Origin: Thermoanaerobaculia bacterium
Lineage (GTDB): Bacteria > Acidobacteriota > Thermoanaerobaculia > Gp7-AA8
Assembly: GCA_036261885.1 (NCBI GenBank)
Contig: DATAJY010000012.1
Coordinates: 143,458-207,457, forward strand
Length of the DNA stretch: 64,000 bases
Reading direction: 5' to 3'
Shown here: positions 1-64,000 of the stretch, in pieces
Position numbering within the stretch: position 1 is the first letter of the stretch
Layout: every line of letters begins with the position of its first letter
Made by a program: the position numbers and the translations under genes
Notes under the pieces: generated by a model
Told to the model about the DNA's origin: nothing
What the model saw: the letters and a program-made list of their open reading frames with translations, nothing else
Database searches by the model: none

Positions 1-27
1 CGGAAGTCTACCAGTACACTACGCGCC

Positions 28-981
28 GTGAAGCGCTTCCTCACCCTGGCCCGGCCATTCACGCTGCTCCCGCCGCTGCTCGGAATCATCTCCGGCGCGG
101 TCTGCGCGTGGGGATCGGCGCACAACCCCGATCCGTCGCGCGCGGTGACGGTCTCGGTGATTCTGACCGTCGCGCTCGGCTCGCTCTGCGCCGCGTTTCT
201 CAACGCCGCGAACAACACGCTCAATCAGATCTACGACCTCGAGATCGATCGCATCAACAAGCCGAATCGTCCGCTCGTGACCGGCGAGGTCTCGATCCGC
301 GACGCCTGGGTCTTCACCTGGATCTGCTACGCCGTCGGCACCATCCCGACCTGGCTCGTGGTCGTCTATCCGTACACCACGTTCACGCGGAAGCTCTTCG
401 CTCCGCTCTCGTGGCACGAGTGCTTTTTCATCTACGCCGTGGCGCTGCTCTCGACGTTCGTCTATTCGGTCCCGGCGCTCGGCCGCACGAAAGCGCATCC
501 GATCGGTGCGAACCTCACCATCGCCATTCCCCGCGGCTGTCTCCTGAAAGTGGCCGGCTGGACGATGGTCGCGCGCGCGTCGTTCGCCGAGCCGTGGTTC
601 ATCGGTCTGATCTTCATGACCTTCCTCCTCGGCGCGGCGTCGACGAAAGACTTCAGCGACATGGATGGCGATCGCGCCGGCGGCTGCCGTACGCTGCCGA
701 TCGCATTCGGCGTGCGCAGAGCCGCGTGGATGATCGCGCCGTTCTTCGTGCTGCCGTGGTTGCTGATGCCGCTCGGGGCCCGTCTCGGCATCCTCACCGG
801 GAACGCGACGTTCATCACGATTCTCGGGATCGTCCTCGCGCTGTGGGGCGTCTACACGGTCTGGTTGATCGTGCGCAATCCCGACGAACTCACCGCGACG
901 GAGAATCACCCGTCGTGGCGGCACATGTATCTGATGATGATGGCCGCGCAGGTCGGCTTTGCCGCAGCCTATCTCGTTTGA
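28..981 (+). CDS. UbiA-family prenyltransferase (integral membrane)
   Basis: 317-aa ORF with many hydrophobic segments. Asp-rich motif NNTLNQIYDLEIDRINKPNRP and a second acidic motif KDFSDMDGDR are typical of the UbiA superfamily. The frame is open to the window edge, so the true start could lie upstream of GTG 28. Confidence 0.8.
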   Translation: MKRFLTLARPFTLLPPLLGIISGAVCAWGSAHNPDPSRAVTVSVILTVALGSLCAAFLNAANNTLNQIYDLEIDRINKPNRPLVTGEVSIRDAWVFTWICYAVGTIPTWLVVVYPYTTFTRKLFAPLSWHECFFIYAVALLSTFVYSVPALGRTKAHPIGANLTIAIPRGCLLKVAGWTMVARASFAEPWFIGLIFMTFLLGAASTKDFSDMDGDRAGGCRTLPIAFGVRRAAWMIAPFFVLPWLLMPLGARLGILTGNATFITILGIVLALWGVYTVWLIVRNPDELTATENHPSWRHMYLMMMAAQVGFAAAYLV

Positions 982-1038
982 TCGCCGTCGCGTCTGCTAA
1001 ACTCGCTCGTTCAGTTCGCATCGGTCCGCAGGTCAATC

Positions 1039-1416
1039 ATGAGAATTCCGCAGCCGCCCGTGAGCCACGAGTGTATCGACGGCGAAGTCGTCATCATCAA
1101 CATGGAGACGGGCACGTACTACAGCCTGCTCGGTCTCGCGTCGACGCTCTGGCAGAACATCGTCGCGGGAACGACTTACGACCGGCTGCTCGCCCGCTTC
1201 GACGGGGACGTGCAGCCTGAAGTCAGCGCGTTTCTCCACGAGCTCGCACAGGACCGCCTCGTCGATCTCGACGCGGAGCCCGCGCAGATCGGTGAAGAGA
1301 TCGCACTGCCGGCGTACAGCACTCCGCGCGTCGAGAGATTCACGGACCTTCAGGAACTGCTGATGCTCGACCCGATTCACGAAGTCGACGCCGCAGGCTG
1401 GCCCCACAAGAGCTGA
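1039..1416 (+). CDS. PqqD-family protein (RiPP-recognition-element-like peptide chaperone)
   Basis: 125-aa ORF. The pattern IDGEVVIINMETGTYYSLLGLASTLWQNI...VSAFLHELAQDRLV matches the PqqD/RRE winged-helix signature as I remember it. No clear SD, so the start is uncertain. Confidence 0.7.
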   Translation: MRIPQPPVSHECIDGEVVIINMETGTYYSLLGLASTLWQNIVAGTTYDRLLARFDGDVQPEVSAFLHELAQDRLVDLDAEPAQIGEEIALPAYSTPRVERFTDLQELLMLDPIHEVDAAGWPHKS

Positions 1417-1418
1417 CG

Positions 1419-2411
1419 GTGCCGCTTACGCAGCAGCTCGAGATCGAAGATGTCTTCGCCGTCGCCGCGGCGCGCCTCGGCGTTTACGAAGATCATCTCT
1501 CGATCGCCGGACTGCACGTCCAGCTCCGATTCGCCGGCGATCGTCTGCGCACGCGACTCCTGCCCGCACTCACGCATCGCATCACCGTTCCGCGCGATCC
1601 CGACGCGACGATCCTGATTTACGACTGCGCGTCCGCGCGCATCGAGAAGCCCGCCGTTCCGTGGCGCGCCGAAGACGTTGGCGTGCGCGGCGAGGTTCAG
1701 CTCGACGACGCGCTGCGCGTCTCGCTCTTCGCACCGTCGGGCGCGCTGAGTGTGTTCGACGCGTCGCGCAATCTCGGGATCTTCACCGTCGGCGACGCCA
1801 TCGGACTGCCGTCATACGAACGCGCGGCACCGTTCCGCACGTTGCTGCACTGGCTGCTCGAATCGCGAAATTGCAGGCTCGCACACGCGGCCGCCGTCGC
1901 GACGGATCGCGGCGGTGCGTTGCTCGCGGGTCGCGGCGGCTCGGGCAAATCGACGACGGCGCTCCTCTGCGCGACTGCCGGACTGCGTTACGCCGGCGAC
2001 GACTACGTCGGCATCACGGCCGCTCCCGCGACCGCGCACGCGCTGTACTCGAGCGCGAAGATCGATGCGACGTCCGCGGCGTTGCTGCCCGGCGTCGCGC
2101 TGCACATCGACCCGCGGGAGAATGAAAAAGGTGTGGCGTTGCTGACCGAAGTCGCCGATTCCTTTCCGATTCGCGCGCTCGTGTTGCCGCGGGTCACCGG
2201 CGGCACGTCGCGACTTCGGCGGGCGAGTGGTGCCGAGGCGTTGCGGGCGCTTGCGCCGACGACGGTGTTCCAACTGCCCGGCAATGACGGCGCGACGTTC
2301 GCGTGGATGGCCACGCTCGCACGTACGATCCCCGCGTTCGCGCTCGACCTCGGCGACGATCGCGAGCAGATCCCCGCGCTCGTGCAGCGCGCGATCGAGG
2401 AGAGCGCATGA
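1419..2411 (+). CDS. HprK-related kinase-like P-loop protein
   Basis: 330-aa ORF with a GTG start 2 nt after the PqqD-like stop. P-loop GRGGSGKSTTALL followed by YAGDDYV resembles the HPr kinase C-terminal domain. Confidence 0.65.
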   Translation: MPLTQQLEIEDVFAVAAARLGVYEDHLSIAGLHVQLRFAGDRLRTRLLPALTHRITVPRDPDATILIYDCASARIEKPAVPWRAEDVGVRGEVQLDDALRVSLFAPSGALSVFDASRNLGIFTVGDAIGLPSYERAAPFRTLLHWLLESRNCRLAHAAAVATDRGGALLAGRGGSGKSTTALLCATAGLRYAGDDYVGITAAPATAHALYSSAKIDATSAALLPGVALHIDPRENEKGVALLTEVADSFPIRALVLPRVTGGTSRLRRASGAEALRALAPTTVFQLPGNDGATFAWMATLARTIPAFALDLGDDREQIPALVQRAIEESA

Positions 2412-3070
2412 GCGTCGTGAGCGTGATCGTTCCGACATTCAACGGCGCCGCGACGATCGTCGAGGCGGTGGAAAGCGTGCGCGCGCAGTCGATGCCCGTC
2501 GAGATTCTCGTCGTCGACGACGGCTCCACCGACGACACGCCGCGCCTCCTTCGCGACCTCGGCGTCCTCACGATTCGTCAGGAAAATGCCGGCCCCGCGG
2601 CCGCGCGCAACACGGGACTCGCGCATGCGACCGCGGCGTACGTCGCGTTCATCGACGACGACGACATCTGGATGCCGCGCCGCCTCGCCACGCAGCTCGC
2701 GATTCTCGAAGCGCATCCGGAGGTGTTCGCGACGATCGGCTACTCCGCGTTCGTCGCGTGTGATGCGAACGGCGATGCGATGGGCGAGCCGACCGAACCG
2801 CATCTCTTCGCGAACATGGGCGCAGCGCTCGTGCGTCGCGAGGCCTTCGATCGCATCGGCGCGTTCGATCCGACACTCACGGGCAGCGAAGACGTCGACT
2901 GGTATCTCCGACTGCGCGACGCCGGACTCGGTCCGCTGATCACGCGCGATCTCGTGCAGCTCGTGCGCAGAACCGGCGAGAACATGACGCGCGGCAAAGA
3001 TCTGCGCGAGCTCGACATGCACACGGTGCTGCAGCGCTCCATCGCGCGGCGGAGGAAGGTGGGCGCATGA
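2408..3070 (+). CDS. Glycosyltransferase family 2
   Basis: Internal ATG 2408 overlaps the upstream stop (ATGA). N-terminus VSVIVPTFNGAATIVEAVESVRAQS...ILVVDDGSTDDT, then FIDDDD (DxD). Classic GT2 fold motifs. Confidence 0.85.
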   Translation: MSVVSVIVPTFNGAATIVEAVESVRAQSMPVEILVVDDGSTDDTPRLLRDLGVLTIRQENAGPAAARNTGLAHATAAYVAFIDDDDIWMPRRLATQLAILEAHPEVFATIGYSAFVACDANGDAMGEPTEPHLFANMGAALVRREAFDRIGAFDPTLTGSEDVDWYLRLRDAGLGPLITRDLVQLVRRTGENMTRGKDLRELDMHTVLQRSIARRRKVGA

Positions 3071-3741
3071 CGCAGCAACCGCCCGTCGCGGTGATCGTGC
3101 CGGTGTTCAACGGTGCGCGCTTTCTTGCCGAGGCGCTGGACAGCGTGCTGGCGCAGGACTATCGGCCGCTGGAGATCATCGTCGTCGACGATGGCTCGAC
3201 CGACGGCAGTGCGGAGATCGCAGCGACGCGCGAAGTCCTCGTCATCCGCCAGGAACGTCGCGGCGTCGCGACGGCGCGCAACGTCGGCATCGCCGCGGCG
3301 ACCGCGCCGATCCTCATGCTGATCGATCAGGACGACCTCTGGCGGCCCGGCAAGGCGCGCAAGCAGGTCGACGTGTTGCTCGCGCATCCCGATCGCGTCT
3401 GTCTGACGCTGCAGGAGTTTTTCCTCGACGCATCGATCGCGGAGCGGCCGGTCTGGATGCGGCCGGAGTTGATGGACGCGCCGAGTCCGGGATGGATGCC
3501 GAGCTGCATCGCATTCACGCGATCGACGTTCGAGTATGTCGGCGAGTTCGATCCGAGCTACGCGCAGGGCAGCGATTCGGACTGGTTCGCCCGCGCCAAA
3601 GCGAAGGGCGTCCTCTTTGAAACGATCGAGGAGTCGCTCGTGCGGCATCGCCTTCATGATTCCAACGAGTCAGGCGCGGTGAGCGCGCATCGCGAACTGC
3701 TGCAGGTGGTGCGTCGCGCGGTGGCGCAACGACGGAAATGA
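3067..3741 (+). CDS. Glycosyltransferase family 2
   Basis: ATGA overlap with the upstream gene. VAVIVPVFNGARFLAEALDSVLAQDYRPLEIIVVDDGSTDGS and LIDQDD motifs. Confidence 0.85.
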   Translation: MTQQPPVAVIVPVFNGARFLAEALDSVLAQDYRPLEIIVVDDGSTDGSAEIAATREVLVIRQERRGVATARNVGIAAATAPILMLIDQDDLWRPGKARKQVDVLLAHPDRVCLTLQEFFLDASIAERPVWMRPELMDAPSPGWMPSCIAFTRSTFEYVGEFDPSYAQGSDSDWFARAKAKGVLFETIEESLVRHRLHDSNESGAVSAHRELLQVVRRAVAQRRK

Positions 3742-4439
3742 CGCCCATGAATCAGCCTTTTCTCAGCGTCGTCGTCCCGGCGTACAACTCCGAGCGCACC
3801 ATCGCGGAGGCGCTCGAAAGCGTGCTCGCGCAGACCCCGCGCGAAACCGAAGTGATCATCGTCGATGACGGCTCGACCGACGGCACGGTCGCGGTCGCGG
3901 AAGGATTCGGCTACCTCGTGCGCATCGTGCGCGCGCCACACGCCGGCATCGCGCGCACGTTCAACCGCGGCATGCAGGAGGCGCGCGGCAAATGGGTTGC
4001 ATCGATCGACGCCGACGATCGCTGGCTGCCGCACAAGCTCGAGCGCCAGTTCGCCGCGCTCGATGCGGATCCTTCCATCGACGTCGTGTTCGGCTTCGTG
4101 CGCCAGTTCGTTTCTCCCGAGCTCGCCGATCAGCGCTGGCGTTTCGCGATCTCCGATGAGCCCGTGCCCGGCCTGCATCGCGGCTGCATGCTCATGCGTC
4201 GCGAGGTGTGGGATCGCGTCGGCGAGTTCGATACGAAGATCTCCGCCGGCGAGTTCGTCGGCTGGTACGCGCGCGCCGTCGATGCGGGCGTGACGATGCA
4301 CACGATCCCCGAGGTCATTTACGAGCGGCGCGTGCACGACAACAACACCGTTCGCCGCGAGCGCTCCACGCTCGACAGCAATTACCTGCGTGTGCTCAAG
4401 GCGACGCTCGATCGCCGTCGCACGGAGAAGAACGGTTGA
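3738..4439 (+). CDS. Glycosyltransferase family 2
   Basis: ATGA overlap with the upstream gene. LSVVVPAYNSERTIAEALESVLAQTPRETEVIIVDDGSTDGT and SIDADD motifs. Confidence 0.85.
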   Translation: MTPMNQPFLSVVVPAYNSERTIAEALESVLAQTPRETEVIIVDDGSTDGTVAVAEGFGYLVRIVRAPHAGIARTFNRGMQEARGKWVASIDADDRWLPHKLERQFAALDADPSIDVVFGFVRQFVSPELADQRWRFAISDEPVPGLHRGCMLMRREVWDRVGEFDTKISAGEFVGWYARAVDAGVTMHTIPEVIYERRVHDNNTVRRERSTLDSNYLRVLKATLDRRRTEKNG

Positions 4440-4468
4440 TCTACTTCGCGCATCGCTCCGGCACGTTC

Positions 4469-5581
4469 ATGCCGACCCGCGTCGAGCATCATCTGCTGCG
4501 CGCGTCGCTGTCGGCGGACGCCGTCGCGGTGCGCGCGTCGTTCGATGAGTGGAAGGCATCCGTCGATTTGAACGACGTCGAGTACGGATCGCTGCGTCTG
4601 TTGCCGCTGCTGTATCGCAACCTGCAGAAACACGGCATCGACGACGCGGTGATGCCGCGCCTCAAAGGCATCTATCGCAACGCGTGGGTGCGCAATCAGC
4701 TCGTCGTCCAACACGGACTCCGCGCGATGCGCGCACTGCGCGAGCAAGGCATCGCGTCGATCGTGCTCAAGGGCGCGTCGTTGGTCGCCGATGGTTCGTA
4801 CGCGGAGCTCGCATTGCGTCCGATGGAAGACTTCGATCTCCTCGTCGCGCCGGACGAATTTCGTCGCGCGGTCGATGTGCTGCGCGATGGCGGCTGGAAC
4901 TTTCATCCGGCGTCCGTCGAGGCCGAGTGGTACCTGCCGTATCGCCACGCGGTCGCGTTTCGCAACGGCAGCGGCGAGCTCGATCTGCACTGGGCGTCGA
5001 TTCGCGATCGCTTCCACGGCGACGATGCATTTCGTCGCGCGTCCGTCGATGCGAAGCTGCTGGGCGAGGACGTGCGCGTGCTGGCGCCGCCCGATCAGTT
5101 GCTGCAGGCGTGCGGACACGCGAGCGCACGCAACGTCGACGTCGCGCCGATCCGCTGGGTCGCGGACGTCTGGTTCCTCCTCGCGAAACACGGCGACGCG
5201 TTCGACTGGCAACGCGTCGTGAGCGGCGCGCGCGATCGCGACCTCTCCTTCGCCGCGCTCCGGTGCCTCGAATACCTCCATGTCGGCCTCGGCGCCAACA
5301 TCCCGCTCACGGTTCTGCTCGAGCTCGAACGCGACTCCGGCATCGCCAGTCGCGTGTCGCTGAAGCTGCGCAACAGCTACGGTCCCGCGATCTACGCGTA
5401 CGTGCTATCGGTGTGGCTGCGACTCGCATTCGCGAAGCCGTATCGCGGCATCCCGCGCCGCGTCGCGCTGCTGCCGAAATACGTGCGCTTCTACTTCCGC
5501 CTGCCGCAGGACGCATCGCTGATGCGCTTCGTCGCGCGCAAGCTGAGAGCGCGCCTCGCTCCGGCGTCATCCCAGGCGTAA
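4469..5581 (+). CDS. Uncharacterised nucleotidyltransferase family protein (NTP_transf_5-like)
   Basis: Frame of ORF 4208..5581. First ATG after the upstream stop is 4469; an alternative TTG at 4436 overlaps that stop. VLKGASLVADGSYAELALRPMEDFDLLVAPDEF matches the PF14907-type motif as I remember it. Confidence 0.65.
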   Translation: MPTRVEHHLLRASLSADAVAVRASFDEWKASVDLNDVEYGSLRLLPLLYRNLQKHGIDDAVMPRLKGIYRNAWVRNQLVVQHGLRAMRALREQGIASIVLKGASLVADGSYAELALRPMEDFDLLVAPDEFRRAVDVLRDGGWNFHPASVEAEWYLPYRHAVAFRNGSGELDLHWASIRDRFHGDDAFRRASVDAKLLGEDVRVLAPPDQLLQACGHASARNVDVAPIRWVADVWFLLAKHGDAFDWQRVVSGARDRDLSFAALRCLEYLHVGLGANIPLTVLLELERDSGIASRVSLKLRNSYGPAIYAYVLSVWLRLAFAKPYRGIPRRVALLPKYVRFYFRLPQDASLMRFVARKLRARLAPASSQA

Positions 5582-5599
5582 ACACGGGATCCCCTTCAC

Positions 5600-7024
5600 T
5601 CAAACGCTCGCCGCCAGCTCCTTCCGCAGAAACGCGATCGCCGATTCGAGCTGATGGCGCTCCAGCGCGATCGCCCGGACGTCGCCGCCGCAGTGCGGGC
5701 AGATCTGCGTCATCGGCTGGATGTACTGCATGCAGCCGAAGCAGAGATCGAGCGTCGGCGGCAGCCGATCTTCGTCGCGCTGCTCCGGTTCCTTCATCTC
5801 CCACCGCGGCGGCACGGCGACCGTGCGCGGACCCTCGCCCCCATCGAGCGGCTCGGTGATGAGATCGAAGCGTCCCTGATCGAACGGCGTGCCGGGCGCT
5901 TCCTGCGTCTTCACGATCCGCTCGCGCAGGCCTTCCTTCGCCAGCTGCGTGGCGCGGTAATGACAGTACGGATTGTTGCCCGGACGTCCGAACAACACGG
6001 TCGAAGTCCACGTGCAGCCGCCGCGGCAGACGTCGGCGTAGTAGCACGTGCCGCAACGCCCCCACAGTTCGGAGATCTGGCGATCGCGCGAGAAGCGGAT
6101 CTCGCGGCTGTAGCGCCAGATGTCTTCGATGGTCATGTCGCGAACGTTGCCGCCGCTGAAGCCGACGGTCGGCAGCGACGGACATCCTTTGATCACACCA
6201 TCGGCCTCGATGCCCATCACGCCGTGACCGGCCGCGCATCCGCTCCAGTGCTTTTCGTTGTTGCCGAGGCGCCACTTGTGCTCGTACGGTCCGAAGTAGC
6301 CGACGTTGTTGCCGGGCTGCATGGCCACGCCGAGCGCGCGCGCCTCGTCGTACAACTCGCCGAGGAGCGGCATCAGGTCGAGCAGTTCATACGGCTGCAG
6401 GAGCAGCGAGTCGTTGTCGACGGCATTCCCCATTGCCACCGTCAGCTGGATCTGCCAGCCGCGCGCACCGCGGCTCGCGATCTCGTGCAGGATGCCGCGC
6501 ATCTGCGGCATGGTCCGGCTGTGGATCTGCGTGTTGCAGCCGGCCGGAATCTCGTACTGGCGCAGCAGCTCGAGCGCGTGCATCGCGGAGCGGAACGAGC
6601 CCTTCACACCCCGGATCTCGTCGTGCAGCTCCTCGAGCCCGTCGACCGACACGCCGCACGTGCCGAGGCCTGCTTTCTTCGCCGCCGCAATGCGCTCCTC
6701 GGTGAGCGCGCGTCCGCCGGTCTGCATCGACGCCAGCATCCCGTGACTGGTGATGCGGGCGATGATGTCGGTCCAGTCGCGGCGCAGATACGCTTCGCCG
6801 CCGATGATCGTGATCTCGCGCGTGCCGAGTGCGGCGAGCTGATCGACGACGTCGAAACACTCCTCGGTCGACAGCTCCGAGGGACGACGCTTCCCCGCGC
6901 GCGAGCCGCAATGCGCGCACTTCAGATTGCACGCGAGCGTGATCTCCCACACCACGTGCACGGGATGGGCGTGCATGAAATCGTCTTCACGCAACGCACG
7001 GCGGGGAAGCGCCTCGGCGGTCAT
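5600..7024 (-). CDS. Radical SAM / SPASM-domain enzyme with C-terminal zinc-ribbon extension
   Basis: 474 aa. CxxxCxxC cluster motif ITLACNLKCAHCGS. SPASM-like Cys cluster GCPSLP...GRCGTCYYADVCRGGCTWTS...YCHY. An extra about 100-aa tail carries CFGCMQYIQPMTQICPHCGG. Confidence 0.85.
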   Translation of the reverse strand: MTAEALPRRALREDDFMHAHPVHVVWEITLACNLKCAHCGSRAGKRRPSELSTEECFDVVDQLAALGTREITIIGGEAYLRRDWTDIIARITSHGMLASMQTGGRALTEERIAAAKKAGLGTCGVSVDGLEELHDEIRGVKGSFRSAMHALELLRQYEIPAGCNTQIHSRTMPQMRGILHEIASRGARGWQIQLTVAMGNAVDNDSLLLQPYELLDLMPLLGELYDEARALGVAMQPGNNVGYFGPYEHKWRLGNNEKHWSGCAAGHGVMGIEADGVIKGCPSLPTVGFSGGNVRDMTIEDIWRYSREIRFSRDRQISELWGRCGTCYYADVCRGGCTWTSTVLFGRPGNNPYCHYRATQLAKEGLRERIVKTQEAPGTPFDQGRFDLITEPLDGGEGPRTVAVPPRWEMKEPEQRDEDRLPPTLDLCFGCMQYIQPMTQICPHCGGDVRAIALERHQLESAIAFLRKELAASV

Positions 7025-7314
7025 GAGGTCTGGGTCGATCCGAGATGCTGTTCGAGTGTGCTGATCGCCGCCGAGAGATCGGCACGCCCGGTCGCACGCG
7101 CCGATTCGAGCAGCGACTGCAGCTCTTCCTTCGATGCGCCGGCGGAGATCCGCTGCTGGATGATCACGCCGTACAGCGTGTGAAGACCGCCGTCATTGAA
7201 ATACCCCTTTGCGGCCTGCAAGACCTCTTTCATCTGATTCGCATCGCCGCTGCTCAGCGCTTCGTCGATCCAGACTCCATACAAGGGACGCGGACGGGAA
7301 CCATAGCCTGCCAT
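7021..7314 (-). CDS. Small internally repeated helical protein (possible rSAM substrate or partner)
   Basis: ATG 7314 is preceded by AAGGAGG with a 6-nt spacer (reverse complement of 7318-7326). The stop overlaps the rSAM start (ATGA at 7021-7024). Two repeats: LYGVWIDEALSSGDANQMKEVL and LYGVIIQQRISAGASKEELQSLL. Possibly DUF1843-like (from memory). Confidence 0.6.
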   Translation of the reverse strand: MAGYGSRPRPLYGVWIDEALSSGDANQMKEVLQAAKGYFNDGGLHTLYGVIIQQRISAGASKEELQSLLESARATGRADLSAAISTLEQHLGSTQTS

Positions 7315-7429
7315 AGCTGCCTCCTTTTTTCCGTGGGACAACGGATGTTTATGGGAAGGAAGAAATGATTAGTGTCCAAACGGCAGGAAGTCAACAATCA
7401 AAAATAGCAGGCTGTGCGACGATAGCCCG

Positions 7430-8332
7430 ATGTTCTCCCTCCGGCCCGAGCTCGAACGATTGCGGCCGCTGCTCGGCGAGTCACGCACCGACGCGCTGAT
7501 CGCCCGCGAGCGGCGCGAAATCTTTTCGATCTACCCGGAAGTGCGCCTCGCCGCGTGGGCTGGCGTGATGCTCCTCGCCGGCGCCGCCGGCGTTCTGTTG
7601 AAAAACAATCTCGAGCGCATCGGACCGGTCGCTCTCGCCACCGGCATCGCCGTGCTCGCCGCCGCGTGCTATGCCTTCGTCACTTGGCGCCGCGACCGCG
7701 CCACGCTCGTCGATGATTACGTTCTGCTCCTTGGGGCACTGCTCCTCAGCGCCGACGTCGCGTTCATCGAGACGCAGTTCCACGTTCTCGGCCAGCAGTG
7801 GCGACAGCATCTGTTGCTCATCGCGATCCTGCACGCCATCACCGCGTATCGCTTTCGATCGCGCGTGATTCTGTCGCTCGCGATCTCGTCGCTGGCCGCG
7901 TGGGTCGGAGCCGATCATCGCATCGCGCGGCCGTACCAGTTCGGCGTCGCCGCGTACGTCATGGTCGCGCTGCTGCTGGTGTGGCGCGCGCTCGATCAGC
8001 GTTTCGCGAAGAGCGATTTCGCGCGCACGCTCGAACACTTCGCCGCGAACTTCGCGCTGCTCGGCGGGCTCGCGTTCATCGATACGAACGTCGCCGCCGG
8101 CTGCCTGATCACCATCGTCGTTGCGGCGGTGGTCATCTACTGGGGCTTCGGCTCGCGCAGCGAGTGGTTCGTGCTCTATGCGTTTCTCTACGCCGTGATC
8201 GCGCTGAACATCCTCATCATCGACGCGATGCACTTCGAGGCGGCGGCGTTCCTGCTGATCATCGTTTCGATCGTCGGCTCGATCATCGGCCTCTTCGCCA
8301 TTCATGCGAAATTCAAGGAACTGCACGCATGA
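7430..8332 (+). CDS. Polytopic membrane protein, unknown function
   Basis: 300-aa ORF with about 8 hydrophobic helices. Strong third-position GC bias in this frame. Divergent from the small protein/rSAM pair across an AT-richer spacer. Confidence 0.6.
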   Translation: MFSLRPELERLRPLLGESRTDALIARERREIFSIYPEVRLAAWAGVMLLAGAAGVLLKNNLERIGPVALATGIAVLAAACYAFVTWRRDRATLVDDYVLLLGALLLSADVAFIETQFHVLGQQWRQHLLLIAILHAITAYRFRSRVILSLAISSLAAWVGADHRIARPYQFGVAAYVMVALLLVWRALDQRFAKSDFARTLEHFAANFALLGGLAFIDTNVAAGCLITIVVAAVVIYWGFGSRSEWFVLYAFLYAVIALNILIIDAMHFEAAAFLLIIVSIVGSIIGLFAIHAKFKELHA

Positions 8333-9327
8333 ACGTGATCGAGGAACGCGAACAGGCTGCGCGGTCGCGCTTTCCGCGCGAGGCGAAGGAAGCATTCGGC
8401 GAAGCGAAGTACCGCGCCAACGGCGTGGTGGTGCAGGTCGTTTTTTTTCTCCTGACGTGCGTCGGCATCGGCGCGATGTACGCGTTTCTCGAAGCTCTCG
8501 ATTTCGATGACAGCGCGGGTGTCATCACCGGCGTGATCGCGATCGCCATCGGCGAGGTGCTGATTCGCGTGCGCCGCTGGTTCGGCACCGGTGTCGAAGC
8601 GGCGCTGTGGCTCGGCGGTCTCGTTTCGATCATCAGCGAGCTGCCGAGCAGCGGTGCACCGGAGGCGATGCTGGTGCTCGGCGCCGCCGCGGCGCTCGCG
8701 GGGTGGCGCGTGCGCAATCCGTTGTTCGGCGCCGTTGCCGCGATGTTCGTGGCCGAGTACGCGGAGAAGCGGGCCGACCTCGGCGTCGTCTGCGCGCTCG
8801 CGATCGCGCTCGCGGCGGGGCTGCTCCTGCTGCGCGAGTGGAAGCGGCCGTCGACGGAGTGGCTCTTCATCGCCCTCGTCGTGCTGCTGCCGCTCTTCGG
8901 CCGCATCACAGCAGACCCGCAATGGCGGACCACGACCATCACGCTTTACGGCGTCTTCGGTGCGCTGCTGCTGACGCTCGGCGTGGTGAAGCGTCATCAC
9001 GCGCTGCTCGTGTCCGGGCTTCTGGCGCTGGCCGTCGGGGTCGCGGATTTCGGGGCGCTGCTCGATGCGCCGCTGGAGTCGGAGCTGCTGGTCGCCGGCG
9101 CGTTGCTTCTGGCCGGCTCGTACCGGGTTTCGCGGACGCTGCGCGGGCGAACGACCGGTATCGTCGTGACGCCCGCGAAGCTCACGCCGGTGGACGAAGT
9201 TTTCGAGTCGGCGGGCGGCTTTGTAGCCGGTCATGCGACACAGTCGATCGATTCGCCGGCCGCGGGCGAAGCGAGGCCGGCCGGGGACGGCCGTTTCGGC
9301 GGCGCGGGCGCAAGCGACGGGTATTGA
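8329..9327 (+). CDS. Polytopic membrane protein, unknown function
   Basis: Internal ATG 8329 overlaps the upstream stop (ATGA). 332 aa, many hydrophobic helices, with a Gly/Ala-rich soluble tail. Confidence 0.55.
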   Translation: MNVIEEREQAARSRFPREAKEAFGEAKYRANGVVVQVVFFLLTCVGIGAMYAFLEALDFDDSAGVITGVIAIAIGEVLIRVRRWFGTGVEAALWLGGLVSIISELPSSGAPEAMLVLGAAAALAGWRVRNPLFGAVAAMFVAEYAEKRADLGVVCALAIALAAGLLLLREWKRPSTEWLFIALVVLLPLFGRITADPQWRTTTITLYGVFGALLLTLGVVKRHHALLVSGLLALAVGVADFGALLDAPLESELLVAGALLLAGSYRVSRTLRGRTTGIVVTPAKLTPVDEVFESAGGFVAGHATQSIDSPAAGEARPAGDGRFGGAGASDGY

Positions 9328-9705
9328 AGATGTTCCACGTGCCACAATTTGTGTGCAGTCCCCTCACAGACCACCATCCCTTGTGGTTCTGAATCGCGGA
9401 AAACTCGTTTTCCACAGATTTCGGCTACCGCCTTCCTTTCGCCCTTTTTTCAGTGGCCGGGTCCGCTTCTCCGGCGCGGAATTCACCTCGAAAAAGCTGC
9501 TGAAAAGAGAACGACGTCCGTTGCTGATAATTCGCACGGAAAACATGCGCAAAAGCTGCGGAGAACGGGCGGATTTACTGAGGATTCACGGATTTCAGAC
9601 CTGTGAATAACCCTGCGGAAAACCTGTCGAGAAGCAGCGGAACACCAGCGGATCTCCGGTGGAAAAGGAGGCCGATGCGGCCTCAGCCATGGAATGCGTA
9701 ACTAC

Positions 9706-9735
9706 TTGGAAACACGAATATTTACGCGCTATATT
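9706..9735 (+). promoter_or_regulatory. Candidate sigma70-type promoter for nrdJ leader
   Basis: TTGGAA (9706-9711), 18-bp spacer, TATATT (9730-9735). The -10 lies inside NrdR-box-like site 1. Confidence 0.35.
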
Positions 9736-9739
9736 GTGT
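9724..9739. promoter_or_regulatory. NrdR-box-like operator 1
   Basis: ACGCGCTATATTGTGT matches 13/16 positions of the NrdR box consensus acaCwAtATaTwGtgt as I recall it. Confidence 0.5.
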
Positions 9740-9750
9740 TTGCCCGGAGT

Positions 9751-9774
9751 AAGACCACAAGATCTTGTGGTCTT
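9751..9774. promoter_or_regulatory. NrdR-box-like operator 2 inside a perfect 24-bp palindrome
   Basis: AAGACCACAAGATCTTGTGGTCTT is a perfect palindrome. Its core CCACAAGATCTTGTGG (9755-9770) matches 12/16 of the NrdR consensus. Centre-to-centre distance to box 1 is 31 bp. Confidence 0.55.
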
Positions 9775-9846
9775 CGTCTTGACACGCCGAGGGCCGAAGC
9801 GTACGTTGTCGAGCATCAAAACAACGTGCTGATGTGAGGGAGGCGT

Positions 9847-9999
9847 ATGAAGGATTTGAAGCAGTCGACTCGTCCTGTGAACCATGCCCCCGTCCGCTCC
9901 GTTTCGCTGCAGATCCGCGATTATCAGGTGACGGTGAAGGTCAGGTCGTCGGTGCCGCAAATCCAGGGTTCTCGCTCCGTTCGCGCGTCGTTTCGTTGA
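9847..9999 (+). CDS. Possible 50-aa leader ORF in nrdJ 5' region
   Basis: ATG 9847 is preceded by GGGAGG with a 5-nt spacer. Translation: MKDLKQSTRPVNHAPVRSVSLQIRDYQVTVKVRSSVPQIQGSRSVRASFR. Codon bias is weak, so it may be non-coding. Confidence 0.2.
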   Translation: MKDLKQSTRPVNHAPVRSVSLQIRDYQVTVKVRSSVPQIQGSRSVRASFR

Positions 10000-10022
10000 T
10001 CGTTTGAAGCCATGAAGGTTGC

Positions 10023-10054
10023 GCCATCGCACCCACCAATTTTGGTGCGATGGC
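10023..10054 (+). promoter_or_regulatory. Perfect 11-bp stem hairpin in nrdJ leader
   Basis: GCCATCGCACC (10023-10033), 10-nt loop, GGTGCGATGGC (10044-10054). Confidence 0.5.
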
Positions 10055-10174
10055 AGTGTCGGGGGAGGTAGGGGATGGAAGTTCGGTCGAGGGACACCGG
10101 AGTCCCGGCGGCGCTCTGAAAAGGATCCACAGAGCTCCTGCCGTTCGGTTTCCTTCCACGCAGGTCGAACTGCC

Positions 10175-10218
10175 CTCCTCTGCTTTTTTTTTCTGAATGT
10201 GTGTGTGATTGAGAGGAG
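10175..10218 (+). promoter_or_regulatory. Possible anti-SD/SD pairing plus T9 tract ahead of nrdJ
   Basis: CTCCTCT (10175-10181) is complementary to AGAGGAG (10212-10218) in the nrdJ SD region GAGAGGAGAG. A run of nine T (10184-10192) lies between them. Confidence 0.3.
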
Positions 10219-10227
10219 AGTTGAGTC

Positions 10228-13092
<2,865 letters not shown>

Positions 13093-13117
13093 GAAACACG
13101 AGTCCTGAATTCCCGGA

Positions 13118-13147
13118 AAGGCCGCGGTGCAAGCCGCGGCCTTTTTC
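13118..13147 (+). terminator. Rho-independent terminator after nrdJ
   Basis: GGCCGCGG (13120-13127), 6-nt loop, CCGCGGCC (13134-13141), followed by TTTTT. Confidence 0.8.
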
Positions 13148-13167
13148 TTACGCGTGAGCTTGCGGCG

Positions 13168-14127
13168 GTGACGGCGATCCCACAAATGCTCCCGGAGCAA
13201 TGCGAATCAAACGCGGAGCCGGAGCCGCGCACGAGAGCCGGCGTCGGGACGCCGGTCATTACGGTGCTGCTGCCGACGACGAAGGCGTGGCCGGAAATCG
13301 CGAGCGCATTGGACGCATTGCTGGCGCAGGCGGACGCGCCGCCGTTCGAGATTCTCGTGCTCGACGGTCATGGCCGGGCGCTGCCGTCGCCGCCGCCGCC
13401 GTCCCCGATGATTCGCTGGCTGCGCTTGCCGGGAAACGATCCCTTCGCTTTACGCGCGGCCGGTGTCGCCGGAGCGCGGGGCGAGATCATCGCGGTGAGC
13501 GAGGATCACTGCATCGCTCCGCCGACGTGGATTGCGTCCATTGCCGCGGCGCATTGTGCCGATCCGGCAGCAGCCATTGTCGGTGCCACGATGAATCATC
13601 CCGATTCGGCCGGCTCTGCGATGGATCGCGCGAATTTCCTTCTGACCTTTGCAGGGCAGAATCACATGCGCCTCGATCTGGCGGTCCGCCGTCTGCCGGT
13701 ACCGACCAATCTGTCCTTCAAGCGCCACGCCGCGCCGGCAGGCGAGCTCGGGGCCGGTGAGCTCGAATATCGCTGGCTCGCGACGTTGAGCCACGCGGGA
13801 GCCGTCGGCGTCGCAAAATCGGTCGTATTGCACCATCGGCAATGCTGGGGGCGATCCGCGCCGCGCATTCACTTCGCGAGCGGCCGGTCGTTCGGTGCCT
13901 CGGTCCGAGAAGCCCCATTGCGGCACCGCCTGCAGTGGTGGTCGTCATTGCCGCTCCTCCCATTGCGCCTCGCGAGCATGATCTGGCCCGATCTGCGTGC
14001 CGGCGCGGCAGGACGACGTCCGTCGATGGCCGATGCCCTCTGTGTGGCGATCCTCATTGCAGCGAATGTCTGCGGACAGATCGCCGGCGCGGCCATCGGA
14101 GCAGGCGACAGCAGAGCGAGTCTCTGA
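13168..14127 (+). CDS. GT-A-fold glycosyltransferase-like protein
   Basis: 319-aa ORF. VITVLLPTTKAWPEIASALDALLAQADAPPFEILVLDGHG and SEDH resemble a divergent GT2 N-terminus. Start uncertain (GTG 13168 or ATG 13186). Confidence 0.45.
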   Translation: MTAIPQMLPEQCESNAEPEPRTRAGVGTPVITVLLPTTKAWPEIASALDALLAQADAPPFEILVLDGHGRALPSPPPPSPMIRWLRLPGNDPFALRAAGVAGARGEIIAVSEDHCIAPPTWIASIAAAHCADPAAAIVGATMNHPDSAGSAMDRANFLLTFAGQNHMRLDLAVRRLPVPTNLSFKRHAAPAGELGAGELEYRWLATLSHAGAVGVAKSVVLHHRQCWGRSAPRIHFASGRSFGASVREAPLRHRLQWWSSLPLLPLRLASMIWPDLRAGAAGRRPSMADALCVAILIAANVCGQIAGAAIGAGDSRASL

Positions 14128-14172
14128 CGGCGAGCTCCGTCCGCGGAAAGGCACTGTGTCGTTCAGGCGAAC

Positions 14173-14190
14173 TCGTGAGCCAGCTCACGA
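14173..14190. promoter_or_regulatory. Near-perfect palindrome upstream of 14251 gene
   Basis: TCGTGAGC-CA-GCTCACGA, about 60 bp upstream of the ATG. Candidate operator. Confidence 0.25.
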
Positions 14191-14250
14191 ACACCGCGGC
14201 ACGCCGATGCGATCATCCGCGTCCCATTTCGTCGGTCTGGAAAGGTAGAC

Positions 14251-15045
14251 ATGAAACGTATCGTTGTGGTGGTGCTTCTTCTCTCTGCAATCGGCTTCAA
14301 TGCGGTGGGGGCGGGGGATGTCTGGCAGGAGCTGAAATTAGGGAAAGAGGTGGCCGCGAAGGAAGTGGTTTCGTCGTTCGCGTATGGCAATGTGAGCACG
14401 TATCGCGTGCGGGACGTGTTCCGGAACGCGAGTCCGGCCGTACGCACAGCGCTCGTGGAGCAGGTGCTGGTCTGGACCAGGGCGTACGTGAATTCGCCGG
14501 CATTTGCGAAAGCGTATGCGCAGACGCGCGAGGAGGCGAAGCCGGAGCCGCCGGAGGAGCAGGTCTCCGTCGACGAGGAGCTGGAGCAGCGCCGCCAGCA
14601 GCGGAAGGCGGAGCTCGAAGAGGCGAAGAAGAGCATTGCGGAAATGCCGGCGGAATATCGTAAGGCGGCGGAAGAAGGCTACAAGGCCGCGGCCGAGTCG
14701 ATGAAACAGCTGGATACACCGGAATTCCGCAAGATGGAGCGTCAGGGAATCGAGATGGAACGGAAATCGAACCAGGAGGCGTATGAGCAGCAGGTCGCCG
14801 ATTGGGAGGAGAGTTATCCGGCCGATCCGAAATCGCTGGTGAAAAAGCGCCTCGAAGAGTTTCTCGAGGCGACGGAAGACGTCGATTACGAAGCCAGGAC
14901 CGTTCAGAAGTACAACAAGCTGCGTTTCGTCGACGGCGAATACGAAAGCAAAGGCTCGGAGTGGAAGCTCGCCTATCGCGCCGGCAAAGAGCCGACCGAA
15001 AAGGCCCGCGCCTTTGCAAAGGCGTGGCTCGCCGAGCTCAAATAG
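14251..15045 (+). CDS. Secreted hypothetical protein with charged coiled-coil-like region
   Basis: Signal peptide MKRIVVVVLLLSAIGFNAVGA, then a Glu/Lys-rich central segment. SD-like GAAAGG upstream. Confidence 0.6.
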   Translation: MKRIVVVVLLLSAIGFNAVGAGDVWQELKLGKEVAAKEVVSSFAYGNVSTYRVRDVFRNASPAVRTALVEQVLVWTRAYVNSPAFAKAYAQTREEAKPEPPEEQVSVDEELEQRRQQRKAELEEAKKSIAEMPAEYRKAAEEGYKAAAESMKQLDTPEFRKMERQGIEMERKSNQEAYEQQVADWEESYPADPKSLVKKRLEEFLEATEDVDYEARTVQKYNKLRFVDGEYESKGSEWKLAYRAGKEPTEKARAFAKAWLAELK

Positions 15046-15064
15046 AACGAACAGTGGCGGCGGC

Positions 15065-15742
15065 TCAGGAGAGAGCCGCCGTCACCTGCTTGTAGGTCGT
15101 GTAATCGGCCACGGACGGATCGCCGTCGTCATAAGGGGGATTCGGACGGTATTGAATCGACAATTGAATGTCGCGCGCCACCTGATCGCCGGCAATCTGC
15201 CCCACCAGGTGTAATGCCTCGTCGATTCCCGACGAAATCCCGCCGCCGGTCGTGAATTTTCCGTCCGTCACATAACGCGGATAGCCATTGACGACCTGTA
15301 CGTCCGGGAACTGCTGTTGGAATTGCGCCAGATACATCCAGTGCGTCGTGGCCTGCAGAGTCCCGAGCAACTTCGCGGTGGCGAGCACGAAGGCGCCGGT
15401 GCAGACCGATGCGACGAAGCGGGCGGTGGCACCTTTCGCCGACACGAAATTCAGCAGGTCCTGATCGCTGCACGCATTCCTGATGTACGTTCCGCCGCCG
15501 CCGGGGACGAAGAGAACGTCGACCGGCGTCTCCTGCAGTTCCTGAAACGACGCGTGCGTCAGCAGCGTCGCGCCATTGAAGGCGGTCACCGGCGCTTTCG
15601 CCTCATGGCCGGCCAGCAGCACGTTCAAATCGCCGTCCGCCGGTTTCCAGTACGGCTTCATCCAGGAGAAAATCTCGTACGGATTTGCGACGTCCATCAT
15701 GTCGAAATCCGCAACGATGGGGATGCAGATCGTGAATGCCAT
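15065..15742 (-). CDS. DJ-1/PfpI family protein
   Basis: 225 aa. VLFVPGGGG and nucleophile-elbow-like ASVCTGAFVLA motifs. Confidence 0.85.
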   Translation of the reverse strand: MAFTICIPIVADFDMMDVANPYEIFSWMKPYWKPADGDLNVLLAGHEAKAPVTAFNGATLLTHASFQELQETPVDVLFVPGGGGTYIRNACSDQDLLNFVSAKGATARFVASVCTGAFVLATAKLLGTLQATTHWMYLAQFQQQFPDVQVVNGYPRYVTDGKFTTGGGISSGIDEALHLVGQIAGDQVARDIQLSIQYRPNPPYDDGDPSVADYTTYKQVTAALS

Positions 15743-15872
15743 CGTGCCACCTCCGGGCGCGTAGTGTACTCCGCACGAGCTCGCCTGCTTCGGAACGCTC
15801 CAGGGCGCAACAAAGACGCCTGACGCGGGGCATTGGCGGTCGTTGAATCACTCCCAGGCAGGGGAGGGTTTG

Positions 15873-16349
15873 ATGGCCATTTTCCGAATCACCGACGTGC
15901 GCGCGCGAATGAACGCTGGTGTCCTGCGGATCAACCTGAAAGGACCGGGCGTGTCGCAGCCACTGCCGGCGACGTACCCGCTCGCCCGCGGTGCCGCTCT
16001 GTTGCAGATCTTCACGTCCGGCCGCGACTGTTACTTCGACACCAATGGCAGCATCGTCTCGACGAATCCGGTGACGATCGGAAATCCGCCCGGCAGCGCC
16101 GGCAGCGGGGTCGTCGTCGTGTGGGACATGCGGATGCCGCCGAACGATGCCGACCCGATCGACTTCTTCTTCGGGCTGGCAAATCCGGGTGACGTGAACA
16201 AGACCTCCGGAGTGGCGGCCGCGGCCTTCGTGCGCGTGCAGTACACGCAGCCCGAAGTGAAAGGCGTGCTGGCGATGCTCTCGTCCAGGTATGTCTTCTA
16301 TGAAAACGGCGCGCTGCGAAACACCGACTTTACAGAGGGCATCCTCTAG
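15873..16349 (+). CDS. Hypothetical protein
   Basis: ATG 15873 is preceded by GGGAGGG with a 5-nt spacer. 158 aa. I recognise no family. Confidence 0.5.
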   Translation: MAIFRITDVRARMNAGVLRINLKGPGVSQPLPATYPLARGAALLQIFTSGRDCYFDTNGSIVSTNPVTIGNPPGSAGSGVVVVWDMRMPPNDADPIDFFFGLANPGDVNKTSGVAAAAFVRVQYTQPEVKGVLAMLSSRYVFYENGALRNTDFTEGIL

Positions 16350-16393
16350 TCGTTATCCTTCCTCGTTCGCCACCGGGCGGGCGAGGAGGAACG

Positions 16394-16663
16394 ATGGCCG
16401 AAGGTCCCTGCACGCACATCGAAGCGATCACGTCGATCCGGCACGCAGAGAAGCGCGAATGCGAAGAGTGCGTGAAGATCGGATCGCGCTGGGTGCATCT
16501 GCGCACCTGTCAGGAGTGCGGTGTGACGCTCTGCTGCGACAGCTCGCCGAATCGCCACACCACCAAACACGTACGCGCGACGAAGCATCCGGTCGTCGCC
16601 TCCGCGGAGCCGGGCGAGCGCTGGCTCTACTGCTATCCGGATGATGCCTTCGCCGAATACTGA
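16394..16663 (+). CDS. UBP-type zinc-finger domain protein
   Basis: 89 aa with a strong SD (GAGGAGG). The Cys/His pattern CTH...CEEC...HLRTCQECGVTLCCDSSPNRHTTKH is typical of zf-UBP. Confidence 0.75.
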   Translation: MAEGPCTHIEAITSIRHAEKRECEECVKIGSRWVHLRTCQECGVTLCCDSSPNRHTTKHVRATKHPVVASAEPGERWLYCYPDDAFAEY

Positions 16664-16686
16664 GCTCCACGATTCGTAGCGCAAGC

Positions 16687-16718
16687 GCCGTAAATCACCG
16701 TTTTTACGGCGACTTTTC
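16687..16718 (+). terminator. Candidate terminator after zf-UBP gene
   Basis: GCCGTAAA (16687-16694) pairs with TTTACGGC (16703-16710), followed by a T-rich GACTTTTCACGTTT. Confidence 0.45.
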
Positions 16719-16778
16719 ACGTTTCTGTTGACGCGCATCCCTCAACGCCGATCTGATCCGCGTCGAGGAGGATCCCTG

Positions 16779-17261
16779 ATGACCACCAATGCCGATTTTT
16801 TCGCCGAGAAGTGGGAAGCGGAACAGGGCGCGTTCCGCAGAGTGCTCGCGGCCCTGCCGGCCGACAAGCTCGACTACAGACCGCATGAGCGCAGTACGTC
16901 CGCGGGCGATCTCGCGTGGCAGCTCGCCATCGAGCAGCGCGGCATGGCCGATCTCGCGAAGTCGAGCCAGACCGAGTGGGACGGCGGTGCGCGACCGGGG
17001 ACGCTCGACGAGATCCTGACCGTATGGGATCGCGCCACCGAAGAGATGCGCGAAACGCTCAAGTCGAGAGACGATGCGAAGTGGGATCAGGATGCGCAAT
17101 TCATCATGAAGGGCGCACCGGTCTGGACGACGAAACTGCGCGACATGTTGTGGGGCTTCCTCTTCGACATGGTGCATCACCGCGGACAGCTGAGCAGCTA
17201 CATCCGTCCGATGGGCGGCAAAGTGCCGGCGATTTACGGACCATCCGCCGACAGCGAGTGA
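16779..17261 (+). CDS. DinB-family (DinB_2-like) metal-dependent protein
   Basis: ATG 16779 is preceded by GAGGAGG. C-terminal DMVHHRGQLSSYIRPMGGKVPAIYGPSAD is a typical DinB-family ending. Confidence 0.8.
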   Translation: MTTNADFFAEKWEAEQGAFRRVLAALPADKLDYRPHERSTSAGDLAWQLAIEQRGMADLAKSSQTEWDGGARPGTLDEILTVWDRATEEMRETLKSRDDAKWDQDAQFIMKGAPVWTTKLRDMLWGFLFDMVHHRGQLSSYIRPMGGKVPAIYGPSADSE

Positions 17262-17376
17262 GCGCGCCAGGCGCGCGAGCATTTCGAGAGGCAGAAGGTG
17301 GTGCGGCGCGCGCGCGTCGCGCCGCCACCCGCGCTCCAGGCGCTCCGAGCCCTGCCATTGTTGTCGCGTTACGCCG

Positions 17377-18423
17377 TCAGCTCACCGCGCCTTCATCGAC
17401 GCTCAGCGTTCCGGCATCGGCATCGAGCGTGGCCATCGCGCCGACCGGAATGGTCAGCTTCTGTTCGATGTGCCCGAACGACAATCCGGAAATTGCCGGC
17501 TTCGGACCGCTGCCGAAGCGGTCGCGCAGGATGTCTTCGAGGCTGAAGGAGGGGCCGTCGTAATTGCATTCGCTGCAGCGGCCGAAGATGAAGCCGGCCA
17601 TGCGATCGAACTTCCCGCCGAGGGCCAGCTGCGTGAGCATGCGGTCGATGCGGTAGAGCTGTTCGCGCACGTCTTCGGTGAACAGCAGACGTCCTTCCGT
17701 TTCGATCTCGTACGGTGTTCCCATCAGCGACGCGAGCAGCGTGAGGTTTCCCCCCGCGAGGCGGCCCGTCGCTTTTCCGGGAGCGAGTTTCAGCACGCGG
17801 TTCGTGCGATCGATGAGCTCCGTCGGCTTCTTTTCCGGTGAGGCGAGAAGACCGAACGGCTCGGGCGACATCAGCATCCGCCTGAAGTTGTCGAGCGAAT
17901 ACGGATCGAACGACGAGCTCGCGACCGGCCCGTGAAACGTGATCAGGCCGGTGCGCTGATGAATGGCGTTGAGCAGCGCGGTGATGTCGCTGTAGCCGAT
18001 CAGCACTTTCGGCTTGCGCGCGATGAGATCGTAGTCGAGATACGGCAGCACGCGCGGCGAGCCCCAGCCGCCGGTGTAGCAGACGACGCCGGCGATGCCG
18101 TCGTCGGCGAACATGCGATTGAGATCGTCGGCGCGATCGCGATCCTTGCCGGCGAAGTAGCCATGGCGATCGTACGCGTGCGGTCCGATCACCACGTTCA
18201 GCCCCATCGCTTCGAGCTGCTCTTTCGCGACCGAGATGCGATCCGCTTCGAACACGGCCGATGCGGGCAGGACGAGACCGACGGTATCGCCTTCACTGAG
18301 GCGCTTCGGTTTGACGATCGGCTTCACGATCGTGCGTGAAACCGGGGCGGCACTGAGCGTCGAAGCGGCGGTGGCGAGCGTGACGAGTCGGGCGAACCCG
18401 CGGCGATCGATCATGCCCGGCAT
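17377..18423 (-). CDS. LD-carboxypeptidase (peptidase S66) with twin-arginine-like signal
   Basis: Only the C-terminal 348 aa of ORF 17377..18975 look real. MPGMIDRRGFARLVTLATAAS (RR signal). The GYSDITALLNAIH nucleophile motif and the overall S66 pattern are present. Confidence 0.85.
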   Translation of the reverse strand: MPGMIDRRGFARLVTLATAASTLSAAPVSRTIVKPIVKPKRLSEGDTVGLVLPASAVFEADRISVAKEQLEAMGLNVVIGPHAYDRHGYFAGKDRDRADDLNRMFADDGIAGVVCYTGGWGSPRVLPYLDYDLIARKPKVLIGYSDITALLNAIHQRTGLITFHGPVASSSFDPYSLDNFRRMLMSPEPFGLLASPEKKPTELIDRTNRVLKLAPGKATGRLAGGNLTLLASLMGTPYEIETEGRLLFTEDVREQLYRIDRMLTQLALGGKFDRMAGFIFGRCSECNYDGPSFSLEDILRDRFGSGPKPAISGLSFGHIEQKLTIPVGAMATLDADAGTLSVDEGAVS

Positions 18424-18444
18424 TCTGTCGCATACTTGCCCCCC

Positions 18445-18954
18445 ATGAAACGCACCGTCGCGCTCCTCGCCGTTCTCGTTTTCGCATTTGTTGCGCTTGC
18501 GGAGGAACCGTCGCCGGTGACGACGGTGATCCTCGTGCGGCATGCCGAAAAAGATCTGACCGTGGCGCAGGACGACAACACGCCGCTCTCGAAAGAAGGG
18601 GCGGAGCGCGCGCAGCGGCTGAAACGGATGCTCATCGACAGCGGCGTTTCCGTGATCTATACGACGAAGACGACGCGCACGCGCACGACGGCCGGCCCGC
18701 TCGCCGAGGCGTTGCACCTCGAGGCGAAAGAGCTCGAGAAAACCGATACGCCGGCGATGATCGCGGACAAAATCCGCGCGCACAAAGGGGCGACGCTGCT
18801 CGTGGTCGGGCACTCGAATACGACGCCGAACATCATGAAAGCCCTCGGCATCGCCAACGCGCCGAGCATCGACGACAAGACCGAGTTCGACAATCTCTTC
18901 ATCGTCACGCTCGCGGACAGCGCGGCGCCGTCGATGACGCGCATTCGTTACTGA
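18445..18954 (+). CDS. Histidine phosphatase (phosphoglycerate-mutase-like) family protein, secreted
   Basis: Signal peptide MKRTVALLAVLVFAFVALA. Catalytic RHAEK motif (VILVRHAEKD) and LVVGHSNT. Confidence 0.75.
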   Translation: MKRTVALLAVLVFAFVALAEEPSPVTTVILVRHAEKDLTVAQDDNTPLSKEGAERAQRLKRMLIDSGVSVIYTTKTTRTRTTAGPLAEALHLEAKELEKTDTPAMIADKIRAHKGATLLVVGHSNTTPNIMKALGIANAPSIDDKTEFDNLFIVTLADSAAPSMTRIRY

Positions 18955-21900
18955 AACGCGCTTCGTCCGACCCACCCCGCGCTGACCGGCACTCGGCGTC
19001 CGGCGAGCAGCGCCGCCGCCGTTTCGTTGACGAGCGGAGTCGATTCCGTCAGCGGCCGGAGGTACTCCCCTTCGAGCACCGACACCGCGACGCCGTTGCG
19101 ATACGCGATGCGCGTGCCCGCCACCGCGCGGATTCTTTCATCGCTCGTGAGGATGCCGGTGAGGTTGAGCGGATCGGCGGCGCTGATGACGAGAATCGTT
19201 TCGTCGTGCGGTTCGCGGCGGATCTCGCGCATCCGTTCGATTGCCTCCGGCAACGCGAACTGTTCGCCGCTCATCCCTCGCACGAAACGTCCGCCGCGAA
19301 TCTCTCCTCGGGCTTCGAGCCGCCGGTAGACGCGCGCGAGCTCGCGCCACGGCGCGATGTTCGTTTCGCGCGAGAGGAGGCGTCGGAAGACGATGCCGTA
19401 GCGACGCAACAGGACGCGCGCCTGGATCTCGATCGCGGCATCGTTGCCGGCATCGGTTTCGGCACGTGCGAGCAGTGACCAGCGGCCGGCGCGCTGCTTG
19501 TCGCGCGCGAATGACGCGACGAGCGCGCGCAATCCGGCGTAGCCGTCGGAGGAAACGAGTCCCGCGGAAACGAGCTCCGCGAGCGCGCGCTGGACGTCGT
19601 CGTCCTCGCCGAGATCGCGTGCGAACGAGGCGCCGCGCGCCTGCAGCTGTTCGAGCACGCGTTTCGCGGAGTCGCTGAGCGCGATGTCATTCGCGAGCGG
19701 TCGCAGCGTCTGCCAGACGTCGGCGTGCTCGCGCAGGAAAAGCGCGATCGGCGTGGCGCTGACGACGTTGGTCTCGGCACCCGAGAGTCTCGCCCAGCCG
19801 ATCTCGCCCGAAAGGCAGAGCGTGTCGAGCAGCGTGGCGTCGTAGCCGCTGATGCGCGACGGCAACACGGCGCGTTCCCATGCGCTGGCGGCGACTTCGA
19901 ATCCATCGAGCTGCGCGAGCACCGCCTGCAGTCCATCGACTCCGATGAGTCGCGACGACGGAGCGACGTGCTGCCACGCGAAAAGGAAGCGCATGAAATC
20001 GGCGGCACCGACCGGCTCGATCTCCGCGCGCAGCCGGTTGAGCGTGTAGCGATGAATGCGGGCCAGCAAGCGCCGCTCGCACCACTGTTTCGGCGCGCTG
20101 AACGCGCCGCGCAGAATGACGCCTTCTGATTCGAGCTGGATGAGCGCCAGCTCGACTTCGTTCTCATGAATGCCGAGCTGCGAGGCCAGCTCGCTCGCGG
20201 TGACGGGGCCGAGGATCGAGATGCGGCCGCGCAGGAATTCGACGGTCGCCTCTTCGCGCGACCACACCTTCCTGCGCGATGCGGGCGCGGTGATGGAAAC
20301 GTCGGCGTCGTGAATGGCGAGGAGCTCGGGAAGACGTTCGGCCGCGATGAGGAGGCTGCGGGAGCCTTCGCACGAAACCCGAGTCGCGCGTCGCGTTCGC
20401 ATCAGCTCCGCGAACAGCTCCGCATCCACTTCCCCGTCGAGGAGGAACCCCGCGGTCATGAGCGCGTCGTGCAGTTCATCGGCATCGCGCGGATCGGGAC
20501 GCTCTTCATCCTGCACGCGCTCGATCGCGGCGAGATCGAGGATTCCGGGCTCGTGGGATTCGCCGGCGCGTCGCGTGTAGACCGCCTGCGTGCGTCGTTC
20601 TTCGAGCGGCGCGTCGTCGAGAAACGCGTATGGCTTCGCGTTGAGAATCTCATGCGCGAGCGGCGACGGTTCGACGGTGTCGCGCGCGACGAGCTCGAGC
20701 TCGTTCGCGTGAATCTTCGTGAGGAGGCGCGCCAGTCCATCGAAGTCCATCGCTTCCTCGAGGCAGTCGCGTACGACCTGACTGACGAGCGGATGATCGG
20801 GGATCTGCCGATCGCCCGGGATGTTCTCGAAGCATGCGGCTGCATCGGGGAAGACCGCGGCCATGAGGTCGTCGGCCATCATCCGCTGCAGTTGCGGCGG
20901 CACTTTCCGGCCGTGCCGATTGCGCGGGATGGCCAGCGAGATGGTGGTGTTCCAGCGCCAGCGCGTTTGAAAGACCGGCGCGTCGAGGAACGCCTGCACG
21001 AGCACGTCCTTCGCGGTGTTCGGATGGAGGTAGCGGAAGACGTCGGCGAGCGGAAACGAATGCTGCGGCCCGAGGGAGAGCAGGATGGCGTCTTCGGTGG
21101 CCGCGGCCTGCAGCTCGACGTTGAACTGGCGGCAGAAGCGCTTGCGCAACGCGAGCCCCCACGCTTTGTTGATGCGGCTGCCGAACGGTGAATGCACGAC
21201 CAGCTGCATGCCGCCTGACTCGTCGAAGAAGCGCTCGAGCACGAGCGTCTCCTGCGTCGGCAGCACGCCGAGCACTTTGCGCGCTTCTTCGAGATACGCC
21301 ACGATCTCATCGGCGGCATCGCGCGGCACGCCTGCTTCGCGCACGATCCATTCGGCATCGACGAAGTCGCGGCGGAACTCACTCACCGCGCGCGAAAGCT
21401 CGTCGCTGCGCGCGGGCGCCTCGCCGAACCAGAACGGGATGCTGGGCGGCTGGCCGTGTGCATCGGCAACGCGCACCGTACCGGCCGTGACCTGCGTGAC
21501 CTGCCACGACGCATTGCCGAGCTGGAAGATGTCGCCGACATTGCTCTCGATCGCGAAGTCTTCGTTGAGCGTGCCGATGAAGGTCTCTTCCGGCTCGAGC
21601 ACGACCCGGTAATCGGCGACTTCGGGGATGGCGCCGCCGTTGGTGATCGCGGTCGATCGCGAGCCGCGTCGTCCCTTCACCCGCGCGTTCACTTCGTCGC
21701 GATGGACGAGCGCACCGCGCCGGCCGCGTTTCGTGGCGAAGCCGTCGGCCGTCATCTTCACGACGTCATCGAAGTCCTTGCGCGCGAGGTCGCGATACGG
21801 ATGCGCGCCGCGCACGAGCGCGAACAATTCGTTTTCACTGAAGTCGTCACACGCGGCCTCGGCGACGAGCTGCTGCGCGAGCACATCGAGCGGCGCGTCG

Positions 21901-23132
21901 TGCTGCACGATCCGGTCGAGCTCCCCCTGTTTCACCGCACGCAACATCGCCGTGCATTCGACGAGATCGTCGAGCGACACCGGGAAGAGGCGTCCCTTCG
22001 GCAACCCGCTCACCGTGTGGCCGGAACGCCCGACGCGCTGGAGCAGCGTGGCGATGCGATGCGGCGAGCCGATCTGGCAGACGAGATCGACGTGACCGAT
22101 GTCGATGCCGAGCTCCAGCGATGCGGTGGCGACGAGCGCTTTCAGTTGTCCGCTCTTGAGCCGCGTCTCCGCATCGAGCCGATTCTCTTTCGACAAGCTC
22201 CCGTGATGTGCGGTGACGGCGGTTTCGCCGAGCCGCTCGGAAAGATGGCGGGCGAGCCGCTCCGCCATGCGTCGTGTGTTCACGAAGACGAGCGTGGTCC
22301 TGTGCTGCTCGATGAGCTGCGTGAGGCGGTCGTAATACTCGCCCCACACCTCCGCGGACATCACCGCGTCGAGCGGCGATCCGGGGAGCTCGAGATTGAG
22401 ATCCATCGCGCGGCGATGGCCTTCATCGATGATCGTCACTCCGTCGTGGAGCGGCGCATCCGGCTGACGAGCGGCGGGCGTTCCGCGCAGATACGCCGCC
22501 ACGTCCTCGATCGGTTTCTGCGTCGCGCTCAAGCCGATGCGCAGGAGCGGGCGTTCCGCCACGGTCTGCAATCGTTCGAGCGTCAGGGCGAGGTGTGCGC
22601 CGCGTCGCGTGCCGATCACGGCGTGGATTTCGTCGACGATCACGGTCTGCACCGTGCGCAACATCTCGCGGCTGCGTTCTGCCGTCAGCAGGAGGTAAAG
22701 CGATTCCGGGGTGGTGACGAGGATGTGCGGCGGCTTGCGCAACATCGCCGCGCGTTCCTGCGTGCTGGTGTCGCCGGTGCGGACGCCGGTGGTGATCTCA
22801 GGAGCGCGCAGGCCGATCGATTCGGCGATGCGCATCATGCCGAGGCGGGGCTCGGCGAGGTTCTTGTGAATGTCGGTGCTGAGCGCTTTGAGCGGCGAGA
22901 CGTAGACCACGCGCACTTCATCGCGAAGAGGAGCGGCGAGCCCTTCGACGAACAGTTCGTCGAGGGCGGTGAGAAAGGCGGCGAGCGTTTTGCCGGAGCC
23001 GGTCGGCGCGGCGATGAGGGTGTGTCGTTTGTCGCGGATCGCGGCCCAGCCGCGGCGTTGCGGCGGAGTCGGTTCGCCGAGGGTCTCGGTGAACCAGCGG
23101 CGCGTCACTTCATGAAAAGAGTCGAGGGGCAT
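18948..23132 (-). CDS. lhr: Lhr-type large ATP-dependent DEAD/DEAH-box helicase
   Basis: 1394 aa. Walker A APTGSGKT, DEIH box (VIVDEIHAV), the helicase C domain and a long Lhr-like C-terminal extension. Confidence 0.9.
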   Translation of the reverse strand: MPLDSFHEVTRRWFTETLGEPTPPQRRGWAAIRDKRHTLIAAPTGSGKTLAAFLTALDELFVEGLAAPLRDEVRVVYVSPLKALSTDIHKNLAEPRLGMMRIAESIGLRAPEITTGVRTGDTSTQERAAMLRKPPHILVTTPESLYLLLTAERSREMLRTVQTVIVDEIHAVIGTRRGAHLALTLERLQTVAERPLLRIGLSATQKPIEDVAAYLRGTPAARQPDAPLHDGVTIIDEGHRRAMDLNLELPGSPLDAVMSAEVWGEYYDRLTQLIEQHRTTLVFVNTRRMAERLARHLSERLGETAVTAHHGSLSKENRLDAETRLKSGQLKALVATASLELGIDIGHVDLVCQIGSPHRIATLLQRVGRSGHTVSGLPKGRLFPVSLDDLVECTAMLRAVKQGELDRIVQHDAPLDVLAQQLVAEAACDDFSENELFALVRGAHPYRDLARKDFDDVVKMTADGFATKRGRRGALVHRDEVNARVKGRRGSRSTAITNGGAIPEVADYRVVLEPEETFIGTLNEDFAIESNVGDIFQLGNASWQVTQVTAGTVRVADAHGQPPSIPFWFGEAPARSDELSRAVSEFRRDFVDAEWIVREAGVPRDAADEIVAYLEEARKVLGVLPTQETLVLERFFDESGGMQLVVHSPFGSRINKAWGLALRKRFCRQFNVELQAAATEDAILLSLGPQHSFPLADVFRYLHPNTAKDVLVQAFLDAPVFQTRWRWNTTISLAIPRNRHGRKVPPQLQRMMADDLMAAVFPDAAACFENIPGDRQIPDHPLVSQVVRDCLEEAMDFDGLARLLTKIHANELELVARDTVEPSPLAHEILNAKPYAFLDDAPLEERRTQAVYTRRAGESHEPGILDLAAIERVQDEERPDPRDADELHDALMTAGFLLDGEVDAELFAELMRTRRATRVSCEGSRSLLIAAERLPELLAIHDADVSITAPASRRKVWSREEATVEFLRGRISILGPVTASELASQLGIHENEVELALIQLESEGVILRGAFSAPKQWCERRLLARIHRYTLNRLRAEIEPVGAADFMRFLFAWQHVAPSSRLIGVDGLQAVLAQLDGFEVAASAWERAVLPSRISGYDATLLDTLCLSGEIGWARLSGAETNVVSATPIALFLREHADVWQTLRPLANDIALSDSAKRVLEQLQARGASFARDLGEDDDVQRALAELVSAGLVSSDGYAGLRALVASFARDKQRAGRWSLLARAETDAGNDAAIEIQARVLLRRYGIVFRRLLSRETNIAPWRELARVYRRLEARGEIRGGRFVRGMSGEQFALPEAIERMREIRREPHDETILVISAADPLNLTGILTSDERIRAVAGTRIAYRNGVAVSVLEGEYLRPLTESTPLVNETAAALLAGRRVPVSAGWVGRSAFQ

Positions 23133-23328
23133 CGGGGGCTCCGTGTGAATGGGGAGATTTTATGCGAACGGCGCCATCGGTCTGCGTGCTGTAGCGCGCA
23201 TGCGTGACGAATTCGCAGTCGGCCATTGCGCCGTGCTCACCGAGGGCCGCGAAGGGCCGCAGACCGCGCTGACCGCCGCCGATGCGTCGAAGACGATCGG
23301 AGGCAATTCGATCGCCGCGCTGAACGAA

Positions 23329-23706
23329 TCAGCGCATTAGCACTTTTGCGATCGTGGCGTCGAGCGATTCGAGGCGCTGCTGCAGGGAGTGGAGTTGTCG
23401 CAGCGCCGCATCGAGCTTCTGTTCGATGCGCACCATCGGATCGTCGGAGATCGTTGTTGCGGGTTCGGCCTGTGCCGGAACCGGCTCGAGTGCCTGGCCC
23501 GGCTTCAGGACGACGGTGCCGAACTCATCGCTTGCGGGCTCGGCCTCCGGTTTCGCCGATTCGAGATCCTGCGGTTCGAAGTCCTGGTTCCGCAGCTGAA
23601 AGATCGTGCGATCGCCGAACTCGAACGGCTCGTTCTCGGTCTTCTTCCGCTCCGGAGCGGGGGCGGGGCGATGGGTCGGCAGGAACTTCGTCTCGTCGGA
23701 GTCCAT
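23329..23706 (-). CDS. Hypothetical protein (acidic/Pro-rich N-terminus, C-terminal coiled-coil-like helix)
   Basis: 125-aa ORF with reasonable GC3 bias. No SD and no recognised family. Confidence 0.4.
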   Translation of the reverse strand: MDSDETKFLPTHRPAPAPERKKTENEPFEFGDRTIFQLRNQDFEPQDLESAKPEAEPASDEFGTVVLKPGQALEPVPAQAEPATTISDDPMVRIEQKLDAALRQLHSLQQRLESLDATIAKVLMR

Positions 23707-23763
23707 GTTGGCGGGAAGAACGCGGGCGCCGCGGAAAACATGCCGCGCGCCCGCGTCACGACG

Positions 23764-24138
23764 TCACATCGCGTAGAAGAATTCTTCGCGCACGATCCGG
23801 CCGTCCTTCACGGTGTAGAGCGCGACTTCGTCCATTGCGTAACGATTTCCCGCCATCGGTCCTTCTTTCGGCGTGACCTCGTAGTGGTACTTCACGGTGA
23901 AGCGATCGCCGTTCGGGTAGGGACCCTCGACCGTCGCGGCGTGCACTTCGTGGTTGTTCAGCCACCACTGATTCTTTCCGCGAATGGCGTCGATGCCGTT
24001 CATCTCGCGCGGCATCGTGCCGTCGTCCATCGCTTCGACACTGGCGATGTCGGGGCTGTAGAGCTCCTCGATCGCATCGAGGTTGCGTCCCTCGCGACAG
24101 AGCTCGACCAGCCGATCGCCCACCTTCTTCGTATCCAT
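23764..24138 (-). CDS. SnoaL-like / NTF2-fold protein
   Basis: ATG 24138 is preceded by AAGGAGG. 124 aa: MDTKKVGDRLVELCREGRNLDAIEELYSPDI...VKDGRIVREEFFY, typical of the NTF2-like fold. The rest of ORF 23764..25677 is artefact. Confidence 0.7.
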   Translation of the reverse strand: MDTKKVGDRLVELCREGRNLDAIEELYSPDIASVEAMDDGTMPREMNGIDAIRGKNQWWLNNHEVHAATVEGPYPNGDRFTVKYHYEVTPKEGPMAGNRYAMDEVALYTVKDGRIVREEFFYAM

Positions 24139-24212
24139 CACGTCCTCCTTGTTCGGTGCGCGTATCAGAACGGATCGGGAGGAACGCGGCGATGAACTTT
24201 GCGTAAAGATGT

Positions 24213-24401
24213 TCAGTCGTGATGTGCGCTCGGCTGCAGGGTCTCGGCCCCTTCGAGCACGCCGATCAGCAGGTCGGGCTGATGGATGATGATCGGCAGG
24301 TGCTGCGGGCAGATGTGAAACGTGCCGCCGCGATACTGCATGGAGATCAGCGGCACGCGGTCGGAATCGCTCTGGCAGACGAGGCAGGCGGTGTTGTTCA
24401 T
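24213..24401 (-). CDS. Possible small Cys/His-containing protein
   Basis: 62-aa ORF MNNTACLVCQSDSDRVPLISMQYRGGTFHICPQH.... No SD, weak support. Confidence 0.25.
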   Translation of the reverse strand: MNNTACLVCQSDSDRVPLISMQYRGGTFHICPQHLPIIIHQPDLLIGVLEGAETLQPSAHHD

Positions 24402-24459
24402 GCGCCGATGGTGCGCGCGGAGGGAGGCCGGGCGGTATGCGCGATGTCATACTCCGCGC

Positions 24460-24651
24460 ATGTTGTGGTCTCTCGTATTCGTGGCGATCGTCGGGGTGAC
24501 GGTCATCTTTCTCCGCAGGCCGCTCGCACAACAGCAGGCGTTTCTGGCCGGCGGCCGCGTGCTGCCGGGCTGCGTGATCGCGGAAGGGGTGTTCCTGATC
24601 GTGCTCGCGCTGGTGTTGTACCTGCTCTACCGCGCCGGCGCGTTCGCGTGA
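24460..24651 (+). CDS. Possible small two-helix membrane protein
   Basis: 63 aa: MLWSLVFVAIVGVTVIFL...VFLIVLALVLYLLY. Its 3' end overlaps the convergent beta-lactamase-like gene by 25 nt. Confidence 0.3.
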   Translation: MLWSLVFVAIVGVTVIFLRRPLAQQQAFLAGGRVLPGCVIAEGVFLIVLALVLYLLYRAGAFA

Positions 24652-25508
24652 GTCCAGACGGAGCGCGCGATCTCGGCGATCACGCGCTCCGCCTGCTCGT
24701 GTTTTTCGAAATCCTTCGTCAGCACGACCAGCACGCGTTTCGAGCCGTCGTCGCTGAGGATCACCCCGCCGTCGTGCGCGATCTTCGTGATCGAACCGGT
24801 CTTGTGAGCGACGCGCGTTCCTTTCGGCAATCCGGCCGGAATGCCGTTGTTGTGCTCCTGCGCCTCGAGGATGCGCACCATCGCCTCCGACGCCTCCGGT
24901 GAGACGGCGTGATGTTCCGCGAGCGTTCTGAAAATCACCGCCAGGTCGTACGCGGTGGTGGTGTTGTTCATCCCCGCGTGGTACGCCTTGTCGTCTTCGA
25001 CGCCCCGCAGCACCTGCACGTCGTTCGCGCCGATCGACCGCATCAGCGTCATCACGCGCGGCGCGCCGATCAACTCGATCACGAGGTTCGTGGCCAGGTT
25101 CGAGCTGCGCACGATCATCCGGCGCACCAGCTCTTCGAGCGGCACGTCGGTACCGATCTTTTCGTAGAGCTCCGCATCGGAGTCTTCCTTCGGATCGAGC
25201 GTGTAGGACGAGCCGTCGAGGATGCTCTTGAATTCGTTGCGCACGCGCACCGGCTGGTCGAGGCGCAGCTCGCCGCGGGTGACCGCCTCGAAGATGCCGA
25301 GCATGACCGGCACCTTCATCGTGCTGGCGGCGTGGAACACGGTCCGCTCGTTCCGATAGAGGCTCGCGCCGCTCTGCAGATCGACGTATGCGACGGCGAT
25401 GGTCTGCCGCGGATGCCGCGCCAGGATGCGGTCGACGTCCGACGGCAGATCGCGCGAGGTCGCGCAGCCGATCAGCAGAAAGACGGCGAGCAGGGAGAGT
25501 CGCTTCAT
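24627..25508 (-). CDS. Class A beta-lactamase-like serine hydrolase (lipoprotein signal)
   Basis: 293 aa. MKRLSLLAVFLLIGC lipobox, SxxK motif ASTMK, and KTG motif HKTGS. Confidence 0.8.
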   Translation of the reverse strand: MKRLSLLAVFLLIGCATSRDLPSDVDRILARHPRQTIAVAYVDLQSGASLYRNERTVFHAASTMKVPVMLGIFEAVTRGELRLDQPVRVRNEFKSILDGSSYTLDPKEDSDAELYEKIGTDVPLEELVRRMIVRSSNLATNLVIELIGAPRVMTLMRSIGANDVQVLRGVEDDKAYHAGMNNTTTAYDLAVIFRTLAEHHAVSPEASEAMVRILEAQEHNNGIPAGLPKGTRVAHKTGSITKIAHDGGVILSDDGSKRVLVVLTKDFEKHEQAERVIAEIARSVWTHANAPAR

Positions 25509-26161
25509 GCGAGCAATCTAAAGGAAGCGAGCGCGACGCGCTCGATTTTGTGGCAGCCGTTTGCGTCGAACAGTACGTCGTGCACGAAGGCATCGACGTC
25601 GTGCATGCCGTGGAGCAGGCGGCGGCGCAGTTCGTTCCGAGGATCGGCCAGCAGCTTGCGGCGTTTGATGTCCGCATTGAGTGCGCCGAGGAGAGTCGGG
25701 TCCTTCGCCAGCGCGACCGTTAATGCGTGCCGCGTGCGGTCGAAACGGCTTCGTACGGTCCGCTGGTACGTTTCCTTGTGAGACGTGCGCGCGGGACGGT
25801 ATTCACAATGCGCCTTCCAATGGCCATAGGCGTGATTGCCGACCACGGTATTGGGAAGAAGCGCCCGCACTCGTTGCAGTTTCAGCGTCAGGGGCAGGCC
25901 GCGCGTGAGCTTGTCGCACCAGTGCATGAAGTGGTTGAGCTTGTCGGCGCCCTGGCGGCTCCGGACGACCCATCGCATCGAAACCGTGCGTGTCAGATCG
26001 ATCGGCGAGTATTCGTCGTGAAGCGGGATGTCCTGTCGCACGCCGCGACGGGCGGCGCGCTTTACGGCTGCTTTGTGTTTACGGGCGCTCTTGCGCGCCT
26101 TCGAGGGAAGAATGCTGCGCGTCATGTCGAGCAGCTTTTCGGGGGAGACTTCCTTTCTCAT
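25505..26161 (-). CDS. Highly basic hypothetical protein
   Basis: 218 aa, Arg/Lys/His-rich. Its stop overlaps the start of the beta-lactamase-like gene (ATGA at 25505-25508). I recognise no family. Confidence 0.55.
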   Translation of the reverse strand: MRKEVSPEKLLDMTRSILPSKARKSARKHKAAVKRAARRGVRQDIPLHDEYSPIDLTRTVSMRWVVRSRQGADKLNHFMHWCDKLTRGLPLTLKLQRVRALLPNTVVGNHAYGHWKAHCEYRPARTSHKETYQRTVRSRFDRTRHALTVALAKDPTLLGALNADIKRRKLLADPRNELRRRLLHGMHDVDAFVHDVLFDANGCHKIERVALASFRLLA

Positions 26162-26222
26162 ACGTTCTTCGTTTCCATGGAGGGCGGGCGCCGCTTGATA
26201 CGCCCGCCCTCGTGCCTGCCGC

Positions 26223-27323
26223 TTACAGCAGCTTCACGACCCGGCTGGTGAGTCCCTCGTCACCGAGAACCACCGTCAGGTTCGCCTTTCCGGCAACCTT
26301 CTCGAGCACTTCCAGCTCCTTGAGCTTCATCAGCGTCGGAGAGGATTCGAGAATCTTTGCCGTATTGGCCTGCATGCGCATCGCCGCCGTTTCCTCGCGG
26401 CGCGTGATCAGCGATGCTTCCGCGGCCTTCTTTGCTTCCGTGACCTTGTTCATCAGATCCTTCATGTCGCCCGGCAGAATCACGTCCTTGACGCCCGCCG
26501 AGACGAGCGCCAGACCGAGCTCGATGGCGCGCGGTGCAATGCGCTCCGCGAGCTCACGCCCCAGTGCGTCTTTCGCCTGGAGCAGTGCGTCGAGCTCTTT
26601 TGCGCCGACCGCTTCCCGCAGCGCGAGCTGCGCGGCGCGGTACAGCGCCTGACCGGCACCGTCGACTTCCATCACGCTGCGCAGTGCATCCACAATGCGG
26701 TACGAAACCATGGCATTGAGGCGCAGCGTGACCTTGTCGGCGGTCATGATTTCCTGGCCGCTGATGTCGAGCACCTGCTCGCGCAGATCGACGGTCATCA
26801 GCTTCAATGTGCCGGTGCCCTTCCAGAACGCGTACGTGCCCGGGGCGAGCGTGGCCTGGAATGCGCCGTCGCGAAACCAGAGCCCGGCGTGACCCGGCTC
26901 GACATTGAGGATCTGCAGGTGATTCGCGGCGCGCGGCGACGCGAGAATGACCGCCAGATCCTCATGAACGAACTGCATGTTGCGTGCGTCGAGCACCTCG
27001 ACGCGCACCTGGTACTCGGTGGTCCAGAGCACGTACGTACCCGGCCCGACGATCGCATTGAAGCGCTCCTCGACCCAGACCACTGCACGCTCGTGATCGC
27101 GCAGCTGCAGCACGATCCCTTCATCGCCGAGCCGGCCGGAGCGCGCAATGCGCTCGAGCTGTTCGTGATGCAGCCAGGCGTTGTCCATCGAGACGACGTC
27201 GACACGCGTCTTGAAAAGCGGTGCGTAAATCCAGTGCGAGCCCGGCTTCAGGACGCCGGCGAACTCGCCGTCGCGAAACAGAAGACCGCGCGTATGCGGA
27301 CGAATATGGACGTGTCGAAACAT
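26223..27323 (-). CDS. SPFH/band-7 (slipin-like) domain protein
   Basis: 366 aa with a strong SD (GAAGGAGG). The SPFH core and C-terminal coiled coil (KDVILPGDMKDLMNKVTEAKKAAEASLITRREETAAMR) are present. No obvious TM segment. Confidence 0.85.
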   Translation of the reverse strand: MFRHVHIRPHTRGLLFRDGEFAGVLKPGSHWIYAPLFKTRVDVVSMDNAWLHHEQLERIARSGRLGDEGIVLQLRDHERAVVWVEERFNAIVGPGTYVLWTTEYQVRVEVLDARNMQFVHEDLAVILASPRAANHLQILNVEPGHAGLWFRDGAFQATLAPGTYAFWKGTGTLKLMTVDLREQVLDISGQEIMTADKVTLRLNAMVSYRIVDALRSVMEVDGAGQALYRAAQLALREAVGAKELDALLQAKDALGRELAERIAPRAIELGLALVSAGVKDVILPGDMKDLMNKVTEAKKAAEASLITRREETAAMRMQANTAKILESSPTLMKLKELEVLEKVAGKANLTVVLGDEGLTSRVVKLL

Positions 27324-27570
27324 GCTGTACCTCCTTCAATGGAACCGGCCGCGAATCGGAAGACACACGTCTGCCACGCTCTCGATGCGGAGCATTGCGG
27401 GTGGTCGCGCGTCGTCACTGTGAGCTCGCACGGCACAGTGAGTCCGTCGCGCCATACGGCGCATGCTGCAGGGCCTCGATTACGCTCGCCCTCGAATCCG
27501 AAAACCCGGGGCAGGCACGCCCGCGGCTCTGACCCGCGGCCGGTGATCGCTTACGGCGATCAGTCGTCAT

Positions 27571-27600
27571 GGACGGTGAGAGGAGTCGAACCTCGAGGGC
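27571..27600 (-). other. tRNA/tmRNA T-arm-like fragment (no complete RNA gene)
   Basis: The minus strand reads GAGGTTCGACTCCTC-TCACCGTCCA, a canonical GGTTCGAnTCC T-loop. No complementary 5' acceptor strand or anticodon arm could be folded. Confidence 0.3.
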
Positions 27601-27730
27601 TGTTCAGGCCCTTACCTGGAGCAACAAGCACCCTTCCGTTGATCCCGTTCGCGGGACGCGGAACGCTGACGTCAGAGCGGACCGCGCCGCCGGTGTGAAC
27701 GGTGTTGTCGCCGAAATTCATTGTGGCCGC

Positions 27731-27765
27731 AAACAAAAAGCCCCTTCGGATTCTCCGAAGGGGCT
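27731..27765 (-). terminator. Rho-independent terminator (minus strand)
   Basis: AGCCCCTTCGGA / TCCGAAGGGGCT, a 12-bp stem (27739-27765). On the minus strand it is followed by TTTTGTTT. There is no T-run on the plus strand. Confidence 0.6.
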
Positions 27766-27883
27766 CGCAAACGAGCTGCTCTTATGAATAGAGAGCTAGC
27801 GCGCTGGAGCTCCTCCGGCTTTTTCGTCGCACGTGCCGGGGCACGACAACGGGCTGAGTTGATGGCGGCGATTGATCATTGAG
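27731..27883 (-). ncRNA. Candidate about 150-nt small RNA
   Basis: Bounded by a TTGACA-17-TATTCT promoter-like site (27890-27918, minus strand) and the terminator at 27731-27765. Contains several short hairpins. No family recognised. Confidence 0.25.
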
Positions 27884-27889
27884 GTGCGA

Positions 27890-27918
27890 AGAATAGGGAC
27901 CGTCATTGTGATTGTCAA
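27890..27918 (-). promoter_or_regulatory. Candidate sigma70-type promoter (minus strand)
   Basis: The minus strand reads TTGACA (27918-27913), a 17-nt spacer, then TATTCT (27895-27890). Confidence 0.3.
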
Positions 27919-27939
27919 TAGGAAATTCATTGCAGGAGT

Positions 27940-28434
27940 ATGATTTTCGCCATGATTCGTAAATTCGCCGTGGTTCTGATCGCAATGCTGTACGCGGCCG
28001 CATTACACGCCGCGACCACTCTGCCGAAACCGAAGAACATCGTCACAGACGGTGCGGGCATATTGACGAACGAGGAGGTCGCGTCGCTGACGTCCGACCT
28101 CCAGGCATTACGAACGCGCGGGCTCGGGCAGGTGCTGATCTACATCGTGCCGGCCTTGCCGCCCGGCGAAACGATGGAGGAGGTGACGCTGCGCTCGGCG
28201 AATGCCTGGGGCGTCGGCGACCGGATGCGCGATGACGGCGTCGTGATCTTCGTCTTCATGAGCGATCGTAAGATCCGCATCGAGCTCGGACTCGGCGTGG
28301 AGAAGAAAATCGACGATGCCACCGCCGCCCGCATCATTCAGGAAAAGATGGTCCCGGCGTTCAAGCGAAGCGCGTACGCAGCGGGCCTGCACGACGCGGT
28401 CGTGGAAATCGGACGGCGATTGAGTGCGCCCTGA
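27940..28434 (+). CDS. TPM-domain (YgcG-like phosphatase fold) protein, secreted
   Basis: Signal peptide, then NIVTDGAGILTNEEVASL...DDGVVIFVFMSDRKIRIELGLGVEKKI...AFKRSAYAAGL, typical of the TPM domain. Start is ATG 27940 or 27952. Confidence 0.8.
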   Translation: MIFAMIRKFAVVLIAMLYAAALHAATTLPKPKNIVTDGAGILTNEEVASLTSDLQALRTRGLGQVLIYIVPALPPGETMEEVTLRSANAWGVGDRMRDDGVVIFVFMSDRKIRIELGLGVEKKIDDATAARIIQEKMVPAFKRSAYAAGLHDAVVEIGRRLSAP

Positions 28435-28480
28435 CGCTCCGGTCCGATGAGCGGCCACCTCTGCTACTCTCATTTCAATC

Positions 28481-29212
28481 ATGACAGTCGCATTGGATGT
28501 CCCGGCACCCGTCCGCACGGTGGTGGACGATCTCGTTGCATCGGCGCGTGAATCGTTCGGCGATGCGCTGCGCTCGGTGATCCTTTATGGCTCCGCGGCC
28601 GAGGGGCGCCTGCGCGCCACGTCGGATGTCAATCTCCTCTTCATCCTGGCGGTCTTCGACTCGCGCGTCGATGCCTTCCGCGAGCCGTTCCGATTCGCGC
28701 AGGCGGCGGCGAACGTCAATGCGATGTTCCTTCTCGAAGACGAATTGACGGAAGCGGGGGAGGCGTTCGCGCAGAAATTCGCCGACATCGCCAATCGTCA
28801 CGTCGTGCTGCATGGCGCGGACGTCATTGGCCGGCTGTCGATTCCGCGGGCCGCGCTGGTGCGCCGCCTGCGACAGGTCCTGCTCAATCTCACGATCCGT
28901 TTGCGGGAGTTGTATGTCTCGCGGAGCCTGCGCGAGGAGCAGTGCGCCATCACGATGGCCGAGGCCGCCGGCCCGTTGCGGACATCCGCGTCGGCGATTC
29001 TGGAGCTCGAAGCGGGACGCAAGCTGCCGCCGAAGGAGGCGCTCGAACACGTGGTGCGCGAGCTCGACGACCGGTTCGCGGCGCTGCTGCCGCATCTTTC
29101 CGAGGCGCGCGAACAACGGGTGTTGCCGGCCGGAGAGGCCGCCCGGCTCCTGTTCACGACGCTCGAGATCGCGCGGGCGCTGCACGCGCGGGCCATGCGG
29201 ATCGCCGAATGA
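28481..29212 (+). CDS. Nucleotidyltransferase-domain protein (Pol-beta superfamily) with helical C-terminal domain
   Basis: 243 aa. The minimal NTase motif is LYGSAAEGRLRATSDVNLLFI (GS...D.N/D). The stop overlaps the next start (ATGA at 29209-29212). Confidence 0.7.
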   Translation: MTVALDVPAPVRTVVDDLVASARESFGDALRSVILYGSAAEGRLRATSDVNLLFILAVFDSRVDAFREPFRFAQAAANVNAMFLLEDELTEAGEAFAQKFADIANRHVVLHGADVIGRLSIPRAALVRRLRQVLLNLTIRLRELYVSRSLREEQCAITMAEAAGPLRTSASAILELEAGRKLPPKEALEHVVRELDDRFAALLPHLSEAREQRVLPAGEAARLLFTTLEIARALHARAMRIAE

Positions 29213-30099
29213 ATCCCTTCGATTTCTACGGCCCGCAGTTTCTCGTCTTCTATTTTCTGCTGACGATCTCCACGCTGCTCGTCATGGCGCTCGTGCGGCG
29301 GTTCATCGATCGCGCGGTGCCCGAAGCGGCGGATGCGAAACTGACGGACGCGTATGTCATCGCGCTGCTGCGCGGCGGCCGCAAGGAAATGGTGCGCACG
29401 ACGATCGTCTCGCTGCTGGATCGCGGATTGTTGGAGCAGACCGCCAACGGCAAGGTGCACACGAGCGGCGTCGGCAGCAGGATGCGCGCGCGCCGCGACA
29501 TCGAAGAGCGAATTCTCGAATACTGTCGCAGCGATCGCGACCTCGGCGATCTTCCGGACCAGAAGGAATTCGCGCACCTCTGCGCGCCGTACGAAGGGGA
29601 GTTGCAGAGGCTGGGCATGCTGCCGAGCGGCCCGCAGCGAGCCGCGCGTTACGCGCTCTTTCTCGTCGGCGGAGGATTTCTCGCCGCGGTCTCGGTCACC
29701 AAGATTCTGATCGCGCTCTCGCGCGGGCGCACGAACATCGCGTTTCTCGTCATCGTCACCGCCGCGGCGGTGTGGCTGGCGTCGCGCGTCGCCGCGCCAC
29801 GCCTCACCGCGAAAGGCAACGCGACCCTCGCCGAACTGCAGAATCTCTTCAAGGCGCTCAAGCTCCGCGCGAAAGAATTGAAGCCCGGCGGCGCGACGTC
29901 CGAGCTGGCGATGCTCACCGCGGTCTTCGGCGGCACGACCGTGATGACCCTCGGCAATTTCCCCGGCCTCAACGTCCTCTATCCGCGCGCGACGTCGACC
30001 GGCAGCAGCGGAAGCAGCTCCGGCAGTTCGTGTGGCAGTTCCTGCGGAAGCTCGTGCGGCGGTGGTTGCGGCGGCGGATGCGGAGGCTGCGGCTCGTGA
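29209..30099 (+). CDS. TIGR04222-like polytopic membrane protein with C-terminal Ser/Gly/Cys repeat tail
   Basis: Internal ATG 29209. N-terminus MNPFDFYGPQFLVFYFLL matches the family signature as I remember it. At least 4 hydrophobic segments. C-terminus: STGSSGSSSGSSCGSSCGSSCGGGCGGGCGGCGS. Confidence 0.75.
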   Translation: MNPFDFYGPQFLVFYFLLTISTLLVMALVRRFIDRAVPEAADAKLTDAYVIALLRGGRKEMVRTTIVSLLDRGLLEQTANGKVHTSGVGSRMRARRDIEERILEYCRSDRDLGDLPDQKEFAHLCAPYEGELQRLGMLPSGPQRAARYALFLVGGGFLAAVSVTKILIALSRGRTNIAFLVIVTAAAVWLASRVAAPRLTAKGNATLAELQNLFKALKLRAKELKPGGATSELAMLTAVFGGTTVMTLGNFPGLNVLYPRATSTGSSGSSSGSSCGSSCGSSCGGGCGGGCGGCGS

Positions 30100-30109
30100 G
30101 GCAGCAGCG

Positions 30110-31141
30110 ATGAAGTTCGGCCTCGGCTGGCGCGCGCCGATCGGCGCGGCGATCTTCGCGAACCTCGAACAGATCGACGTCGTCGAGATCATGGCCGAGG
30201 ATTTCTTCGCGGCGACGAAGGCCGAGAAGCGCGCGCTGCGTTTTCTCGGCGAGCACGTGACGCTCGTGCTGCACGCGACGTGTCTCGGGCTCGCATCGAC
30301 TGAATGCGTCGACCGGAAGAAGCTCGATGCCGTGGCGCGTGTGGTCGGCTGGCTCGAGCCCGAGGTCTGGTCCGAGCATCTCGCGTTCGTGCGCGGCGGC
30401 GGGATCGAAGTCGGACATCTCGCGGCGCCGCCGCGCAATGACGCCACGCTCGCGGGGCTCGTGCGCAACATCGAGCTGGCGACGCGCGTCGCCGGCGCGA
30501 GACCGCTGCTCGAAAACGTCGCCTCGCTCGTCGAGCCGCCGCACTGCGCGTACGACGAAGGAGCCTGGCTGCACGCGGTGCTGGAGGCGACGCGATGCGA
30601 CCTCCTGCTCGATCTGCACAACGTGCATGCGAACGGCGTGAACTTCGGCTTTTCCGCGCGCGACGTGGTCACGTCGCTGCCGATGCATCGCGTGAAGGCG
30701 GTGCATCTCGCCGGCGGAAAGCGGATCGAGCGCAATCGCCTGCTCGACGATCACAGGCACGCCGTGCCGGACGAGGTGTTCGCGCTGCTCGCGCACGTCC
30801 CCGCCGAAGACGCCTTCGTGATCCTCGAGCGCGATGGCGAGTATCCGGCGTTCGACGGACTGCTCGCGGAACTGGCGCGCGCCCGGGCGGTGCCGCGCGT
30901 GCGCACGGCGCATGCGCTCGAGCGGACGAAGCGTGCGGTCGCGGATACGCCGGAGGTCATTGCGCGACTGGCGCAGATTTACGTCGATCCGGATGCGCGC
31001 GAACGCTTTCTCGCGAATCCGGAGTTCGCGATCGATCGGGAGGATCTGCTGCTCGCCGCGCGAAGCTTCGAGCGCAAGCGCATGGACGTGTCATCCCGAG
31101 CGGAGCGCGAAGCGCGAAGTCGAGGGATCCCCAGTCGATAG
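30110..31141 (+). CDS. DUF692 / multinuclear non-heme iron oxidase (MNIO, MbnB-like) family protein with C-terminal extension
   Basis: ATG 30110, 10 nt after the upstream stop. Motifs LHATCLGLAS, WSEHLAF, LENVAS, LLDLHNVHAN, VHLAGG and LLDDHRHAV follow the DUF692 TIM-barrel metal-ligand pattern. About 80 extra C-terminal residues. Confidence 0.85.
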   Translation: MKFGLGWRAPIGAAIFANLEQIDVVEIMAEDFFAATKAEKRALRFLGEHVTLVLHATCLGLASTECVDRKKLDAVARVVGWLEPEVWSEHLAFVRGGGIEVGHLAAPPRNDATLAGLVRNIELATRVAGARPLLENVASLVEPPHCAYDEGAWLHAVLEATRCDLLLDLHNVHANGVNFGFSARDVVTSLPMHRVKAVHLAGGKRIERNRLLDDHRHAVPDEVFALLAHVPAEDAFVILERDGEYPAFDGLLAELARARAVPRVRTAHALERTKRAVADTPEVIARLAQIYVDPDARERFLANPEFAIDREDLLLAARSFERKRMDVSSRAEREARSRGIPSR

Positions 31142-31202
31142 CACGAGGGGCGCTCCGTAGGCGGGAGGTCCCTCCACTCGCTTCGCTCGGTCGGGATGAC
31201 AC
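31088..31202. repeat. REP-like inverted repeat (GTGTCATCCCG ... CGGGATGACAC)
   Basis: Perfect 11-bp termini at 31088-31098 and 31192-31202, with GC-rich AGCG/GAAGCG-type interiors. The same GTGTCATCCCG module builds the array at 48764-49314. It spans the stop codon of the DUF692 gene. Confidence 0.55.
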
Positions 31203-31262
31203 GAAACTCGCGTCGCGCTTCCCTACGTGGGTCCGAAAACCGCGGACGCCAGGTAATTGCCG

Positions 31263-32276
31263 TTAAGCCTGCGTTCCCTCGATAAACAACACGAACTCCG
31301 AGCCGAACGCCATCGACGGCGTGAGCGCGCCCTTCAGCTCCGATTGCAGCACGCGCTCGACCGCGGCCAGCGCGGACAACATCGTGAAGTGATAGCCCTC
31401 GGCGACGGACATGGTCAGCGACACCTCGTCGTTGTTCGCGTTGCGCGCGCGGCCCCACAACTCCACGCGCGCGCTCGCCCGCGTCTCGGCCGACGGCCCG
31501 GCCGTCTTCGACGCCCAGCGCTGGGCGATCTTCTGAACCGGTTTGAACTTCAGCAGCGGGAGCAGCGGTTTGATGCGCTTCAGCTGTTTGAGTGCACCGC
31601 GTGACTGCGATGAGTACACGCGAATGTTCGGAATCTTCGTCGAGCGATACGCGGTGCTGATGTCGCCCCACGGGATGGTCATCGAAATGCGCGGTCCCGA
31701 TGCATAAGGAATCTCGCGCACGTCGAACATCTGCGGCACGCGGCGGATCTTTCCGTTCTCACGAATGGCGCCGCCGTGCGGCATTCCCTCGAGCATCGTC
31801 TTGAGCGTGCCGCGGCTGACGCCGCTCTTCGACGAGAACGCGAGCCACAGCTCCGTCGCATCAGGCATGCGCTTGTGCAGCATCGCCGCGAGACAGTCGG
31901 TCGGCACGACGTCGAAGCCGACGCCGGGGATGAGGGCCACGCCGCGCGCGACCGCGTCGTCATGTCTGCGGAACACCGACTCGAACACCACGATCTCACC
32001 GGTGATGTCGAGGTAATGCACGCCGGCCGCGAGACAGGCATTCACCATCGGTGCGGACGTGTGCAGGAACGGCCCTGCGCAATGCAGGACGAGCTGCACT
32101 CCGGAAAGATCGGGCCGGGTCAGATCGAAGGCGCGCCACTCGCAGCCGAGCTCGCGCGCCAGCGGCTCGATCTTCGCGGCGTCGCGACCTGCCAGAATCG
32201 GCCGGTCGCCGCGGCGCACCGCCTCGCGCGCAATCAACTCGCCGGTATACCCGTTCGCGCCATACAGAAGCCACAT
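31263..32276 (-). CDS. Saccharopine-dehydrogenase-like NAD(P)-binding protein
   Basis: Start ATG 32276. MWLLYGANGYTGELIAREAVRRGDRPILAGRD is a Rossmann GxxGxxG motif. 337 aa. Confidence 0.75.
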   Translation of the reverse strand: MWLLYGANGYTGELIAREAVRRGDRPILAGRDAAKIEPLARELGCEWRAFDLTRPDLSGVQLVLHCAGPFLHTSAPMVNACLAAGVHYLDITGEIVVFESVFRRHDDAVARGVALIPGVGFDVVPTDCLAAMLHKRMPDATELWLAFSSKSGVSRGTLKTMLEGMPHGGAIRENGKIRRVPQMFDVREIPYASGPRISMTIPWGDISTAYRSTKIPNIRVYSSQSRGALKQLKRIKPLLPLLKFKPVQKIAQRWASKTAGPSAETRASARVELWGRARNANNDEVSLTMSVAEGYHFTMLSALAAVERVLQSELKGALTPSMAFGSEFVLFIEGTQA

Positions 32277-32319
32277 GGCGGAGGAGTGTACGCGAGGGAG
32301 GCGTAGACTGAGTGCCTCG

Positions 32320-33858
32320 ATGAAATTCGAATCGCAGATCACGGAGATCACCTCCGCGTGCGCGAAGCTCGATCGCGCGGCCGCGGGAAACGCGAGCGAA
32401 TCGTTTGCGAAGGAGATCCGCGCGACGGGCGCGACGTTTCCTTCCTCGACCGCTTCGCCCGTGATTCAGGCGCTGATCCGCAAACGCTGGTTCACCGAAG
32501 CCTTGTGCGTGGCCGAGGCGGTGCTCGAGAGCGGACAAGGCTCGGCCAGTGTGAAGCTCGATTATGCGCAGGCGCTCATCGACAGTGGCCGTCTGACCGC
32601 GGCGCTTCCTCTTCTGCAGCAGTTGCTCACGACCGCGGTGCGCCGCTCGCGCGTGGAGCAGGCCGCGCGCGGCAGCATCGGGCGCATCTACAAACAGCTT
32701 TACGTCAATGGTGCGGGCGAGCCCGAGCTGCGGGCCGATCGCATTCTCCGCTCGTTCAATGCGTACTTCGATGCGTACGTCGAGAGCCCGCTGCTGCACT
32801 GGCACGGCATCAATGCGCTGGCGGTGTTCGCGCGTGCGGATCGCGACGGCATTCGCATCAACGCGACTCCGCCCGATGCGCGCGTGCTGCTCGCGGCGGC
32901 GGAACAATCGGACTCGCTCTGGTCGCACGCGATCGCCGGTGAGGCAGCGATTGCACTCGGCGATACGGAGCTCGCGTACCGGCACTACAAGGCTTACGTG
33001 AATTCGAATGACGAACGCGCCGATGCGTTCGAGATTGCGAGCTCGCTGCGCCAGCTCGTGGAGGTGTGGGAGCTCACCAGCGAGCACGATCCCGGTGCGC
33101 GGATTCTGCCGCTCCTGCACGGAGCGGTGTTGCGCAAGCAGGGCGGCCTGCTCGAGCTGCACGGCCACAGCGTGCGGACGGAGCTGGAGAAAACGTTCGG
33201 CAGCGACGCCGCGGTTTCGTTCCAGTGGTACCGGCAGGGGCTCGAGCGTTGCCTCTCGGTCTGCTGCGTGCGCCACGAGCGCGGCGACGCGTGGGGCACC
33301 GGCTTCATCGTGCGCGGAACCGATTTCGGCTTCGCCGACGAGTTGATGATGCTGACCAACGAGCACGTGCTCAGCGAAACGTCGTGTGACGCACTGCGTC
33401 CCGGAAAGGCGTATGCGACGTTCGAGGCGTTGCCGGAGCGACCGAGCGCGCGCTGCGTCGAGATCGTCTGGAGCAGTCGCGCGCTCGATGCCACGCTGGC
33501 GCGCTTCGATCCGCCGCTCACCGGCGTCACGCCGATCGCGATCGAACGCGAGGTCGAACTGCCGGAAGGGGACGACGACACCGCGCGCGTCTATCTGATC
33601 GGCCATCCGCACGGCGGCGGACTCGCGTTTTCACTGCACGACAATCTCGTCACCGGCTGGGACGACGAGCGCGTGCACTATCGCGCGCCGACGGAGCATG
33701 GCAGCTCGGGCAGCCCGGTGTTCGACGATCAGTGGCGGCTCATCGCGCTGCATCACGGCGGCGGACGTCTGCGACGGCTCGACGACAGCGGCGAGTTTTA
33801 CGAGGCCAACGAAGGATTTCGCCTCGACCGCATCTGCGCCGCCGCGACCGCGCGATAA
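32320..33858 (+). CDS. TPR-like sensor domain fused to trypsin-like serine protease
   Basis: Internal ATG 32320, 512 aa. The helical-repeat N-terminal half includes GSIGRIYKQLY. The C-terminal protease carries His (TNEHV), Asp (LDATLARF) and Ser (TEHGSSGSPVF) motifs. Confidence 0.75.
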   Translation: MKFESQITEITSACAKLDRAAAGNASESFAKEIRATGATFPSSTASPVIQALIRKRWFTEALCVAEAVLESGQGSASVKLDYAQALIDSGRLTAALPLLQQLLTTAVRRSRVEQAARGSIGRIYKQLYVNGAGEPELRADRILRSFNAYFDAYVESPLLHWHGINALAVFARADRDGIRINATPPDARVLLAAAEQSDSLWSHAIAGEAAIALGDTELAYRHYKAYVNSNDERADAFEIASSLRQLVEVWELTSEHDPGARILPLLHGAVLRKQGGLLELHGHSVRTELEKTFGSDAAVSFQWYRQGLERCLSVCCVRHERGDAWGTGFIVRGTDFGFADELMMLTNEHVLSETSCDALRPGKAYATFEALPERPSARCVEIVWSSRALDATLARFDPPLTGVTPIAIEREVELPEGDDDTARVYLIGHPHGGGLAFSLHDNLVTGWDDERVHYRAPTEHGSSGSPVFDDQWRLIALHHGGGRLRRLDDSGEFYEANEGFRLDRICAAATAR

Positions 33859-33867
33859 TCGACGCCC

Positions 33868-34602
33868 ATGCCGCGCATCACCCGCGAAACCCAGCGCATG
33901 CTCGCCATCGCCTTCGTCGTGGCGCTGGTCGTATATCTCGTTCCGTTCACCCGCTTCGTGCTCTCCGCGCTGGTGACGCTCTTTCACGAATTCGGTCATG
34001 CGGTGATGGGCTGGATTCTCGGATATCCGTCGCTGCCCGCATTCGATCTCGTGTACGGCGGCGGGTTCACGCATCAGGGGACGTTCAAGCTGCCGATCGC
34101 CATCCTCGTCGCCGGCATCTTCGGCTACATCGCCTGGCTCAATCGCGACAATCGCAGAGGGCTGATCGTGATCGGCATCGTCGCCGCGGTGTGGCTGCTG
34201 TTCGTGACGCGCGAATGGCGTCGCGAGCTGGCGATCGCCTCCGCGGGCCATCTCGCCGAATTCGTGCTCGCGGGCGTGATGCTCTACAAATCGATCACCG
34301 GCGAAGGGTGGCGCAATCCCGACGTCGAACGTCCCCTCGGCGCGTTCATCGCCTTCTTCGTCCAGATCCACTCCACGCATTTCGCCTGGAAGCTGATCCA
34401 CGACACCGGCTTCCTCGAGTGGTACCGCGAAGGCAAAGGCGGCGCGATCATGAACGACCTCGAAGTCGTCGCCCTCGACCTCCAGATCTGGCTCGGCTGG
34501 CAACCCCAGATCGAAGGCGTAGCGAAGGGGCTGTTGTTCTTCTCCCTCGTCCCCCTGGTGATCGCCGTTTATCGCGCCTCGCGGGTGGAGATTGAGAATT
34601 GA
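33868..34602 (+). CDS. Membrane protein with HExxH motif (M50-like metalloprotease candidate)
   Basis: 244 aa, about 6 TM segments. LFHEFGHAVMG lies in the first helix region. Starts 10 nt after the protease gene. The stop codon lies inside the heptamer repeat arm. Confidence 0.6.
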   Translation: MPRITRETQRMLAIAFVVALVVYLVPFTRFVLSALVTLFHEFGHAVMGWILGYPSLPAFDLVYGGGFTHQGTFKLPIAILVAGIFGYIAWLNRDNRRGLIVIGIVAAVWLLFVTREWRRELAIASAGHLAEFVLAGVMLYKSITGEGWRNPDVERPLGAFIAFFVQIHSTHFAWKLIHDTGFLEWYREGKGGAIMNDLEVVALDLQIWLGWQPQIEGVAKGLLFFSLVPLVIAVYRASRVEIEN

Positions 34603-34699
34603 AAATTGAAAATTGAAAATTGAAATCACTCATCGCCAGTGCAAAACGCGTCGCTCTTGCGACACCTGATTTCAATTTTCAATTTTCAATTTTCAATTC
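34591..34699. repeat. Heptamer-armed hairpin element E1 (ATTGAAA x5 / TTTCAAT x4)
   Basis: The left arm 34596-34626 and right arm 34669-34699 are perfectly complementary (31 bp). The 42-nt core contains a GTCGC-TCTT-GCGAC mini-hairpin. It lies between convergent stop codons at 34602 and 34742. Confidence 0.9.
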
Positions 34700-34709
34700 A
34701 ACAAATCCC

Positions 34710-34737
34710 CAATCCTCAATCCTCAATCCTCAATCCC
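34710..34737. repeat. Tandem heptamer CAATCCT x3 plus one variant (CAATCCC)
   Basis: CAATCCTCAATCCTCAATCCTCAATCCC, directly after E1 and 5 nt before the kinase stop codon. Confidence 0.9.
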
Positions 34738-34741
34738 CGTT

Positions 34742-36190
34742 TCACCCTCCCCGAAACCACCTCTTCACCCTCTCCCACCGCCCCGGCTTCTTCTCCGCTT
34801 CCTTCTTCTCGGGCGCCGGCTCGTCGCTCTCGCGTTTCGTTTTTCTCGCGGTGCGCTCCACTTCGACTTCCGTTTTCGGGGTTTGTTCGTCGAGCAGCTT
34901 CTGTGTCGCGTCGCGTTCGGTCCGGGCGACGAGGCTTTGCGGATGGCGTTTGAGGAAATCGTCATAGAGCGCGAGCGATTCTTCGAACTTGCCGTCGCGC
35001 GTCAGTGCCCGCGCGCGTTCGAGCTCCGACTTCTTTGCCTGGTCGAGCCGCACCTGTTCGGGCGTGATCACCGCGACCGGCTTCTGCTTCGAGATGCCGC
35101 TGCGCAGTGCGACCACCGCCGTGGCCAGTCCGCCGACGAGCAGGAGCACGATCAACCAGAACGCGATCGCCGGCACGTCGCGATTGAAGCGGCGGCGCGG
35201 CGTCGCTTCCCCGGGGATCTCGTCGATGAGCGTCGGCAGCGGCGTGCCGGCATCGTCGGCGTGCGGGATCATCACCGTCTCCGCGTCGCCGAACATCGTG
35301 TTGTCGACATCGCGCGGCGCGCGTCCGCTTTCCAGATCCGCGAGCGCATCGGCCGCCGCGGCGTAACGCTCTTCCGGCGTTTTCGCGAGCAGCTTCTGGA
35401 CGACGCGCGACACCGCTTGCGGCACCGCGGGATTCACCTCATGCACCGGTGAGGGGACGAGATTGACGACGTTGTAGAGGATGCCGCTGAGCTCCGGGGA
35501 GGCGAACGGCTTGATGCCGGTGAGCAGCTCGTACATCACCACGCCGGTGGAAAAGAGGTCGCTGCGCGGGGACACCGGCGTCGTGCGTACCTGCTCCGGC
35601 GACATGTAGTTCGGCGTGCCGACGAGCGTGCGCGTCGTGGTGAGGCTCGAATGCAGCGGACGCGCGACGCCGAAATCGGCGATCTTGGCCTGCCCCTCGG
35701 AGGTGAGCAGGATGTTCGCCGGCTTGATGTCGCGATGGATGATTCCTTTCGCGTGCGCGTACGCCAGCCCGCGCAGCACGTCGCACGCGATCGACATCGC
35801 TTCGACGAGCGGCAGCGGGCGCGTCCGGCGCAGCCGCGCCAGCAGCGACTCGCCGTCGATGTACTCGGTGGCGAAGTACGAGACCACCTCGCCGTCATAG
35901 CCGACGTCGTACAACGTGACGATGTTCGGATGCTGCATCGAGCCGCAGAGCTCGGCCTCGCGTTGCAACCGCTTGTAGAACTCACGCTCGTCGATGTCGT
36001 CTTCGAAACGATGCTCGAGGTGCACCGTCTTCAGCGCGACACGGCGGCCGATGCGGCGATGGCGGGCGAGATAGACCTTGCCGATCGATCCCTTGCCGAG
36101 GAACGACTCGACGTCGTAGTCGCCGTAGCGTGCGCCGTCTTGTGAAGCTTGTTCCGTCACGTCCTCGGGTAGAGTAAGCGAAGTCGTCAT
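34742..36190 (-). CDS. Ser/Thr protein kinase with single TM and C-terminal extracytoplasmic or charged tail
   Basis: Start ATG 36190. GKGSIGKVYLA...VALK, HRDIKPANILL, DFG and TPNYMSPEQ motifs. TM segment IAFWLIVLLLVGGLATAVVAL. Confidence 0.9.
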   Translation of the reverse strand: MTTSLTLPEDVTEQASQDGARYGDYDVESFLGKGSIGKVYLARHRRIGRRVALKTVHLEHRFEDDIDEREFYKRLQREAELCGSMQHPNIVTLYDVGYDGEVVSYFATEYIDGESLLARLRRTRPLPLVEAMSIACDVLRGLAYAHAKGIIHRDIKPANILLTSEGQAKIADFGVARPLHSSLTTTRTLVGTPNYMSPEQVRTTPVSPRSDLFSTGVVMYELLTGIKPFASPELSGILYNVVNLVPSPVHEVNPAVPQAVSRVVQKLLAKTPEERYAAAADALADLESGRAPRDVDNTMFGDAETVMIPHADDAGTPLPTLIDEIPGEATPRRRFNRDVPAIAFWLIVLLLVGGLATAVVALRSGISKQKPVAVITPEQVRLDQAKKSELERARALTRDGKFEESLALYDDFLKRHPQSLVARTERDATQKLLDEQTPKTEVEVERTARKTKRESDEPAPEKKEAEKKPGRWERVKRWFRGG

Positions 36191-36201
36191 CCGGGAGCCC
36201 C

Positions 36202-38409
36202 ATGCGATCGCTCGTTCCAGTCCACATTCTTGCCAGTGTCCTGTCCGCTTTCCTCGTTCCGTTTGCCGCCGCGCAGGAGCCGATGTGCGGCACGAGCGCC
36301 GATCACGATCGTTATCTCGAAGCGCTGCACGCGCGTCCGCGCGGCGGTGTTTCCGCGCTCGCGCAGAACACGTCGATGCTGCGCGACGGCGCGTTCTATC
36401 TGCCGGCCGATGAGTTGATCCTGCCGGGCTATCACCGTTTCGATCTCGAAGGGACGTCGCTGGTGTTCGAGCCGCTGCCCAGCGGCTATGCGATGCGTCG
36501 CGAAACGGCGCCGCCAATCCTCTCCGCTCCGGCGCTTCGCGACTTCGATCAGACGCAGCCGGACGACGCCTGGTTCGTCGCGTACGACCTGCCGTTCGCG
36601 TTTCCGATCTTCGGCCGCAACGTGACGCGGATCTACATCACGAAATTCAACGAGATCCGCTTTGATCCTCCCGTCGCGCAAACGAATGCGGTGCAGTTCG
36701 GTGCAGCAGAGGTCGCGGCGACCCCAGAGCCGGTCGTCTCGCCGCTCGTCCTGACGACGAGCAAACCGCGGCTGGTCGTAAATCCCGAAGTCTCCGTCGA
36801 AGCGACGGCGAATTCCGTTCGCGTGCAATGGGTGAGCGCGACGCCGGTGGAAGTGGATGCCGAGGAGACGCTGCGGCGGCGCGTCGAGTATGTGGTGCAG
36901 GCGGAGTTGCGTGGCGACGGCACGATCGTGCTGGCCTATCCGGCTGCATCGCCACTGCTGTGGGGCGCGCCGTTGATCTCGGCCGGAACGATCGGCCGCA
37001 ATCCGATCGCCGGTCTGGCCGATCCGATCGATGTGATCTCGACGTCTGTGCCGGTGGAACTGCGGCCGATGCTCGACATCACCGGCGTCGAGACCAATCG
37101 CATCAATGACGCGGATGTGTTTTCGATTCGCGCCACGCTCGCGGCGACGCCGGATGTGACGAAGCTCGGTGAAGGCGAGTCATTTCGCTTTCTCTTCGTC
37201 GCGGAGGATGACAGCGGCTACGTCGACATCGACGCGAGCGGTGTGGTCGTGACCGGGTTCGGTGCGCCGAAAGGGGTGGCCAGCGCGATCTCCGCGAAGC
37301 TCGTGAACAATACGATCGAGCTGTTCGGCTTGCAGCGCGACGCGGGATCGTCCTCGATCGTTTCGGTGCGCGTGCTCTCGTTCCTGCGGCCGCGTCCCGT
37401 CGTCATCGATGCGACGGGCACGTTGCAGATGCGGCTCGATGCCGCGCCGAAGCGGACGTCGCTCGACCTTTCTGCCGTTGCGAATGGAACCGAGCTGACG
37501 CTGCCGATCGCCGAGACGTTCGAGCTCGCGCCGCTCGATGTGAATGCGGTGTGGGATCGGCTGCAGTACGAGCAGAAGCTCAGCGACTACGACGTTGACG
37601 GCGTGGCGATCTATCAGTCGTTCTATACCGACATCATCTTCTACGCCGGTGCGTACTCGACGCGCGGCAATCCGGCGGTCGATGGCATTGCGCCGGGGCA
37701 GCCGCCGTTCCGCCAGCGCGATCCGCGTTTTCCCGCGCTGCTGCACATGAATCAGCTGACGTACAACTACAGTGCCGCGCCGGAGACGGCCTCGAAGGTG
37801 CTGCTGCACGAGTTCGGGCATCGCTGGCTCTACTTCATCTCCATCGCCGAGGATGGTGTCGCGACGCGGTCGTTGAATCCGGTGAGCTCGCATCCCGCGG
37901 CGTACGTGCACACGCCGTCGGCGTTTCCGGTGTACGGCGAGAACGAGTCGTCGGTGATGGGCGGCGCGTATTTCGCGCAGCAGGGCGACGGCGCGTACAG
38001 GGCGCACGCCGCGAACATGGGCTACAGCTGGACCGATCTCTATCTGATGGGCCTCGCCGCGCCGGGTGAAGTGCCGAACTGGTTCTATCTCGCGGGGACG
38101 ACGTTGCCGCTGGAGTACTGGCCCGCCGAAGGCGCGGTCGTGACCAACCCCGCGCGCAAAGAGGTGGGCATCGAACAGGTTCTCGCCGCGCAGGGCTCCC
38201 GTTTTCCATCGCACGAGCTCGGCCAGCGCAAGTTCCGCCTGCTCTTCGTGCTCGTCACCGAGCCGGGCACGAATCCCACACCGGCCGAGATCGCGAAGAT
38301 GAATGAGTGGCGCGCCCTGGTCGAACGCAATTTCGCATTGGCGACGGGCGGGAGAGGGAAGTTGGCGACGGAGTTCGTCAGGCCGGCGAAAACGCGGGCG
38401 GCGCGATAG
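36202..38409 (+). CDS. Secreted large protein with HExxH zinc-metalloprotease motif
   Basis: 735 aa. Signal peptide MRSLVPVHILASVLSAFLVPFAAA. VLLHEFGHRWLYF lies near residue 535. The family assignment is not resolved. Confidence 0.65.
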   Translation: MRSLVPVHILASVLSAFLVPFAAAQEPMCGTSADHDRYLEALHARPRGGVSALAQNTSMLRDGAFYLPADELILPGYHRFDLEGTSLVFEPLPSGYAMRRETAPPILSAPALRDFDQTQPDDAWFVAYDLPFAFPIFGRNVTRIYITKFNEIRFDPPVAQTNAVQFGAAEVAATPEPVVSPLVLTTSKPRLVVNPEVSVEATANSVRVQWVSATPVEVDAEETLRRRVEYVVQAELRGDGTIVLAYPAASPLLWGAPLISAGTIGRNPIAGLADPIDVISTSVPVELRPMLDITGVETNRINDADVFSIRATLAATPDVTKLGEGESFRFLFVAEDDSGYVDIDASGVVVTGFGAPKGVASAISAKLVNNTIELFGLQRDAGSSSIVSVRVLSFLRPRPVVIDATGTLQMRLDAAPKRTSLDLSAVANGTELTLPIAETFELAPLDVNAVWDRLQYEQKLSDYDVDGVAIYQSFYTDIIFYAGAYSTRGNPAVDGIAPGQPPFRQRDPRFPALLHMNQLTYNYSAAPETASKVLLHEFGHRWLYFISIAEDGVATRSLNPVSSHPAAYVHTPSAFPVYGENESSVMGGAYFAQQGDGAYRAHAANMGYSWTDLYLMGLAAPGEVPNWFYLAGTTLPLEYWPAEGAVVTNPARKEVGIEQVLAAQGSRFPSHELGQRKFRLLFVLVTEPGTNPTPAEIAKMNEWRALVERNFALATGGRGKLATEFVRPAKTRAAR

Positions 38410-38415
38410 ACGGCG

Positions 38416-38850
38416 TCATCGCCGTTGCGCGACGTTCGATGTGTGTGCGCTCACCAGCAGCCACTTTCCTTTGCGTTTCACGTAGACGTCGGTGTAGCGC
38501 AGATCGCTTTGATAGCGGATGCCGCCGAGGGTGAAGCGCTGGAGCATGCGTCCGGTGACGACGGCGGCGTCGCCGTAGAGACGGATCTGGACTTCGCGCG
38601 GATCGTACGGCTCCATCTTCATGCCGGTGGTGGCGAGCTCGCGGATGACGTCGGCTTTGGAGCGGCGCGTGCCGCCGGGAGTGATGAGCACGTAGTCGTC
38701 GCCGAGGTTTTTCTCGAACCACTCCGCGTCGCCGGTCCAGGTGGCCACGGTGATTTCCTCATCCAGCCGTTTGATTTCCTCGAGGTCATCGGCGAGGGCG
38801 ACGCTCGAAACGAGCATCAGCGCGATCGCGAACAACGGGAATCGTTTCAT
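38416..38850 (-). CDS. DUF4440/SnoaL-like (NTF2-fold) secreted protein
   Basis: 144 aa with a signal peptide. WFEKNLGDDYVLITPGGTRRSKADVI...YTDVYVKRKGKWLLVSAHTS is the typical DUF4440 pattern. Confidence 0.7.
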   Translation of the reverse strand: MKRFPLFAIALMLVSSVALADDLEEIKRLDEEITVATWTGDAEWFEKNLGDDYVLITPGGTRRSKADVIRELATTGMKMEPYDPREVQIRLYGDAAVVTGRMLQRFTLGGIRYQSDLRYTDVYVKRKGKWLLVSAHTSNVAQRR

Positions 38851-38983
38851 CGCGCTCCGAACCTAAAGCGAGTCGGCGGGAGGGTCAAGGACATCGCGAC
38901 GCTTGATCCGGTTCCGTAACCCGAGCGGCGCGAGGTCGTGACGCGGGAATGGAATTGCGTTTCGCTGTATATAGACCGTCCGT

Positions 38984-40660
<1,677 letters not shown>

Positions 40661-40680
40661 GGCGGGCGGCGGGAGCCGCG

Positions 40681-40750
40681 TGCTCAGCCGGCGGGACGCC
40701 GGCGCTCCGCGATGATGCTGACGGAACGCCGGCGTCCCGCCGGCTGAGCA
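40681..40750. terminator. 24-bp perfect inverted repeat between convergent genes (bidirectional terminator candidate)
   Basis: TGCTCAGCCGGCGGGACGCCGGCG (40681-40704) and its exact reverse complement (40727-40750), with a 22-nt loop. No T-run. Confidence 0.5.
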
Positions 40751-40782
40751 GTGCGCCGTCCCGGCGCGGGTGGGCGGCGCTT

Positions 40783-42024
40783 CTACAACGATCGCAGGAA
40801 CGCCAGCAGGCGATTCCGATCGTTCGCGTTCAATGCATTGAAGCGATCGCGTGACGCGCGTCCCTGCCCGTCGTGCGCATTGATCGCCGCGTCGAGCGTG
40901 TTCGCGCGGCCGTCGTGCAGGAATTGCGTGACCACGCGCAGTCCCCACAGCGGTGCGGTGCGGATCTCGCGTGCGCTCGCGGCGCCCTGCGGAATGCCGT
41001 CGCCGAGGTTGCCCATGTCGTGCAGCAGGAAATCGGAGTACGGCTGATACGTGACGCGATTCAGCGCCGCGATCGCATGCGCGCCGCTCTGCAGCGACGC
41101 GACGTGACAGGAGTTGCAGCCGATCTGATTGAAGAGCTGTTCGCCTGCATTCGTGTCGGCGTTCGTGGCGCCGCGCGGCGGAGCGGCGAGAATGGCCATG
41201 AAATCGGCGAGCAGGGTCACGTCTTCGCCGCCGTCGTTCAATCCCGGGCGCGGGTTGAACTGCAGCTCCGCGCAGTTGCCGCCCGGGCAGTTTTCATTCG
41301 GGAACGCGGGGCTGGTGATCCCCATCTCGTTGAGATACGCGTCGCCGGAGAATTGCAGCAGCGTCGCGATCTGCGCCTTCCAGCCGAACTTGCCGACCGT
41401 GCGCGTGCCCGCCGCGGCGTTGTCGACCAGCGCCACGCGGCCGGCGGTGCCGTCGTTGCGTGCGGCCTGTGCCGCCGCGAGGTTGATGAACGTCTGATCG
41501 GGCGTCGCGTCGACGAGACCGAGACCGAACAGCGGCGTCGATCTGCGCCGCGTGACGACGTTCGCCTGTTGCGGCACCTGCTCCGGACGGAACGCATGCG
41601 GCGAGCCGTCGCGCGGGCCGATGGCCTGATTCTGCAGGAGCTGCCCGCCGAGGTTCATGAGTGGATCGTAGACGCCGTTCGTCGTCCGGCCGATGCGCGT
41701 CACGAGGCGATTGCTCCCGCCGCCGAGCGCGGGCTGATTGTGGCATTCGCCGCACGAGCGCCCGTTGAAGACCGGACCGAGTCCGTCGTCGACATCCTCG
41801 ACGCTCCCGAACTCCGTTCTGCCTTCATTGAAGCGCGCCGTCTGTGCGGCATTCAGGCCGGCCAGAGGTGCGCCGAAATTGACTGGCGGCTGCGGTTGCG
41901 GTTGAGGCTGTGGCGCGGGCGGTGGAGGGGTCTGCGGCCCGGCCGCACGCCTGCGGCCCTGCGCCTCCGCGCCGCCTGCCAGAACGAGTGAACAAAGCGC
42001 GGCCACTGCGAGAAATCGCTTCAT
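40783..42024 (-). CDS. Di-haem cytochrome c oxidoreductase-like protein (DUF1111-like)
   Basis: Start ATG 42024 with AAGGAG SD. Signal peptide and a Pro/Gln-rich linker. Two CxxCH motifs (CGECHN, CNSCHV). Confidence 0.8.
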   Translation of the reverse strand: MKRFLAVAALCSLVLAGGAEAQGRRRAAGPQTPPPPAPQPQPQPQPPVNFGAPLAGLNAAQTARFNEGRTEFGSVEDVDDGLGPVFNGRSCGECHNQPALGGGSNRLVTRIGRTTNGVYDPLMNLGGQLLQNQAIGPRDGSPHAFRPEQVPQQANVVTRRRSTPLFGLGLVDATPDQTFINLAAAQAARNDGTAGRVALVDNAAAGTRTVGKFGWKAQIATLLQFSGDAYLNEMGITSPAFPNENCPGGNCAELQFNPRPGLNDGGEDVTLLADFMAILAAPPRGATNADTNAGEQLFNQIGCNSCHVASLQSGAHAIAALNRVTYQPYSDFLLHDMGNLGDGIPQGAASAREIRTAPLWGLRVVTQFLHDGRANTLDAAINAHDGQGRASRDRFNALNANDRNRLLAFLRSL

Positions 42025-42037
42025 TTTCGGACTCCTT

Positions 42038-42171
42038 GGTTGTCGGTAGTCGGTTGTCGGTAATCGGTGGAACGATGAGAATTGGGGAAGTTGCGAATTG
42101 GACTGAGCGAGTGCGGTTGCGTTTACGTACGCCCTACAACCGACAAGCGACAACCGATGACTGACGACTGA
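42038..42171. repeat. Heptamer-armed element E2
   Basis: Left arm: GGTTGTC GGTAGTC GGTTGTC GGTAATC (42038-42065). 64-nt core. Right arm: CAACCGA CAAGCGA CAACCGA TGACTGA CGACTGA (42137-42171), ending on the A of the kinase ATG. Confidence 0.8.
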
Positions 42172-43241
42172 TGAAACGAGATCTCGAGATCATTGCCTCC
42201 ATCGCCGAGGCGTTGAACAGCGCGCCGGATGTGCAGGAGGCGCTGGAGCGGACGCTCGATGTGATTGCGCGCGAGCTCGATCTCGACACCGGCTGGGTGT
42301 GGCTGCTCGACGCGGAGACCGGCCACGTCTACAGCGCCGCCGCGCGCAATCTGCCGCCGTATCTGCAGGAGCCGATGCGCATGAGCGGTTCGTCCTGCTG
42401 GTGCATCGAGCAGTTTCGCGCGGGCGAGCTCAGTGCCGCGAACGTCGACGTGATGGGCTGCAGCCGTTTGCGGCCGGCGCTGCATCGCGACGATCTCACG
42501 CGCGGCATCGCCCATCACGCCACCGTGCCGCTCTTCTTCCAGGACCAGCCCCTCGGCGTGCTCAATGTCACGGCGCGCGAGATGCGCCGCCTCTCCGCGC
42601 GCGAACTGCGACTGTTGTCCACGATCGGCTTTCAACTCGGCGTCGCCATCGAGCGCGCAAGACTCGCCGAGGAAAGCGCCACGCATGCGCGCGCCGATGA
42701 ACGGACGCGACTGGCGCGCGAGATTCACGACACCATCGCTCAGAGCCTCACCGCGATCGCGCTGCAGATCGAGTCGGGGAATCTCGACGAGGCGCTGCGC
42801 GTCACGCGCGCCACGCTCGACGAAGCGCGCCGCTCCGTGATGAATCTGCGCGCGGAGCCGCTGGCCGGACGGCCGCTCGCGCAGGCGCTGGCCTGGCTCG
42901 TCCGCGAATTCACCTCCGCCTCCGGCGTGCGCGTTTCCCTCGATGCCGCGCCGTGCGGCTTGCCGCTCGCCGTCGAAGCGGAGCTCTATCGCATCGCCGA
43001 ACAGGCCCTCGCGAACGTGCGGCAGCATGCGCATGCGAAGCACGTCGACGTGGCGTTGCGTTGCACGAAAACCGCGGTGACGCTCACGATTCAGGATGAT
43101 GGCCGCGGCTTCGAGGTGCGCCGCGTGCCGGACGATCGCCACGGCATCCGCGGCATGCGCGAGCGCGCGAAGCTCGCCGGCGGCACGATGAAGATCGATA
43201 CGAAACAGGGAACGACGATCGTCGTGCGCGTGCCGCGATGA
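42171..43241 (+). CDS. GAF-domain sensor histidine kinase (HisKA_3 / NarL-partner type)
   Basis: 356 aa. H-box REIHDTIAQSLTAI and an HATPase_c C-terminus (ALANVRQHA...DDGRGF...GIRGMRERA). Confidence 0.85.
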   Translation: MKRDLEIIASIAEALNSAPDVQEALERTLDVIARELDLDTGWVWLLDAETGHVYSAAARNLPPYLQEPMRMSGSSCWCIEQFRAGELSAANVDVMGCSRLRPALHRDDLTRGIAHHATVPLFFQDQPLGVLNVTAREMRRLSARELRLLSTIGFQLGVAIERARLAEESATHARADERTRLAREIHDTIAQSLTAIALQIESGNLDEALRVTRATLDEARRSVMNLRAEPLAGRPLAQALAWLVREFTSASGVRVSLDAAPCGLPLAVEAELYRIAEQALANVRQHAHAKHVDVALRCTKTAVTLTIQDDGRGFEVRRVPDDRHGIRGMRERAKLAGGTMKIDTKQGTTIVVRVPR

Positions 43242-43822
43242 AGATCGTGATCGTCGATGATCATCCGATCGTGCGGGAAGGTCTGGCCGCGGCGCTGGCG
43301 CGGCAGCAGGAGTTCGAGATCGTCGCGCAGTTCGGTTCCGCGGAAGAGTTGCTGTCGTCGCGCGTCGCGGCGGACGTCGTGCTGCTCGATCTCGAACTGC
43401 CGGGGATGAGCGGCGTGGATGCGGTGGCGCAGCTCGACACGCCGGTGCTCGTGCTCACGGCGTATGCGAACGACGAGCAGATCGATGCGGTGCTGCGCGC
43501 CGGCGCGCTCGGATACCTGTTGAAAGGCGCGGCACTCGCGGAGATCGAGCATGCGCTCCGCACGGTCGCGCGCGGCCAGCGCTACATCGATCCGCGCGTC
43601 GCCTCGCGACTGGTCGCGCTCACCAGCGCGCCGCGCCTTTCGCCGCGCGAGCGGGAAGTGCTGCGACGCATCGCCGCCGGCAAATCGAACAAGGAGATCG
43701 CCACCGACCTCGGCGTCACCGAACGCACGGCCAAGTTCCACGTCACCGCGATCCTGACCAAGCTGAATGCCGAGAATCGCGCCGAGGCCGTACGCATCGG
43801 AATCGAGAAAGGGGTGGTGTGA
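43238..43822 (+). CDS. NarL/FixJ (LuxR-type) response regulator
   Basis: ATGA overlap with the kinase gene. REC domain (VIVDDHPIVREGL, LLDLELPGMSG) and a LuxR HTH (LSPREREVLRRIAAGKSNKEIA). Confidence 0.9.
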   Translation: MKIVIVDDHPIVREGLAAALARQQEFEIVAQFGSAEELLSSRVAADVVLLDLELPGMSGVDAVAQLDTPVLVLTAYANDEQIDAVLRAGALGYLLKGAALAEIEHALRTVARGQRYIDPRVASRLVALTSAPRLSPREREVLRRIAAGKSNKEIATDLGVTERTAKFHVTAILTKLNAENRAEAVRIGIEKGVV

Positions 43823-43829
43823 GGAGGCA

Positions 43830-43930
43830 GGAGTCGGGAGTCGGTTGTCGGTAGTCGGGAGACCCCAACCCACCCGCGAAAGCGAAGCGGTGATCGGGTG
43901 GTGGCCTCCCGACTCCCGACTCCCGACTCC
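43830..43930. repeat. Heptamer-armed element E3
   Basis: Left arm: GAGTCGG GAGTCGG TTGTCGG TAGTCGG GAG (43831-43861). 43-nt core ending GGGTGGTGGCC. Right arm: CTCCCGA x3 (43906-43926). Confidence 0.85.
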
Positions 43931-43994
43931 CGACTCTTCACACCTGTACTTCCGTACATGGTTGAGAGCGCAGCGCGTGCTGCATCTTCTCCTC

Positions 43995-44648
43995 ATGAAA
44001 CCTACTGCTCTCATCACCGGTGCTTCGCAGGGGCTTGGTCGTGCGGTGGCGCGGCTGCTCGCGCGGCGCGGGTATCGTCTCGTTCTCAATGCTCGCAATG
44101 CGGAGCCGCTGCAGGCGCTGGCGCGCGAGCTCGATGCGCTCGCGGTTCCGGGAGATGTTTCCGAAATAGCCGAGGAGCTCGCCGCGAAGGCTGGGGCGAT
44201 CGACGTCCTCATCAACAACGCCTCGGAGCTCGGTCCGCTGCCGATGCCGCGCCTCGAGGAGTATCCGTGGGACGCGCTGCTGCGCGTGTTCCAAGTCAAC
44301 GCCGTCGCGCCGTTGCATCTCGCGCAACTCGTGCTGCCGCGGATGAAGGAGCGCGGCTCCGGCACGATCCTCAACATCATTTCGGATGCCGGCATCAACG
44401 CGTACCCGGGCTGGGGCGGCTACGGCGCCAGCAAGGCCGCGTTGCTCCATCTCTCGCGCACGCTCGCCGCGGAGCTCGAAGGCACAGGCGTGCGCGTCTT
44501 CGCGGTCGATCCCGGCGACATGCACACGGAGATGCATCGCCTCGCGCTCGGCGTCGATGTCGGCGCCGATCTCTCGCATCTGCCGATGCCGGAAGAGGTC
44601 GCGCCGATGATCGTTCGCTACTTCGACGAGCTCGCGGAGGCGGTATGA
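43995..44648 (+). CDS. Short-chain dehydrogenase/reductase
   Basis: Internal ATG 43995. TGASQGLGRAVA (TGxxxGxG), NNAS, and YGASKAAL (YxxxK). Confidence 0.85.
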   Translation: MKPTALITGASQGLGRAVARLLARRGYRLVLNARNAEPLQALARELDALAVPGDVSEIAEELAAKAGAIDVLINNASELGPLPMPRLEEYPWDALLRVFQVNAVAPLHLAQLVLPRMKERGSGTILNIISDAGINAYPGWGGYGASKAALLHLSRTLAAELEGTGVRVFAVDPGDMHTEMHRLALGVDVGADLSHLPMPEEVAPMIVRYFDELAEAV

Positions 44649-45655
44649 CGACGCTCGACTTCGAGCTCCCGCGCGAGCTGGAAGCGCGCGAGCCGGCGGA
44701 GCTGCGCGGCGCGGGGCGCGATGACGTGCGCCTGCTCGTCAGCGTTCTCGCGGACGACGAGCTCGTGCACGCACACTTTCGCGACCTGCCGCGATTCCTG
44801 CGGCCAGACGATCTGCTCGTGCTCAACACGACCGCGACGCTTCCGGCCGCGCTCTCCGCGATTCGCGACGACGGCGACGTGATCGCGCTCCATGTGTCGA
44901 TGCCGATCGCGGCGGGATTGTTCGTCGTCGAGCCACGCGTCGCCGGACGCGAGCCGGCGAAGACGCGGGAACGATTCGCGTTGCCGGACGAGCTCACCTG
45001 CACGCTGCTCGCGCCGTATCGCGATTCGCAGCGGCTGTGGATCGCGTCGATCGGCGTTGCCGACATGCGCGCGTATCTCGCGCGCTACGGCCGTCCGATT
45101 CACTACTCGTACATCGAGCGGCCGTATCCGCTTGACGCCTATCAAACCGTCTTCGCCGATGCTCCCGGTTCGGCGGAGATGCCCTCCGCCGGCCGCGCGT
45201 TCACACGCGAGATGCTGGTCTGCCTGCGGCGCAGCGGCGTCCGTCTGGCGAAGCTCGTGCTGCATGCCGGCGTGGCCAGTCTCGAAGCGCACGAGCGTCC
45301 GTACGAGGAGCACTACGAGGTGCCGTTGCGCACGGCGGAGGAGGTGCGGCGTGCGAAAGCGCGCGGCGGGCGCGTCATCGCGGTCGGCACGACGGTCGTG
45401 CGCGCGCTCGAGTCCTCCGTCGATCGCGATGGCCGCGTGATCGCCTCGCGCGGATGGACCGATCTCGTGATCACACCGGAACGCGGCGTGCGCGTCGTCG
45501 ACTCGTTGCTCACCGGTCTGCACGAGCCGCGCGCGACGCACCTGGCGATGCTCGAGGCGATCGCCGGCCGCACGCACATCGAGCGCGCCTATGCCGCCGC
45601 CGTCGCGGAAAAATATCTGTGGCACGAGTTCGGCGATCTGCACCTCCTGCTCTGA
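44645..45655 (+). CDS. queA: S-adenosylmethionine:tRNA ribosyltransferase-isomerase-like
   Basis: ATGA overlap with the SDR gene. 336 aa, colinear with E. coli QueA blocks (FELP, LLVLN.T, YQTV.A...GS.E.PSAG, VIAVGTT.VRALES, KY...EFGD). Confidence 0.75.
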   Translation: MTTLDFELPRELEAREPAELRGAGRDDVRLLVSVLADDELVHAHFRDLPRFLRPDDLLVLNTTATLPAALSAIRDDGDVIALHVSMPIAAGLFVVEPRVAGREPAKTRERFALPDELTCTLLAPYRDSQRLWIASIGVADMRAYLARYGRPIHYSYIERPYPLDAYQTVFADAPGSAEMPSAGRAFTREMLVCLRRSGVRLAKLVLHAGVASLEAHERPYEEHYEVPLRTAEEVRRAKARGGRVIAVGTTVVRALESSVDRDGRVIASRGWTDLVITPERGVRVVDSLLTGLHEPRATHLAMLEAIAGRTHIERAYAAAVAEKYLWHEFGDLHLLL

Positions 45656-45733
45656 GCCGTAACGCCGCGCCGGCATCCGTGCGGAGAAATTCCTCCCGCG
45701 CCTTCGAGGTTCACCCATTTCCGCATTCCGACG

Positions 45734-47785
45734 ATGGGTGTCTTACTCGAAACTCAGGTCCTCACGCCGCCGATCGCGAAGAAGGTGCGCACCACCGCGG
45801 TGCTGCACGGCGACGAGCGCATCGACGATTACGCGTGGCTGCGCGAGAAATCGCACCCCGATGTGCTCGCCTATCTCGAGGCCGAAAACGCGTACGCCGA
45901 TGCGCTGATGAAGCCGACCGAGCCGCTGCAGCAGGAGCTCTACGCCGAGATCCTCGGCCGGCTGAAGCAGACGGACATGAACGTCCCGTTCCGCAAAGGC
46001 GACTGGTTCTATTACTCGCGGACGGAAGAGGGCAAGCAGTATCAGATCTGGGCGCGCAAACGCTCCCTCGATGCCCCTGAAGAGATCATCCTCGACGTCA
46101 ACGAGCTCGCCGAAGGACAGGAGTACATGTCCATCGGCGCGCTCGAAGTGAGCGACGACGCGAATCTCCTCGCGTACGCCACCGACGACACCGGCTATCG
46201 CGAATACACGCTCTACGTCAAGGATCTCCGCACCGGAGAAGTGCTCGGCAAGATCGCCGAGGCTGCCGAATCGATCGAATGGGCCGCGGACAATCGGACG
46301 ATCTTCTATTCGATCGAGAACGACGCCAAGCGGCAGTACCGCGTCTATCGCCACGTCCTCGGCACCGACGAGCACACGCTGATCTACGAGGAAGACGACG
46401 AGCTCTTCGACGTCTGGGTGGAACGTTCGCGCAGCGGCGACTGGATCTTTCTCGTCTCCGATTCGAAGACCACGAGCGAGATCCGCATCATCGATGCGCA
46501 TGCGCCGGAGAGCGCGCCGCGCGTGGTCGTTCCGCGCCGGGAAGGACATCAGTACTACGTCGAGCATCGCGGCGAATCGTTCTACGTGATGACCAACGAC
46601 GCCGGCATCAACTTCCGAGTCGTAACCACTCCGGTTACAGATCCGGATGAAACGAACTGGCGCGAGCTCGTGCCGCATCGTCCGCCGGTGCGCATCGAGT
46701 CGATCGATCTTTTCGCCAACCACATGGCCGTCCATCTCTGGGAAGACGGTCTCAGTCATCTCGAGATTCACGATCTGCGCGGTGGCGATGCGCATCGGGT
46801 GAGCTTTCCGGAGCCGGCGTACGCACTGTTCGCGAACGCCAATCCGGAGTTCGAGACCAACATCCTCCGCTACACCTACCAGTCGTTCATCACGCCGCCG
46901 TCGACGTATGACTACGACATGGATACGCGCGAGCAGACGCTGCTCAAACGGACCGAAGTGGTCGGCGGTCACGATCCGTCGCTGTTCAAGGTGGAGCGCA
47001 TCTTCGTGCGCGCGGACGATGGCGCCGATGTGCCGGTGTCGATCGTCTATCGCCGCGATCTCGATCCGCACGGTGTGAATCCGCTGCTGTTGTACGCATA
47101 CGGTTCGTACGGCGCGTCGATGCCGGCCACGTTCAACCTCTCCCGCCTTTCTCTCCTCGGCCGCGGCGTCGTCTATGCGCTCGCGCATATCCGCGGCGGC
47201 GGCGAGATGGGGAAGGAGTGGCACGAGCAGGGACGGATGATGTCGAAGCGGAACACGTTCACTGACTTCATCGCCGTGGCCGAGCACCTCATCGAAGAGA
47301 AATGGACCTCGCCCGGGAAGCTCGCGATCATGGGCGGCAGTGCCGGCGGCCTGCTGGTCGGCGCCGTCGTGAACATGCGCCCGGAGCTCTTCAAGGCGGC
47401 CATCGCCATCGTGCCGTTCGTCGACGTGATGAACACGATGCTCGACGCCTCGATCCCGCTGACGACGCAGGAGTACATCGAGTGGGGCAATCCGAACGAG
47501 CGGGAGGCGTACTTCTACATGAAGAGCTACTGCCCGTACTCGAACGTGCGCGCGCAGTCGTACCCGGCCATGCTCGTGCGCACCTCGCTCAATGACTCGC
47601 AGGTCGGATACTGGGAAGCGGTGAAGTGGGTGGCCCGCCTGCGCGCGATGAAGACCGACGCGCATCCGCTCGTGCTGCGCGTGAACATGGGTGCGGGACA
47701 CGGCGGCGCGTCCGGACGCTACGACAAGTTGCGCGAGGACGCGCACGACTACGCGTGGCTGCTCACGACGCTCGGCGCACGGTAG
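45734..47785 (+). CDS. ptrB: Oligopeptidase B / prolyl oligopeptidase family S9A
   Basis: 683 aa. N-terminal beta-propeller region (DDYAWLRE) and catalytic GGSAGGLL, with C-terminal Asp/His region motifs. Confidence 0.85.
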   Translation: MGVLLETQVLTPPIAKKVRTTAVLHGDERIDDYAWLREKSHPDVLAYLEAENAYADALMKPTEPLQQELYAEILGRLKQTDMNVPFRKGDWFYYSRTEEGKQYQIWARKRSLDAPEEIILDVNELAEGQEYMSIGALEVSDDANLLAYATDDTGYREYTLYVKDLRTGEVLGKIAEAAESIEWAADNRTIFYSIENDAKRQYRVYRHVLGTDEHTLIYEEDDELFDVWVERSRSGDWIFLVSDSKTTSEIRIIDAHAPESAPRVVVPRREGHQYYVEHRGESFYVMTNDAGINFRVVTTPVTDPDETNWRELVPHRPPVRIESIDLFANHMAVHLWEDGLSHLEIHDLRGGDAHRVSFPEPAYALFANANPEFETNILRYTYQSFITPPSTYDYDMDTREQTLLKRTEVVGGHDPSLFKVERIFVRADDGADVPVSIVYRRDLDPHGVNPLLLYAYGSYGASMPATFNLSRLSLLGRGVVYALAHIRGGGEMGKEWHEQGRMMSKRNTFTDFIAVAEHLIEEKWTSPGKLAIMGGSAGGLLVGAVVNMRPELFKAAIAIVPFVDVMNTMLDASIPLTTQEYIEWGNPNEREAYFYMKSYCPYSNVRAQSYPAMLVRTSLNDSQVGYWEAVKWVARLRAMKTDAHPLVLRVNMGAGHGGASGRYDKLREDAHDYAWLLTTLGAR

Positions 47786-47842
47786 CGCCGACGTTCCGCT
47801 GATACACTCCACGGCGTTTCGTTTGCAGACGCAGGATCACAC

Positions 47843-48760
47843 ATGCCGCACGCTGAGCCGTTGACCACCCGGATCGCCGAGGGACCGCTTCCTGCCGAAG
47901 AGGTCGTGCAGATCGGGAAACGCATCGCGGAGGCGGTGGCGATGATGGCCGTGCACGGCGAGTTGTGGCCGGGCGCGATCACCCTCGACGACGACGACAT
48001 CGACATCGGTCCGGCCGGCACCGAGGATCGCTGGCTGTATGGACACTACGCCGCGCCGGAGCGCGTTCTCGGCAAGCTCGCGACGTATGAATCCGACGTG
48101 TTTTCGATCGGCGCGATTCTGTTTCACGCGCTTTCCGGACGTCTGCCCTTCCGCGGTGACACCCCTGCGCAGGTCATGATGGCCATCTGTACCGATGCGC
48201 CGCTCGACCTCCCTCCGGATGCGCCGCGCGAGCTCGCCGCGATCATCCAGCGTTGCCTGATGCGCGAGCCGTCGGCGCGCTACCCGACGCCGGCCGTGCT
48301 GCGCGACGCGCTCGATGCTCTGACCGCGAAACGCGAATACGCCGGACGGCGCATTCTGGTCGCGGACGACGAGGCCGATCTTCGCGATGCCTACGCGCGC
48401 CTCACCTCGCGCCTCGGCATTGAAGCGGACATCGTCGGCAGCGGGCGCGAAGCGATCACGGCGCTGAAGGCGCGCCGTTACGATCTGGCGCTGCTCGACC
48501 TGAACATGCCCCGCCTCAGCGGCTGGGAAGTGCTCGATTTCCTCCGTGGCCGCACCGAGATCCGTCCCCGCCGCCTCTTCATCGTCACCGGCTTCACCGA
48601 CCAGCGCATCAGCGACGCCGACCGCGACCTCGTCGACGCCGTGATCTACAAACCAGTCGCCCCCGACGAACTCCGCACCCTCCTCACCGAATGCCTCGGC
48701 GGCGGCGAACTGATCCTGCGAAACGTGCTCCGCACGACGAAGCACCTGGCTTACGCGTAG
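47843..48760 (+). CDS. Kinase C-lobe-like (pseudokinase) domain fused to response-regulator receiver
   Basis: 305 aa. YAAPE...SDVFSIGAILFHALSGRLPF...RCLMREPSARY is the C-lobe. There is no Gly-loop/VAIK, and HGELWPGAI replaces HRDxKxxN. The C-terminal REC is ILVADDEADL...LLDLNMPRLSG...KP. Confidence 0.7.
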   Translation: MPHAEPLTTRIAEGPLPAEEVVQIGKRIAEAVAMMAVHGELWPGAITLDDDDIDIGPAGTEDRWLYGHYAAPERVLGKLATYESDVFSIGAILFHALSGRLPFRGDTPAQVMMAICTDAPLDLPPDAPRELAAIIQRCLMREPSARYPTPAVLRDALDALTAKREYAGRRILVADDEADLRDAYARLTSRLGIEADIVGSGREAITALKARRYDLALLDLNMPRLSGWEVLDFLRGRTEIRPRRLFIVTGFTDQRISDADRDLVDAVIYKPVAPDELRTLLTECLGGGELILRNVLRTTKHLAYA

Positions 48761-48763
48761 GGG

Positions 48764-49314
48764 GCATTCGCGCGTTCGTGGGGTCCCGCTTCGTGTCATC
48801 CCGCGCCTTCGGCGCGGGATCCCCTCCCGACGAAGCAGGGGGATCCCGTGCTGACGCACGGGATGACACGTGAACCGAACGTGCTCACGGTTCGTCGCGC
48901 GTTCATGGTGTCCCGTGTCATCCCGCGCCTTCGGCGGGGAGGGGATCCCGTGCTGACGCACGGGATGACACGGCAACAAACGCGTTCGCGTGTTCATCGC
49001 GCGTTCATGGTGTCCCGTGTCATCCCGCGCCTTCGGCGCGGGATCCCCTTCCCACGAAGCAGGGGGATCCCGTGCTGACGCACGGGATGACACGTGAACC
49101 GAACGTGCTCACGGTTCATCGCGCGTTCATGGTGTCCCGTGTCATCCCGCGCCTTCGGCGGGGAGGGGATCCCGTGCTGACGCACGGGATGACACGGCAA
49201 CAAACGCGTTCGCGTGTTCATCGCGCGTTCGTGATGTCCCGTGTCATCCCGCGCCTTCGGCGCGGGATCCCCTTCCCACGAAGCAGGGGATCCCGTGCTG
49301 ACGCACGGGATGAC
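48764..49314. repeat. 224-bp tandem repeat array (alternating 122- and 102-bp subunits), about 2.4 copies
   Basis: GTGTCATCCCGCGCCTTCGG recurs at 48793, 48915, 49017, 49139 and 49241 (spacings 122, 102, 122, 102). Copies 48793-49016 and 49017-49240 differ at about 5 positions. Each subunit holds perfect hairpins (ATCCCGCGCC-TTC-GGCGCGGGAT; ATCCCGTGC-TGAC-GCACGGGAT). Confidence 0.9.
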
Positions 49315-49457
49315 TCGCGTGTAACCGGTTCCACCAATCACCACTCCAGGGGATGACCGGAATTTGTGCAACTTTCATGTTGCCCGATCGCCTTTTTTCC
49401 ATTTACTATCCGCGCATCCCACCAACAATCAGGCGAACGTCTCGGGGGGAGGGTGTG

Positions 49458-49970
49458 ATGGGGGAGATGAGGCTGTTCCAGTTGTGCTACGAGGGCGATC
49501 TCACCGTCGAGGTCTCTCACGTGATGCGCCGTCTCGGCGCGGAGCCGAATTTCGACCAGAGCTGGCAGGTGTTTCTGCCCGAAGGCCGCCACGCCGCTCC
49601 GCTCGTCCGCTACGTCCGCTCGCAGCTCCGCGAAGACTCGCGTCTTCTCGTGGCCTGCACGCAGTTCACCACCAGGCGGGACTTCCTGCTCGTGCGCCAC
49701 AGCCTCACGCCCGGCGCCGACTACTCGGAGCTGCACGATGCACTCGAACGCCTCGGCATGATCGTCGAACTGCCGTTCGAGTCGACGTTCGTGATCGCCA
49801 GCGATGACCGCACCGACGTGCGTACCCTCGGCGAAGCACTCGGCGAGCTGTGTCCCGACGAGTCGCTCATGGTCACCGGCATCAGCCACGACTGGGCGTA
49901 CTGCAACTCCGGCATCTCGCGCATGTTCGTCGCGAGCGAGGCCGAAGAGGCGCAGTTCAAAGGCTTCTGA
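49458..49970 (+). CDS. Hypothetical protein
   Basis: ATG 49458 is preceded by a G-rich SD-like GGGGGGAGGG. 170 aa. No family recognised. Confidence 0.5.
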   Translation: MGEMRLFQLCYEGDLTVEVSHVMRRLGAEPNFDQSWQVFLPEGRHAAPLVRYVRSQLREDSRLLVACTQFTTRRDFLLVRHSLTPGADYSELHDALERLGMIVELPFESTFVIASDDRTDVRTLGEALGELCPDESLMVTGISHDWAYCNSGISRMFVASEAEEAQFKGF

Positions 49971-49980
49971 GCGCGGCGCG

Positions 49981-51306
<1,326 letters not shown>

Positions 51307-51450
51307 GGCCGCACCTTACCGGAAAACCGACGGTACGCAAGACGGAGGAAGACACGAGCGGTCGCGAATCCGTCACGAGAGGCTCGCTGCCCGTTGGCGG
51401 CCGTCAGGGCGGAGTGCCGGACCGTCGACGGACGATGGTTGATCAGGATT

Positions 51451-51464
51451 TGCATCGCGATGCA
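51451..51464. promoter_or_regulatory. 14-bp perfect palindrome in divergent POT promoter region
   Basis: TGCATCGCGATGCA, flanked by A/T. Lies between the two divergent POT genes. Confidence 0.25.
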
Positions 51465-51593
51465 TTTCCGGCTCCTGGCATACCCGCCGGGAAATCACAC
51501 CAGACAATGACCACCAATCGCTAACCAAACCTCACGCACATCTTGTATCGTCCGCCGAACACAAATCACGTCCGTACGCGGAAGGAAACGTTG

Positions 51594-53120
51594 ATGGCCA
51601 CTGCGACCACCGAGAAACATCCTCGAGGACTGTACGTGCTGTTCGGGACGGAGATGTGGGAGCGCTACAGCTTCTACACCGTCGCCGCGATGCTCACCTT
51701 GTACCTGCGCGATACCACGCAAGGGTTCTCGATGACCAACGCGCAGGCGGCGTCGATCTACTCGACGTACAACATGTTCATCTACTTCACGCCGCTGCTC
51801 GGCGGTCTCATTGCCGACCGGCTGACCGGCTATCGCAAGGCCATCGTCATCGGCGGCATCGCCTTCATGATCGGCCATGCGCTGCTCGCGGTGCCGAACA
51901 ACCTCTGGATCTGCTACGCCGCGCTCGCCTTCCTCGTGCTCGGCAACGGCTTCTTCAAGCCGAACGTCTCCTCGATGGTCGGCAACCTCTATCGGGAAGG
52001 CAGCCATCTCAAAGACAAGGCCTACCTGATTTTCTACATGGGCATCAACGTCGGTGCGACGCTGGCGCCGATCGTTGCCGCGTTCGTGCAGCCGAAGTGG
52101 GGATTCCATCCCGCCTTCTTTCTCGGCGCCGTCGGCATGCTCATCTCTCTCGTCGTCTTCGGGATGAACCAGAAGCACGTGCGCCACGCCGATCGCGCCA
52201 AGGCGAAGCTCGAGACGCAGATCGATGCGAAGGCCGTCGCGGTCACCGAAGACCTTCCGCCGACGCCGGAAGCGGCGGCCATGGCGGCCGTTCCGGAGTG
52301 GAAGCGCATCGCCGCGCTGATCGTCATTTTCCTCATCGTCATCGTCTTCTGGATGGCCTTCCACCAGAACGCCATCTCGCTGACCTTCTTCGCGAACGAT
52401 CATTCGCGCCAGCTGCCGGGCATTCTCTCGAACGCCATCAACCCGCTCTGGATCATCATTCTCTCGATTCCGCTGGCGATGTTCTGGACGTGGCTCGACA
52501 AGAAGAACCTCGAGCCGTCGACGCCGATGAAGATGATGTTCGGCATGGTCCTCACCGGCCTCGCCTTCGTCGTGCTCAACCTCGCCTCCACCTCCGGCGG
52601 CTTCACGAAACCGGTGGCCCCGGTCCTCGAATCCGATGCCACGGGCTCCTACATCGCCATTTCGCCGGAAGCGCGCGAGCATCTGAAGATCACCGTTCCG
52701 CCGGCCAAGCAGATCGACGGAAAGAACGTCTGGCGCGTCAATGCGCCGAACGTCGCCAAAGGCGAGTATCTGCGCCTCGAGAACACCAGCGGCAGCGAGC
52801 TCACCGTGGCCACGACCTCGCGCGTCTCGGCGATGTGGCTCGTGATCGCCTACTTCATCCTCTCGCTCGGCGAGTTGATGCTCAGCCCGATGGGACTCTC
52901 GCTGGTCTCGAAGGTCGCGCCCATCCGCATGCGCGGCCTGATGATGGGCGGCTGGTTCGCGGCCACCGCCATCGGCAACAAGCTCACCGGGATCGCCAAG
53001 TACTGGGATCTCTGGAGCCACTCCTTCTTCTTCCTCATCATCGCGTCGCTCGCGTTCGTGATGGCCGTGGTCTTGCTCGTTCTTCTGCGACCGCTGAAGA
53101 AAGCGATGCCCGGAGTTTGA
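51594..53120 (+). CDS. POT/PTR2 family peptide transporter (long form with extracytoplasmic insert)
   Basis: ATG 51594 with SD GGAAGGAAA. HPRGLYVLFGTEMWERYSFYTVAAMLTLYL. 508 aa. Confidence 0.9.
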   Translation: MATATTEKHPRGLYVLFGTEMWERYSFYTVAAMLTLYLRDTTQGFSMTNAQAASIYSTYNMFIYFTPLLGGLIADRLTGYRKAIVIGGIAFMIGHALLAVPNNLWICYAALAFLVLGNGFFKPNVSSMVGNLYREGSHLKDKAYLIFYMGINVGATLAPIVAAFVQPKWGFHPAFFLGAVGMLISLVVFGMNQKHVRHADRAKAKLETQIDAKAVAVTEDLPPTPEAAAMAAVPEWKRIAALIVIFLIVIVFWMAFHQNAISLTFFANDHSRQLPGILSNAINPLWIIILSIPLAMFWTWLDKKNLEPSTPMKMMFGMVLTGLAFVVLNLASTSGGFTKPVAPVLESDATGSYIAISPEAREHLKITVPPAKQIDGKNVWRVNAPNVAKGEYLRLENTSGSELTVATTSRVSAMWLVIAYFILSLGELMLSPMGLSLVSKVAPIRMRGLMMGGWFAATAIGNKLTGIAKYWDLWSHSFFFLIIASLAFVMAVVLLVLLRPLKKAMPGV

Positions 53121-54154
53121 TGACGCTGCCGATCGAAGAGAACGTTCCTCTCGCGCCGTTGACCACCATCGGGATTGGTGGTCCGGCGCGATTCTTTTTC
53201 CGCGCCACGACGGTCGATGAAGTGCGCGAGGCGCTGGCGTGGGCGCACGAGCGCCGGCTCGACGTCTTCGTTCTCGGCGGCGGCAGCAACCTGCTGATCC
53301 GCGATGAGGGCTTCGACGGCCTCGTGCTGCACATCGATCTGCGCGGCATCGTCGTGGAGAGCGAAGACGAGTTCGCCATGGTGCGTGTCGCGGCGGGCGA
53401 GCCGTGGGATGACTTCGTCGCCTTCGCGGTCGCGCATCGTTACGCCGGCATCGAGTGTCTCTCGGGCATCCCGGGATCGACCGGCGCGACGCCGATTCAG
53501 AACGTCGGCGCGTACGGGCAGGACGTCAGTGAAACGATCGTGCGCGTCGAGGCGCTCGATCGCACGCGCGATCGGGTGATCACGCTGACGAAATGGGATT
53601 GCCGCTTCGGCTATCGCTCCAGCCTGTTCAAGAATTACGAGCGCGATCGCTACATCGTCGTCGGCGTGACGTTCCGCCTGAAGGTGGGCGGCTGCGCGAC
53701 GATTCGCTATCCCGAGCTGCAGACGTTCGTCGAGGAGCGAGGCATCTCGGTCGACGATCTGCATGGTGTGCGCGAGGCGGTGATCGCCATTCGCAAGCGC
53801 AAGGGGATGGTGCTCGATCCCCAGGATGTCGACACGCGCAGCGACGGCTCGTTTTTCATGAATCCGGTGCTGACGCTGGAGCAGTACGAAGAGTTCGCGC
53901 GCGTTGCGCCCGAGGCGCCGCACTATCCGGCAGGAAACGAAGTGAAGTTGTCGGCGGCGTGGCTGATCGAGCATGCCGGGTTCGCGAAAGGATTCGTGCT
54001 CGGCAACGTCGGGCTGTCGTCGAAACACACGCTGGCGGTGATCAATCGCGGCGGAGGAACGGCCGCGGAGATCCGGATGCTCGTGGCGTTGATTCAGGGA
54101 GCGGTGCGTGAGAAATTCGGCGTCGCGTTACATCCGGAACCGAATTTCATTTAG
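53120..54154 (+). CDS. murB: UDP-N-acetylenolpyruvoylglucosamine reductase
   Basis: The ATG shares its A with the upstream TGA. LAPLTTIGIGGPARFF, FVLGGGSNLL, and C-terminal SAAWLIE..GFAKG motifs. Confidence 0.9.
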   Translation: MTLPIEENVPLAPLTTIGIGGPARFFFRATTVDEVREALAWAHERRLDVFVLGGGSNLLIRDEGFDGLVLHIDLRGIVVESEDEFAMVRVAAGEPWDDFVAFAVAHRYAGIECLSGIPGSTGATPIQNVGAYGQDVSETIVRVEALDRTRDRVITLTKWDCRFGYRSSLFKNYERDRYIVVGVTFRLKVGGCATIRYPELQTFVEERGISVDDLHGVREAVIAIRKRKGMVLDPQDVDTRSDGSFFMNPVLTLEQYEEFARVAPEAPHYPAGNEVKLSAAWLIEHAGFAKGFVLGNVGLSSKHTLAVINRGGGTAAEIRMLVALIQGAVREKFGVALHPEPNFI

Positions 54155-54162
54155 CGCGGCGG

Positions 54163-54600
54163 CTACTCCATCCCGCCCGCGGTCGGGATCATGCGCATCT
54201 TCTTCGACGCCCGTTCCTGTTCACGCTCGATCAGTCGCTGCTTCTTGCGCTCGAGCGACTCCGCGTCTTTCACGGCCATGCCGCTCTTGAAGAGCGAGTT
54301 CACGGCCAGCGCGTAGGTCGGATCGGGTTGCAGCTGAATGCCGGTGCGGTAGACGAGACCGGCCGGCGTCGGAATCATCTGGCTCCAGATCACTTTGCCC
54401 TGCACGAGCGCGGTGACGTCGCCGATTTTGAATGAGAACTTGCCGGCCGTTCCGATGCGCACCGATTGTGCGTGTTCGAGTTTCGCGCCGCCGATGCTGA
54501 CGTCGAGGATCGAAGCCTCGAGCGGGCCGAAGGTGCCGGTGAGCGGTTGCACGAGGACAAAGCGCGCGTTTTTGCGAACTTCTGCGACTTCGATTTCCAT
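54163..54600 (-). CDS. PilZ-domain protein
   Basis: 145 aa. RKNARF (RxxxR-like) and DVSIGGAKLE (D/NxSxxG) motifs. Confidence 0.7.
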   Translation of the reverse strand: MEIEVAEVRKNARFVLVQPLTGTFGPLEASILDVSIGGAKLEHAQSVRIGTAGKFSFKIGDVTALVQGKVIWSQMIPTPAGLVYRTGIQLQPDPTYALAVNSLFKSGMAVKDAESLERKKQRLIEREQERASKKMRMIPTAGGME

Positions 54601-54623
54601 TGTGTGGGGAACCCGCGGCGATT

Positions 54624-55043
54624 TTAACCGCCTTCGACGTACGGCGCGAGCTTTTCACGCACCACAGCGGGCACAGCCACAGGCCGGAACGCACCCTTTT
54701 CCACGCTGACGAGAATGTATTTCCCCGTCGCGACGACCTCGCCCGGCCGCTCTTTGCGCGTCACCTCGAAGTGCAGATGAATGGAGCTCTCGCCGATCTT
54801 TCCGAAGAACGCATCGACGACGAGCAGCTCATCGAGCGTGACCGGTTTCAGGAAATCGCACTCGACGTGCACGCGCGGCAACCACACGCCGAGCTCTTCG
54901 AACAGCGTGCGATACGGCAGTCCGCACGAACGGAACAACTCCACTTCCGCCAATCCAAAAAAGCGGAGGTACGCCTGATAGTTGATGATCCCCGCCGCAT
55001 CAATGTCTTCCCAGCGAACATATTCGGAAACCTGGAAACGCAT
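54624..55043 (-). CDS. 4HBT-fold acyl-CoA thioesterase (YbgC-like)
   Basis: Internal ATG 55043, 139 aa. VRWEDIDAAGIINYQAYLRFF is a typical hot-dog thioesterase N-terminus. Confidence 0.8.
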   Translation of the reverse strand: MRFQVSEYVRWEDIDAAGIINYQAYLRFFGLAEVELFRSCGLPYRTLFEELGVWLPRVHVECDFLKPVTLDELLVVDAFFGKIGESSIHLHFEVTRKERPGEVVATGKYILVSVEKGAFRPVAVPAVVREKLAPYVEGG

Positions 55044-55051
55044 GGGGGAAT

Positions 55052-55210
55052 GGTAGTCGGTAGTCGGTTGTCGGGAGTCGGTTGTCGGGAGTCGGGGGAC
55101 CACCACCCTCCCACGATTTCCTGCGATTGCGATGCTTCGCCAACCGCCAACCGCCAACTGCCAACCAAAGTCGGTTCCCCCGACAACCGACAACCGACTC
55201 CCGACAACCG
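55052..55210. repeat. Heptamer-armed element E4 (three heptamer families)
   Basis: Left arm: six units TAGTCGG TAGTCGG TTGTCGG GAGTCGG TTGTCGG GAGTCGG (55054-55095). The core starts CCACCACCC and contains CCAACCG CCAACCG CCAACTG CCAACCA (55140-55167). Right arm: CCGACAA CCGACAA CCGACTC CCGACAA (55180-55207). Confidence 0.85.
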
Positions 55211-55265
55211 CCTGTTAACCAACAGCGCTCTTCTCCCGTATTAGCTCCGAATCGGAGGCTTTCAC

Positions 55266-55700
55266 ATGGAAATGATTCCCATCATCGGCATTCTTTCGAG
55301 CTCGGCGATGGTCGTTCTGGTCGTCTTTTTTGTGACGCGGGGGCGGCAGCGGCGGGTGGAGGTGCAGACGGAGATGCAGGCCAAGTTGATCGATCGTTTC
55401 GGCACGGCGCCGGAGCTGATCGAGTTTCTTCACTCGCCGGCCGGGCGTCAGTTCGTCGCGGGCGTACAGACGGCGCCGGCGATTCTCACGCGCGAGCGCG
55501 TGCTCGGCGGAATGACGCGGGCCATCGTGCTGACGTGTCTCGGCAGCGCGTTCCTTCTCCTCACGTTCGTATACGAGGACAATTTCGCGGTTCCGGCGGC
55601 CATTCTTCTTTCCCTCGGCATCGGGTATCTGATCTCGACGGTTCTCTCGTACAAACTGTCGGGCAAGTTCATCACCAACGATCTCACTCCTGGTGTCTGA
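55266..55700 (+). CDS. Small membrane protein, unknown function
   Basis: 144 aa with an N-terminal TM and two C-terminal TMs. Directly precedes the ECF sigma gene. Confidence 0.55.
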   Translation: MEMIPIIGILSSSAMVVLVVFFVTRGRQRRVEVQTEMQAKLIDRFGTAPELIEFLHSPAGRQFVAGVQTAPAILTRERVLGGMTRAIVLTCLGSAFLLLTFVYEDNFAVPAAILLSLGIGYLISTVLSYKLSGKFITNDLTPGV

Positions 55701-55702
55701 TC

Positions 55703-56278
55703 ATGTTCGCCGCCGCATGGACGACCGCCGCGACGCTCCCGAAAGAAGAGCGCACGCGCACGGGGAAGCCCGGTCCGATGGATGAAGCGCGATTCGAGAC
55801 GTTCTATCGCCGCAACGCGGGAGCGCTCTGGTCGTATCTCTATCGTCTGACCGGCGATTCCTCGGCGGCGGACGACCTGTTGCAGAAAGCGTTCTTCCGC
55901 TTTCTGCGCGCCAACCCGCTCGTCGAAAGCGACGAGCACCTGCGGCGCTGGCTGTTTCGTACGGCCACCAATCTCGCCTTCGATCACTTCCGCGAAACGA
56001 AGCGCGAGCGGGCGCACGGTGAGTCGGCCGACGAAGCGGTCGCGCCACCCGAGTCGCGCGAGTGGCTGCGTCACGACATGATGAAAACGTTCGCCGAGCT
56101 CAAGCCGCGCGAGCGCGCGCTGCTGTGGCTCGCGCACGTCGAAGAGGCGGATCATGAAGACATCGGCGACACCCTCGGCGTGAAAACGAAGAGCGTGAAA
56201 GTGCTGCTGTTCCGCGCCCGCCGCAAGCTCGGCGAGCTGCTCACGAAGAAAGGACTGGCCCCGGAGGTGACGCGATGA
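55703..56278 (+). CDS. ECF-type RNA polymerase sigma-70 factor
   Basis: Region 2 (ADDLLQKAFFRFL...RWLFRTATNLAFDHFR) and region 4 (ALLWLAHVEEADHEDIGDTLGVKTKSVKVLLFRARRKL). The start could be ATG 55703 or 55778. Confidence 0.85.
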   Translation: MFAAAWTTAATLPKEERTRTGKPGPMDEARFETFYRRNAGALWSYLYRLTGDSSAADDLLQKAFFRFLRANPLVESDEHLRRWLFRTATNLAFDHFRETKRERAHGESADEAVAPPESREWLRHDMMKTFAELKPRERALLWLAHVEEADHEDIGDTLGVKTKSVKVLLFRARRKLGELLTKKGLAPEVTR

Positions 56279-56754
56279 GTGCGTGCCGATTCGAAGCGCA
56301 GATTCTCGAAGCGGTCGAGCGCGACGCCTGGACCACGGCGTTGCGCGAGCATCTTTCCGGATGCGACGACTGCATCGCCGCCGCGACGGTCTCGCCATGG
56401 ATGAGCCGTTTCGCGAACCTCGGCGATCGCGAGCATCGTCTCCCCGACGCGTCGATTGTCTATCTCAAAGCGAAGCTGCTGCAGGGGCGTGTCGACGTCC
56501 TCCGCGCCTCGCGCCCGATGGACATCGTGCAGATGATCGCCTACCTCGTCGTCGCCGGCGGCTGGGCCGCGCTGCTGACCTGGAAGTGGCAGGCCATCGA
56601 AGCGTGGCTGCGCAGCCTCACGCCGACCGCGATCGTGCTGAAGCAAAGCTCCGGCGCCGCGGAATCGCTCTCGATGTCGTTCCTCGCCTTCGTGATCGTG
56701 CTCGCTTCCATGACCGTGATGCTCGCTCTGCACACGATCATGGCGGAAGAGTGA
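56275..56754 (+). CDS. Anti-sigma factor (zf-HC2-like N-terminus, membrane anchored)
   Basis: ATGA overlap with the sigma gene. HLSGCDDC motif, then hydrophobic segments. Confidence 0.65.
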   Translation: MSACRFEAQILEAVERDAWTTALREHLSGCDDCIAAATVSPWMSRFANLGDREHRLPDASIVYLKAKLLQGRVDVLRASRPMDIVQMIAYLVVAGGWAALLTWKWQAIEAWLRSLTPTAIVLKQSSGAAESLSMSFLAFVIVLASMTVMLALHTIMAEE

Positions 56755-56801
56755 GTGTGCGATGAGAGAGGACGCGGTCCTCTCCCATCGCTCTGCTCGG
56801 A

Positions 56802-58973
56802 TCACTCCTGAAACTTCGGCGCACGCTCGCCGCGAATCGCGAGGTCGTGGATCTTGTCGGCGAGGATCTGCTTTTCGCCGAGGACCTGGGCGACGCGGCG
56901 AACGTTCACGCCGTTCTGCGTGCTGTTCGGTCCCATCTGCGCGTCCATGAGGTTGCGCGTGCGGTCGGAGAGCAGCCAGCCGAGGGGGAAGACGGCGTTC
57001 GATTGCTCGAGCCAGAACGTCGTGTGATGTTCGGCGCCGACGAGCTCCTGCAATTCTTCGGTCGCGAGATTCGCATGTGAGCCGCGCACCGCGAGCAGCG
57101 CGCGCACCGGAGAGAGCACCTCGTTCGCGAAGCGTTCCGATGTCACGGGAGCCGGCGTCTGCATCTTGAACTGAATGAAGATCACGTGCGGACGGATGCG
57201 ATCGGCGTACTTGCTGCGACGGATCACGCGCAGCAGATCGGACGCCGTCGCGGAGCCGGAGTTCTCGAAGTAGCCGCCGTCGACGACGTGTTCGCAGCGC
57301 TCGCCCGGATCGCACGTCAGCGGCGAGCCGCCGGTGCCGCCGCTGGCGCGAAGAAGCGTGCCGGCCGGCGAGACGTAGGTGAAGCGCGTGCTGTTATCGA
57401 CGGCGGTGCTGACGCGCACGTCCGCGCCGAGCGCGCCGAAGAGGTCGATCGAATCGGCGAGCTCGCCGTACGAGCCGCTGTCGATGCGCAGGTTCGACGC
57501 GATGATGCGCTGTCCCGTCTCCACGACCGTGCCGTTGAGGAACAGCGACGGGATGTGATTCTCGCGATCTTTCATCAATGCCAGGAAGCCGCCGGCGAAC
57601 GTGTCGTCGTCTTCCATGTTGCGGCGTTGAATCGTCGAACGCCACGCGTGTTCCCAGCCGCCTTCGAGCGCGCGTGCGCGATCGGGAAGAATCGGCGCGG
57701 GGATGAAGCGCTGCGCGAGATCGGGCTGCGTCATCGCCGCGAGCGTCGGCGCGAGTGAATCCTCGGAGAGCATCTGACGGGCGCGGAAGCGCAGTGAATA
57801 TTGCTCGCCGGCCTGCGGCGTGTAATCCGTCTCCTCGAGATTCGCGAGCGTTTCATTGCGGCGGATGAGCAGCGCGTCATAGACCGTCGCACCGAGAGCG
57901 CCACCGGAGACGGCGCTGATCGCGAACGTGTGATCGGCGAACGTCGGCAGCGTATCGGTGAGCGACGTCAGCACCGCGGCGGTCCAGTACGCGGCGCGAA
58001 TACCTCCCCCTTCCGTGGCCACGAGGATCACCGGATACTTCCCGTCCGCACCGGGCGGGTGCTCCGCCTGCAGTCGTTCGAACCAGCGATCGAACGTCGT
58101 CGAGATCGTCGGCCGCGCATTCGGATCGAACGGCATCGTCTGCACGACATGGTTGTCGGTGAGCGGGCTGATGAGCACGGCCCAGACCAGCAGGAACGTG
58201 AAGATCGGAACGCCCGCGCGCATGCCGAGGGCGACCAGCAGCGAGCCGACCGGCACCGAGAGCGCGAACGCGCAGATCACGACGGCCGCCGAGCCGATGA
58301 GCACGATGCTCTGCACGAACCAGGTCGACCAGATGAACAACGCCGCGGCGAAGGCGATGCTGATCCAGAAGAGGATCTTCACCGAGCGGGCACGCTGCCG
58401 GCGCGGCACCACGAGCGCCGCCGAGACGTGCAGCCAGTGGCGGCGCCAGATCGTGAACGCGAGAAACGCGATCATCAGCACGCCGAGCCAGATGGCCATC
58501 TTCGTCAGTTCCGCGACCGGCTCGGGCACGCCGTAGTTCCGCGCGACGCGCCAGAGCGATCCCATCGCGATCAGAAACGCCGACACGCCGCAGATGCGCG
58601 GCAGCCACGTCGTGAGCCACGGAAACTCTTCCGGCCGCGGACGTCCCGGCGCCGGCTCGTTGTGCAGCAACTGCCGCGACCAGAACCACGTCTGGATGGC
58701 CAGGAAGACGATGCCGATGATGTAGCCGATGCGCTGGCCGTCATGCGGCGGCGTTGCGCCGGTCGGATCGTCTTCGGCGAGATTGGCAATGATGTCGTAG
58801 CCCTGCGCCGAAATCAGAAACGCGAACGCGACGGCGATCAATGCGATGAAGCTGAAGCGCAGCGGCAACAGAAAAAGGTACAGCCGTTTGGCGTGTTTCC
58901 ACACGCCGCCGATGAGCGAAACGCTCTCCACTCGCTCCTCGGGCGGAGCGGTCGTAATGACTTCGCTGGCCAT
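56802..58973 (-). CDS. Patatin-like phospholipase with N-terminal polytopic membrane domain
   Basis: 723 aa, about 8 TM helices. Oxyanion motif ATEGGGIRAAYW and GxSxG-like ISAVSGGALGA. Confidence 0.8.
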   Translation of the reverse strand: MASEVITTAPPEERVESVSLIGGVWKHAKRLYLFLLPLRFSFIALIAVAFAFLISAQGYDIIANLAEDDPTGATPPHDGQRIGYIIGIVFLAIQTWFWSRQLLHNEPAPGRPRPEEFPWLTTWLPRICGVSAFLIAMGSLWRVARNYGVPEPVAELTKMAIWLGVLMIAFLAFTIWRRHWLHVSAALVVPRRQRARSVKILFWISIAFAAALFIWSTWFVQSIVLIGSAAVVICAFALSVPVGSLLVALGMRAGVPIFTFLLVWAVLISPLTDNHVVQTMPFDPNARPTISTTFDRWFERLQAEHPPGADGKYPVILVATEGGGIRAAYWTAAVLTSLTDTLPTFADHTFAISAVSGGALGATVYDALLIRRNETLANLEETDYTPQAGEQYSLRFRARQMLSEDSLAPTLAAMTQPDLAQRFIPAPILPDRARALEGGWEHAWRSTIQRRNMEDDDTFAGGFLALMKDRENHIPSLFLNGTVVETGQRIIASNLRIDSGSYGELADSIDLFGALGADVRVSTAVDNSTRFTYVSPAGTLLRASGGTGGSPLTCDPGERCEHVVDGGYFENSGSATASDLLRVIRRSKYADRIRPHVIFIQFKMQTPAPVTSERFANEVLSPVRALLAVRGSHANLATEELQELVGAEHHTTFWLEQSNAVFPLGWLLSDRTRNLMDAQMGPNSTQNGVNVRRVAQVLGEKQILADKIHDLAIRGERAPKFQE

Positions 58974-59041
58974 GATCCCGGACCTCCTCGGATATGGAGA
59001 GAAGGATACGCTGAAAGGTGTCCTGCGATACGCTGCACGCC

Positions 59042-59785
59042 ATGTGGTCGCCGGATCAGTACGAGAAATTCAAGGCCGAGCGTCAGCAACCGTTTCATGA
59101 CCTTCTGTCGCTCGTGGAGAAGCGGCCGCACATGCGCCTCCTCGACCTCGGCTGCGGCACCGGCGAGCCGACGCGCGAACTGCATCTCACGCTCGAAGCG
59201 CGCGAGACCCTCGGTATCGACAACTCGGAAACGATGCTGCTCAAGGCCGGCAGTTTCGGCGGCGAAATGCTGCACTTTCAGAAGAACAGCATCGAGGCAT
59301 TCGTCACCGACGATCCGTACGATCTGATCTTCTCCAACGCCGCGCTGCACTGGGTTCCCGATCACGAGCGGCTGCTCGTGCGCCTCACGAACTTTCTCTC
59401 CGCCGACGGCCAGCTCGCCCTCCAGATGCCGGCGAACGACGACCATCCGTCGCACGTGATCGCCGCCCGCCTGGCCCGCGACTTCGGCATCGAGGCCCGG
59501 CCCGATTTCGTGCTTCCGCCGGAGCGGTACGCGCAACTGTTGCACCGTCTCGGCTACAAACGCCAGCACGTGCGGCTGCAGGTCTACGGGCACCTCCTGC
59601 CGTCCACCGCCGACGTCGTGGAATGGGTGCGCGGCGCACTGCTCACGCACTACGAAGCGGCGCTGACGAAAGAGCGTTTCGCGGAGTATCTGCAGGCCTA
59701 CCGCGAACGACTGATCGCGGAGCTCGGTGAGGAACGGCCGTTCTTCTACACGTACAAACGCGTGCTGGTCTGGGGCACGTTCTAG
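59042..59785 (+). CDS. tam: Trans-aconitate 2-methyltransferase-like SAM methyltransferase
   Basis: Internal ATG 59042. Colinear with E. coli Tam (W.P..Y..F..ER..P..DLL; LDLGCGTG; DLIFSNAALHWVPDH; LALQMP). Confidence 0.8.
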   Translation: MWSPDQYEKFKAERQQPFHDLLSLVEKRPHMRLLDLGCGTGEPTRELHLTLEARETLGIDNSETMLLKAGSFGGEMLHFQKNSIEAFVTDDPYDLIFSNAALHWVPDHERLLVRLTNFLSADGQLALQMPANDDHPSHVIAARLARDFGIEARPDFVLPPERYAQLLHRLGYKRQHVRLQVYGHLLPSTADVVEWVRGALLTHYEAALTKERFAEYLQAYRERLIAELGEERPFFYTYKRVLVWGTF

Positions 59786-59800
59786 CGCCCGCAAGCGGCG

Positions 59801-60472
59801 TCACTTCGCGATCTTCGCCTTCACACCAGCGCGGAATCGCCGGCTCATCACCAGCTCGGTGCCGTCGGTCAGCACGACCGTCGAGTCGTTGCGCAGCTCC
59901 GCGATTCGACGCAGATTCACGATGATCCGGCGATGGATGCGAATGAAGTGGCGTTGTTCGAGGCGTGCCTCGACGGCGGCCATGGCATCGCGCACGAGAT
60001 GCGATTGCTCGCGGACGTGCACGCGCACGTACTTTCCCTCGGCCTCGATCCAGTCGACGTCTTTGACCGCCACGAGAATGGTTCGGTCTCGTTTGCGCAC
60101 GGTGAAGAACGCCGAGGCGAGCTCGCGCGGCTTGCGCGTCTTCGCCCGTTCGATGGCCTGATTGAATCGATCGCTGTCGAACGGCTTGAGCAGGTAATCG
60201 ACGGCGGCGACGTCGAACGCGCGGACGGCGTAGTCGTCGTACGCGGTGATGAAGATGACCGCGGGCGGCCTGGCGTCGAGCACGTCGAAGCCGCTGCCGC
60301 CGGGCATCTGGATGTCGAGCAGCACGAGGTCGGGCTTGTCGCGCTCGATGGCCGCCTTCGCATCGGCGACGTTCGCCGCCTCACCGACGATGACGATGTC
60401 GCCGCGCGCCTCGCAGAAGCGCCGCACTTTCTCCCTTGCGAGACGTTCGTCATCGACGATCAGCGCGCGCAT
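59801..60472 (-). CDS. LytTR-family response regulator
   Basis: The ATG shares its A with the kinase TGA. The REC domain is ALIVDDERLAREK...LLDIQMPGGSGF. The LytTR DNA-binding C-terminus is FIRIHRRIIVNL. Confidence 0.9.
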   Translation of the reverse strand: MRALIVDDERLAREKVRRFCEARGDIVIVGEAANVADAKAAIERDKPDLVLLDIQMPGGSGFDVLDARPPAVIFITAYDDYAVRAFDVAAVDYLLKPFDSDRFNQAIERAKTRKPRELASAFFTVRKRDRTILVAVKDVDWIEAEGKYVRVHVREQSHLVRDAMAAVEARLEQRHFIRIHRRIIVNLRRIAELRNDSTVVLTDGTELVMSRRFRAGVKAKIAK

Positions 60473-61485
60473 CAGGCCACGCTCCACGGCAGGGTGATGT
60501 CGACGGCGAAGCCGTTCTTCGCGGCGCTGTAGCAGAACGATCCGTGCAGCGCCTCCACGCGCGCACGCGTGTTCGACAGCCCGACGCGCTCGCGCACTTC
60601 GCCTTTCGTCTCCGCGTCGTCATGCACCGAGAGGCGCAGCAGCGAGCCGTCGCGGGAGGCGCGGATGACGATGTTGCCGCCGCTCGCGCTGCGGGCGATG
60701 CCGTGATGGATCGCGTTCTCGACGAGCGGCTGCAGCAGCAGCGACGGCACCAGCGCCTTGCCGGACTGCTCCTCGACGTCGAACTGCACGCGCAGGCGAT
60801 CTTCGAAACGGATCTTCTCGATGGCGAGATAGCGCTGCGCGAGCTCGATCTCTTCGTCGAGCGGAATCTCCGCGGCCGGCTGCCGGTCGACGGTCATGCG
60901 CAGCAGTTCCGAAAGCCGCGTGAGCATCGCGTCGGCGGCCCGGACGTCGGTGTACATCAGCGACGAGACGGAGTTGAGCGTGTTGAAGAGAAAGTGCGGA
61001 TTGAGCTGCATCTTCAGCGCGTCGAGCTGCGCGCGCGAGAGCTGCGCCTCGAGCCGCGAGGCACTGCGCGAGTAATCCCACGCCAGCGTGGCCGCGAGAA
61101 TCAGCCAGTACGTCGGCAGGCTGCTGTGGAAGTTCACGCCGAACGCGGTCTTGATCGCGTACAGCAATCCTTCCTGCCGGTAGGCGGCCGATGAGAACGT
61201 GGTGAGAATCGCTTCGGCGAGCACGAGCTGAATCGCGGTCAGAACGATGCTCGCGAGCACATGCACGAAAAACGCGGAGAGCCGTCGCAGCGGAAACCGC
61301 CGCGCGAGCAGGATCACCAGCGGCGTGGCCGCGCCCCAGAGGTAGTAGTAGGTGACGTTGATCGCCACCGCTTCGCCCCAGCGCGGGCGCATGCGAAATG
61401 CCGGATTGAAGTACGCCTGCGATGCGAAATAGAAAGCGACCAGCGTCCACGCCGCGAGGCCGATCAGGACGATGCGTGCCTTCAT
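60472..61485 (-). CDS. LytS/YehU-type sensor histidine kinase
   Basis: Start ATG 61485. Membrane N-terminus and the H-box region LNPHFLFNTLNSVSSLM, with an HATPase C-terminus. Confidence 0.85.
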   Translation of the reverse strand: MKARIVLIGLAAWTLVAFYFASQAYFNPAFRMRPRWGEAVAINVTYYYLWGAATPLVILLARRFPLRRLSAFFVHVLASIVLTAIQLVLAEAILTTFSSAAYRQEGLLYAIKTAFGVNFHSSLPTYWLILAATLAWDYSRSASRLEAQLSRAQLDALKMQLNPHFLFNTLNSVSSLMYTDVRAADAMLTRLSELLRMTVDRQPAAEIPLDEEIELAQRYLAIEKIRFEDRLRVQFDVEEQSGKALVPSLLLQPLVENAIHHGIARSASGGNIVIRASRDGSLLRLSVHDDAETKGEVRERVGLSNTRARVEALHGSFCYSAAKNGFAVDITLPWSVA

Positions 61486-61606
61486 GCCGTCGATGATAGC
61501 GGCCCCGCGCGACGCGCGCGGACCGCTCGTGACCACGCGCAGCACGCTCGTGACGTTTGCGCGGCACGCGTGCCGCACCACGCCCTACGTTCATGCGCGA
61601 ATGATC

Positions 61607-63112
61607 ATGCGCAAACTCGCTCTGCTGTCGTTGCTGCTCGCTCTCCCACTGCACGCCGATCTCTGGTCGACGCTCGAGCCCGGTCCGTACACCGCGGGCT
61701 TCACGCAACTCGAGCGCTCCGATGCGTCACGCCCGTTCCGTACGCCGCGCAGGCTCGACGGCACGTTGCGCGGCGGCGACCGCGCGCGGCCGATCCGCAT
61801 CAGCATCTGGTATCCAGCGCAGAAAACCGGCGGCACGCCGCTGACGTTCGGCGATTACCTCGACCTCGTGGCGCAGGAGCAGACGTTCGCACCGGTCACG
61901 GCCGACGATCGCCGCCGCGCCGAAGAGGCGTTCTTCAACGTTCCGCTGCTGAACACGCTCACGAAAGAACAGCGCGCGGCCATGCGGCCGCTGGCGGGCC
62001 GCGCCATTCGCGATGCGAAGCCGGTCGACGCGAAGTTTCCGGTACTCCTCTACAGCCTCGGCTCCGCGGCGATCGCGCACGTCACGCCCGAGTATCTCGC
62101 CAGCCACGGGTACGTCGTCGTGCAGTCGCCGCGTCTCGGCGCGTTCGCGGGGCTGCCGCAGGACAACCGCGACGCGCTCGATCTCGAGACCAAACTGCGC
62201 GACGTCGATTTCGTGCTCAACGAAGTGCGCGCGTGGAAGCAGGCCGATCTCACGAGTCTCGCCTCGCTCGGCTTCAGCGCCGGCGGGCGATGGGCGTTGG
62301 CGGCGGCGATGAAGTATCCCGACCTGAAAGCGGTGGTGTCGCTCGACTCGGTGATGCTCTTCGACGATCCGCTGCTCGCCGCGTGGCGCACGATGCCGCA
62401 CTTCAACCTCGACGCGGTGCGCGTGCCGGTGCTGCACATCACGCGCAAAGAATTCGCCGACCAGGACAGCGCGGCGATGTGGAAGGAGCTGCGCTACGCC
62501 GATCGCACGCAGATCGTCTGCGAGCCGGGACTCGATCACTGGGACTTCCAGTCGCTCGGCCTCGCCACCGCGCTGGCCGGCGCACGCGGCGCGCTCGCGC
62601 CGCGCATCGAACAGACCTTCGTCGAGTGGAATCGCAACACGCTCGCGTTCCTCGATCAGCACCTGAAAGGAGGGAAGAAGTTCGAACCGCAGAACGCCAC
62701 GCATCTCGCCGCGCTGCCGGCGCCGGTCACCGCGCCGGAGTTTCTCGGCGCCTTCGTCGATGAGGGGACGGACGTCGCCCTCGCCGCGTTCAGGAAAGCA
62801 TGGCAGGAGCGCGGCACGCCGCCGGTCGCGGAAGCGGTCGTGAACCTCGTCGGCTACAACCTCCTCTTCGGTGGACGTGCAACCGAAGGGTTGCGCGTGC
62901 TCGAGCTCAACGTCGAAGCGTATCCGCGGTCCTCGAACACGTACGACAGTCTCGCCGACGCGTATCTCGCCGCCGGCAATCGCGCGAAGGCGCTGGAACT
63001 GACGAAGAAGGCAGCGGAAATGCTGGCGAAGGAGACGGGGCTGAACGAGCAGCGTCGGGCCGCGATTCAGGGGAGCATCGATGGGAAGTTGAAGGAGCTC
63101 GGCGGCCGGTAG
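61607..63112 (+). CDS. Secreted alpha/beta hydrolase (PAF-acetylhydrolase/dienelactone-hydrolase-like) with C-terminal TPR-like region
   Basis: Signal peptide MRKLALLSLLLALPLHA. Nucleophile elbow LGFSAGGRW. Helical-repeat tail (YDSLADAYLAAGNRAKALELTKKAAEM). Start is ATG 61601 or 61607. Confidence 0.7.
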   Translation: MRKLALLSLLLALPLHADLWSTLEPGPYTAGFTQLERSDASRPFRTPRRLDGTLRGGDRARPIRISIWYPAQKTGGTPLTFGDYLDLVAQEQTFAPVTADDRRRAEEAFFNVPLLNTLTKEQRAAMRPLAGRAIRDAKPVDAKFPVLLYSLGSAAIAHVTPEYLASHGYVVVQSPRLGAFAGLPQDNRDALDLETKLRDVDFVLNEVRAWKQADLTSLASLGFSAGGRWALAAAMKYPDLKAVVSLDSVMLFDDPLLAAWRTMPHFNLDAVRVPVLHITRKEFADQDSAAMWKELRYADRTQIVCEPGLDHWDFQSLGLATALAGARGALAPRIEQTFVEWNRNTLAFLDQHLKGGKKFEPQNATHLAALPAPVTAPEFLGAFVDEGTDVALAAFRKAWQERGTPPVAEAVVNLVGYNLLFGGRATEGLRVLELNVEAYPRSSNTYDSLADAYLAAGNRAKALELTKKAAEMLAKETGLNEQRRAAIQGSIDGKLKELGGR

Positions 63113-63122
63113 TTGCGGAGCG

Positions 63123-63773
63123 CTACCGCGGCTCCTTCAGGCCGAGAACCTCCAGCACCTTCTTCACGTCCTGCTTCTTGCCGGTCACGCGCATCCGCCC
63201 CCTGGCCAGCGCCTCATCGGAAGCAGCGCGATCGTGCGCGGCCTGCGCGAGCGTCGACATGTCGCCGGCGATGATCACGTCGGCGACGTCGGCGGGGCCG
63301 GCATGCGTTTCCATCGCGCCATTCTCGATGCGCGCGTGCATCGCCTCCCCGCCGCTTTCGAACTGCAGCACGAGCGTCGTGTTCTGCGCGCGGTCGGAAC
63401 GAAACATGACGTGCAGCCAGTGGGCGAGCCAGTCGATGTGGAACGCCTCGCCTTTGCGTTTGCCGAGGAACTGCAGGCCCCATTTCGCGAGCTCGCGCAG
63501 CACCGGCGTGAGGGCGCGGCCCGATTCGGTGAGCTCGTAGACGACGGACGCCGCCGGCGGCGGCAGCGTGCGCCGGGCGATGACGCCGCTCTCCTCGAGC
63601 TTCCTGAGGCGCGCGGCGAGAACGTCGGTGGCGATGCCCGGCGTCCCGCCGAGGAGATCGCTGTAGCGCTTCGCGCCGCTGGTGAGCTCGCGCACGAGCA
63701 GCAGCGTCCAGCGCTCGCCGACGAGATCGAGCGCCTTGGCGACGGCGCAGTACTGGTCGTAGGTTTTTTGCAT
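63123..63773 (-). CDS. HxlR-family transcriptional regulator with C-terminal SCP2-like extension
   Basis: CAVAKALDLVGERWTLLLVRELTSGAKRYSDL is the HxlR wHTH signature. 216 aa. Confidence 0.85.
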   Translation of the reverse strand: MQKTYDQYCAVAKALDLVGERWTLLLVRELTSGAKRYSDLLGGTPGIATDVLAARLRKLEESGVIARRTLPPPAASVVYELTESGRALTPVLRELAKWGLQFLGKRKGEAFHIDWLAHWLHVMFRSDRAQNTTLVLQFESGGEAMHARIENGAMETHAGPADVADVIIAGDMSTLAQAAHDRAASDEALARGRMRVTGKKQDVKKVLEVLGLKEPR

Positions 63774-63887
63774 GGTTGGTTGTCGGTTGTCGGTTGTCGG
63801 TTGTCGGGAGAACCGCTCCGCTACTGCTCAGTACCTGGTGGATGGGTGGCGGCCTCCCGACAACCGACTCCCGACTCCCGACCCCCG
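63774..63887. repeat. Heptamer-armed element E5
   Basis: Left arm: TTGTCGG x4 then GAG (63780-63810), beginning 1 nt from the hxlR-like ATG. 42-nt core ending GGGTGGCGGCC. Right arm: CCGACAA CCGACTC CCGACTC CCGACCC (63857-63884). Confidence 0.85.
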
Positions 63888-63934
63888 AATCTTACCACTT
63901 GACTTTTCCAAGTAGTGACACCAGATTGCCAAGC

Positions 63935-64000
63935 ATGAACGCGCGTGGTCTCGTGCTCGATCCGGCCGCCCTTCGCCTCCGCGCGGTGCGCGGCGTCTTC
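63935..64000 (+). CDS. 5' end of an unidentified CDS (truncated by window)
   Basis: ATG 63935, open to the window end (MNARGLVLDPAALRLRAVRGVF). Divergent from the HxlR-like regulator. Confidence 0.25.
   Translation, partial: MNARGLVLDPAALRLRAVRGVF

Follow-up and report, generated by a model that had tools for sequence, protein, structure and literature searches.

A widespread lasso-free cassette combines a tailed PqqD-like protein with an HprK-like kinase, GT2 glycosyltransferases and a PF14907 enzyme in a Thermoanaerobaculia bacterium

Introduction

HprK-like kinases, PF14907-type nucleotidyltransferases and PqqD-family RREs are combined in the tailoring module of lasso-peptide clusters, represented by the PadeK, PsmK and BsfK kinases, PsmN and BsfN, and the B1 RREs of the paeninodin, pseudomycoidin and Bsf clusters. 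In the Bsf lasso pathway, the RRE BsfB1 strongly stimulates the HprK-like peptide kinase BsfK, and a YxxPxL leader motif occupies positions -17 to -12 of lasso precursors (PMC10368454). In the pseudomycoidin pathway, PsmK phosphorylates and PsmN is required for the hexose on the phosphoserine, with a chemistry not established in vitro (PMC6993621). Residues D134 and D136 of PsmN are essential, and Zyubko et al. left open whether PsmN supplies a host glycosyltransferase with its substrate (PMC6993621).

Related pairings are found in other systems. The HPr-rel-A system joins HprK-related kinase A (TIGR04352) to a PqqD family chaperone (TIGR04353), and the SynChlorMet cassette also pairs an HprK-like with a PqqD-like protein; to our knowledge, neither a GT2 nor a PF14907 protein belongs to the latter. 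In mycofactocin biosynthesis, MftB is a PqqD-like RRE and MftF is a GT2 that glycosylates the peptide-derived cofactor. In borosins (OphMA and its relatives), the core peptide is the C-terminus of the biosynthetic protein. It is unusual for a RiPP core to stay near-invariant from phylum to phylum, but cofactor precursors do so.

Here, an operon in a 64,000-nt window of a Thermoanaerobaculia bacterium contig (DATAJY010000012.1) is compared with these systems.

Results

The operon contains six co-directional genes (positions 1039–5581) that encode a PqqD-like protein, an HprK-like kinase, three GT2 enzymes and a PF14907 protein, as confirmed from the ORF list and the junction sequences (Table 1). 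The PF14907 gene has an alternative TTG start at 4436, which overlaps the GT2c stop codon (TTGA). The UbiA gene lies where the initial annotation had placed it, and the convergent radical SAM (rSAM)/DUF1843 pair on the other side had been missed.

Table 1. Positions of the genes and protein segments in the window
Feature	Position	Strand	Description
UbiA	28-981		Ends 57 nt upstream of the PqqD-like gene
PqqD-like protein	1039-1416	+	125 aa; RRE domain at about residues 8-75, short linker, conserved C-terminal tail
Lasso-leader-like motif Y93-S-T-P96-R-V98	1315..1332	+	Family consensus [FYW]xxPx[LVI]
Core-like tail F101-T-D-L-Q-E-L-L-M-L-D-P-I-H-E-V-D-A-A-G-W-P122	1339..1404	+	Most conserved part of the protein
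HprK/PEPCK-like P-loop kinase	1419-2411	+	330 aa; GTG start, 2 nt past the PqqD-like stop
GT2a	2408-3070	+	220 aa, soluble; DxD motif 'IDDDD'; ATGA overlap with the kinase stop
GT2b	3067-3741	+	224 aa; 'IDQDD'; ATGA overlap with GT2a
GT2c	3738-4439	+	233 aa; 'IDADD'; ATGA overlap with GT2b
PF14907 (NTP_transf_5) nucleotidyltransferase-fold protein	4469-5581	+	370 aa from ATG 4469; 29-nt gap after GT2c
Radical SAM/SPASM	5600-7024	-	Convergent; stop 18 nt from the PF14907 stop
DUF1843 small protein	7021-7341	-	Upstream of rSAM on the minus strand, translationally coupled to it

The family assignments were upheld by profile searches for the PqqD-like protein (PF05402, 32.5 bits; gathering score 23.4), the GT2 enzymes (PF00535; 111.8, 104.3 and 122.6 bits for GT2a, GT2b and GT2c, respectively) and the PF14907 protein (139.7 bits; gathering score 31.2). 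The kinase call stands on other grounds. The protein lacks a Pfam match and falls below the TIGR04352, TIGR04355 and PF07475 thresholds, with only 27–29 bits on the first two (cut-off 200). The four best PDB matches of the kinase family profile are HprK proteins, and the AF2 model (pLDDT 92) matches PEPCK in Foldseek at E 2.6e-10. The catalytic motif (H156, G171, G174, G176-K177-S178 and D194-D195) is invariant in 29 homologues and has the spacing of the mutationally tested BsfK motif (H148-G163-G166-G168-K169-S170-D186-D187). Because the HprK profile matches, the exact BsfK motif and spacing and the PEPCK-matching model agree, the kinase is assigned as HprK/PEPCK-like.

In the PF14907 protein, conservation among 48 homologues reaches at least 90% at K101, G102, R117, D121-x-D123, D172, H174 and D233, and D121 and D123 are probably the counterparts of PsmN D134 and D136. 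A sequence search found no solved relative of this protein. All of the GT2s are short soluble GT-A domains, and GT2c has its closest solved relatives among generic GT-A enzymes, for example chondroitin synthase (2z86). The catalytic motifs of the kinase, the PF14907 protein and the GT2 enzymes (DxD) are intact.

The cassette was located in at least 306 loci of species-representative genomes. Eighty loci were fetched and, with the contigs of the window itself (L001 and L002) counted in, 82 were mapped; completeness and gene order were counted in the 52 related loci with enough flanking DNA. All four components (PqqD, kinase, at least one GT2 and PF14907) are present in 46–48 of these 52 loci, across more than 15 phyla, and the exact gene order of this operon is the commonest (12/52). 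PqqD adjoins the kinase in 79 of the 82 mapped loci. Recurrence of this gene set in dozens of genomes that are phylogenetically far apart puts the linkage well beyond chance, and the proposal of one conserved functional unit is supported. The GT2 enzymes had been viewed as inserted inside a PqqD–kinase–PF14907 triad, but at least one GT2 is a core component: 51 of the 52 loci encode one to four GT2s, and kinase+GT2 fusion proteins exist (L068, P0060 and P0117). A GT2c-like gene is found in 75 of the 82 mapped loci (L001 and L002 counted), and this GT2 type is kept in almost all cassettes. Further natural fusions join PF14907 to GT41 (L048) and a sulfotransferase to PF14907 (L070). The core of the cassette consists of the PqqD-like protein, the HprK-like kinase, one to four GT2s and the PF14907 enzyme. 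Accessory genes in other cassettes encode GT4, sulfotransferase, methyltransferase, SDR/epimerase and ABC exporter proteins; the exporter occurs in ∼30% of cassettes and is missing from this one. The conserved neighbour genes include no priming phosphoglycosyl transferase, flippase or polymerase, and no protease is conserved in the cassette. A description of the lasso-free cassette was not found in the searchable literature.

The flanking genes do not belong to this core. UbiA, for which a survey of linkage to the cassette had been suggested, is present in none of the 80 other loci and is missing from the relative L085 (kinase 65% identical); rSAM and DUF1843 are likewise found in 0 of 80. UbiA and the rSAM pair each remain next to the cassette in a relative with an 87%-identical kinase. 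The rSAM protein passes TIGR03913 ('GDL motif peptide-associated radical SAM/SPASM maturase'; 633 bits, cut-off 591.75). In L085, the PF14907 gene is directly followed by the DUF2157 gene, which here comes after the rSAM pair; the pair was therefore inserted in this lineage or lost in that of L085. Upstream of the cassette, L085 encodes a GT2-GtrA fusion, a domain combination known from polyprenyl-phosphate sugar synthases, and a PMT_2 glycosyltransferase. The cassette is independent of both UbiA and the rSAM pair.

The PqqD-like protein combines a lasso-B1-type RRE, a leader-like motif and a near-invariant tail in one polypeptide. The best Foldseek matches of its AF2 model (pLDDT 87) are the TbiB1–leader complexes 5v1u and 5v1v (TMt 0.75–0.79). 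Against the family profile, the characterised BsfB1 scores 52 bits, and lasso_PqqD_Bac (NF033536) is the best NCBIfam match, below threshold, for 43/43 members. The leader-like motif fits the YxxPxL lasso leader motif and is ∼95% conserved in 315 distinct tails (aromatic residue in 298, P in 304, and L/V/I/F/M in 314). Residues 91–100 are modelled at pLDDT 96 with a strand at 99–101, and the leader-like segment is presumably packed on the RRE domain. Residues 109–125 are modelled at low confidence, which would fit a flexible end.

The tail consensus TDMQELLLLDPIHEVDxxGWP recurs in 1,579 protein clusters at 50% identity. L110, D111, I113, H114 and P122 are invariant in alignment A2; among the 315 tails, D111 is retained in 315, P112 in 313 and H114 in 314. 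With Y numbered -17 as in lasso precursors, L110, the first residue of the invariant LDPIH, becomes core position +1. No Ser or Thr of the tail is strictly invariant. Position 102 is T/S in 276 of the 315 tails (88%; absent from the other 12%), and 24 of the 39 exceptions carry D/E, a replacement that looks phosphomimetic from the alignment. The C-terminal Ser (…GWPHKS), a paeninodin-type target, is present here and in only 7 of 77 homologues. The tail motif occurs once per locus, in the PqqD-like gene only, with no second copy found in the loci. In L086 and L087, which are short, low-coverage metagenomic contigs, the tail forms a stand-alone ORF of 51–65 aa that immediately precedes the kinase gene, and neither contig encodes an RRE. 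Similarity clustering, which can miss hypervariable precursors, found no other conserved small ORF in or beside the 80 cassettes. The initial annotation had listed neither a lasso cyclase nor a leader peptidase at the locus, which is supported, and no precursor. The last point is probably wrong, because the RRE continues into a segment that resembles a leader and a core; this conserved C-terminal tail had been overlooked.

Discussion

The observation of the operon was confirmed and its interpretation is partly supported: an RRE-guided glycosylation pathway is a reasonable reading. Tentatively, we propose that the cassette phosphoglycosylates the C-terminal tail of its own PqqD-like protein. 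The leader-like segment would dock in cis on the RRE and present the tail to the enzymes. The kinase would phosphorylate a tail residue, for which T/S102 is the best hydroxyl candidate and H114 and D111 are invariant alternatives. The PF14907 enzyme would be needed for the first hexose on the phosphate, like PsmN for pseudomycoidin, and the three GT2 enzymes would lengthen the glycan by one sugar each time. The earlier remark that such a pathway has no characterised example was too strong, as BsfK/BsfB1 (PMC10368454) and PsmN (PMC6993621) are characterised in lasso pathways. 

The cassette and the lasso tailoring module have in common an HprK-like P-loop kinase with an identical catalytic motif and spacing, a PF14907-type NTase with a DxD motif (essential in PsmN), a B1-type PqqD RRE (the stimulator of BsfK in the Bsf system), a YxxPxL-type leader motif and, in many loci, an ABC exporter. 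Unlike the lasso module, the cassette lacks a lasso cyclase, a B2 peptidase and a separate precursor gene; its leader/core-like segment is RRE-fused and near-invariant rather than variable, one to four GT2s are obligatory, and the C-terminal Ser acceptor is not conserved. The kinase similarity to BsfK is remote. The same kinase and PqqD-family pairing is found in HPr-rel-A, to which the operon had been ascribed. All 29 cassette kinases match TIGR04352 below threshold (26.8 bits here, cut-off 200), but the PqqD-like protein of this operon has no TIGR04353 match and weak matches occur in only 11 of 43 family members. By these profile scores, the cassette is classed as a sister family of HPr-rel-A rather than a member.

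SynChlorMet profiles match weakly and below threshold (ScmC in 6/29 kinases and ScmD in 19/43 PqqD-like proteins), and this cassette lacks the ScmE/ScmF rSAM enzymes. As in mycofactocin, a PqqD-family chaperone and GT2s would act on a peptide-derived product with a conserved core. However, the three GT2s score 65–83 bits on the MftF model TIGR03965, far under its cut-off of 280, MftA, MftC, MftD and MftE are missing, and the adjacent rSAM belongs to another family (TIGR03913) and is unlinked to the cassette. The likeness to borosins is conceptual: the substrate segment would also be a C-terminal fusion to a pathway protein, not a free peptide. The borosin partner is a catalytic methyltransferase that performs N-methylation, whereas here the partner is a non-catalytic RRE and the proposed modification is phospho-glycosylation. 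We know of no sequence relationship between the two.

Some observations, among them the lack of a strictly invariant Ser or Thr and the scarcity of the C-terminal Ser, speak against the tail as a substrate. A near-invariant tail fits a protein–protein docking motif equally well, and an RRE-fused substrate would turn over stoichiometrically, without a conserved protease in the cassette. The relationship of the kinase and the PF14907 protein to the lasso enzymes of known function is distant, and on the kinase family profile BsfK reaches 24 bits.

It is somewhat unlikely, but deserves weight, that the enzymes really modify a peptide or protein whose gene lies outside the cassette, elsewhere in the genome, and that the tail is a docking or regulatory element, for example one that would recruit the kinase, PF14907 or a GT2 or keep the RRE groove auto-inhibited as long as the real leader is absent. 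The conservation of the tail, near-invariant from phylum to phylum, resembles that of an interaction motif, the tail offers no invariant hydroxyl acceptor, and discrete RREs such as BsfB1 normally act catalytically on separate precursors. A hypervariable precursor could have escaped the small-ORF clustering, but no conserved small ORF was detected in or beside the 80 cassettes. Moreover, the tail bears the type of motif that lasso leaders use for binding B1 RREs, and the stand-alone tail gene of the two RRE-less contigs behaves as a precursor gene, not as a docking arm.

The position of UbiA 57 nt upstream, retained in the 87%-identical relative, brings up a non-peptide glycoconjugate, namely a polyprenyl- or lipid-linked oligosaccharide or a small-molecule glycoside, for which the kinase and PF14907 would activate or cap the sugar and the product would be coupled to UbiA. 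The GT2-GtrA fusion and PMT_2 upstream in the 65%-identical relative, accessory genes of other cassettes that also resemble polysaccharide loci, and the role for PsmN left possible by Zyubko et al. point the same way. We regard this pathway as improbable: UbiA is missing from 80/80 other loci, no priming enzyme, flippase or polymerase is conserved, the GT2s are all soluble, the known substrates in the HprK-like kinase clade are peptides or proteins, and a lipid pathway has no use for an RRE with a leader-like tail. The operon and the rSAM/DUF1843 pair could also form one larger RiPP cluster with a DUF1843 precursor, the PqqD-like RRE and tailoring by the kinase, NTase and GT2s. Although the units are adjacent (18 nt between convergent stop codons), also in the 87%-identical relative, the rSAM passes a peptide-associated maturase model and the small DUF1843 protein is translationally coupled to it, this arrangement is highly improbable, with both genes missing from 80/80 other cassette loci and no pair between the PF14907 and DUF2157 genes of L085.

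The operon typifies a lasso-free cassette that is very widespread and uncharacterised. With the fused tail as the substrate, its product would be either the small protein in phosphoglycosylated form or a peptide liberated from it.

Organization of the cassette and family assignments

The cassette comprises six plus-strand genes that encode a PqqD-like protein, an HprK-like kinase, three GT2 glycosyltransferases (GT2a, GT2b and GT2c) and a PF14907 protein. The translationally coupled six-gene operon proposed in the initial annotation is borne out, in gene order and junctions, by the ORF list and the junction sequences. Two starts are available to the PF14907 gene; in the 87% relative, a locus whose kinase is 87% identical to the window kinase, this gene is called from a start overlapping the GT2c end.

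Coordinates of the cassette, its neighbors and natural fusions of cassette enzymes (window positions, or positions on the locus named)
Feature	Position	Strand	Remarks
UbiA	28-981	+	No preceding junction listed
PqqD-like	1039-1416	+	57-nt gap after UbiA
T/S102 of the PqqD-like tail	1342-1344
Kinase-like	1419-2411	+	GTG start; 2-nt gap after PqqD-like
GT2a	2408-3070	+	ATGA overlap with kinase; motif IDDDD
GT2b	3067-3741	+	ATGA overlap with GT2a; motif IDQDD
GT2c	3738-4439	+	ATGA overlap with GT2b; motif IDADD
PF14907	4469-5581	+	29-nt gap (ATG 4469) or TTGA overlap with GT2c (TTG 4436)
Radical SAM/SPASM (rSAM)	5600-7024	-	Convergent with the operon; stops 18 nt past the PF14907 stop
DUF1843 protein	7021-7341	-	106 aa; upstream of rSAM, 4-nt overlap
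DUF2157 membrane protein, then hydrophobic protein	7430-9327	+	300 aa and 332 aa; 4-nt overlap
Low-G+C stretch	9500-10200		G+C 0.54-0.58 versus about 0.65 elsewhere; upstream of the next feature
Class II ribonucleotide reductase	10228-13092
Kinase+GT2 fusion	L068:9923-11737		Cassette protein; also in homologues P0060 and P0117
GT2+GT2 fusion	L003:10891-12429		Within cassette
PF14907+GT41 fusion	L048:8637-11477		Within cassette
Sulfotransferase+PF14907 fusion	L070:4492-6792		Within cassette

In Pfam, the PqqD-like protein scores 32.5 bits against PF05402 (gathering score 23.4), and the three GT2 proteins pass PF00535 with 112, 104 and 123 bits, each containing a DxD motif in its translation. 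None of the three reaches an equivalog-level NCBIfam model. The PF14907 gene product scores 139.7 bits (gathering score 31.2) and contains the metal-binding D121-x-D123 and the K101-G102 elements that are kept in at least 90% of 48 homologues; its further catalytic residues D172, H174 and D233 are also intact. The lasso-peptide pathway proteins PsmN and BsfN have been placed in the literature in the same uncharacterized NTase family (PF14907, NTP_transf_5), for which a search by sequence found no solved structure.

Rfam and tRNA scans of the window returned nothing, and a promoter and terminator consensus scan of positions 1-7600 yielded nothing above shuffled expectation. Comparison of the cassette proteins with the PADLOC defense models gave no meaningful match (one at E 0.005), and a generic rSAM-viperin similarity concerned the neighboring rSAM gene, which is not part of the cassette.

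Distribution and composition of the cassette family

More than 1,195 kinase homologues are present in the protein database, and at least 306 kinase loci are found in species-representative genomes. Eighty of these loci were retrieved with 10-kb flanks for neighborhood comparison, and the window proteins were mapped by phmmer onto the six-frame ORFs of the loci (82 mapped, including the window's own contigs, L001 and L002). The cassette is spread over more than 15 bacterial phyla. The 80 loci come from Acidobacteriota, Cyanobacteria, Chloroflexota, Planctomycetota (Brocadiia), Desulfobacterota, Nitrospirota, Bacteroidota, Ignavibacteriota, Alpha- and Gammaproteobacteria, Actinomycetota, Bacillota, Armatimonadota, Patescibacteria, Omnitrophota, Eisenbacteria, Rokubacteria and Myxococcota, together with one archaeal carrier, a Woesearchaeota MAG. 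One cassette-bearing contig (L069, CAMBZJ010000003.1) is labeled 'MAG: Klebsiella pneumoniae', a name that seems odd beside the environmental phyla represented elsewhere and might reflect an error in binning or labeling.

The PqqD-like gene adjoins the kinase gene in 79 of the 82 mapped loci, the window's own contigs counted. Among the 52 loci with adequate flanks, 46 combine a PqqD-like gene, a kinase gene, at least one GT2 gene and a PF14907 gene, and the number rises to 48 with two weak PqqD matches. One GT2 gene is present in 8 of these loci, two in 24, three in 18 and four in 1; the commonest architecture (12/52) is the window's own order, PqqD-kinase-GT2-GT2-GT2-PF14907. The GT2 genes are therefore core components and not a trio inserted within a PqqD-kinase-PF14907 triad as initially thought.

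The cassette enzymes are tied together by natural fusions. GT41 is the O-GlcNAc-transferase family, which acts on proteins, and the PF14907+GT41 fusion thus hints at a protein or peptide acceptor. The frequent accessory genes encode an ABC exporter (23 loci), GT4 enzymes, sulfotransferases, a methyltransferase and SDR-type enzymes. The window operon is typical of a large family that is conserved and uncharacterized, and the locus itself is not unusual.

Neighboring genes outside the cassette

The rSAM protein passes TIGR03913 ('GDL motif peptide-associated radical SAM/SPASM maturase') with 633.1 bits (cut-off 591.75), and the DUF1843 protein scores 44.7 bits against PF08898. In the latter, an LYGV…GD…-type motif occurs as two repeats. 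The two genes are translationally coupled and look like a separate, uncharacterized RiPP-like pair. No terminator-like hairpin was found between the convergent PF14907 and rSAM stops (window 5581-5600), and read-through from each side into the other's gene would be expected.

The UbiA, rSAM, DUF1843 and DUF2157 genes occur at none of the 80 other loci and, among the mapped loci, are confined to the window's own contig. UbiA and the rSAM pair are lineage-specific neighbors, since both are kept in the 87% relative and are missing from the 65% relative (L085, whose kinase is 65% identical to the window kinase) and from the distant loci. In L085, a PMT_2 gene is located upstream in place of UbiA, and the PF14907 gene is directly followed by the DUF2157 gene, which in the window comes after the rSAM pair. 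The rSAM/DUF1843 pair may have been inserted between the PF14907 and DUF2157 genes or, alternatively, lost in the L085 lineage. Comparative mapping ruled out UbiA, rSAM and DUF1843 as cassette parts, and the question raised at the outset, whether UbiA travels with the triad, is answered in the negative by the 65% relative and all 80 distant loci.

The UbiA protein matches PF01040 (112 bits) and reaches no equivalog; its gene diverges from an NYN-domain gene and may be co-transcribed with the cassette yet lie outside it. The DUF2157 gene and the following gene for a hydrophobic protein, which has no family match, occupy the same post-cassette position in L083 and L085 and were not found in distant cassettes, a distribution that reflects lineage synteny. 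No Rfam family reached threshold in the low-G+C stretch farther downstream. The class II ribonucleotide reductase after this stretch is 95% identical to one encoded by a Thermoanaerobaculia (Acidobacteriota) MAG, which places the host in an uncultured lineage of that class.

The kinase is of the HprK/PEPCK type

The window kinase has no Pfam match, PF07475 (Hpr_kinase_C) included, and its homologues score 19.5-26 bits against PF07475, below the gathering score of 33.3. Against TIGR04352 and TIGR04355, the window kinase reaches 27-29 bits (cut-off 200). Many kinase homologues carry the precomputed Pfam accession PF27840, which indicates that a family has recently been created for this kinase.

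Despite these failed curated thresholds, the protein is an HprK/PEPCK-type P-loop kinase because profile, motif and fold all lead to this assignment. The four best PDB matches of a 29-homologue profile are HprK, with alignments that span the P-loop. The AF2 model (pLDDT 92) resembles ATP-dependent PEPCK in Foldseek (E 2.6e-10, TMq 0.55-0.62), and PEPCK is a known structural relative of HprK. The residues H156, G171, G174, G176, K177, S178, D194 and D195 are invariant among the homologues and make up the HprK motif H…GxxGxGKS…DD. Their spacing is identical to that of H148/G163/G166/G168/K169/S170/D186/D187 in BsfK, a lasso peptide kinase with a mutationally tested catalytic motif (PMC10368454). 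The original call of an HprK-related kinase thus holds for the type of enzyme, but not at the thresholds of the curated models, all of which failed.

The PqqD-like protein ends in a leader- and core-like tail

The AF2 model of the PqqD-like protein (pLDDT 87) adopts the fold of an RRE, the PqqD-type peptide-binding domain, with three strands and three helices. Its best Foldseek matches in the PDB are the RRE-leader complexes of the lasso-peptide protein TbiB1 (5v1u and 5v1v). BsfB1, a characterized lasso RRE, matches the family profile with 52 bits and extends as far as the start of the window protein's linker. NF033536 (lasso_PqqD_Bac, 'lasso peptide biosynthesis PqqD family chaperone') is the best NCBIfam family, below threshold, for all 43 members compared.

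When 77 homologues from the loci and 43 from the database were aligned, conservation was highest not in the PqqD domain but in a C-terminal segment past a variable linker. The consensus of this tail is F/Y-x-x-P-x-L-x-K-F/Y-T-D-M-Q-E-L-L-L-L-D-P-I-H-E-V-D-x-x-G-W-P. Among 315 distinct tails, D111 is invariant (315), and H114 (314), an L/V/I/F/M residue at position 98 (314), P112 (313), D103 (305), P96 (304), V116 (301), an aromatic residue at position 93 (298) and T/S at position 102 (276) are strongly conserved. Searched by itself with phmmer against 1.84 billion representative proteins, the 36-residue tail matched 1,579 clusters (E<=0.001), nearly all of which carry the motif C-terminally in a protein of 120-160 aa.

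The N-terminal part of the tail resembles a lasso leader. The YxxPxL motif is reportedly recognized by B1 RREs, according to the TbiB1 work. In the window protein, the equivalent motif is Y93-x-x-P96-x-V98, which is fused to the RRE; its family form, [FYW]xxPx[LVI], is conserved in about 95% of the 315 tails. In lasso leaders, YxxPxL occupies positions -17 to -12 (PMC10368454), and this register puts core position +1 at L110, where the invariant LDPIH begins. AF2 models residues 91-100 with a pLDDT of 96, predicts a strand at 99-101 and assigns low confidence to residues 109-125.

Two homologues have unusual arrangements. P0238 (284 aa) is a tandem RRE+tail duplication with a degenerate first tail and an intact second tail. 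P0235 (185 aa) apparently joins an N-terminal kinase segment to the last RRE helix and the tail, and could be a chimeric protein or a product of misassembly.

Search for a separate precursor

ORFs of 18-120 aa outside known genes were gathered from 80 cassettes and the 1.5 kb to either side, then grouped with blastp-short. No conserved small-ORF family emerged, and the sole clusters were common to three closely related Oscillatoria genomes; this re-scan of the flanks, called for at the outset, thus revealed no separate conserved precursor. An hmmsearch with a tail HMM over the six-frame segments of the loci and the 64-kb window gave one match at each locus, in every case within the PqqD-like gene, and no second copy.

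Tails encoded apart from an RRE were sought among four short tail-only proteins placed on contigs, and two of them stand. On L086 (low-GC) and L087 (high-GC), a peptide of 51-65 aa that combines the leader-like motif with the invariant tail is encoded directly upstream of the kinase gene, and neither contig contains an RRE in any frame. L088 and L089 were rejected as stand-alone tails; they are frameshift-split RRE+tail genes in error-prone or low-coverage assemblies.

Neither a lasso cyclase (C, Asn-synthetase-like) nor a B2 peptidase (transglutaminase-like) was detected with Pfam and NCBIfam among the ten principal ORFs at 28-8332, and no C- or B2-like family is found among the conserved neighbors of the 80 loci. 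The initial annotation recorded neither lasso enzymes nor a precursor. The absence of lasso enzymes is confirmed, but that of a precursor probably does not hold, as the 'missing' precursor would be fused to its RRE. Genome mining that relies on small precursor ORFs can miss a precursor concealed within a chaperone gene.

Proposed mechanism and alternative readings

Characterized lasso pathways provide precedents for the cassette enzymes. The HprK-like BsfK acts on its lasso precursor by phosphorylation at Ser3, a reaction made much faster by the B1 RRE (PMC10368454). In pseudomycoidin, PsmK (poly)phosphorylates the C-terminal Ser, and PsmN, a member of the uncharacterized NTase family with an essential DxD, is required for the addition of one or two hexoses to the phosphate (PMC6993621; review PMC8498205). 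In the window, catalytic residues are intact in the kinase, the PF14907 protein and the three GT2 proteins, and these enzymes are translationally coupled behind the RRE-tail gene. In a tentative model, which we regard as plausible yet somewhat short of probable as a whole, the leader-like motif would dock in cis on the RRE, and the kinase would phosphorylate the presented tail. The PF14907 enzyme would then place the first sugar on the phosphate, and the three GT2 enzymes would extend the glycan.

The sole well conserved hydroxyl of the tail is T/S102 (88%). It is replaced by D or E in 24 of the 39 exceptions, which looks phosphomimetic and is expected of a phospho-site that turned constitutively acidic. 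H114 and D111 are invariant alternative acceptor candidates. The window protein ends in …GWPHKS; a C-terminal Ser is found in 7 of 77 homologues, all close relatives, and the C-terminal Ser of the paeninodin model was rejected as a conserved phospho-acceptor of the family. Phosphorylation at other positions is exemplified by BsfK (PMC10368454). An exporter and a protease are both absent at the window locus.

Taken further, the family may represent a new and very widespread way of modifying ribosomal peptides or proteins, in which an RRE-fused leader and an invariant core would form a self-contained scaffold and receive a phosphodiester-linked oligosaccharide from the kinase, a PF14907 'phospho-glycosyl' transferase and serial GT2 enzymes. 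Such a class would be an offshoot of phosphorylated lasso pathways minus the cyclase and peptidase, and we hold this reading to be possible but distinctly speculative. The substrate could instead be encoded in trans, with the tail serving as a docking or regulatory arm. The extreme conservation of the tail and its want of an invariant hydroxyl accord with such an arm, but the leader-type motif and the stand-alone peptide genes are poorly explained by it, and a trans-encoded substrate seems rather unlikely.

A non-peptide glycoconjugate pathway, possibly involving UbiA, is more doubtful still. It fits the polysaccharide-like accessory genes, but UbiA is not conserved, priming, flippase and polymerase genes are absent, and an RRE is present. 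That the operon and the rSAM/DUF1843 pair make up one large RiPP cluster is contradicted by the comparative data and is highly improbable.

Relation to known systems and significance

Among known systems, the cassette comes closest to the kinase/NTase/B1 module that tailors phosphorylated lasso peptides, but it is not a lasso cluster because the cyclase and the B2 peptidase are missing. The suggested assignment to an HPr-rel-A type system (TIGR04352/TIGR04353) did not survive checks on the kinase and the PqqD-like protein. TIGR04352 gives 26.8 bits on the window kinase (cut-off 200) and matches 29 of 29 family members weakly, and TIGR04353 has no match at E<=0.01 in the window PqqD-like protein and weak matches in 11 of 43 family members (best 4.5e-05). 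The cassette proteins also exhibit weak, below-threshold similarity to ScmC/ScmD (SynChlorMet) and to MftF (mycofactocin). In borosins, the core is fused to a pathway protein, a likeness to the arrangement proposed here for the RRE and tail. The searchable literature, with most subscription journals outside its scope, yielded no description of this lasso-free cassette; the matches were lasso-peptide papers.

Genomes commonly encode PF14907 enzymes and HprK-like 'peptide kinases', which have been glimpsed experimentally solely as accessories of a few lasso peptides. The interest of the family would lie in a hidden RRE-leader-core fusion and in a potentially clean system for PF14907 chemistry. 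The cassette is tractable, with four to six genes and no separate precursor, and its homologues occur in the cultured cyanobacteria Oscillatoria sp. PCC 10802 and Chamaesiphon polymorphus. It could reveal the role of the kinase/NTase pair and the chemistry of PF14907, and could show whether an RRE carries its own leader and core and what purpose a conserved phosphoglycosylated peptide serves. If the cassettes do constitute a new modification class, their invariant product would more likely be a cofactor, a signal or an envelope component than an antibiotic.

Follow-up and report, generated by a model that had tools for sequence, protein, structure and literature searches.

The window, a 64,000-nt stretch of DNA from a Thermoanaerobaculia bacterium (Acidobacteriota), encodes on its minus strand a radical SAM (rSAM)/SPASM enzyme of 474 residues (5600-7024) and, directly upstream, a protein of 97 residues (7021-7314, minus strand). 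This arrangement raises the questions of what the enzyme acts on, by which chemistry, and whether a PqqD/HprK/GT2 operon that converges on the pair takes part. The initial annotation proposed that the small protein is the substrate or an obligate partner of the enzyme, and that the convergent operon may supply a recognition element which the enzyme lacks.

The two genes are tightly organized. The N-termini of 26 homologues favor the ATG at 7314 as the start of the small gene, rather than the upstream TTG (7341) given in the mechanical ORF list. Direct reading of the sequence reveals a Shine-Dalgarno sequence, AAGGAGG (7320-7326, minus strand), 5 nt ahead of this ATG. A promoter-like site matching the consensus (TTGACT, an 18-nt spacer and AATCAT; 7365-7394, minus strand) precedes the small gene by about 50 nt and is the sole sigma-70-like match in the 5300-7700 region, where 0.2 matches are expected from shuffled sequences. 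The TGA of the small gene (7021-7023) overlaps the ATG of the rSAM gene (7022-7024) in an ATGA stop/start element (7021-7024, minus strand), by which the rSAM gene is translationally coupled to the small gene. The good Shine-Dalgarno sequence and the ATGA overlap described previously are both present. Spacing is similarly tight at orthologous loci (a 0-nt gap at L083, a 12-nt gap at L084 and a 1-nt overlap at L088). Scanning the window for Rfam families and tRNAs gave no matches.

The enzyme belongs to a named family. In addition to the Pfam Radical_SAM and SPASM domains, it matches the NCBIfam model TIGR03913 (GDL motif peptide-associated rSAM/SPASM maturase) with 633.1 bits (cut-off, 591.75), over protein residues 5-461 and model positions 2-463 of 477. 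It is 55-58% identical to members from Ralstonia, Pseudomonas, Chromobacterium and Sorangium. The second-best model is TIGR04103 (467.7 bits, E = 2.6e-140, residues 22-395), and every NCBIfam model after these two scores 167 bits or less. Identity with AhbD, NirJ, MftC, PqqE or anSME was rejected, the scores being 151, 130, 125, 106 and 57 bits against cut-offs of 500, 515, 265, 381 and 349 bits, respectively. The exclusion of AhbD-, NirJ-, PqqE- and anSME-type maturases, which had been proposed as a check by HMM, is therefore clear. These classes have the rSAM-SPASM fold in common with the window enzyme and match it weakly, but their models remain far under the cut-offs, TIGR03913 is passed, and a gene for a DUF1843 protein is adjacent to the enzyme gene at each of 80 genome loci (see below). 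That the enzyme is of a known cofactor- or protein-maturation class, with the small gene adjacent by accident, has a negligible probability.

The cysteine framework of the enzyme is invariant in alignment A2. It includes the CX3CX2C motif for the radical-SAM [4Fe-4S] cluster (C32/C36/C39; 6908-6931, minus strand), the auxiliary-cluster cysteines C263, C281, C324-x2-C327-x5-C333-x3-C337 and C354 in the SPASM region (residues 263-354; 5963-6238, minus strand; Pfam SPASM match at residues 263-328), and a C-terminal zinc ribbon, C428-x2-C431...C442-x2-C445 (5690-5743, minus strand). The zinc ribbon is followed by a long alpha-helix (residues 449-473; 5606-5680, minus strand) in the AF2 model, in which the mean pLDDT is 82-90 for residues 441-474; the helix may participate in docking or activation. 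The enzyme does not carry an N-terminal PqqD/RRE-type recognition domain (RRE, RiPP recognition element). The zinc ribbon is confined to the relatives that lean toward TIGR03913 and to enzymes paired with DUF1843.

The small protein is of the DUF1843 family. Its sole match in Pfam is PF08898 (DUF1843; E = 1.4e-11, 45.2 bits against a cut-off of 23.3), which bears out the earlier guess of a DUF1843-like protein, and no Nif11/NHLP-type leader was found. Positions 1-34 of the 52 positions of PF08898 align to residues 10-43, and the second repeat and the tail align with complete single-domain DUF1843 homologues. The protein is thus built from an additional half-domain at the N-terminus (residues ~8-43) and one complete DUF1843 domain (residues ~44-92). 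The two internal repeats noticed in the initial annotation exceed chance: local BLOSUM62 alignment of residues 8-43 with residues 44-79 gives a score of 43, which was reached by none of 5000 shuffles, and profile-profile comparison of the halves, using 27 homologues, gives a probability of 97.9% (E = 4e-13). The two-repeat layout is common to 26 homologues of 92-125 residues, and conservation extends over the full length of the protein. The AF2 model is all-helical, with a mean pLDDT of 69.6. A search of the PDB with the small-protein profile gave chance-level helical matches and a weak match to 8T0B, and nothing else.

Comparison of genomes points to a functional connection between the two proteins. 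At 80 of 80 genome loci, the rSAM gene is directly preceded on its own strand by a DUF1843 ORF, with one to five copies per locus, and the same holds for all 15 metagenome loci with zinc-ribbon enzymes of this type. Some of the DUF1843 copies are fused to a DUF1842 domain of 150 residues. All-against-all clustering of the ORFs in the 80 loci found only the rSAM genes, their out-of-frame shadow ORFs and the DUF1842/DUF1843 genes to be conserved; in particular, no protease, exporter, PqqD/RRE protein or downstream small ORF is conserved with the pair in these loci. At the orthologous loci L083, L084 and L086, the gene pair is the sole content in common. This distribution suggests that the DUF1843 protein is the partner of the rSAM enzyme and very probably its substrate, consistent with the partner role first assigned to the small protein and with the expected co-occurrence of its family with this rSAM clade. 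The feature is a self-contained two-gene operon and an ordinary member of an already catalogued enzyme-substrate family; the pairing of rSAM with DUF1843 is not new, as it is already contained in the curated family name.

The convergent operon has a different distribution. By Pfam and NCBIfam, it encodes a PqqD protein (1039-1416), three GT2 proteins and an NTP_transf_5 protein, together with a weak HprK-related match. The last convergent gene ends at 5581, leaving the 18 nt between stop codons (5581/5600) noted previously. The proximity was the basis for the idea that the pair and the cassette form one biosynthetic locus. Under such a model, the PqqD-like protein would present the small protein to the rSAM enzyme, and further tailoring would fall to the kinase and the glycosyltransferases. 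The juxtaposition is retained in the closest relatives of the window, L001-L003 and L088, in which the kinase is 87% identical, and type I cyanobacterial spliceases need a PqqD-like Y protein. However, the cassette was not found within 10 kb of the other 77 genome loci, including orthologues at 81-85% identity, and is missing at the orthologous pairs with 80-85% identity (L005-L008, L083, L084 and L086). Conversely, it occurs without the pair: L091 has the gene order of the window (RuvB ... PqqD, kinase, GT2, NTP_transf_5, DUF2157, membrane protein, RNR) but the rSAM pair is missing between NTP_transf_5 and DUF2157, and at L090 the surroundings of the cassette are unrelated. When the PqqD protein of the window was used as the query of an iterated search, none of the 80 loci yielded a PqqD-like ORF. 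Moreover, the pair and the cassette cannot be co-transcribed because their genes converge. PlpY-type helper genes are located in the same operon as the splicease gene, directly downstream of it. The PqqD/HprK/GT2/nucleotidyltransferase cassette is thus a separate unit outside the rSAM pair system, and a single biosynthetic locus with PqqD as its recognition element is very improbable.

The conserved residues of the DUF1843 proteins indicate where modification would occur. In the window protein, the codons of L11-Y12-G13 (7276-7284, minus strand) mark the first predicted modification (splice) site, which is invariant in 27 of 27 family members. The second predicted site, in the second repeat, is L47-Y48-G49 (7168-7176, minus strand); Y48 is invariant, L47 is nearly so, and position 49 is occupied by Gly in 20 of 27 sequences and by Ala in the other seven. 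In the wider family, each of the 185 DUF1843 ORFs examined retains the anchor Tyr, with Gly or Ala as the next residue; Tyr-Ala accounts for about 40% of the sites. At least one X-Y-G site is present in 76 of 80 loci, and the other four have Tyr-Ala sites alone. The AF2 model places L11-Y12-G13 at the start of helix 1, following a disordered stretch (residues 1-11), and places Y48, with moderate confidence, within a helix. The GDL motif after which the enzyme family is named occurs in about 109 of about 195 DUF1843 instances. In the window it is degenerate: the motifs are Y12-x10-G23-D24-A25 and Y48-x10-G59-A60-S61, in which the Tyr and the spacing are retained. In the window's own family, the first motif is [GN]-D-x with an invariant D24, and the forms GDA, NDx and GAS are found; neither the L of GDL nor the D of repeat 2 is retained.

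These features bear on whether the small protein is in fact the substrate. An obligate structural or activating partner, comparable to the activating helix of PlpY, with a true substrate that is non-peptidic or encoded at another site, would account for the conservation over the full length, which is unlike that of a typical hypervariable RiPP core. It would also be consistent with the lack of a conserved protease or exporter nearby and with the activation of spliceases by helical Y proteins. However, the most conserved element is X-Tyr-Gly/Ala at a disordered-to-helix boundary, the expected place of a substrate site; the presence of up to five paralogues per locus, some of them DUF1842-fused, fits substrates better than a stoichiometric subunit; and the neighborhoods hold no other conserved candidate substrate. 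A role solely as a non-substrate partner is improbable. Also, thioether chemistry of the sactipeptide or ranthipeptide type is ruled out, because the window protein contains no Cys and 182 of 195 DUF1843 instances contain none after the Tyr.

The likely reaction is suggested by the relatives of the enzyme. We take TIGR04103 to be the family of the tyramine splicease PlpX, and IPR026482 presumably maps to this model. The window enzyme scores below the TIGR04103 cut-off (467.7 against 725 bits), and is thus a member of a sister family rather than of the PlpX equivalog. Each of 20 diverse relatives, drawn from the 150 best representatives at 50% clustering, matches exactly two models at E <= 1e-60, namely TIGR03913 and TIGR04103, and none of these 20 reaches the TIGR04103 cut-off. 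Relatives without DUF1843 adjoin X-Y-G repeat precursors, such as a protein with five copies of HPMYGAPIRDPI at L112, and (P/A)xYG(A/G)P repeat proteins are found in 32 loci of such relatives. Enrichment of YG in the ORFs upstream of these relatives is weak (13% compared with 5% of background ORFs), because their precursors lie mostly downstream. The occurrence of X-Y-G precursors of otherwise unrelated sequence throughout the clade fits a reaction that is defined by Tyr-Gly itself. PlpX, a member of InterPro IPR026482, excises tyramine at Xaa-Tyr-Gly, as has been reviewed. The tyramine spliceases, i.e., PlpX/PlpY/PlpA and PcpXYA (type I, cyanobacteria) and RhaX/RasX and RcsX (type II, Rheinheimera), are of the same rSAM-SPASM clade, in which the window enzyme would be grouped with PlpX, PcpX and RhaX. 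In addition, the local context of site 1, RPLYG, matches the PlpA3 splice tag GPIRPLYGLPI.

Taken together, these similarities make it somewhat probable that the TIGR03913 enzyme modifies the DUF1843 protein encoded just upstream by excision of tyramine at L11-Y12-G13, and probably also at L47-Y48-G49, giving alpha-keto-beta-leucine residues. At the first site, the invariant Leu-Tyr-Gly at the disordered-to-helix boundary would become alpha-keto-beta-leucine linked to Gly, and the site in repeat 2 would probably be converted likewise. The product would be a protein with one or two electrophilic ketoamide groups. In the spliceotides tested to date, such groups act as inhibitors of serine and cysteine proteases.

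A different Tyr-centered radical chemistry on the DUF1843 protein, such as C-C or C-O cross-linking of the Tyr to a further side chain (PqqE, SuiB or cyclophane type), beta-hydroxylation or epimerization, is rather unlikely but deserves weighing. The curated family name commits to 'maturase' alone, and about two-fifths of the sites are Tyr-Ala, not Tyr-Gly. The Y-X10-G-D-L arrangement with the invariant Asp24 suggests that a second residue may participate, although neither the L of GDL nor the D of repeat 2 is retained in the window's own family. Likewise, among solved structures, the nearest are those of SkfB, PqqE and SuiB, which form cross-links, but these structural neighbors are distant (14-23% identity) in comparison with the TIGR04103 match, and the X-Y-G precursors across the clade are otherwise unrelated in sequence. 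SkfB (PDB 6EFN) is the closest of these structures, with a common rSAM core (sequence E = 1e-23; Foldseek E = 7e-18); it makes a thioether between Cys and an alpha-carbon and bears a recognition domain at its N-terminus, whereas the window substrate has no Cys and the window enzyme has no such domain.

The window system resembles the known spliceotide systems in some respects and differs in others. As in RasA and PlpA3, X is Leu in the X-Tyr-Gly of the window substrate. Non-cyanobacterial splicease systems consist of the enzyme and precursor alone, without a PqqD-like Y protein, and the window pair is alike in this respect, unlike the type I cyanobacterial spliceases, which require this small protein. 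In contrast to known spliceotides, the window substrate is a conserved helical protein without a Nif11/NHLP leader, rather than a variable peptide. Its site precedes the conserved helices instead of being part of a C-terminal core, so that the usual leader-then-core order is inverted. Known splice tags contain nothing equivalent to the conserved G-D-L found eleven residues downstream of the Tyr, a difference that might indicate another chemistry, and Tyr-Ala sites, which differ from the characterized X-Tyr-Gly splice motif, are common in the wider DUF1843 family. The window enzyme also has the additional zinc ribbon and helix. The literature search on TIGR03913, DUF1842 and DUF1843, which did not cover the splicease survey of Scott et al. 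(Chem, 2022), gave three papers of a descriptive kind that contain no chemistry, and no report of splicing by TIGR03913 or DUF1843 members was found.

Within TIGR03913, the window system shares with the others the enzyme length, the cysteine framework, the C-terminal zinc ribbon and the upstream DUF1843 gene. It has a single substrate gene, whereas TIGR03913 loci of proteobacteria have a trio (a short DUF1843 gene and two DUF1842-DUF1843 fusions); its substrate has the extra half-domain and hence two Tyr sites, and carries Y-X10-GDA and Y-X10-GAS instead of GDL. The PqqE/PqqD/PqqA and MftC/MftB/MftA systems are similar in their rSAM-SPASM fold and in having a conserved precursor with an essential Tyr. 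Unlike in those systems, no PqqD-type helper is conserved with the window pair, and the model scores are far under the cut-offs; also, the occurrence of DUF1843 precursors in up to five copies and as fusion proteins of 200 residues is not what would be expected of a cofactor precursor. Burkholderia pseudomallei BPSS0212 (Q63NT7, PDB 8T0B) has the same C-terminal DUF1843 domain, according to a weak profile match, and in addition a 14.5-kDa N-terminal DUF1842 domain, which is missing in the window protein. In Trinickia and Paraburkholderia (L026 and L069), BPSS0212-like genes precede those of TIGR03913 enzymes. In the structural study of BPSS0212, which used protein produced in E. coli, the DUF1843 portion was not seen in the structure, no function was found and a radical SAM enzyme was not mentioned.

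The C-terminal elements of the enzyme suggest how the substrate would be recognized without a PqqD-like helper. The enzyme zinc-ribbon profile matches the N-terminal zinc ribbon of the YG-repeat precursors of the sister systems over 33 columns (hhalign probability 97.6%, E = 2.7e-12, score 47.8); control comparisons with the Cys columns fixed scored 20.9 or less. The zinc ribbon of the enzyme thus resembles a leader element of the sister-system precursors that has become attached to the enzyme, and recognition may depend on the helices following the site in the substrate and on the enzyme's own zinc ribbon and C-terminal helix. In engineered systems, a leader or Y protein attached to the splicease C-terminus enables leader-independent splicing. 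In Chromobacterium, quorum sensing induces expression of the operon, and in Burkholderia thailandensis induction occurs in stationary phase. In a broader but tentative and doubtful proposal, TIGR03913 enzymes would be naturally leader-fused spliceases, having a zinc ribbon and helix that appear homologous to a precursor leader. They would install alpha-ketoamides in essentially leaderless, folded helical DUF1843 proteins, at two sites in the window protein. The products, induced by quorum sensing or upon entry into stationary phase, might act intracellularly as protease inhibitors or electrophile carriers.

The window pair adds one more member, from Thermoanaerobaculia, to a widespread named family whose partner domain, DUF1843, is still classed as being of unknown function. 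A single-component splicease acting on small folded proteins, if that is what the enzyme is, would offer a compact means of producing ketoamide and beta-amino-acid residues in proteins. The leader-fused arrangement, if true, would be nature's version of the enzyme-leader fusion lately engineered for leader-independent protein splicing; the idea would be new only if it is not already described in the survey of Scott et al. (2022). For the family as a whole, the relationship between the zinc ribbons provides a testable idea about how substrate recognition may have moved between precursor and enzyme.

The pair occupies the minus strand. The small gene (97 aa) runs from an ATG at 7314 to a TGA at 7023-7021 and is preceded by a Shine-Dalgarno sequence (AAGGAGG, 7320-7326, minus strand) with a 5-nt spacer to the ATG; a single sigma-70-like promoter match to the consensus lies at 7394-7365 (minus strand). 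The N-termini of 26 homologues favour this ATG over the upstream TTG of the mechanical ORF list. The radical SAM (rSAM) gene (474 aa) starts with an ATG at 7024-7022 (minus strand), which overlaps the small-gene stop as ATGA, and ends at 5600, with a stop-to-stop distance of 18 nt to the convergent gene ending at 5581. This minus-strand reading bears out the initial annotation in its description of the small gene, the Shine-Dalgarno sequence, the ATGA overlap, the convergence and the repeats of the small protein. Only one such rSAM and DUF1843 system is present in the 64-kb window.

The small protein belongs to DUF1843 (Pfam PF08898, E = 1.4e-11). Its 'LYGV...' repeats are real: residues 8-43 and 44-79 align with a BLOSUM62 score of 43, which was equalled by none of 5000 shuffles, and when the halves are compared as family-wide profiles the probability is 97.9% (E = 4e-13). 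The two-repeat layout is common to all 26 homologues (92-125 aa), which come from Thermoanaerobaculia MAGs and metagenomes and in which L11, Y12, G13, V14, D24 and Y48 are invariant and the C-terminal tail 'DLxxAIxxLExHL' is conserved. The Leu-Tyr-Gly motif is invariant at site 1 (L11-Y12-G13) and present at site 2 (L47-Y48-G49). Compared with the 56-65-aa single-domain DUF1843 proteins of other loci, the window protein consists of an extra copy of the N-terminal half followed by one complete domain (residues ~44-92). The AF2 model is all-helical with moderate confidence (pLDDT 69.6); residues 1-11 are disordered and Y12 starts helix 1. What is distinctive for this pair is a single substrate gene of one and a half domains with a degenerate GDL motif.

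The enzyme contains Radical_SAM and SPASM domains by Pfam and falls into TIGR03913, and homologues bear the older name 'Y-X(10)_GDL-associated radical SAM protein' in the JGI annotation; the Tyr spacing of this name is kept exactly in the small protein (Y12-x10-GDA and Y48-x10-GAS). Among the NCBIfam models TIGR04103, 'nif11-class peptide radical SAM maturase 3', ranks second (468 bits, E = 2.6e-140, residues 22-395); we take its InterPro entry to be IPR026482. The third-ranked model reaches 167 bits only. A library of 1.8 billion proteins supplied the 150 best representatives; twenty diverse ones among them were compared, and all twenty matched both TIGR03913 and TIGR04103 and no other model at E <= 1e-60, so that the two models mark one clade. 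Membership in a known cofactor-biosynthesis clade, which the initial annotation had named as a refutation of its proposal, can be discarded, as the models for AhbD, NirJ, PqqE, MftC and anSME all score far under their cut-offs. The nearest solved structures are those of SkfB, PqqE and SuiB, and the closest relatives are found in Thermoanaerobaculia (Acidobacteriota) MAGs, including L003 at 92% identity. Single Thermoanaerobaculia genomes can carry two or three paralogous rSAM and DUF1843 systems (L007, L011 and L018 in the MAG DASPMO01; L006 and L024 in DASWOB01), with enzymes 61-81% identical to that of the window; a clade at 62-65% identity (L009, L012, L014-L016) has two substrate genes, one encoding a ~105-aa two-repeat protein and the other a 56-64-aa single-domain protein.

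A scan of one genome per species yielded 579 enzyme relatives, from which 80 loci were kept with 10-kb flanks. In an iterated search starting from the small protein of the window, every locus (80/80) proved to have one or more DUF1843 ORFs immediately upstream in the same orientation; the copy number is one to five. In Pseudomonas, Ralstonia, Chromobacterium and genera of the Burkholderia group (Trinickia, Paraburkholderia), one short DUF1843 gene is accompanied by two DUF1842-DUF1843 fusions of ~200 aa each. When the ORFs of the 80 loci were all clustered, no further conserved neighbour such as a protease, exporter or helper emerged, and three orthologues at 80-82% identity (L083, L084, L086) have nothing but the pair in common in their Pfam-annotated surroundings. 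Because DUF1843 is always upstream and nothing else is conserved, the unit is a two-gene module. This strict co-occurrence supports the earlier suggestion that the small protein is the likely substrate of the enzyme, which is already implicit in the database name; NCBIfam curation already covers the pairing. Quorum sensing induces the operon in Chromobacterium, and in B. thailandensis induction takes place during stationary phase. A DUF1842-DUF1843 protein of B. pseudomallei has been crystallised, with the DUF1843 part not resolved, in a paper that does not mention a radical SAM enzyme.

The PqqD/HprK/GT2 cassette (1039-5581, plus strand) had been suggested as possibly forming one locus with the pair. 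Homologues of its PqqD, HprK-related, three GT2 and NTP_transf_5 proteins adjoin the rSAM gene only in L001-L003, which comprise the window's own copies and nearest relatives; the other 77 of the 80 loci have none of them, and an iterated search detected no homologue of the PqqD protein in any of these 77. In the reverse comparison, contexts were gathered starting from the HprK-related protein. L088 (87% identical) repeats the window's arrangement, and L091 (56% identical, 5-Mb contig) retains its wider order (RuvB, FAD protein, PqqD, kinase, GT2, NTP_transf_5, DUF2157, membrane protein, class II RNR) without the pair between NTP_transf_5 and DUF2157; in L090 the cassette lies in an unrelated place. 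The two cannot be co-transcribed because they converge. The single-locus proposal is thus rejected: cassette and pair are two independent modules that happen to abut in the window's lineage. In L091 (11305-13490) NTP_transf_5 is followed immediately by the DUF2157 membrane-protein gene in the same orientation; in the window (4469-8332) the pair separates these two genes and is oriented the opposite way. It therefore seems that either the window's lineage gained the pair as a 1.8-kb insertion or the lineage of L091 lost it by deletion.

The cassette itself, with two or three GT2 genes, is kept as a unit in the Thermoanaerobaculia-like contigs L088, L090 and L091. Its kinase and nucleotidyltransferase genes are reminiscent of tailoring genes in some lasso-peptide clusters, but the cassette contains no lasso cyclase, protease or obvious precursor gene. 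A 50-aa ORF (MKDLKQSTRPVNHAPVRSVSLQIRDYQVTVKVRSSVPQIQGSRSVRASFR; 9847-9999, plus strand), which follows a strong ribosome-binding site, GAGGGAGG, is situated in the 900-nt gap before the class II ribonucleotide reductase (RNR) gene and is probably a real small gene, since it is kept at the protein level in L088 and the more distant L091. Between this ORF and the RNR start lies a conserved non-coding block (~10040-10227, plus strand), after which CCCTCCTCTGC with nine consecutive T, immediately ahead of the RNR ribosome-binding site, has the appearance of a terminator or attenuator. No part of the window scores as high as an Rfam gathering threshold. Upstream of the block, a near-palindrome at ~9340 (CCACAATTTGTGTG) and a palindrome at ~9755 (ACCACAAGATCTTGTGGT) resemble NrdR-type operator boxes.

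According to a review, the founding 'splicease' PlpX is a member of SPASM-rSAM subclass IPR026482; it cuts tyramine out of Xaa-Tyr-Gly and reseals the backbone as an alpha-ketoamide. Splicease pathways number in the hundreds in diverse bacteria (189 genera; 27 characterised and 939 predicted systems), and none of those outside cyanobacteria has the PqqD-like Y protein. Splicing of RasA occurs at LYG and yields an alpha-keto-beta-leucine compound, an elastase inhibitor effective at 0.03 uM. The window's substrate agrees with this motif by its Leu-Tyr-Gly at both sites, and the site context, SRPRPLYGVWI, resembles the PlpA3 splice tag GPIRPLYGLPI. We consider it reasonably probable that the window's enzyme would likewise excise tyramine from the small protein at X-Tyr-Gly. 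However, known splice tags have no counterpart to the GDL motif, the DUF1843 site precedes conserved helices instead of following a leader, and Tyr-Ala is found at about 40% of DUF1843 sites, with four loci having Tyr-Ala only. A different Tyr-centred radical reaction is a rather improbable alternative to splicing.

Metagenome contigs were scanned, as an independent check, with an alignment of TIGR04103-leaning relatives. All 15 enzymes with a C-terminal zinc ribbon have DUF1843 upstream, and those without it have no clear DUF1843 gene, with two partial exceptions (L133, a truncated enzyme with a DUF1843 match, and L130, a weak match). Zinc-ribbon-less enzymes instead adjoin unrelated proteins with repeated X-Y-G motifs: a 145-aa protein in L112 (75-512, plus strand), directly upstream of a 414-aa enzyme relative, has five near-identical HPMYGAPIRDPI repeats, L101 and L118 have three VYGPPP-type repeats, and 100-250-aa proteins in 32 metagenome loci have several (P/A)xYG(A/G)P motifs. 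Tyr-Gly is the sole feature common to these different precursors, as would be predicted for a splicease clade. Splicing by a TIGR03913 enzyme is not described in the accessible literature; this assignment and the zinc-ribbon relationship described below may already be contained in a published splicease survey.

In those 32 loci (L103, L106, L113, L119, L121, L145, L156, L160 and others), one or two precursor genes lie after, sometimes before, the enzyme gene; their products, with an N-terminal zinc ribbon, a hydrophobic segment and a Gly/Ala/Pro-rich region bearing one to five of the motifs, appear to be splicease precursors of a distinct class anchored in the membrane. A 165-aa protein in L097 (680-1177, plus strand), in which helices come after each of the two sites, RPLYGVFMRD and IAMYGVFLNQ, is intermediate in layout between repeat precursors and DUF1843.

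The AF2 model of the window's enzyme (pLDDT 77.8, pTM 0.81) lacks an RRE-type domain at the N-terminus. The SPASM region is followed by a beta-hairpin (366-392), then by a zinc ribbon (C428/C431/C442/C445) and finally by a long helix at the C-terminal end (449-473); the hairpin motif is common to the whole clade, and the ribbon and helix occur in the TIGR03913 branch only. The YG-repeat precursors of zinc-ribbon-less relatives start with a zinc ribbon of their own (L.PCP.C.RHVR..E..CPFC), the profile of which matches the enzyme C-terminal ribbon (L.LCRGC.QYV.P....CPHCG.DV) with 97.6% probability (E = 2.7e-12, score 47.8), compared with a mean of 11.2 and a maximum of 20.9 for thirty profiles in which the four Cys columns were kept and the rest shuffled, and 5.6 for the reversed profile. 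A splicease becomes leader-independent when a precursor leader or Y protein is fused to its C-terminus by engineering. We infer that TIGR03913 enzymes would carry a leader-like, precursor-type zinc-ribbon module as a natural fusion. Such a fusion would account for the fact that DUF1843 substrates can begin only a few residues ahead of the Tyr.

Follow-up and report, generated by a model that had tools for sequence, protein, structure and literature searches.

MNIO (DUF692) enzymes are among the largest families of RiPP enzymes, and bacterial copper buffering relies on the thiooxazoles that they form from Cys. The locus described here raises the question whether such an enzyme may act on the tail of a full-size membrane protein, and with which partners. 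In a 2025 survey, TIGR04222 proteins were found in about 11% of MNIO neighbourhoods, and it was left open how modification could take place in the many TIGR04222 clusters that seemed to be without a partner gene (PMC12452194). In the window, by which we mean the whole 64,000-nucleotide stretch of Thermoanaerobaculia DNA that was analyzed, a 2.7 kb cassette offers two conserved candidates, namely an NHLP/LigA-like domain, fused or adjacent to the MNIO, and a protein of AadA fold whose metal site is altered. The pairing of TIGR04222 and MNIO genes is itself already known; the conserved NTase-fold gene and the NHLP/LigA-like module are new with respect to the published work. If the tail is modified, this would be the first case of such chemistry on a full-size membrane protein, and soil Acidobacteria would gain a membrane-fixed metal-binding array. 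If it is unmodified, the four-gene linkage would still be an uncharacterised module, widespread in Acidobacteriota and Methylomirabilota. The cassette is compact, and thus directly clonable and testable.

Organisation and recurrence of the cassette

All parts of the cassette are encoded on the + strand. The NTase-fold gene (28481..29212) codes for an AadA/ANT(3'')(9)-fold nucleotidyltransferase-like protein of 243 aa. It is followed by the gene for a TIGR04222 membrane protein of 296 aa, the putative MNIO substrate (29209..30099), whose C-terminal tail (residues 263-296, 29995..30096) is the proposed modification site. The MNIO ORF (30110-31141) codes for a 343-aa protein, in which the catalytic MNIO (DUF692) TIM-barrel domain (residues 1-262, 30110..30895) is fused at its C-terminus to a predicted NHLP/LigA-clan helical domain (residues ~279-324, 30944..31081). 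A variable basic end (MDVSSRAEREARSRGIPSR) and the stop codon complete the fusion (31082..31141).

An earlier note on this DNA had described three tightly packed genes on the same strand, and the ORFs, the overlap and the gap are indeed present. The NTase stop and the TIGR04222 start overlap in an ATGA (29209-29212), and a spacer of 10 nt (ggcagcagcg) separates the membrane-protein stop codon (30097-30099) from the MNIO ATG (30110), with a Shine-Dalgarno-like GAGG at 30098-30101 ahead of this ATG. In relatives of the cassette, the gene junctions are mostly 4-nt overlaps. A scan for promoters and terminators inside the cassette gave nothing convincing. The NTase-like, TIGR04222 and MNIO genes form one translationally coupled unit. 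The TPM gene upstream (27940-28434) was rejected as a cassette member, since a TPM homologue was present in 0 of 101 related loci.

The same gene order was found in dozens of loci, all of them on MAG or metagenome contigs and with unrelated flanking genes. In the set of 38 loci found via the NTase, a TIGR04222 gene was next in 33/34, an MNIO was present in 32/32, and an NHLP-like module in 31/31. When the membrane protein served as the seed, 25/32 loci had the NTase, 31/35 an MNIO and 26/27 an NHLP-like module. The NHLP/LigA-like domain belongs to the cassette, and all four modules are inherited together. The NTase was absent from 7/32 membrane-protein-seeded loci and is missing from the most distant TIGR04222-MNIO cassettes. 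In general, the pairing of TIGR04222 and MNIO therefore does not require the NTase, which is an additional upstream component and not, as had been proposed, an occupant of the partner position. NTase-seeded hosts of the Acidobacteriota type were Thermoanaerobaculia, Bryobacterales, Solibacteraceae and Sulfotelmatobacter; the others were Methylomirabilota/Rokubacteria and MAGs of Deltaproteobacteria and Bdellovibrionales. A tblastn query of PLSDB with the membrane protein returned no plasmid-borne match.

The MNIO and its NHLP/LigA-like domain

The third protein matched PF05114 MbnB_TglH_ChrH over residues 3-261 (E = 4e-62, 210.3 bits, cutoff 25), and the motifs quoted for it before (WSEHLAF, LENVAS, DLHNVHAN, VHLAGG and DDHRH) are all present, so that its assignment to DUF692 stands. 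The ligand-type residues H55, H90, E135, D168, N171, H199, D214, H217 and E240 do not vary among 33 orthologues and align with those of the PDB relatives 3bww, TglH (8hci) and MbnB (7dz9); we take them to correspond to the MbnB iron ligands. The nearest NCBIfam models were BufB NF050167 (172.5 bits, cutoff 310) and HvfB NF003818 (124.7 bits, cutoff 360). Judged by these profile scores, the MNIO is related to BufB/HvfB and is not an equivalog. As it falls below both equivalog cutoffs, its chemistry may differ.

The MNIO had been thought to lack a recognisable partner. This view does not hold, because the NHLP/LigA-like domain (DTPEVIARLAQIYVDPDARERFLANPEFAIDREDLLLAARSFERKR) is fused to it here and is encoded by a separate gene after the MNIO in most relatives. 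Fusion to the MNIO was seen in 25 related loci, and a separate, translationally coupled ORF of 63-110 aa in 43. The separate ORF lies directly 3' of the MNIO gene, and in many loci its start overlaps the MNIO stop. By the Rosetta-stone argument, this pattern of fusion and splitting suggests that the MNIO and the NHLP-like domain are physical partners. The domain of our cassette is shortened, without the middle helix-turn found in most relatives. The C-terminal end that follows it is not conserved among relatives, and free-standing homologues carry variable basic tails at the same position, often rich in Trp and Arg.

The putative assignment to the NHLP/LigA clan is based on scores that were sub-threshold for all clan models compared (NF038399, TIGR03793, PF14407 and PF07746 LigA). 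NF038399, 'Os1348 family NHLP clan protein', matched 15/16 members, with a best E-value of 3.8e-9 and a best score of 36.5 bits (cutoff 40). Below the gathering score, Pfam Frankia_peptide matched 9/16 members and LigA 8/16. A PDB profile search with the domain returned nitrile hydratase alpha (4.7e-4) and the LigA-domain RiPP precursor SonA (2e-3). The similarity to LigA of the LigAB extradiol dioxygenase is weak and consistent. LigA is a small helical module of a non-heme iron enzyme and occurs separately or fused C-terminally (gallate dioxygenase), and the same arrangements are found here, whereas the partner enzyme in the cassette is a TIM-barrel MNIO. A dichotomy of fused and split forms is also known from borosins. 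In contrast to SonA and the NHLP leaders of RiPPs, the domain is not followed by a core peptide, and its scores stay below the curated thresholds.

A partner of the DUF2063/MbnC/TglI type was rejected, as no Pfam DUF2063 match was found in the cassette or its neighbours. PME-type 2 partners are recognised by an N-terminal helical domain like that of NGO1945 (3dee) or TglI (8hi7), and by a gene position after the MNIO (PMC12452194). The position of the NHLP-like gene fits this type; when the partner domain and longer partners were compared with the PDB by profile and by sequence, neither 3dee nor 8hi7 came up at E<=10. The short NHLP-like partner may correspond to the shortest 'PME-type 2' or 'adjamnio-V' proteins. 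Partners had a median length of 81 aa in loci with the NTase, and were 172 and 211 aa long in the two NTase-less loci in which the partner ORF is complete.

TIGR04222-MNIO gene clusters have been described before (Antoine, Leprevost ... Jacob-Dubuisson, Microb Genom 2025; PMC12452194). Like our cassette, these clusters combine the two core families, with the TIGR04222 gene ahead of the MNIO gene. They, too, are without a DUF2063 (PME-type 1) partner, their MNIO falls near the bufferin-type enzymes, and the substrate proposed for it is a C-terminal tail of Ser, Gly and Cys. The novelty that the earlier note implied for a membrane-tethered MNIO substrate is thus lost to this publication. Actinomycetota dominate the published survey, and nucleotidyltransferase has 0 occurrences in its text and supplements, whereas the NTase is conserved here. 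According to the survey, many of the clusters seem to be without a partner gene, in contrast to the fused or adjacent NHLP-like partner of our loci.

Bufferin and oxazolin systems are the closest characterised relatives by the nearest models, BufB and HvfB. In BufABC, HvfABC and FonABC (bufferins/captophorins, oxazolin), an MNIO and a PME1 install 5-thiooxazoles on Cys residues of secreted peptides, and in the EGKCG repeats of the characterised thiooxazole peptides Gly follows Cys, as it does in the similar Cys-Gly repeats here (PMC13097082). By analogy, thiooxazole chemistry and copper-type metal binding might be expected in the cassette as well. However, bufferins are small Sec-exported peptides, whereas the candidate substrate here has 296 aa, is a polytopic membrane protein and carries no signal peptide. 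The bufferin gene clusters contain a DUF2063/RRE partner (PME1) and often DoxX, neither of which was matched in the cassette or its neighbours.

The NTase-fold protein

The protein had been called a Pol-beta-type NTase, which is correct at the level of the fold. Foldseek matches of its AlphaFold2 model (pLDDT 91.6) were AadA, ANT(9), KNTase, HalB and MntA, and the comparison with AadA/ANT(3'')(9) (7uy4/5lpa/6fzb) gave an E-value of 1.8e-8 and TM-scores of 0.63-0.66. Sequence matches were sub-threshold, with E = 0.008 and 16.7 bits for Polbeta (cutoff 26.9) and ~20 bits for ANT/MntA. An N-terminal Pol-beta NTase domain is followed by a C-terminal helical domain, and this two-domain fold, as well as the size of ~250 aa, is common to AadA/ANT(3'')(9), ANT(9) and kanamycin nucleotidyltransferase. 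The GS motif and the first Asp are shared with the AadA family, and Glu88 is the equivalent of AadA Glu87. Nevertheless, identity is 12-17%, and Asn takes the place of the second Asp.

The NTase motif reads G37-S38 ... D49-V-N51 ... E88. Residues invariant in 36 orthologues are G37-S38, D49, N51, E88, K99, D102 and several Arg, and D-x-N was present in essentially all of the best 150 representatives of 50% clusters. The canonical D-x-[DE] carboxylate pair, part of the Pol-beta superfamily motif hG[GS]x9-13 D-h-[DE]-h, was not found in the NTase, while the third carboxylate, E88, is present. The second metal-ligand Asp is normally indispensable in two-metal NTases. In view of the non-canonical D-x-N motif, enzymatic nucleotidyl transfer by the NTase cannot be assumed.

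A role in aminoglycoside resistance was rejected, as NCBIfam models scored 16-22 bits against cutoffs of 193-560 and the context differs: AadA family members are resistance genes, whereas the NTase sits in an operon with a membrane protein and an MNIO. Anti-phage defence was rejected as well, PADLOC giving the NTase a generic minimal-NTase match (PDC-S09, 37 bits) and the other proteins nothing. A literature search for links between MNIOs and nucleotidyltransferases returned none. The view that an NTase has not been described in this context agrees with PMC12452194, the only paper treating TIGR04222 together with MNIO, which does not mention one.

The membrane-protein tail as candidate substrate

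The middle protein begins with MNPFDFYGPQFLVFYF and ends with ...SSCGSSCGSSCGGGCGGGCGGCGS. Its assignment as TIGR04222-like is upheld by an NCBIfam match of 86.2 bits (cutoff 43), as is the description of several TM helices and a Cys/Gly/Ser tail, with three strong TM helices (residues 8-35, 141-171 and 177-195) and a tail containing 6 Cys. A weakly hydrophobic fourth segment (residues 231-247) is followed by ~2 K/R; averaged over the family, Kyte-Doolittle hydropathy peaks at 2.2-2.45 in the three TM helices and at 1.49 in this segment. Neither the hydropathy nor the number of charged residues decides on which side of the membrane the tail lies. A periplasmic tail was predicted by Antoine et al. 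(PMC12452194), and would require that modification takes place before translocation. A soluble domain lies between TM1 and TM2 (residues ~40-135). It gave no significant Pfam or PDB match, and may be winged-helix-like, as judged from its predicted H-H-beta-beta pattern alone. The AF2 model of the protein (pLDDT 84.5, with the tail below 50) had no fold relative in a Foldseek search of the PDB (best E 1.1).

The tail (STGSSGSSSGSSCGSSCGSSCGGGCGGGCGGCGS) is disordered and uncharged, and each of its Cys residues is followed by Gly. The motif ...SC-GSSC-GGGC-GGGCGGCG[GS]-COOH shows almost no variation among NTase-seeded loci or in alignment A3, with the Ser positions less conserved than Cys and Gly. 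The metagenome seeds contained the tail motif itself, which biases tail conservation in that set. The tail is hyperconserved to its last residue also in loci that were found via the NTase and not via the tail. As had been suggested, the Cys-rich tail is the most plausible MNIO substrate. Antoine et al. arrived independently, from genomics, at the same substrate hypothesis for TIGR04222 subsets (PMC12452194). A literature search found no report of post-translational modification of any TIGR04222 protein.

The [S/G]-C-G-x repeats of the tail resemble the ACGX repeats of peptides with radical SAM/SPASM maturases. Such maturases (TIGR04340; SbtM, TIGR04082) occur beside the NTase-TIGR04222 pair in L091 and L059, and in these loci only; none is encoded in the window. 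In L091, the homologue directly follows the pair and replaces the MNIO. In L059, it is near the pair, and direct adjacency, and with it a clean swap, is limited to the one locus L091. If the tail is the substrate, one would expect to see one Cys-modifying maturase exchanged for another next to it.

Our preferred reading, to which we give about an even chance, is that of a self-contained four-module cassette for membrane-protein maturation, in which the Cys-Gly repeats of the tail are oxidised to thiooxazole-type metal ligands. The MNIO, with its intact iron-ligand set and closest to the bufferin/HvfB maturases, would oxidise the Cys residues of the C-G repeats, with a mass change of -4 Da for each Cys, and so form heterocycles of the 5-thiooxazole (or oxazolone-thioamide) type. 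The tail would thereby become an array of 6-8 ligands for soft metals (copper-type), tethered to the membrane. As for the NHLP-like domain, it would be the MNIO partner subunit and dock the enzyme on the substrate or the membrane, or alternatively cap the MNIO active site in the way known for LigA on LigB. A third factor, specific to the clade and linked to the membrane protein, would be the NTase-like protein. Because the second metal-binding Asp is an Asn throughout its family, a nucleotide-binding scaffold or chaperone of the tail, or else an enzyme of atypical chemistry (e.g. Ser O-nucleotidylylation), is more likely than a standard two-metal NTase.

Other divisions of labour have to be weighed. 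The NTase could be no scaffold but an active tailoring enzyme that nucleotidylylates tail Ser hydroxyls (or the C-terminus) before or after the MNIO acts. Its AadA/KNTase-type fold is typical of O-nucleotidylyltransferases, G37-S38, D49, E88, K99, D102 and several Arg are invariant, the tail is Ser-rich, and the NTase stays with the membrane protein where a radical SAM enzyme replaces the MNIO. We still consider this somewhat unlikely, given the Asn at the second metal ligand in 36/36 orthologues and essentially all of the best 150 representatives, the lower conservation of tail Ser compared with Cys and Gly, and similar Ser-rich tails in NTase-less cassettes. An inverted recognition would be a variant of membrane-protein RiPP maturation in which the leader-like NHLP domain is on the side of the MNIO enzyme, fused or as a small subunit, and not on that of the substrate. 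It would dock on the cytoplasmic winged-helix-like domain between TM1 and TM2 of the substrate, and a third, obligate component would be the AadA-fold protein with its remodelled D-x-N site. This protein would take the place of the RRE half of conventional MNIO partners, and would either chaperone the tail in a nucleotide-dependent manner or nucleotidylylate its Ser residues. The partners that are short with the NTase and long in the two NTase-less loci provide a hint in this direction; even so, we regard it as improbable.

Two further explanations take the tail out of the role of substrate. The NHLP-clan module might be a true RiPP precursor, modified by the MNIO in cis (fused) or in trans (split), as in borosins, with the TIGR04222 protein serving for export, anchoring or immunity. 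Domains of the NHLP/LigA type are well known as RiPP leaders, SonA is among the best PDB matches, Pfam Frankia_peptide and an NCBIfam 'NHLP-related RiPP peptide' model were matched, and the small gene lies directly 3' of the MNIO and codes for 63-122 aa. However, the sequence after the domain is no conserved core but variable and basic, sometimes of 0-5 residues (median 4.5 in NTase-containing loci), and the module has no conserved Cys, all of its conserved positions being inside the helical domain, in contrast to the hyperconserved TIGR04222 tail; a precursor role is decidedly unlikely. Alternatively, the tail might be an unmodified thiolate metal site or an Fe/Cu-handling element, with an unannotated peptide or small molecule as the MNIO substrate and a linkage that reflects metal delivery or other shared physiology. 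One third of TIGR04222 genomes are without any MNIO and more than one quarter of TIGR04222 proteins are without C-proximal Cys (PMC12452194), and L098, L099 and L101 are TIGR04222-only loci with a short CGGCG end. We think that this, too, is unlikely, as the MNIO is adjacent in 32/32 loci of this clade with overlapping stop and start codons, no other conserved Cys-containing small ORF lies between or beside the genes, and the characterised close MNIO relatives all act on peptide Cys (PMC13097082). Finally, in a genome with 65% G+C, GGC/TGC repeats arise easily, and the tail could be meaningless low-complexity sequence or the adjacency fortuitous. This has next to no probability: it is effectively refuted by the synteny counts, the gene order being kept in different phyla, at 51-67% G+C and between unrelated flanking genes, and the tail motif being conserved together with its exact end.

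Layout and conservation of the cassette

Three ORFs of the plus strand fill positions 28481-31141, as proposed in an earlier note that was based on the sequence alone. The stop codon of the NTase gene (28481-29212) overlaps the start of the TIGR04222 membrane protein gene (29209-30099) in an ATGA at 29209-29212. A GAGG straddles the stop codon of the latter (30097-30099), and a 10-nt spacer separates it from the ATG of the MNIO/DUF692 gene (30110-31141). In Pfam, the third protein matched PF05114 with 210 bits, and in NCBIfam the second matched TIGR04222 with 86 bits (cutoff 43). The gene coupling and these two family assignments thus agree with the note. The first protein had NTase matches below threshold only in both databases. 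The G+C content of the window is about 65%, and its nearest relatives are Thermoanaerobaculia (Acidobacteriota) MAGs.

Among 90% clusters, 1488 homologues of the NTase reached E<=1e-3; at 50% clustering, 256 representatives had E<=1e-30. A genome scan seeded with the NTase alignment identified 38 loci in Thermoanaerobaculia, Bryobacterales, Solibacteraceae, Sulfotelmatobacter, Acidiferrales, Methylomirabilota/Rokubacteria, and MAGs of Deltaproteobacteria and Bdellovibrionales. HMMs were built from these loci, and counts were limited to loci with sufficient flanking DNA. The NTase was followed by a TIGR04222 protein in 33/34 cases, by an MNIO in 32/32, and by a fourth module, located in the window at the MNIO C-terminus (residues ~279-324), in 31/31. 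The sole exception to the NTase-TIGR04222 order was a locus with a frameshifted NTase remnant (L036). Genes overlap by 4 nt in most loci, and the genes flanking the cassette vary from locus to locus.

For the reverse test, metagenomes were scanned with the membrane protein as seed; the NTase lay beside it in 25 of 32 loci, the MNIO in 31 of 35 and the fourth module in 26 of 27. Some counts are biased by the seeds, and all relatives are MAG or metagenome contigs. The NTase is therefore a conserved member of the cassette. The 7 loci without NTase carry the most distant membrane proteins, indicating that the NTase is specific to one large clade. The core of TIGR04222 protein, MNIO and fourth module is broader than this clade.

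At L036 (6001-6611), the NTase copy is frameshifted or truncated, with neither TIGR04222 nor MNIO downstream; it seems to be what is left of a decayed cassette. In the window, a TPM-domain protein with a signal-like N-terminus (27940-28434, +; PF04536, E 1.9e-29) is encoded 46 nt upstream of the NTase. No TPM homologue was found in any of 101 related loci, ruling the gene out as a cassette member and marking it as a local neighbour. Likewise, the genes for an SPFH/Band 7 protein (26223-27323, -), a saccharopine-dehydrogenase-like NAD(P) protein (31263-32351, -) and a TPR-S plus trypsin-like peptidase protein (32314-33858, +) were not conserved beside the cassette at other loci. Further downstream, a large inverted repeat of heptamer tandem repeats at 34594-34735, with (ATTGAAA)x4, a spacer of ~37 nt, (TTTCAAT)x4 and (CAATCCT)x4, lies between two convergent genes, one at 33868-34602 (+) and the other, for a Ser/Thr kinase, at 34742-36517 (-). 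The repeat may serve as a terminator or represent a REP-like element.

The NTase-fold protein

An AlphaFold2 model of the NTase (pLDDT 91.6) matched AadA/ANT(3'')(9), ANT(9) and KNTase over both domains (E ~2e-8, TM 0.63-0.66), and Hailong HalB and MntA over the core alone. In the alignment to AadA models, D49 and N51 occupy the positions of AadA D47 and D49. All 36 orthologues compared, the most distant at 38% identity, share N51 as well as E88, G37-S38, K99, D102 and several Arg residues. Among the best 150 representatives of the 50% clusters, a regular expression detected D-x-N in 129, and the remaining ones that include the motif region read SD[VI]N by eye. Judged from these alignments, the canonical D-x-[DE] is systematically replaced by D-x-N in this family. 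In two-metal NTases this replacement speaks against ordinary nucleotidyl transfer, which is therefore disfavoured for the cassette protein. Conservation elsewhere in the active site suggests that it still binds a ligand.

A full-text literature search for TIGR04222 returned one relevant work, together with its preprint (Antoine et al., Microb Genom 2025, PMC12452194). No mention of a nucleotidyltransferase was found in its text or supplements, and the literature search found no paper combining MNIO with nucleotidyltransferase, in line with the view of the earlier note that the NTase is an undescribed component.

A probable small helical partner of the MNIO

The earlier note had the NTase standing in for an MNIO partner, which is wrong in form. 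The window MNIO extends 81 residues past the Pfam domain, and the conserved portion of this extension reads LAxLYxDxxxRxxFLxxP...IDRxxLxLAARSFxxKR. The domain is fused to the MNIO in Thermoanaerobaculia, whereas other loci encode it in an ORF of its own, with an ATG that overlaps the stop codon of the MNIO (25 fused versus 43 split over all loci). Free-standing versions number at least 987, are mostly 66-122 aa long and have variable, basic, often Trp/Arg-rich C-terminal tails. NCBIfam NF038399 ('Os1348 family NHLP clan protein') matched 15/16 members (best 36.5 bits, cutoff 40), Pfam Frankia_peptide 9/16 and Pfam LigA 8/16, and a PDB profile search found nitrile hydratase alpha (E 4.7e-4) and the LigA-domain RiPP precursor SonA (E 2e-3). 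These profile matches are weak but mutually consistent, and point to membership in the NHLP/LigA clan. DUF2063, 3dee and TglI gave no match in Pfam and PDB profile or sequence searches.

The clan also includes RiPP precursors such as SonA. However, given its fusion to the enzyme and the lack of a conserved core behind it, we read the domain as a partner subunit of the MNIO and not as a precursor. A structural precedent for such a partner is provided by LigA/LigB and by the fused gallate dioxygenase, where a non-heme iron enzyme likewise has a small helical subunit.

Antoine et al. (2025, PMC12452194) reported that TIGR04222-MNIO clusters contain no DUF2063 genes, that 'PME-type 2' proteins occur in at least 10% of them, and that many apparently have no partner gene. 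The domain described here may be the shortest form of their PME-type 2, or their 'adjamnio-V'. Distant cassettes in which the NTase is absent or its presence unclear (L087:5789-6307, L090:5979-6647, L072 and L077) encode a post-MNIO protein of 172-211 aa, with an N-terminal NHLP-like domain and an additional C-terminal half, an arrangement that may correspond to PME-type 2. Where the NTase is missing, two loci have complete partner ORFs, which encode 172 and 211 aa, versus a median of 81 aa in NTase-containing loci; with n=2, this is a lead only. Among the small free-standing partners P0241-P0360, many (e.g. P0241, P0275, P0284, P0310, P0355) have basic Trp/Arg/Phe-rich ends such as RSRWWNWFRNRYK, PWWSRRWWSRG and ARWLRWLGRAR, which look like amphipathic membrane-interface anchors. 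The fused domain of the window has no such end.

The membrane-protein tail and its proposed maturation

The AF2 model of the TIGR04222 protein (pLDDT 84.5) shows TM1 (residues 8-35), a soluble domain (48-134) with an H-H-beta-hairpin pattern and more helices, TM2 (141-171) and TM3 (177-195), with an invariant RGRTN loop between the latter two. Beyond TM3 the chain continues with an amphipathic stretch rich in Lys and Arg, then a fourth, weakly hydrophobic segment (231-247), and ends in a tail that is disordered (263-296). Structure, Pfam and PDB searches found no fold or sequence relatives of the protein or its soluble domain. Both in the NTase-seeded loci and in alignment A3, the tail motif ...SC-GSSC-GGGC-GGGCGGCG[GS]-COOH is almost invariant, and every conserved Cys is followed by Gly. 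The side of the membrane on which the tail resides depends on the fourth segment. Family-averaged hydropathy has three strong peaks of 2.2-2.45 and reaches only 1.49 in this segment; the net charge amounts to +4.3 behind TM3, +1.0 behind the fourth segment and -0.4 within the tail. A fourth segment that does not cross the membrane could leave the tail in the cytoplasm; alternatively, the tail may be periplasmic, as Antoine et al. predicted for other TIGR04222 members.

The same authors found that 40% of the signal-peptide-less, Cys-containing proteins encoded ahead of MNIO genes belong to TIGR04222, and considered their Ser/Gly/Cys C-terminal regions likely MNIO substrates (PMC12452194). The core proposal of the earlier note, modification of the tail by the MNIO, is therefore a published hypothesis, plausible but not new. 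Characterised MNIO-PME1 systems introduce 5-thiooxazoles on Cys, often within EGKCG repeats (PMC13097082). In the cassette MNIO the ligand-type residues are invariant; the closest models are BufB and HvfB, with scores under both equivalog cutoffs, and PDB relatives include 3bww, TglH and MbnB. In the four-module cassette that we envisage, the MNIO would act with the help of the NHLP-like partner and oxidise the Cys-Gly repeats of the tail into thiooxazole-type ligands, with the AadA-fold D-x-N protein as a putative clade-specific accessory. We consider this scheme as a whole to have about an even chance of being right.

MNIO genes are missing in a third of TIGR04222-bearing genomes (PMC12452194). 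At L091 (693-2764), a locus with no MNIO, the gene of a radical SAM/SPASM peptide-maturase homologue directly follows NTase-TIGR04222 at the expected place of the MNIO and overlaps the end of the membrane protein gene; its nearest models are the TIGR04340 ACGX-system rSAM and SbtM. At L059 (3244-7711), likewise without MNIO, NTase-TIGR04222 is followed by a TrkA-type K+ channel gene and, 1.7 kb downstream, by an SbtM-type rSAM gene (TIGR04082, 487 bits, above cutoff). This anecdotal pattern fits a tail open to different Cys-directed maturases; it also fits an NTase whose link is with the membrane protein and not with the MNIO. A further locus, L016, encodes a second TIGR04222 paralogue immediately upstream of the NTase (5093-5986), with a differing, Ala-containing tail that ends in ...GACDGGGGCGCGAAAGCGAAAGCGAG.
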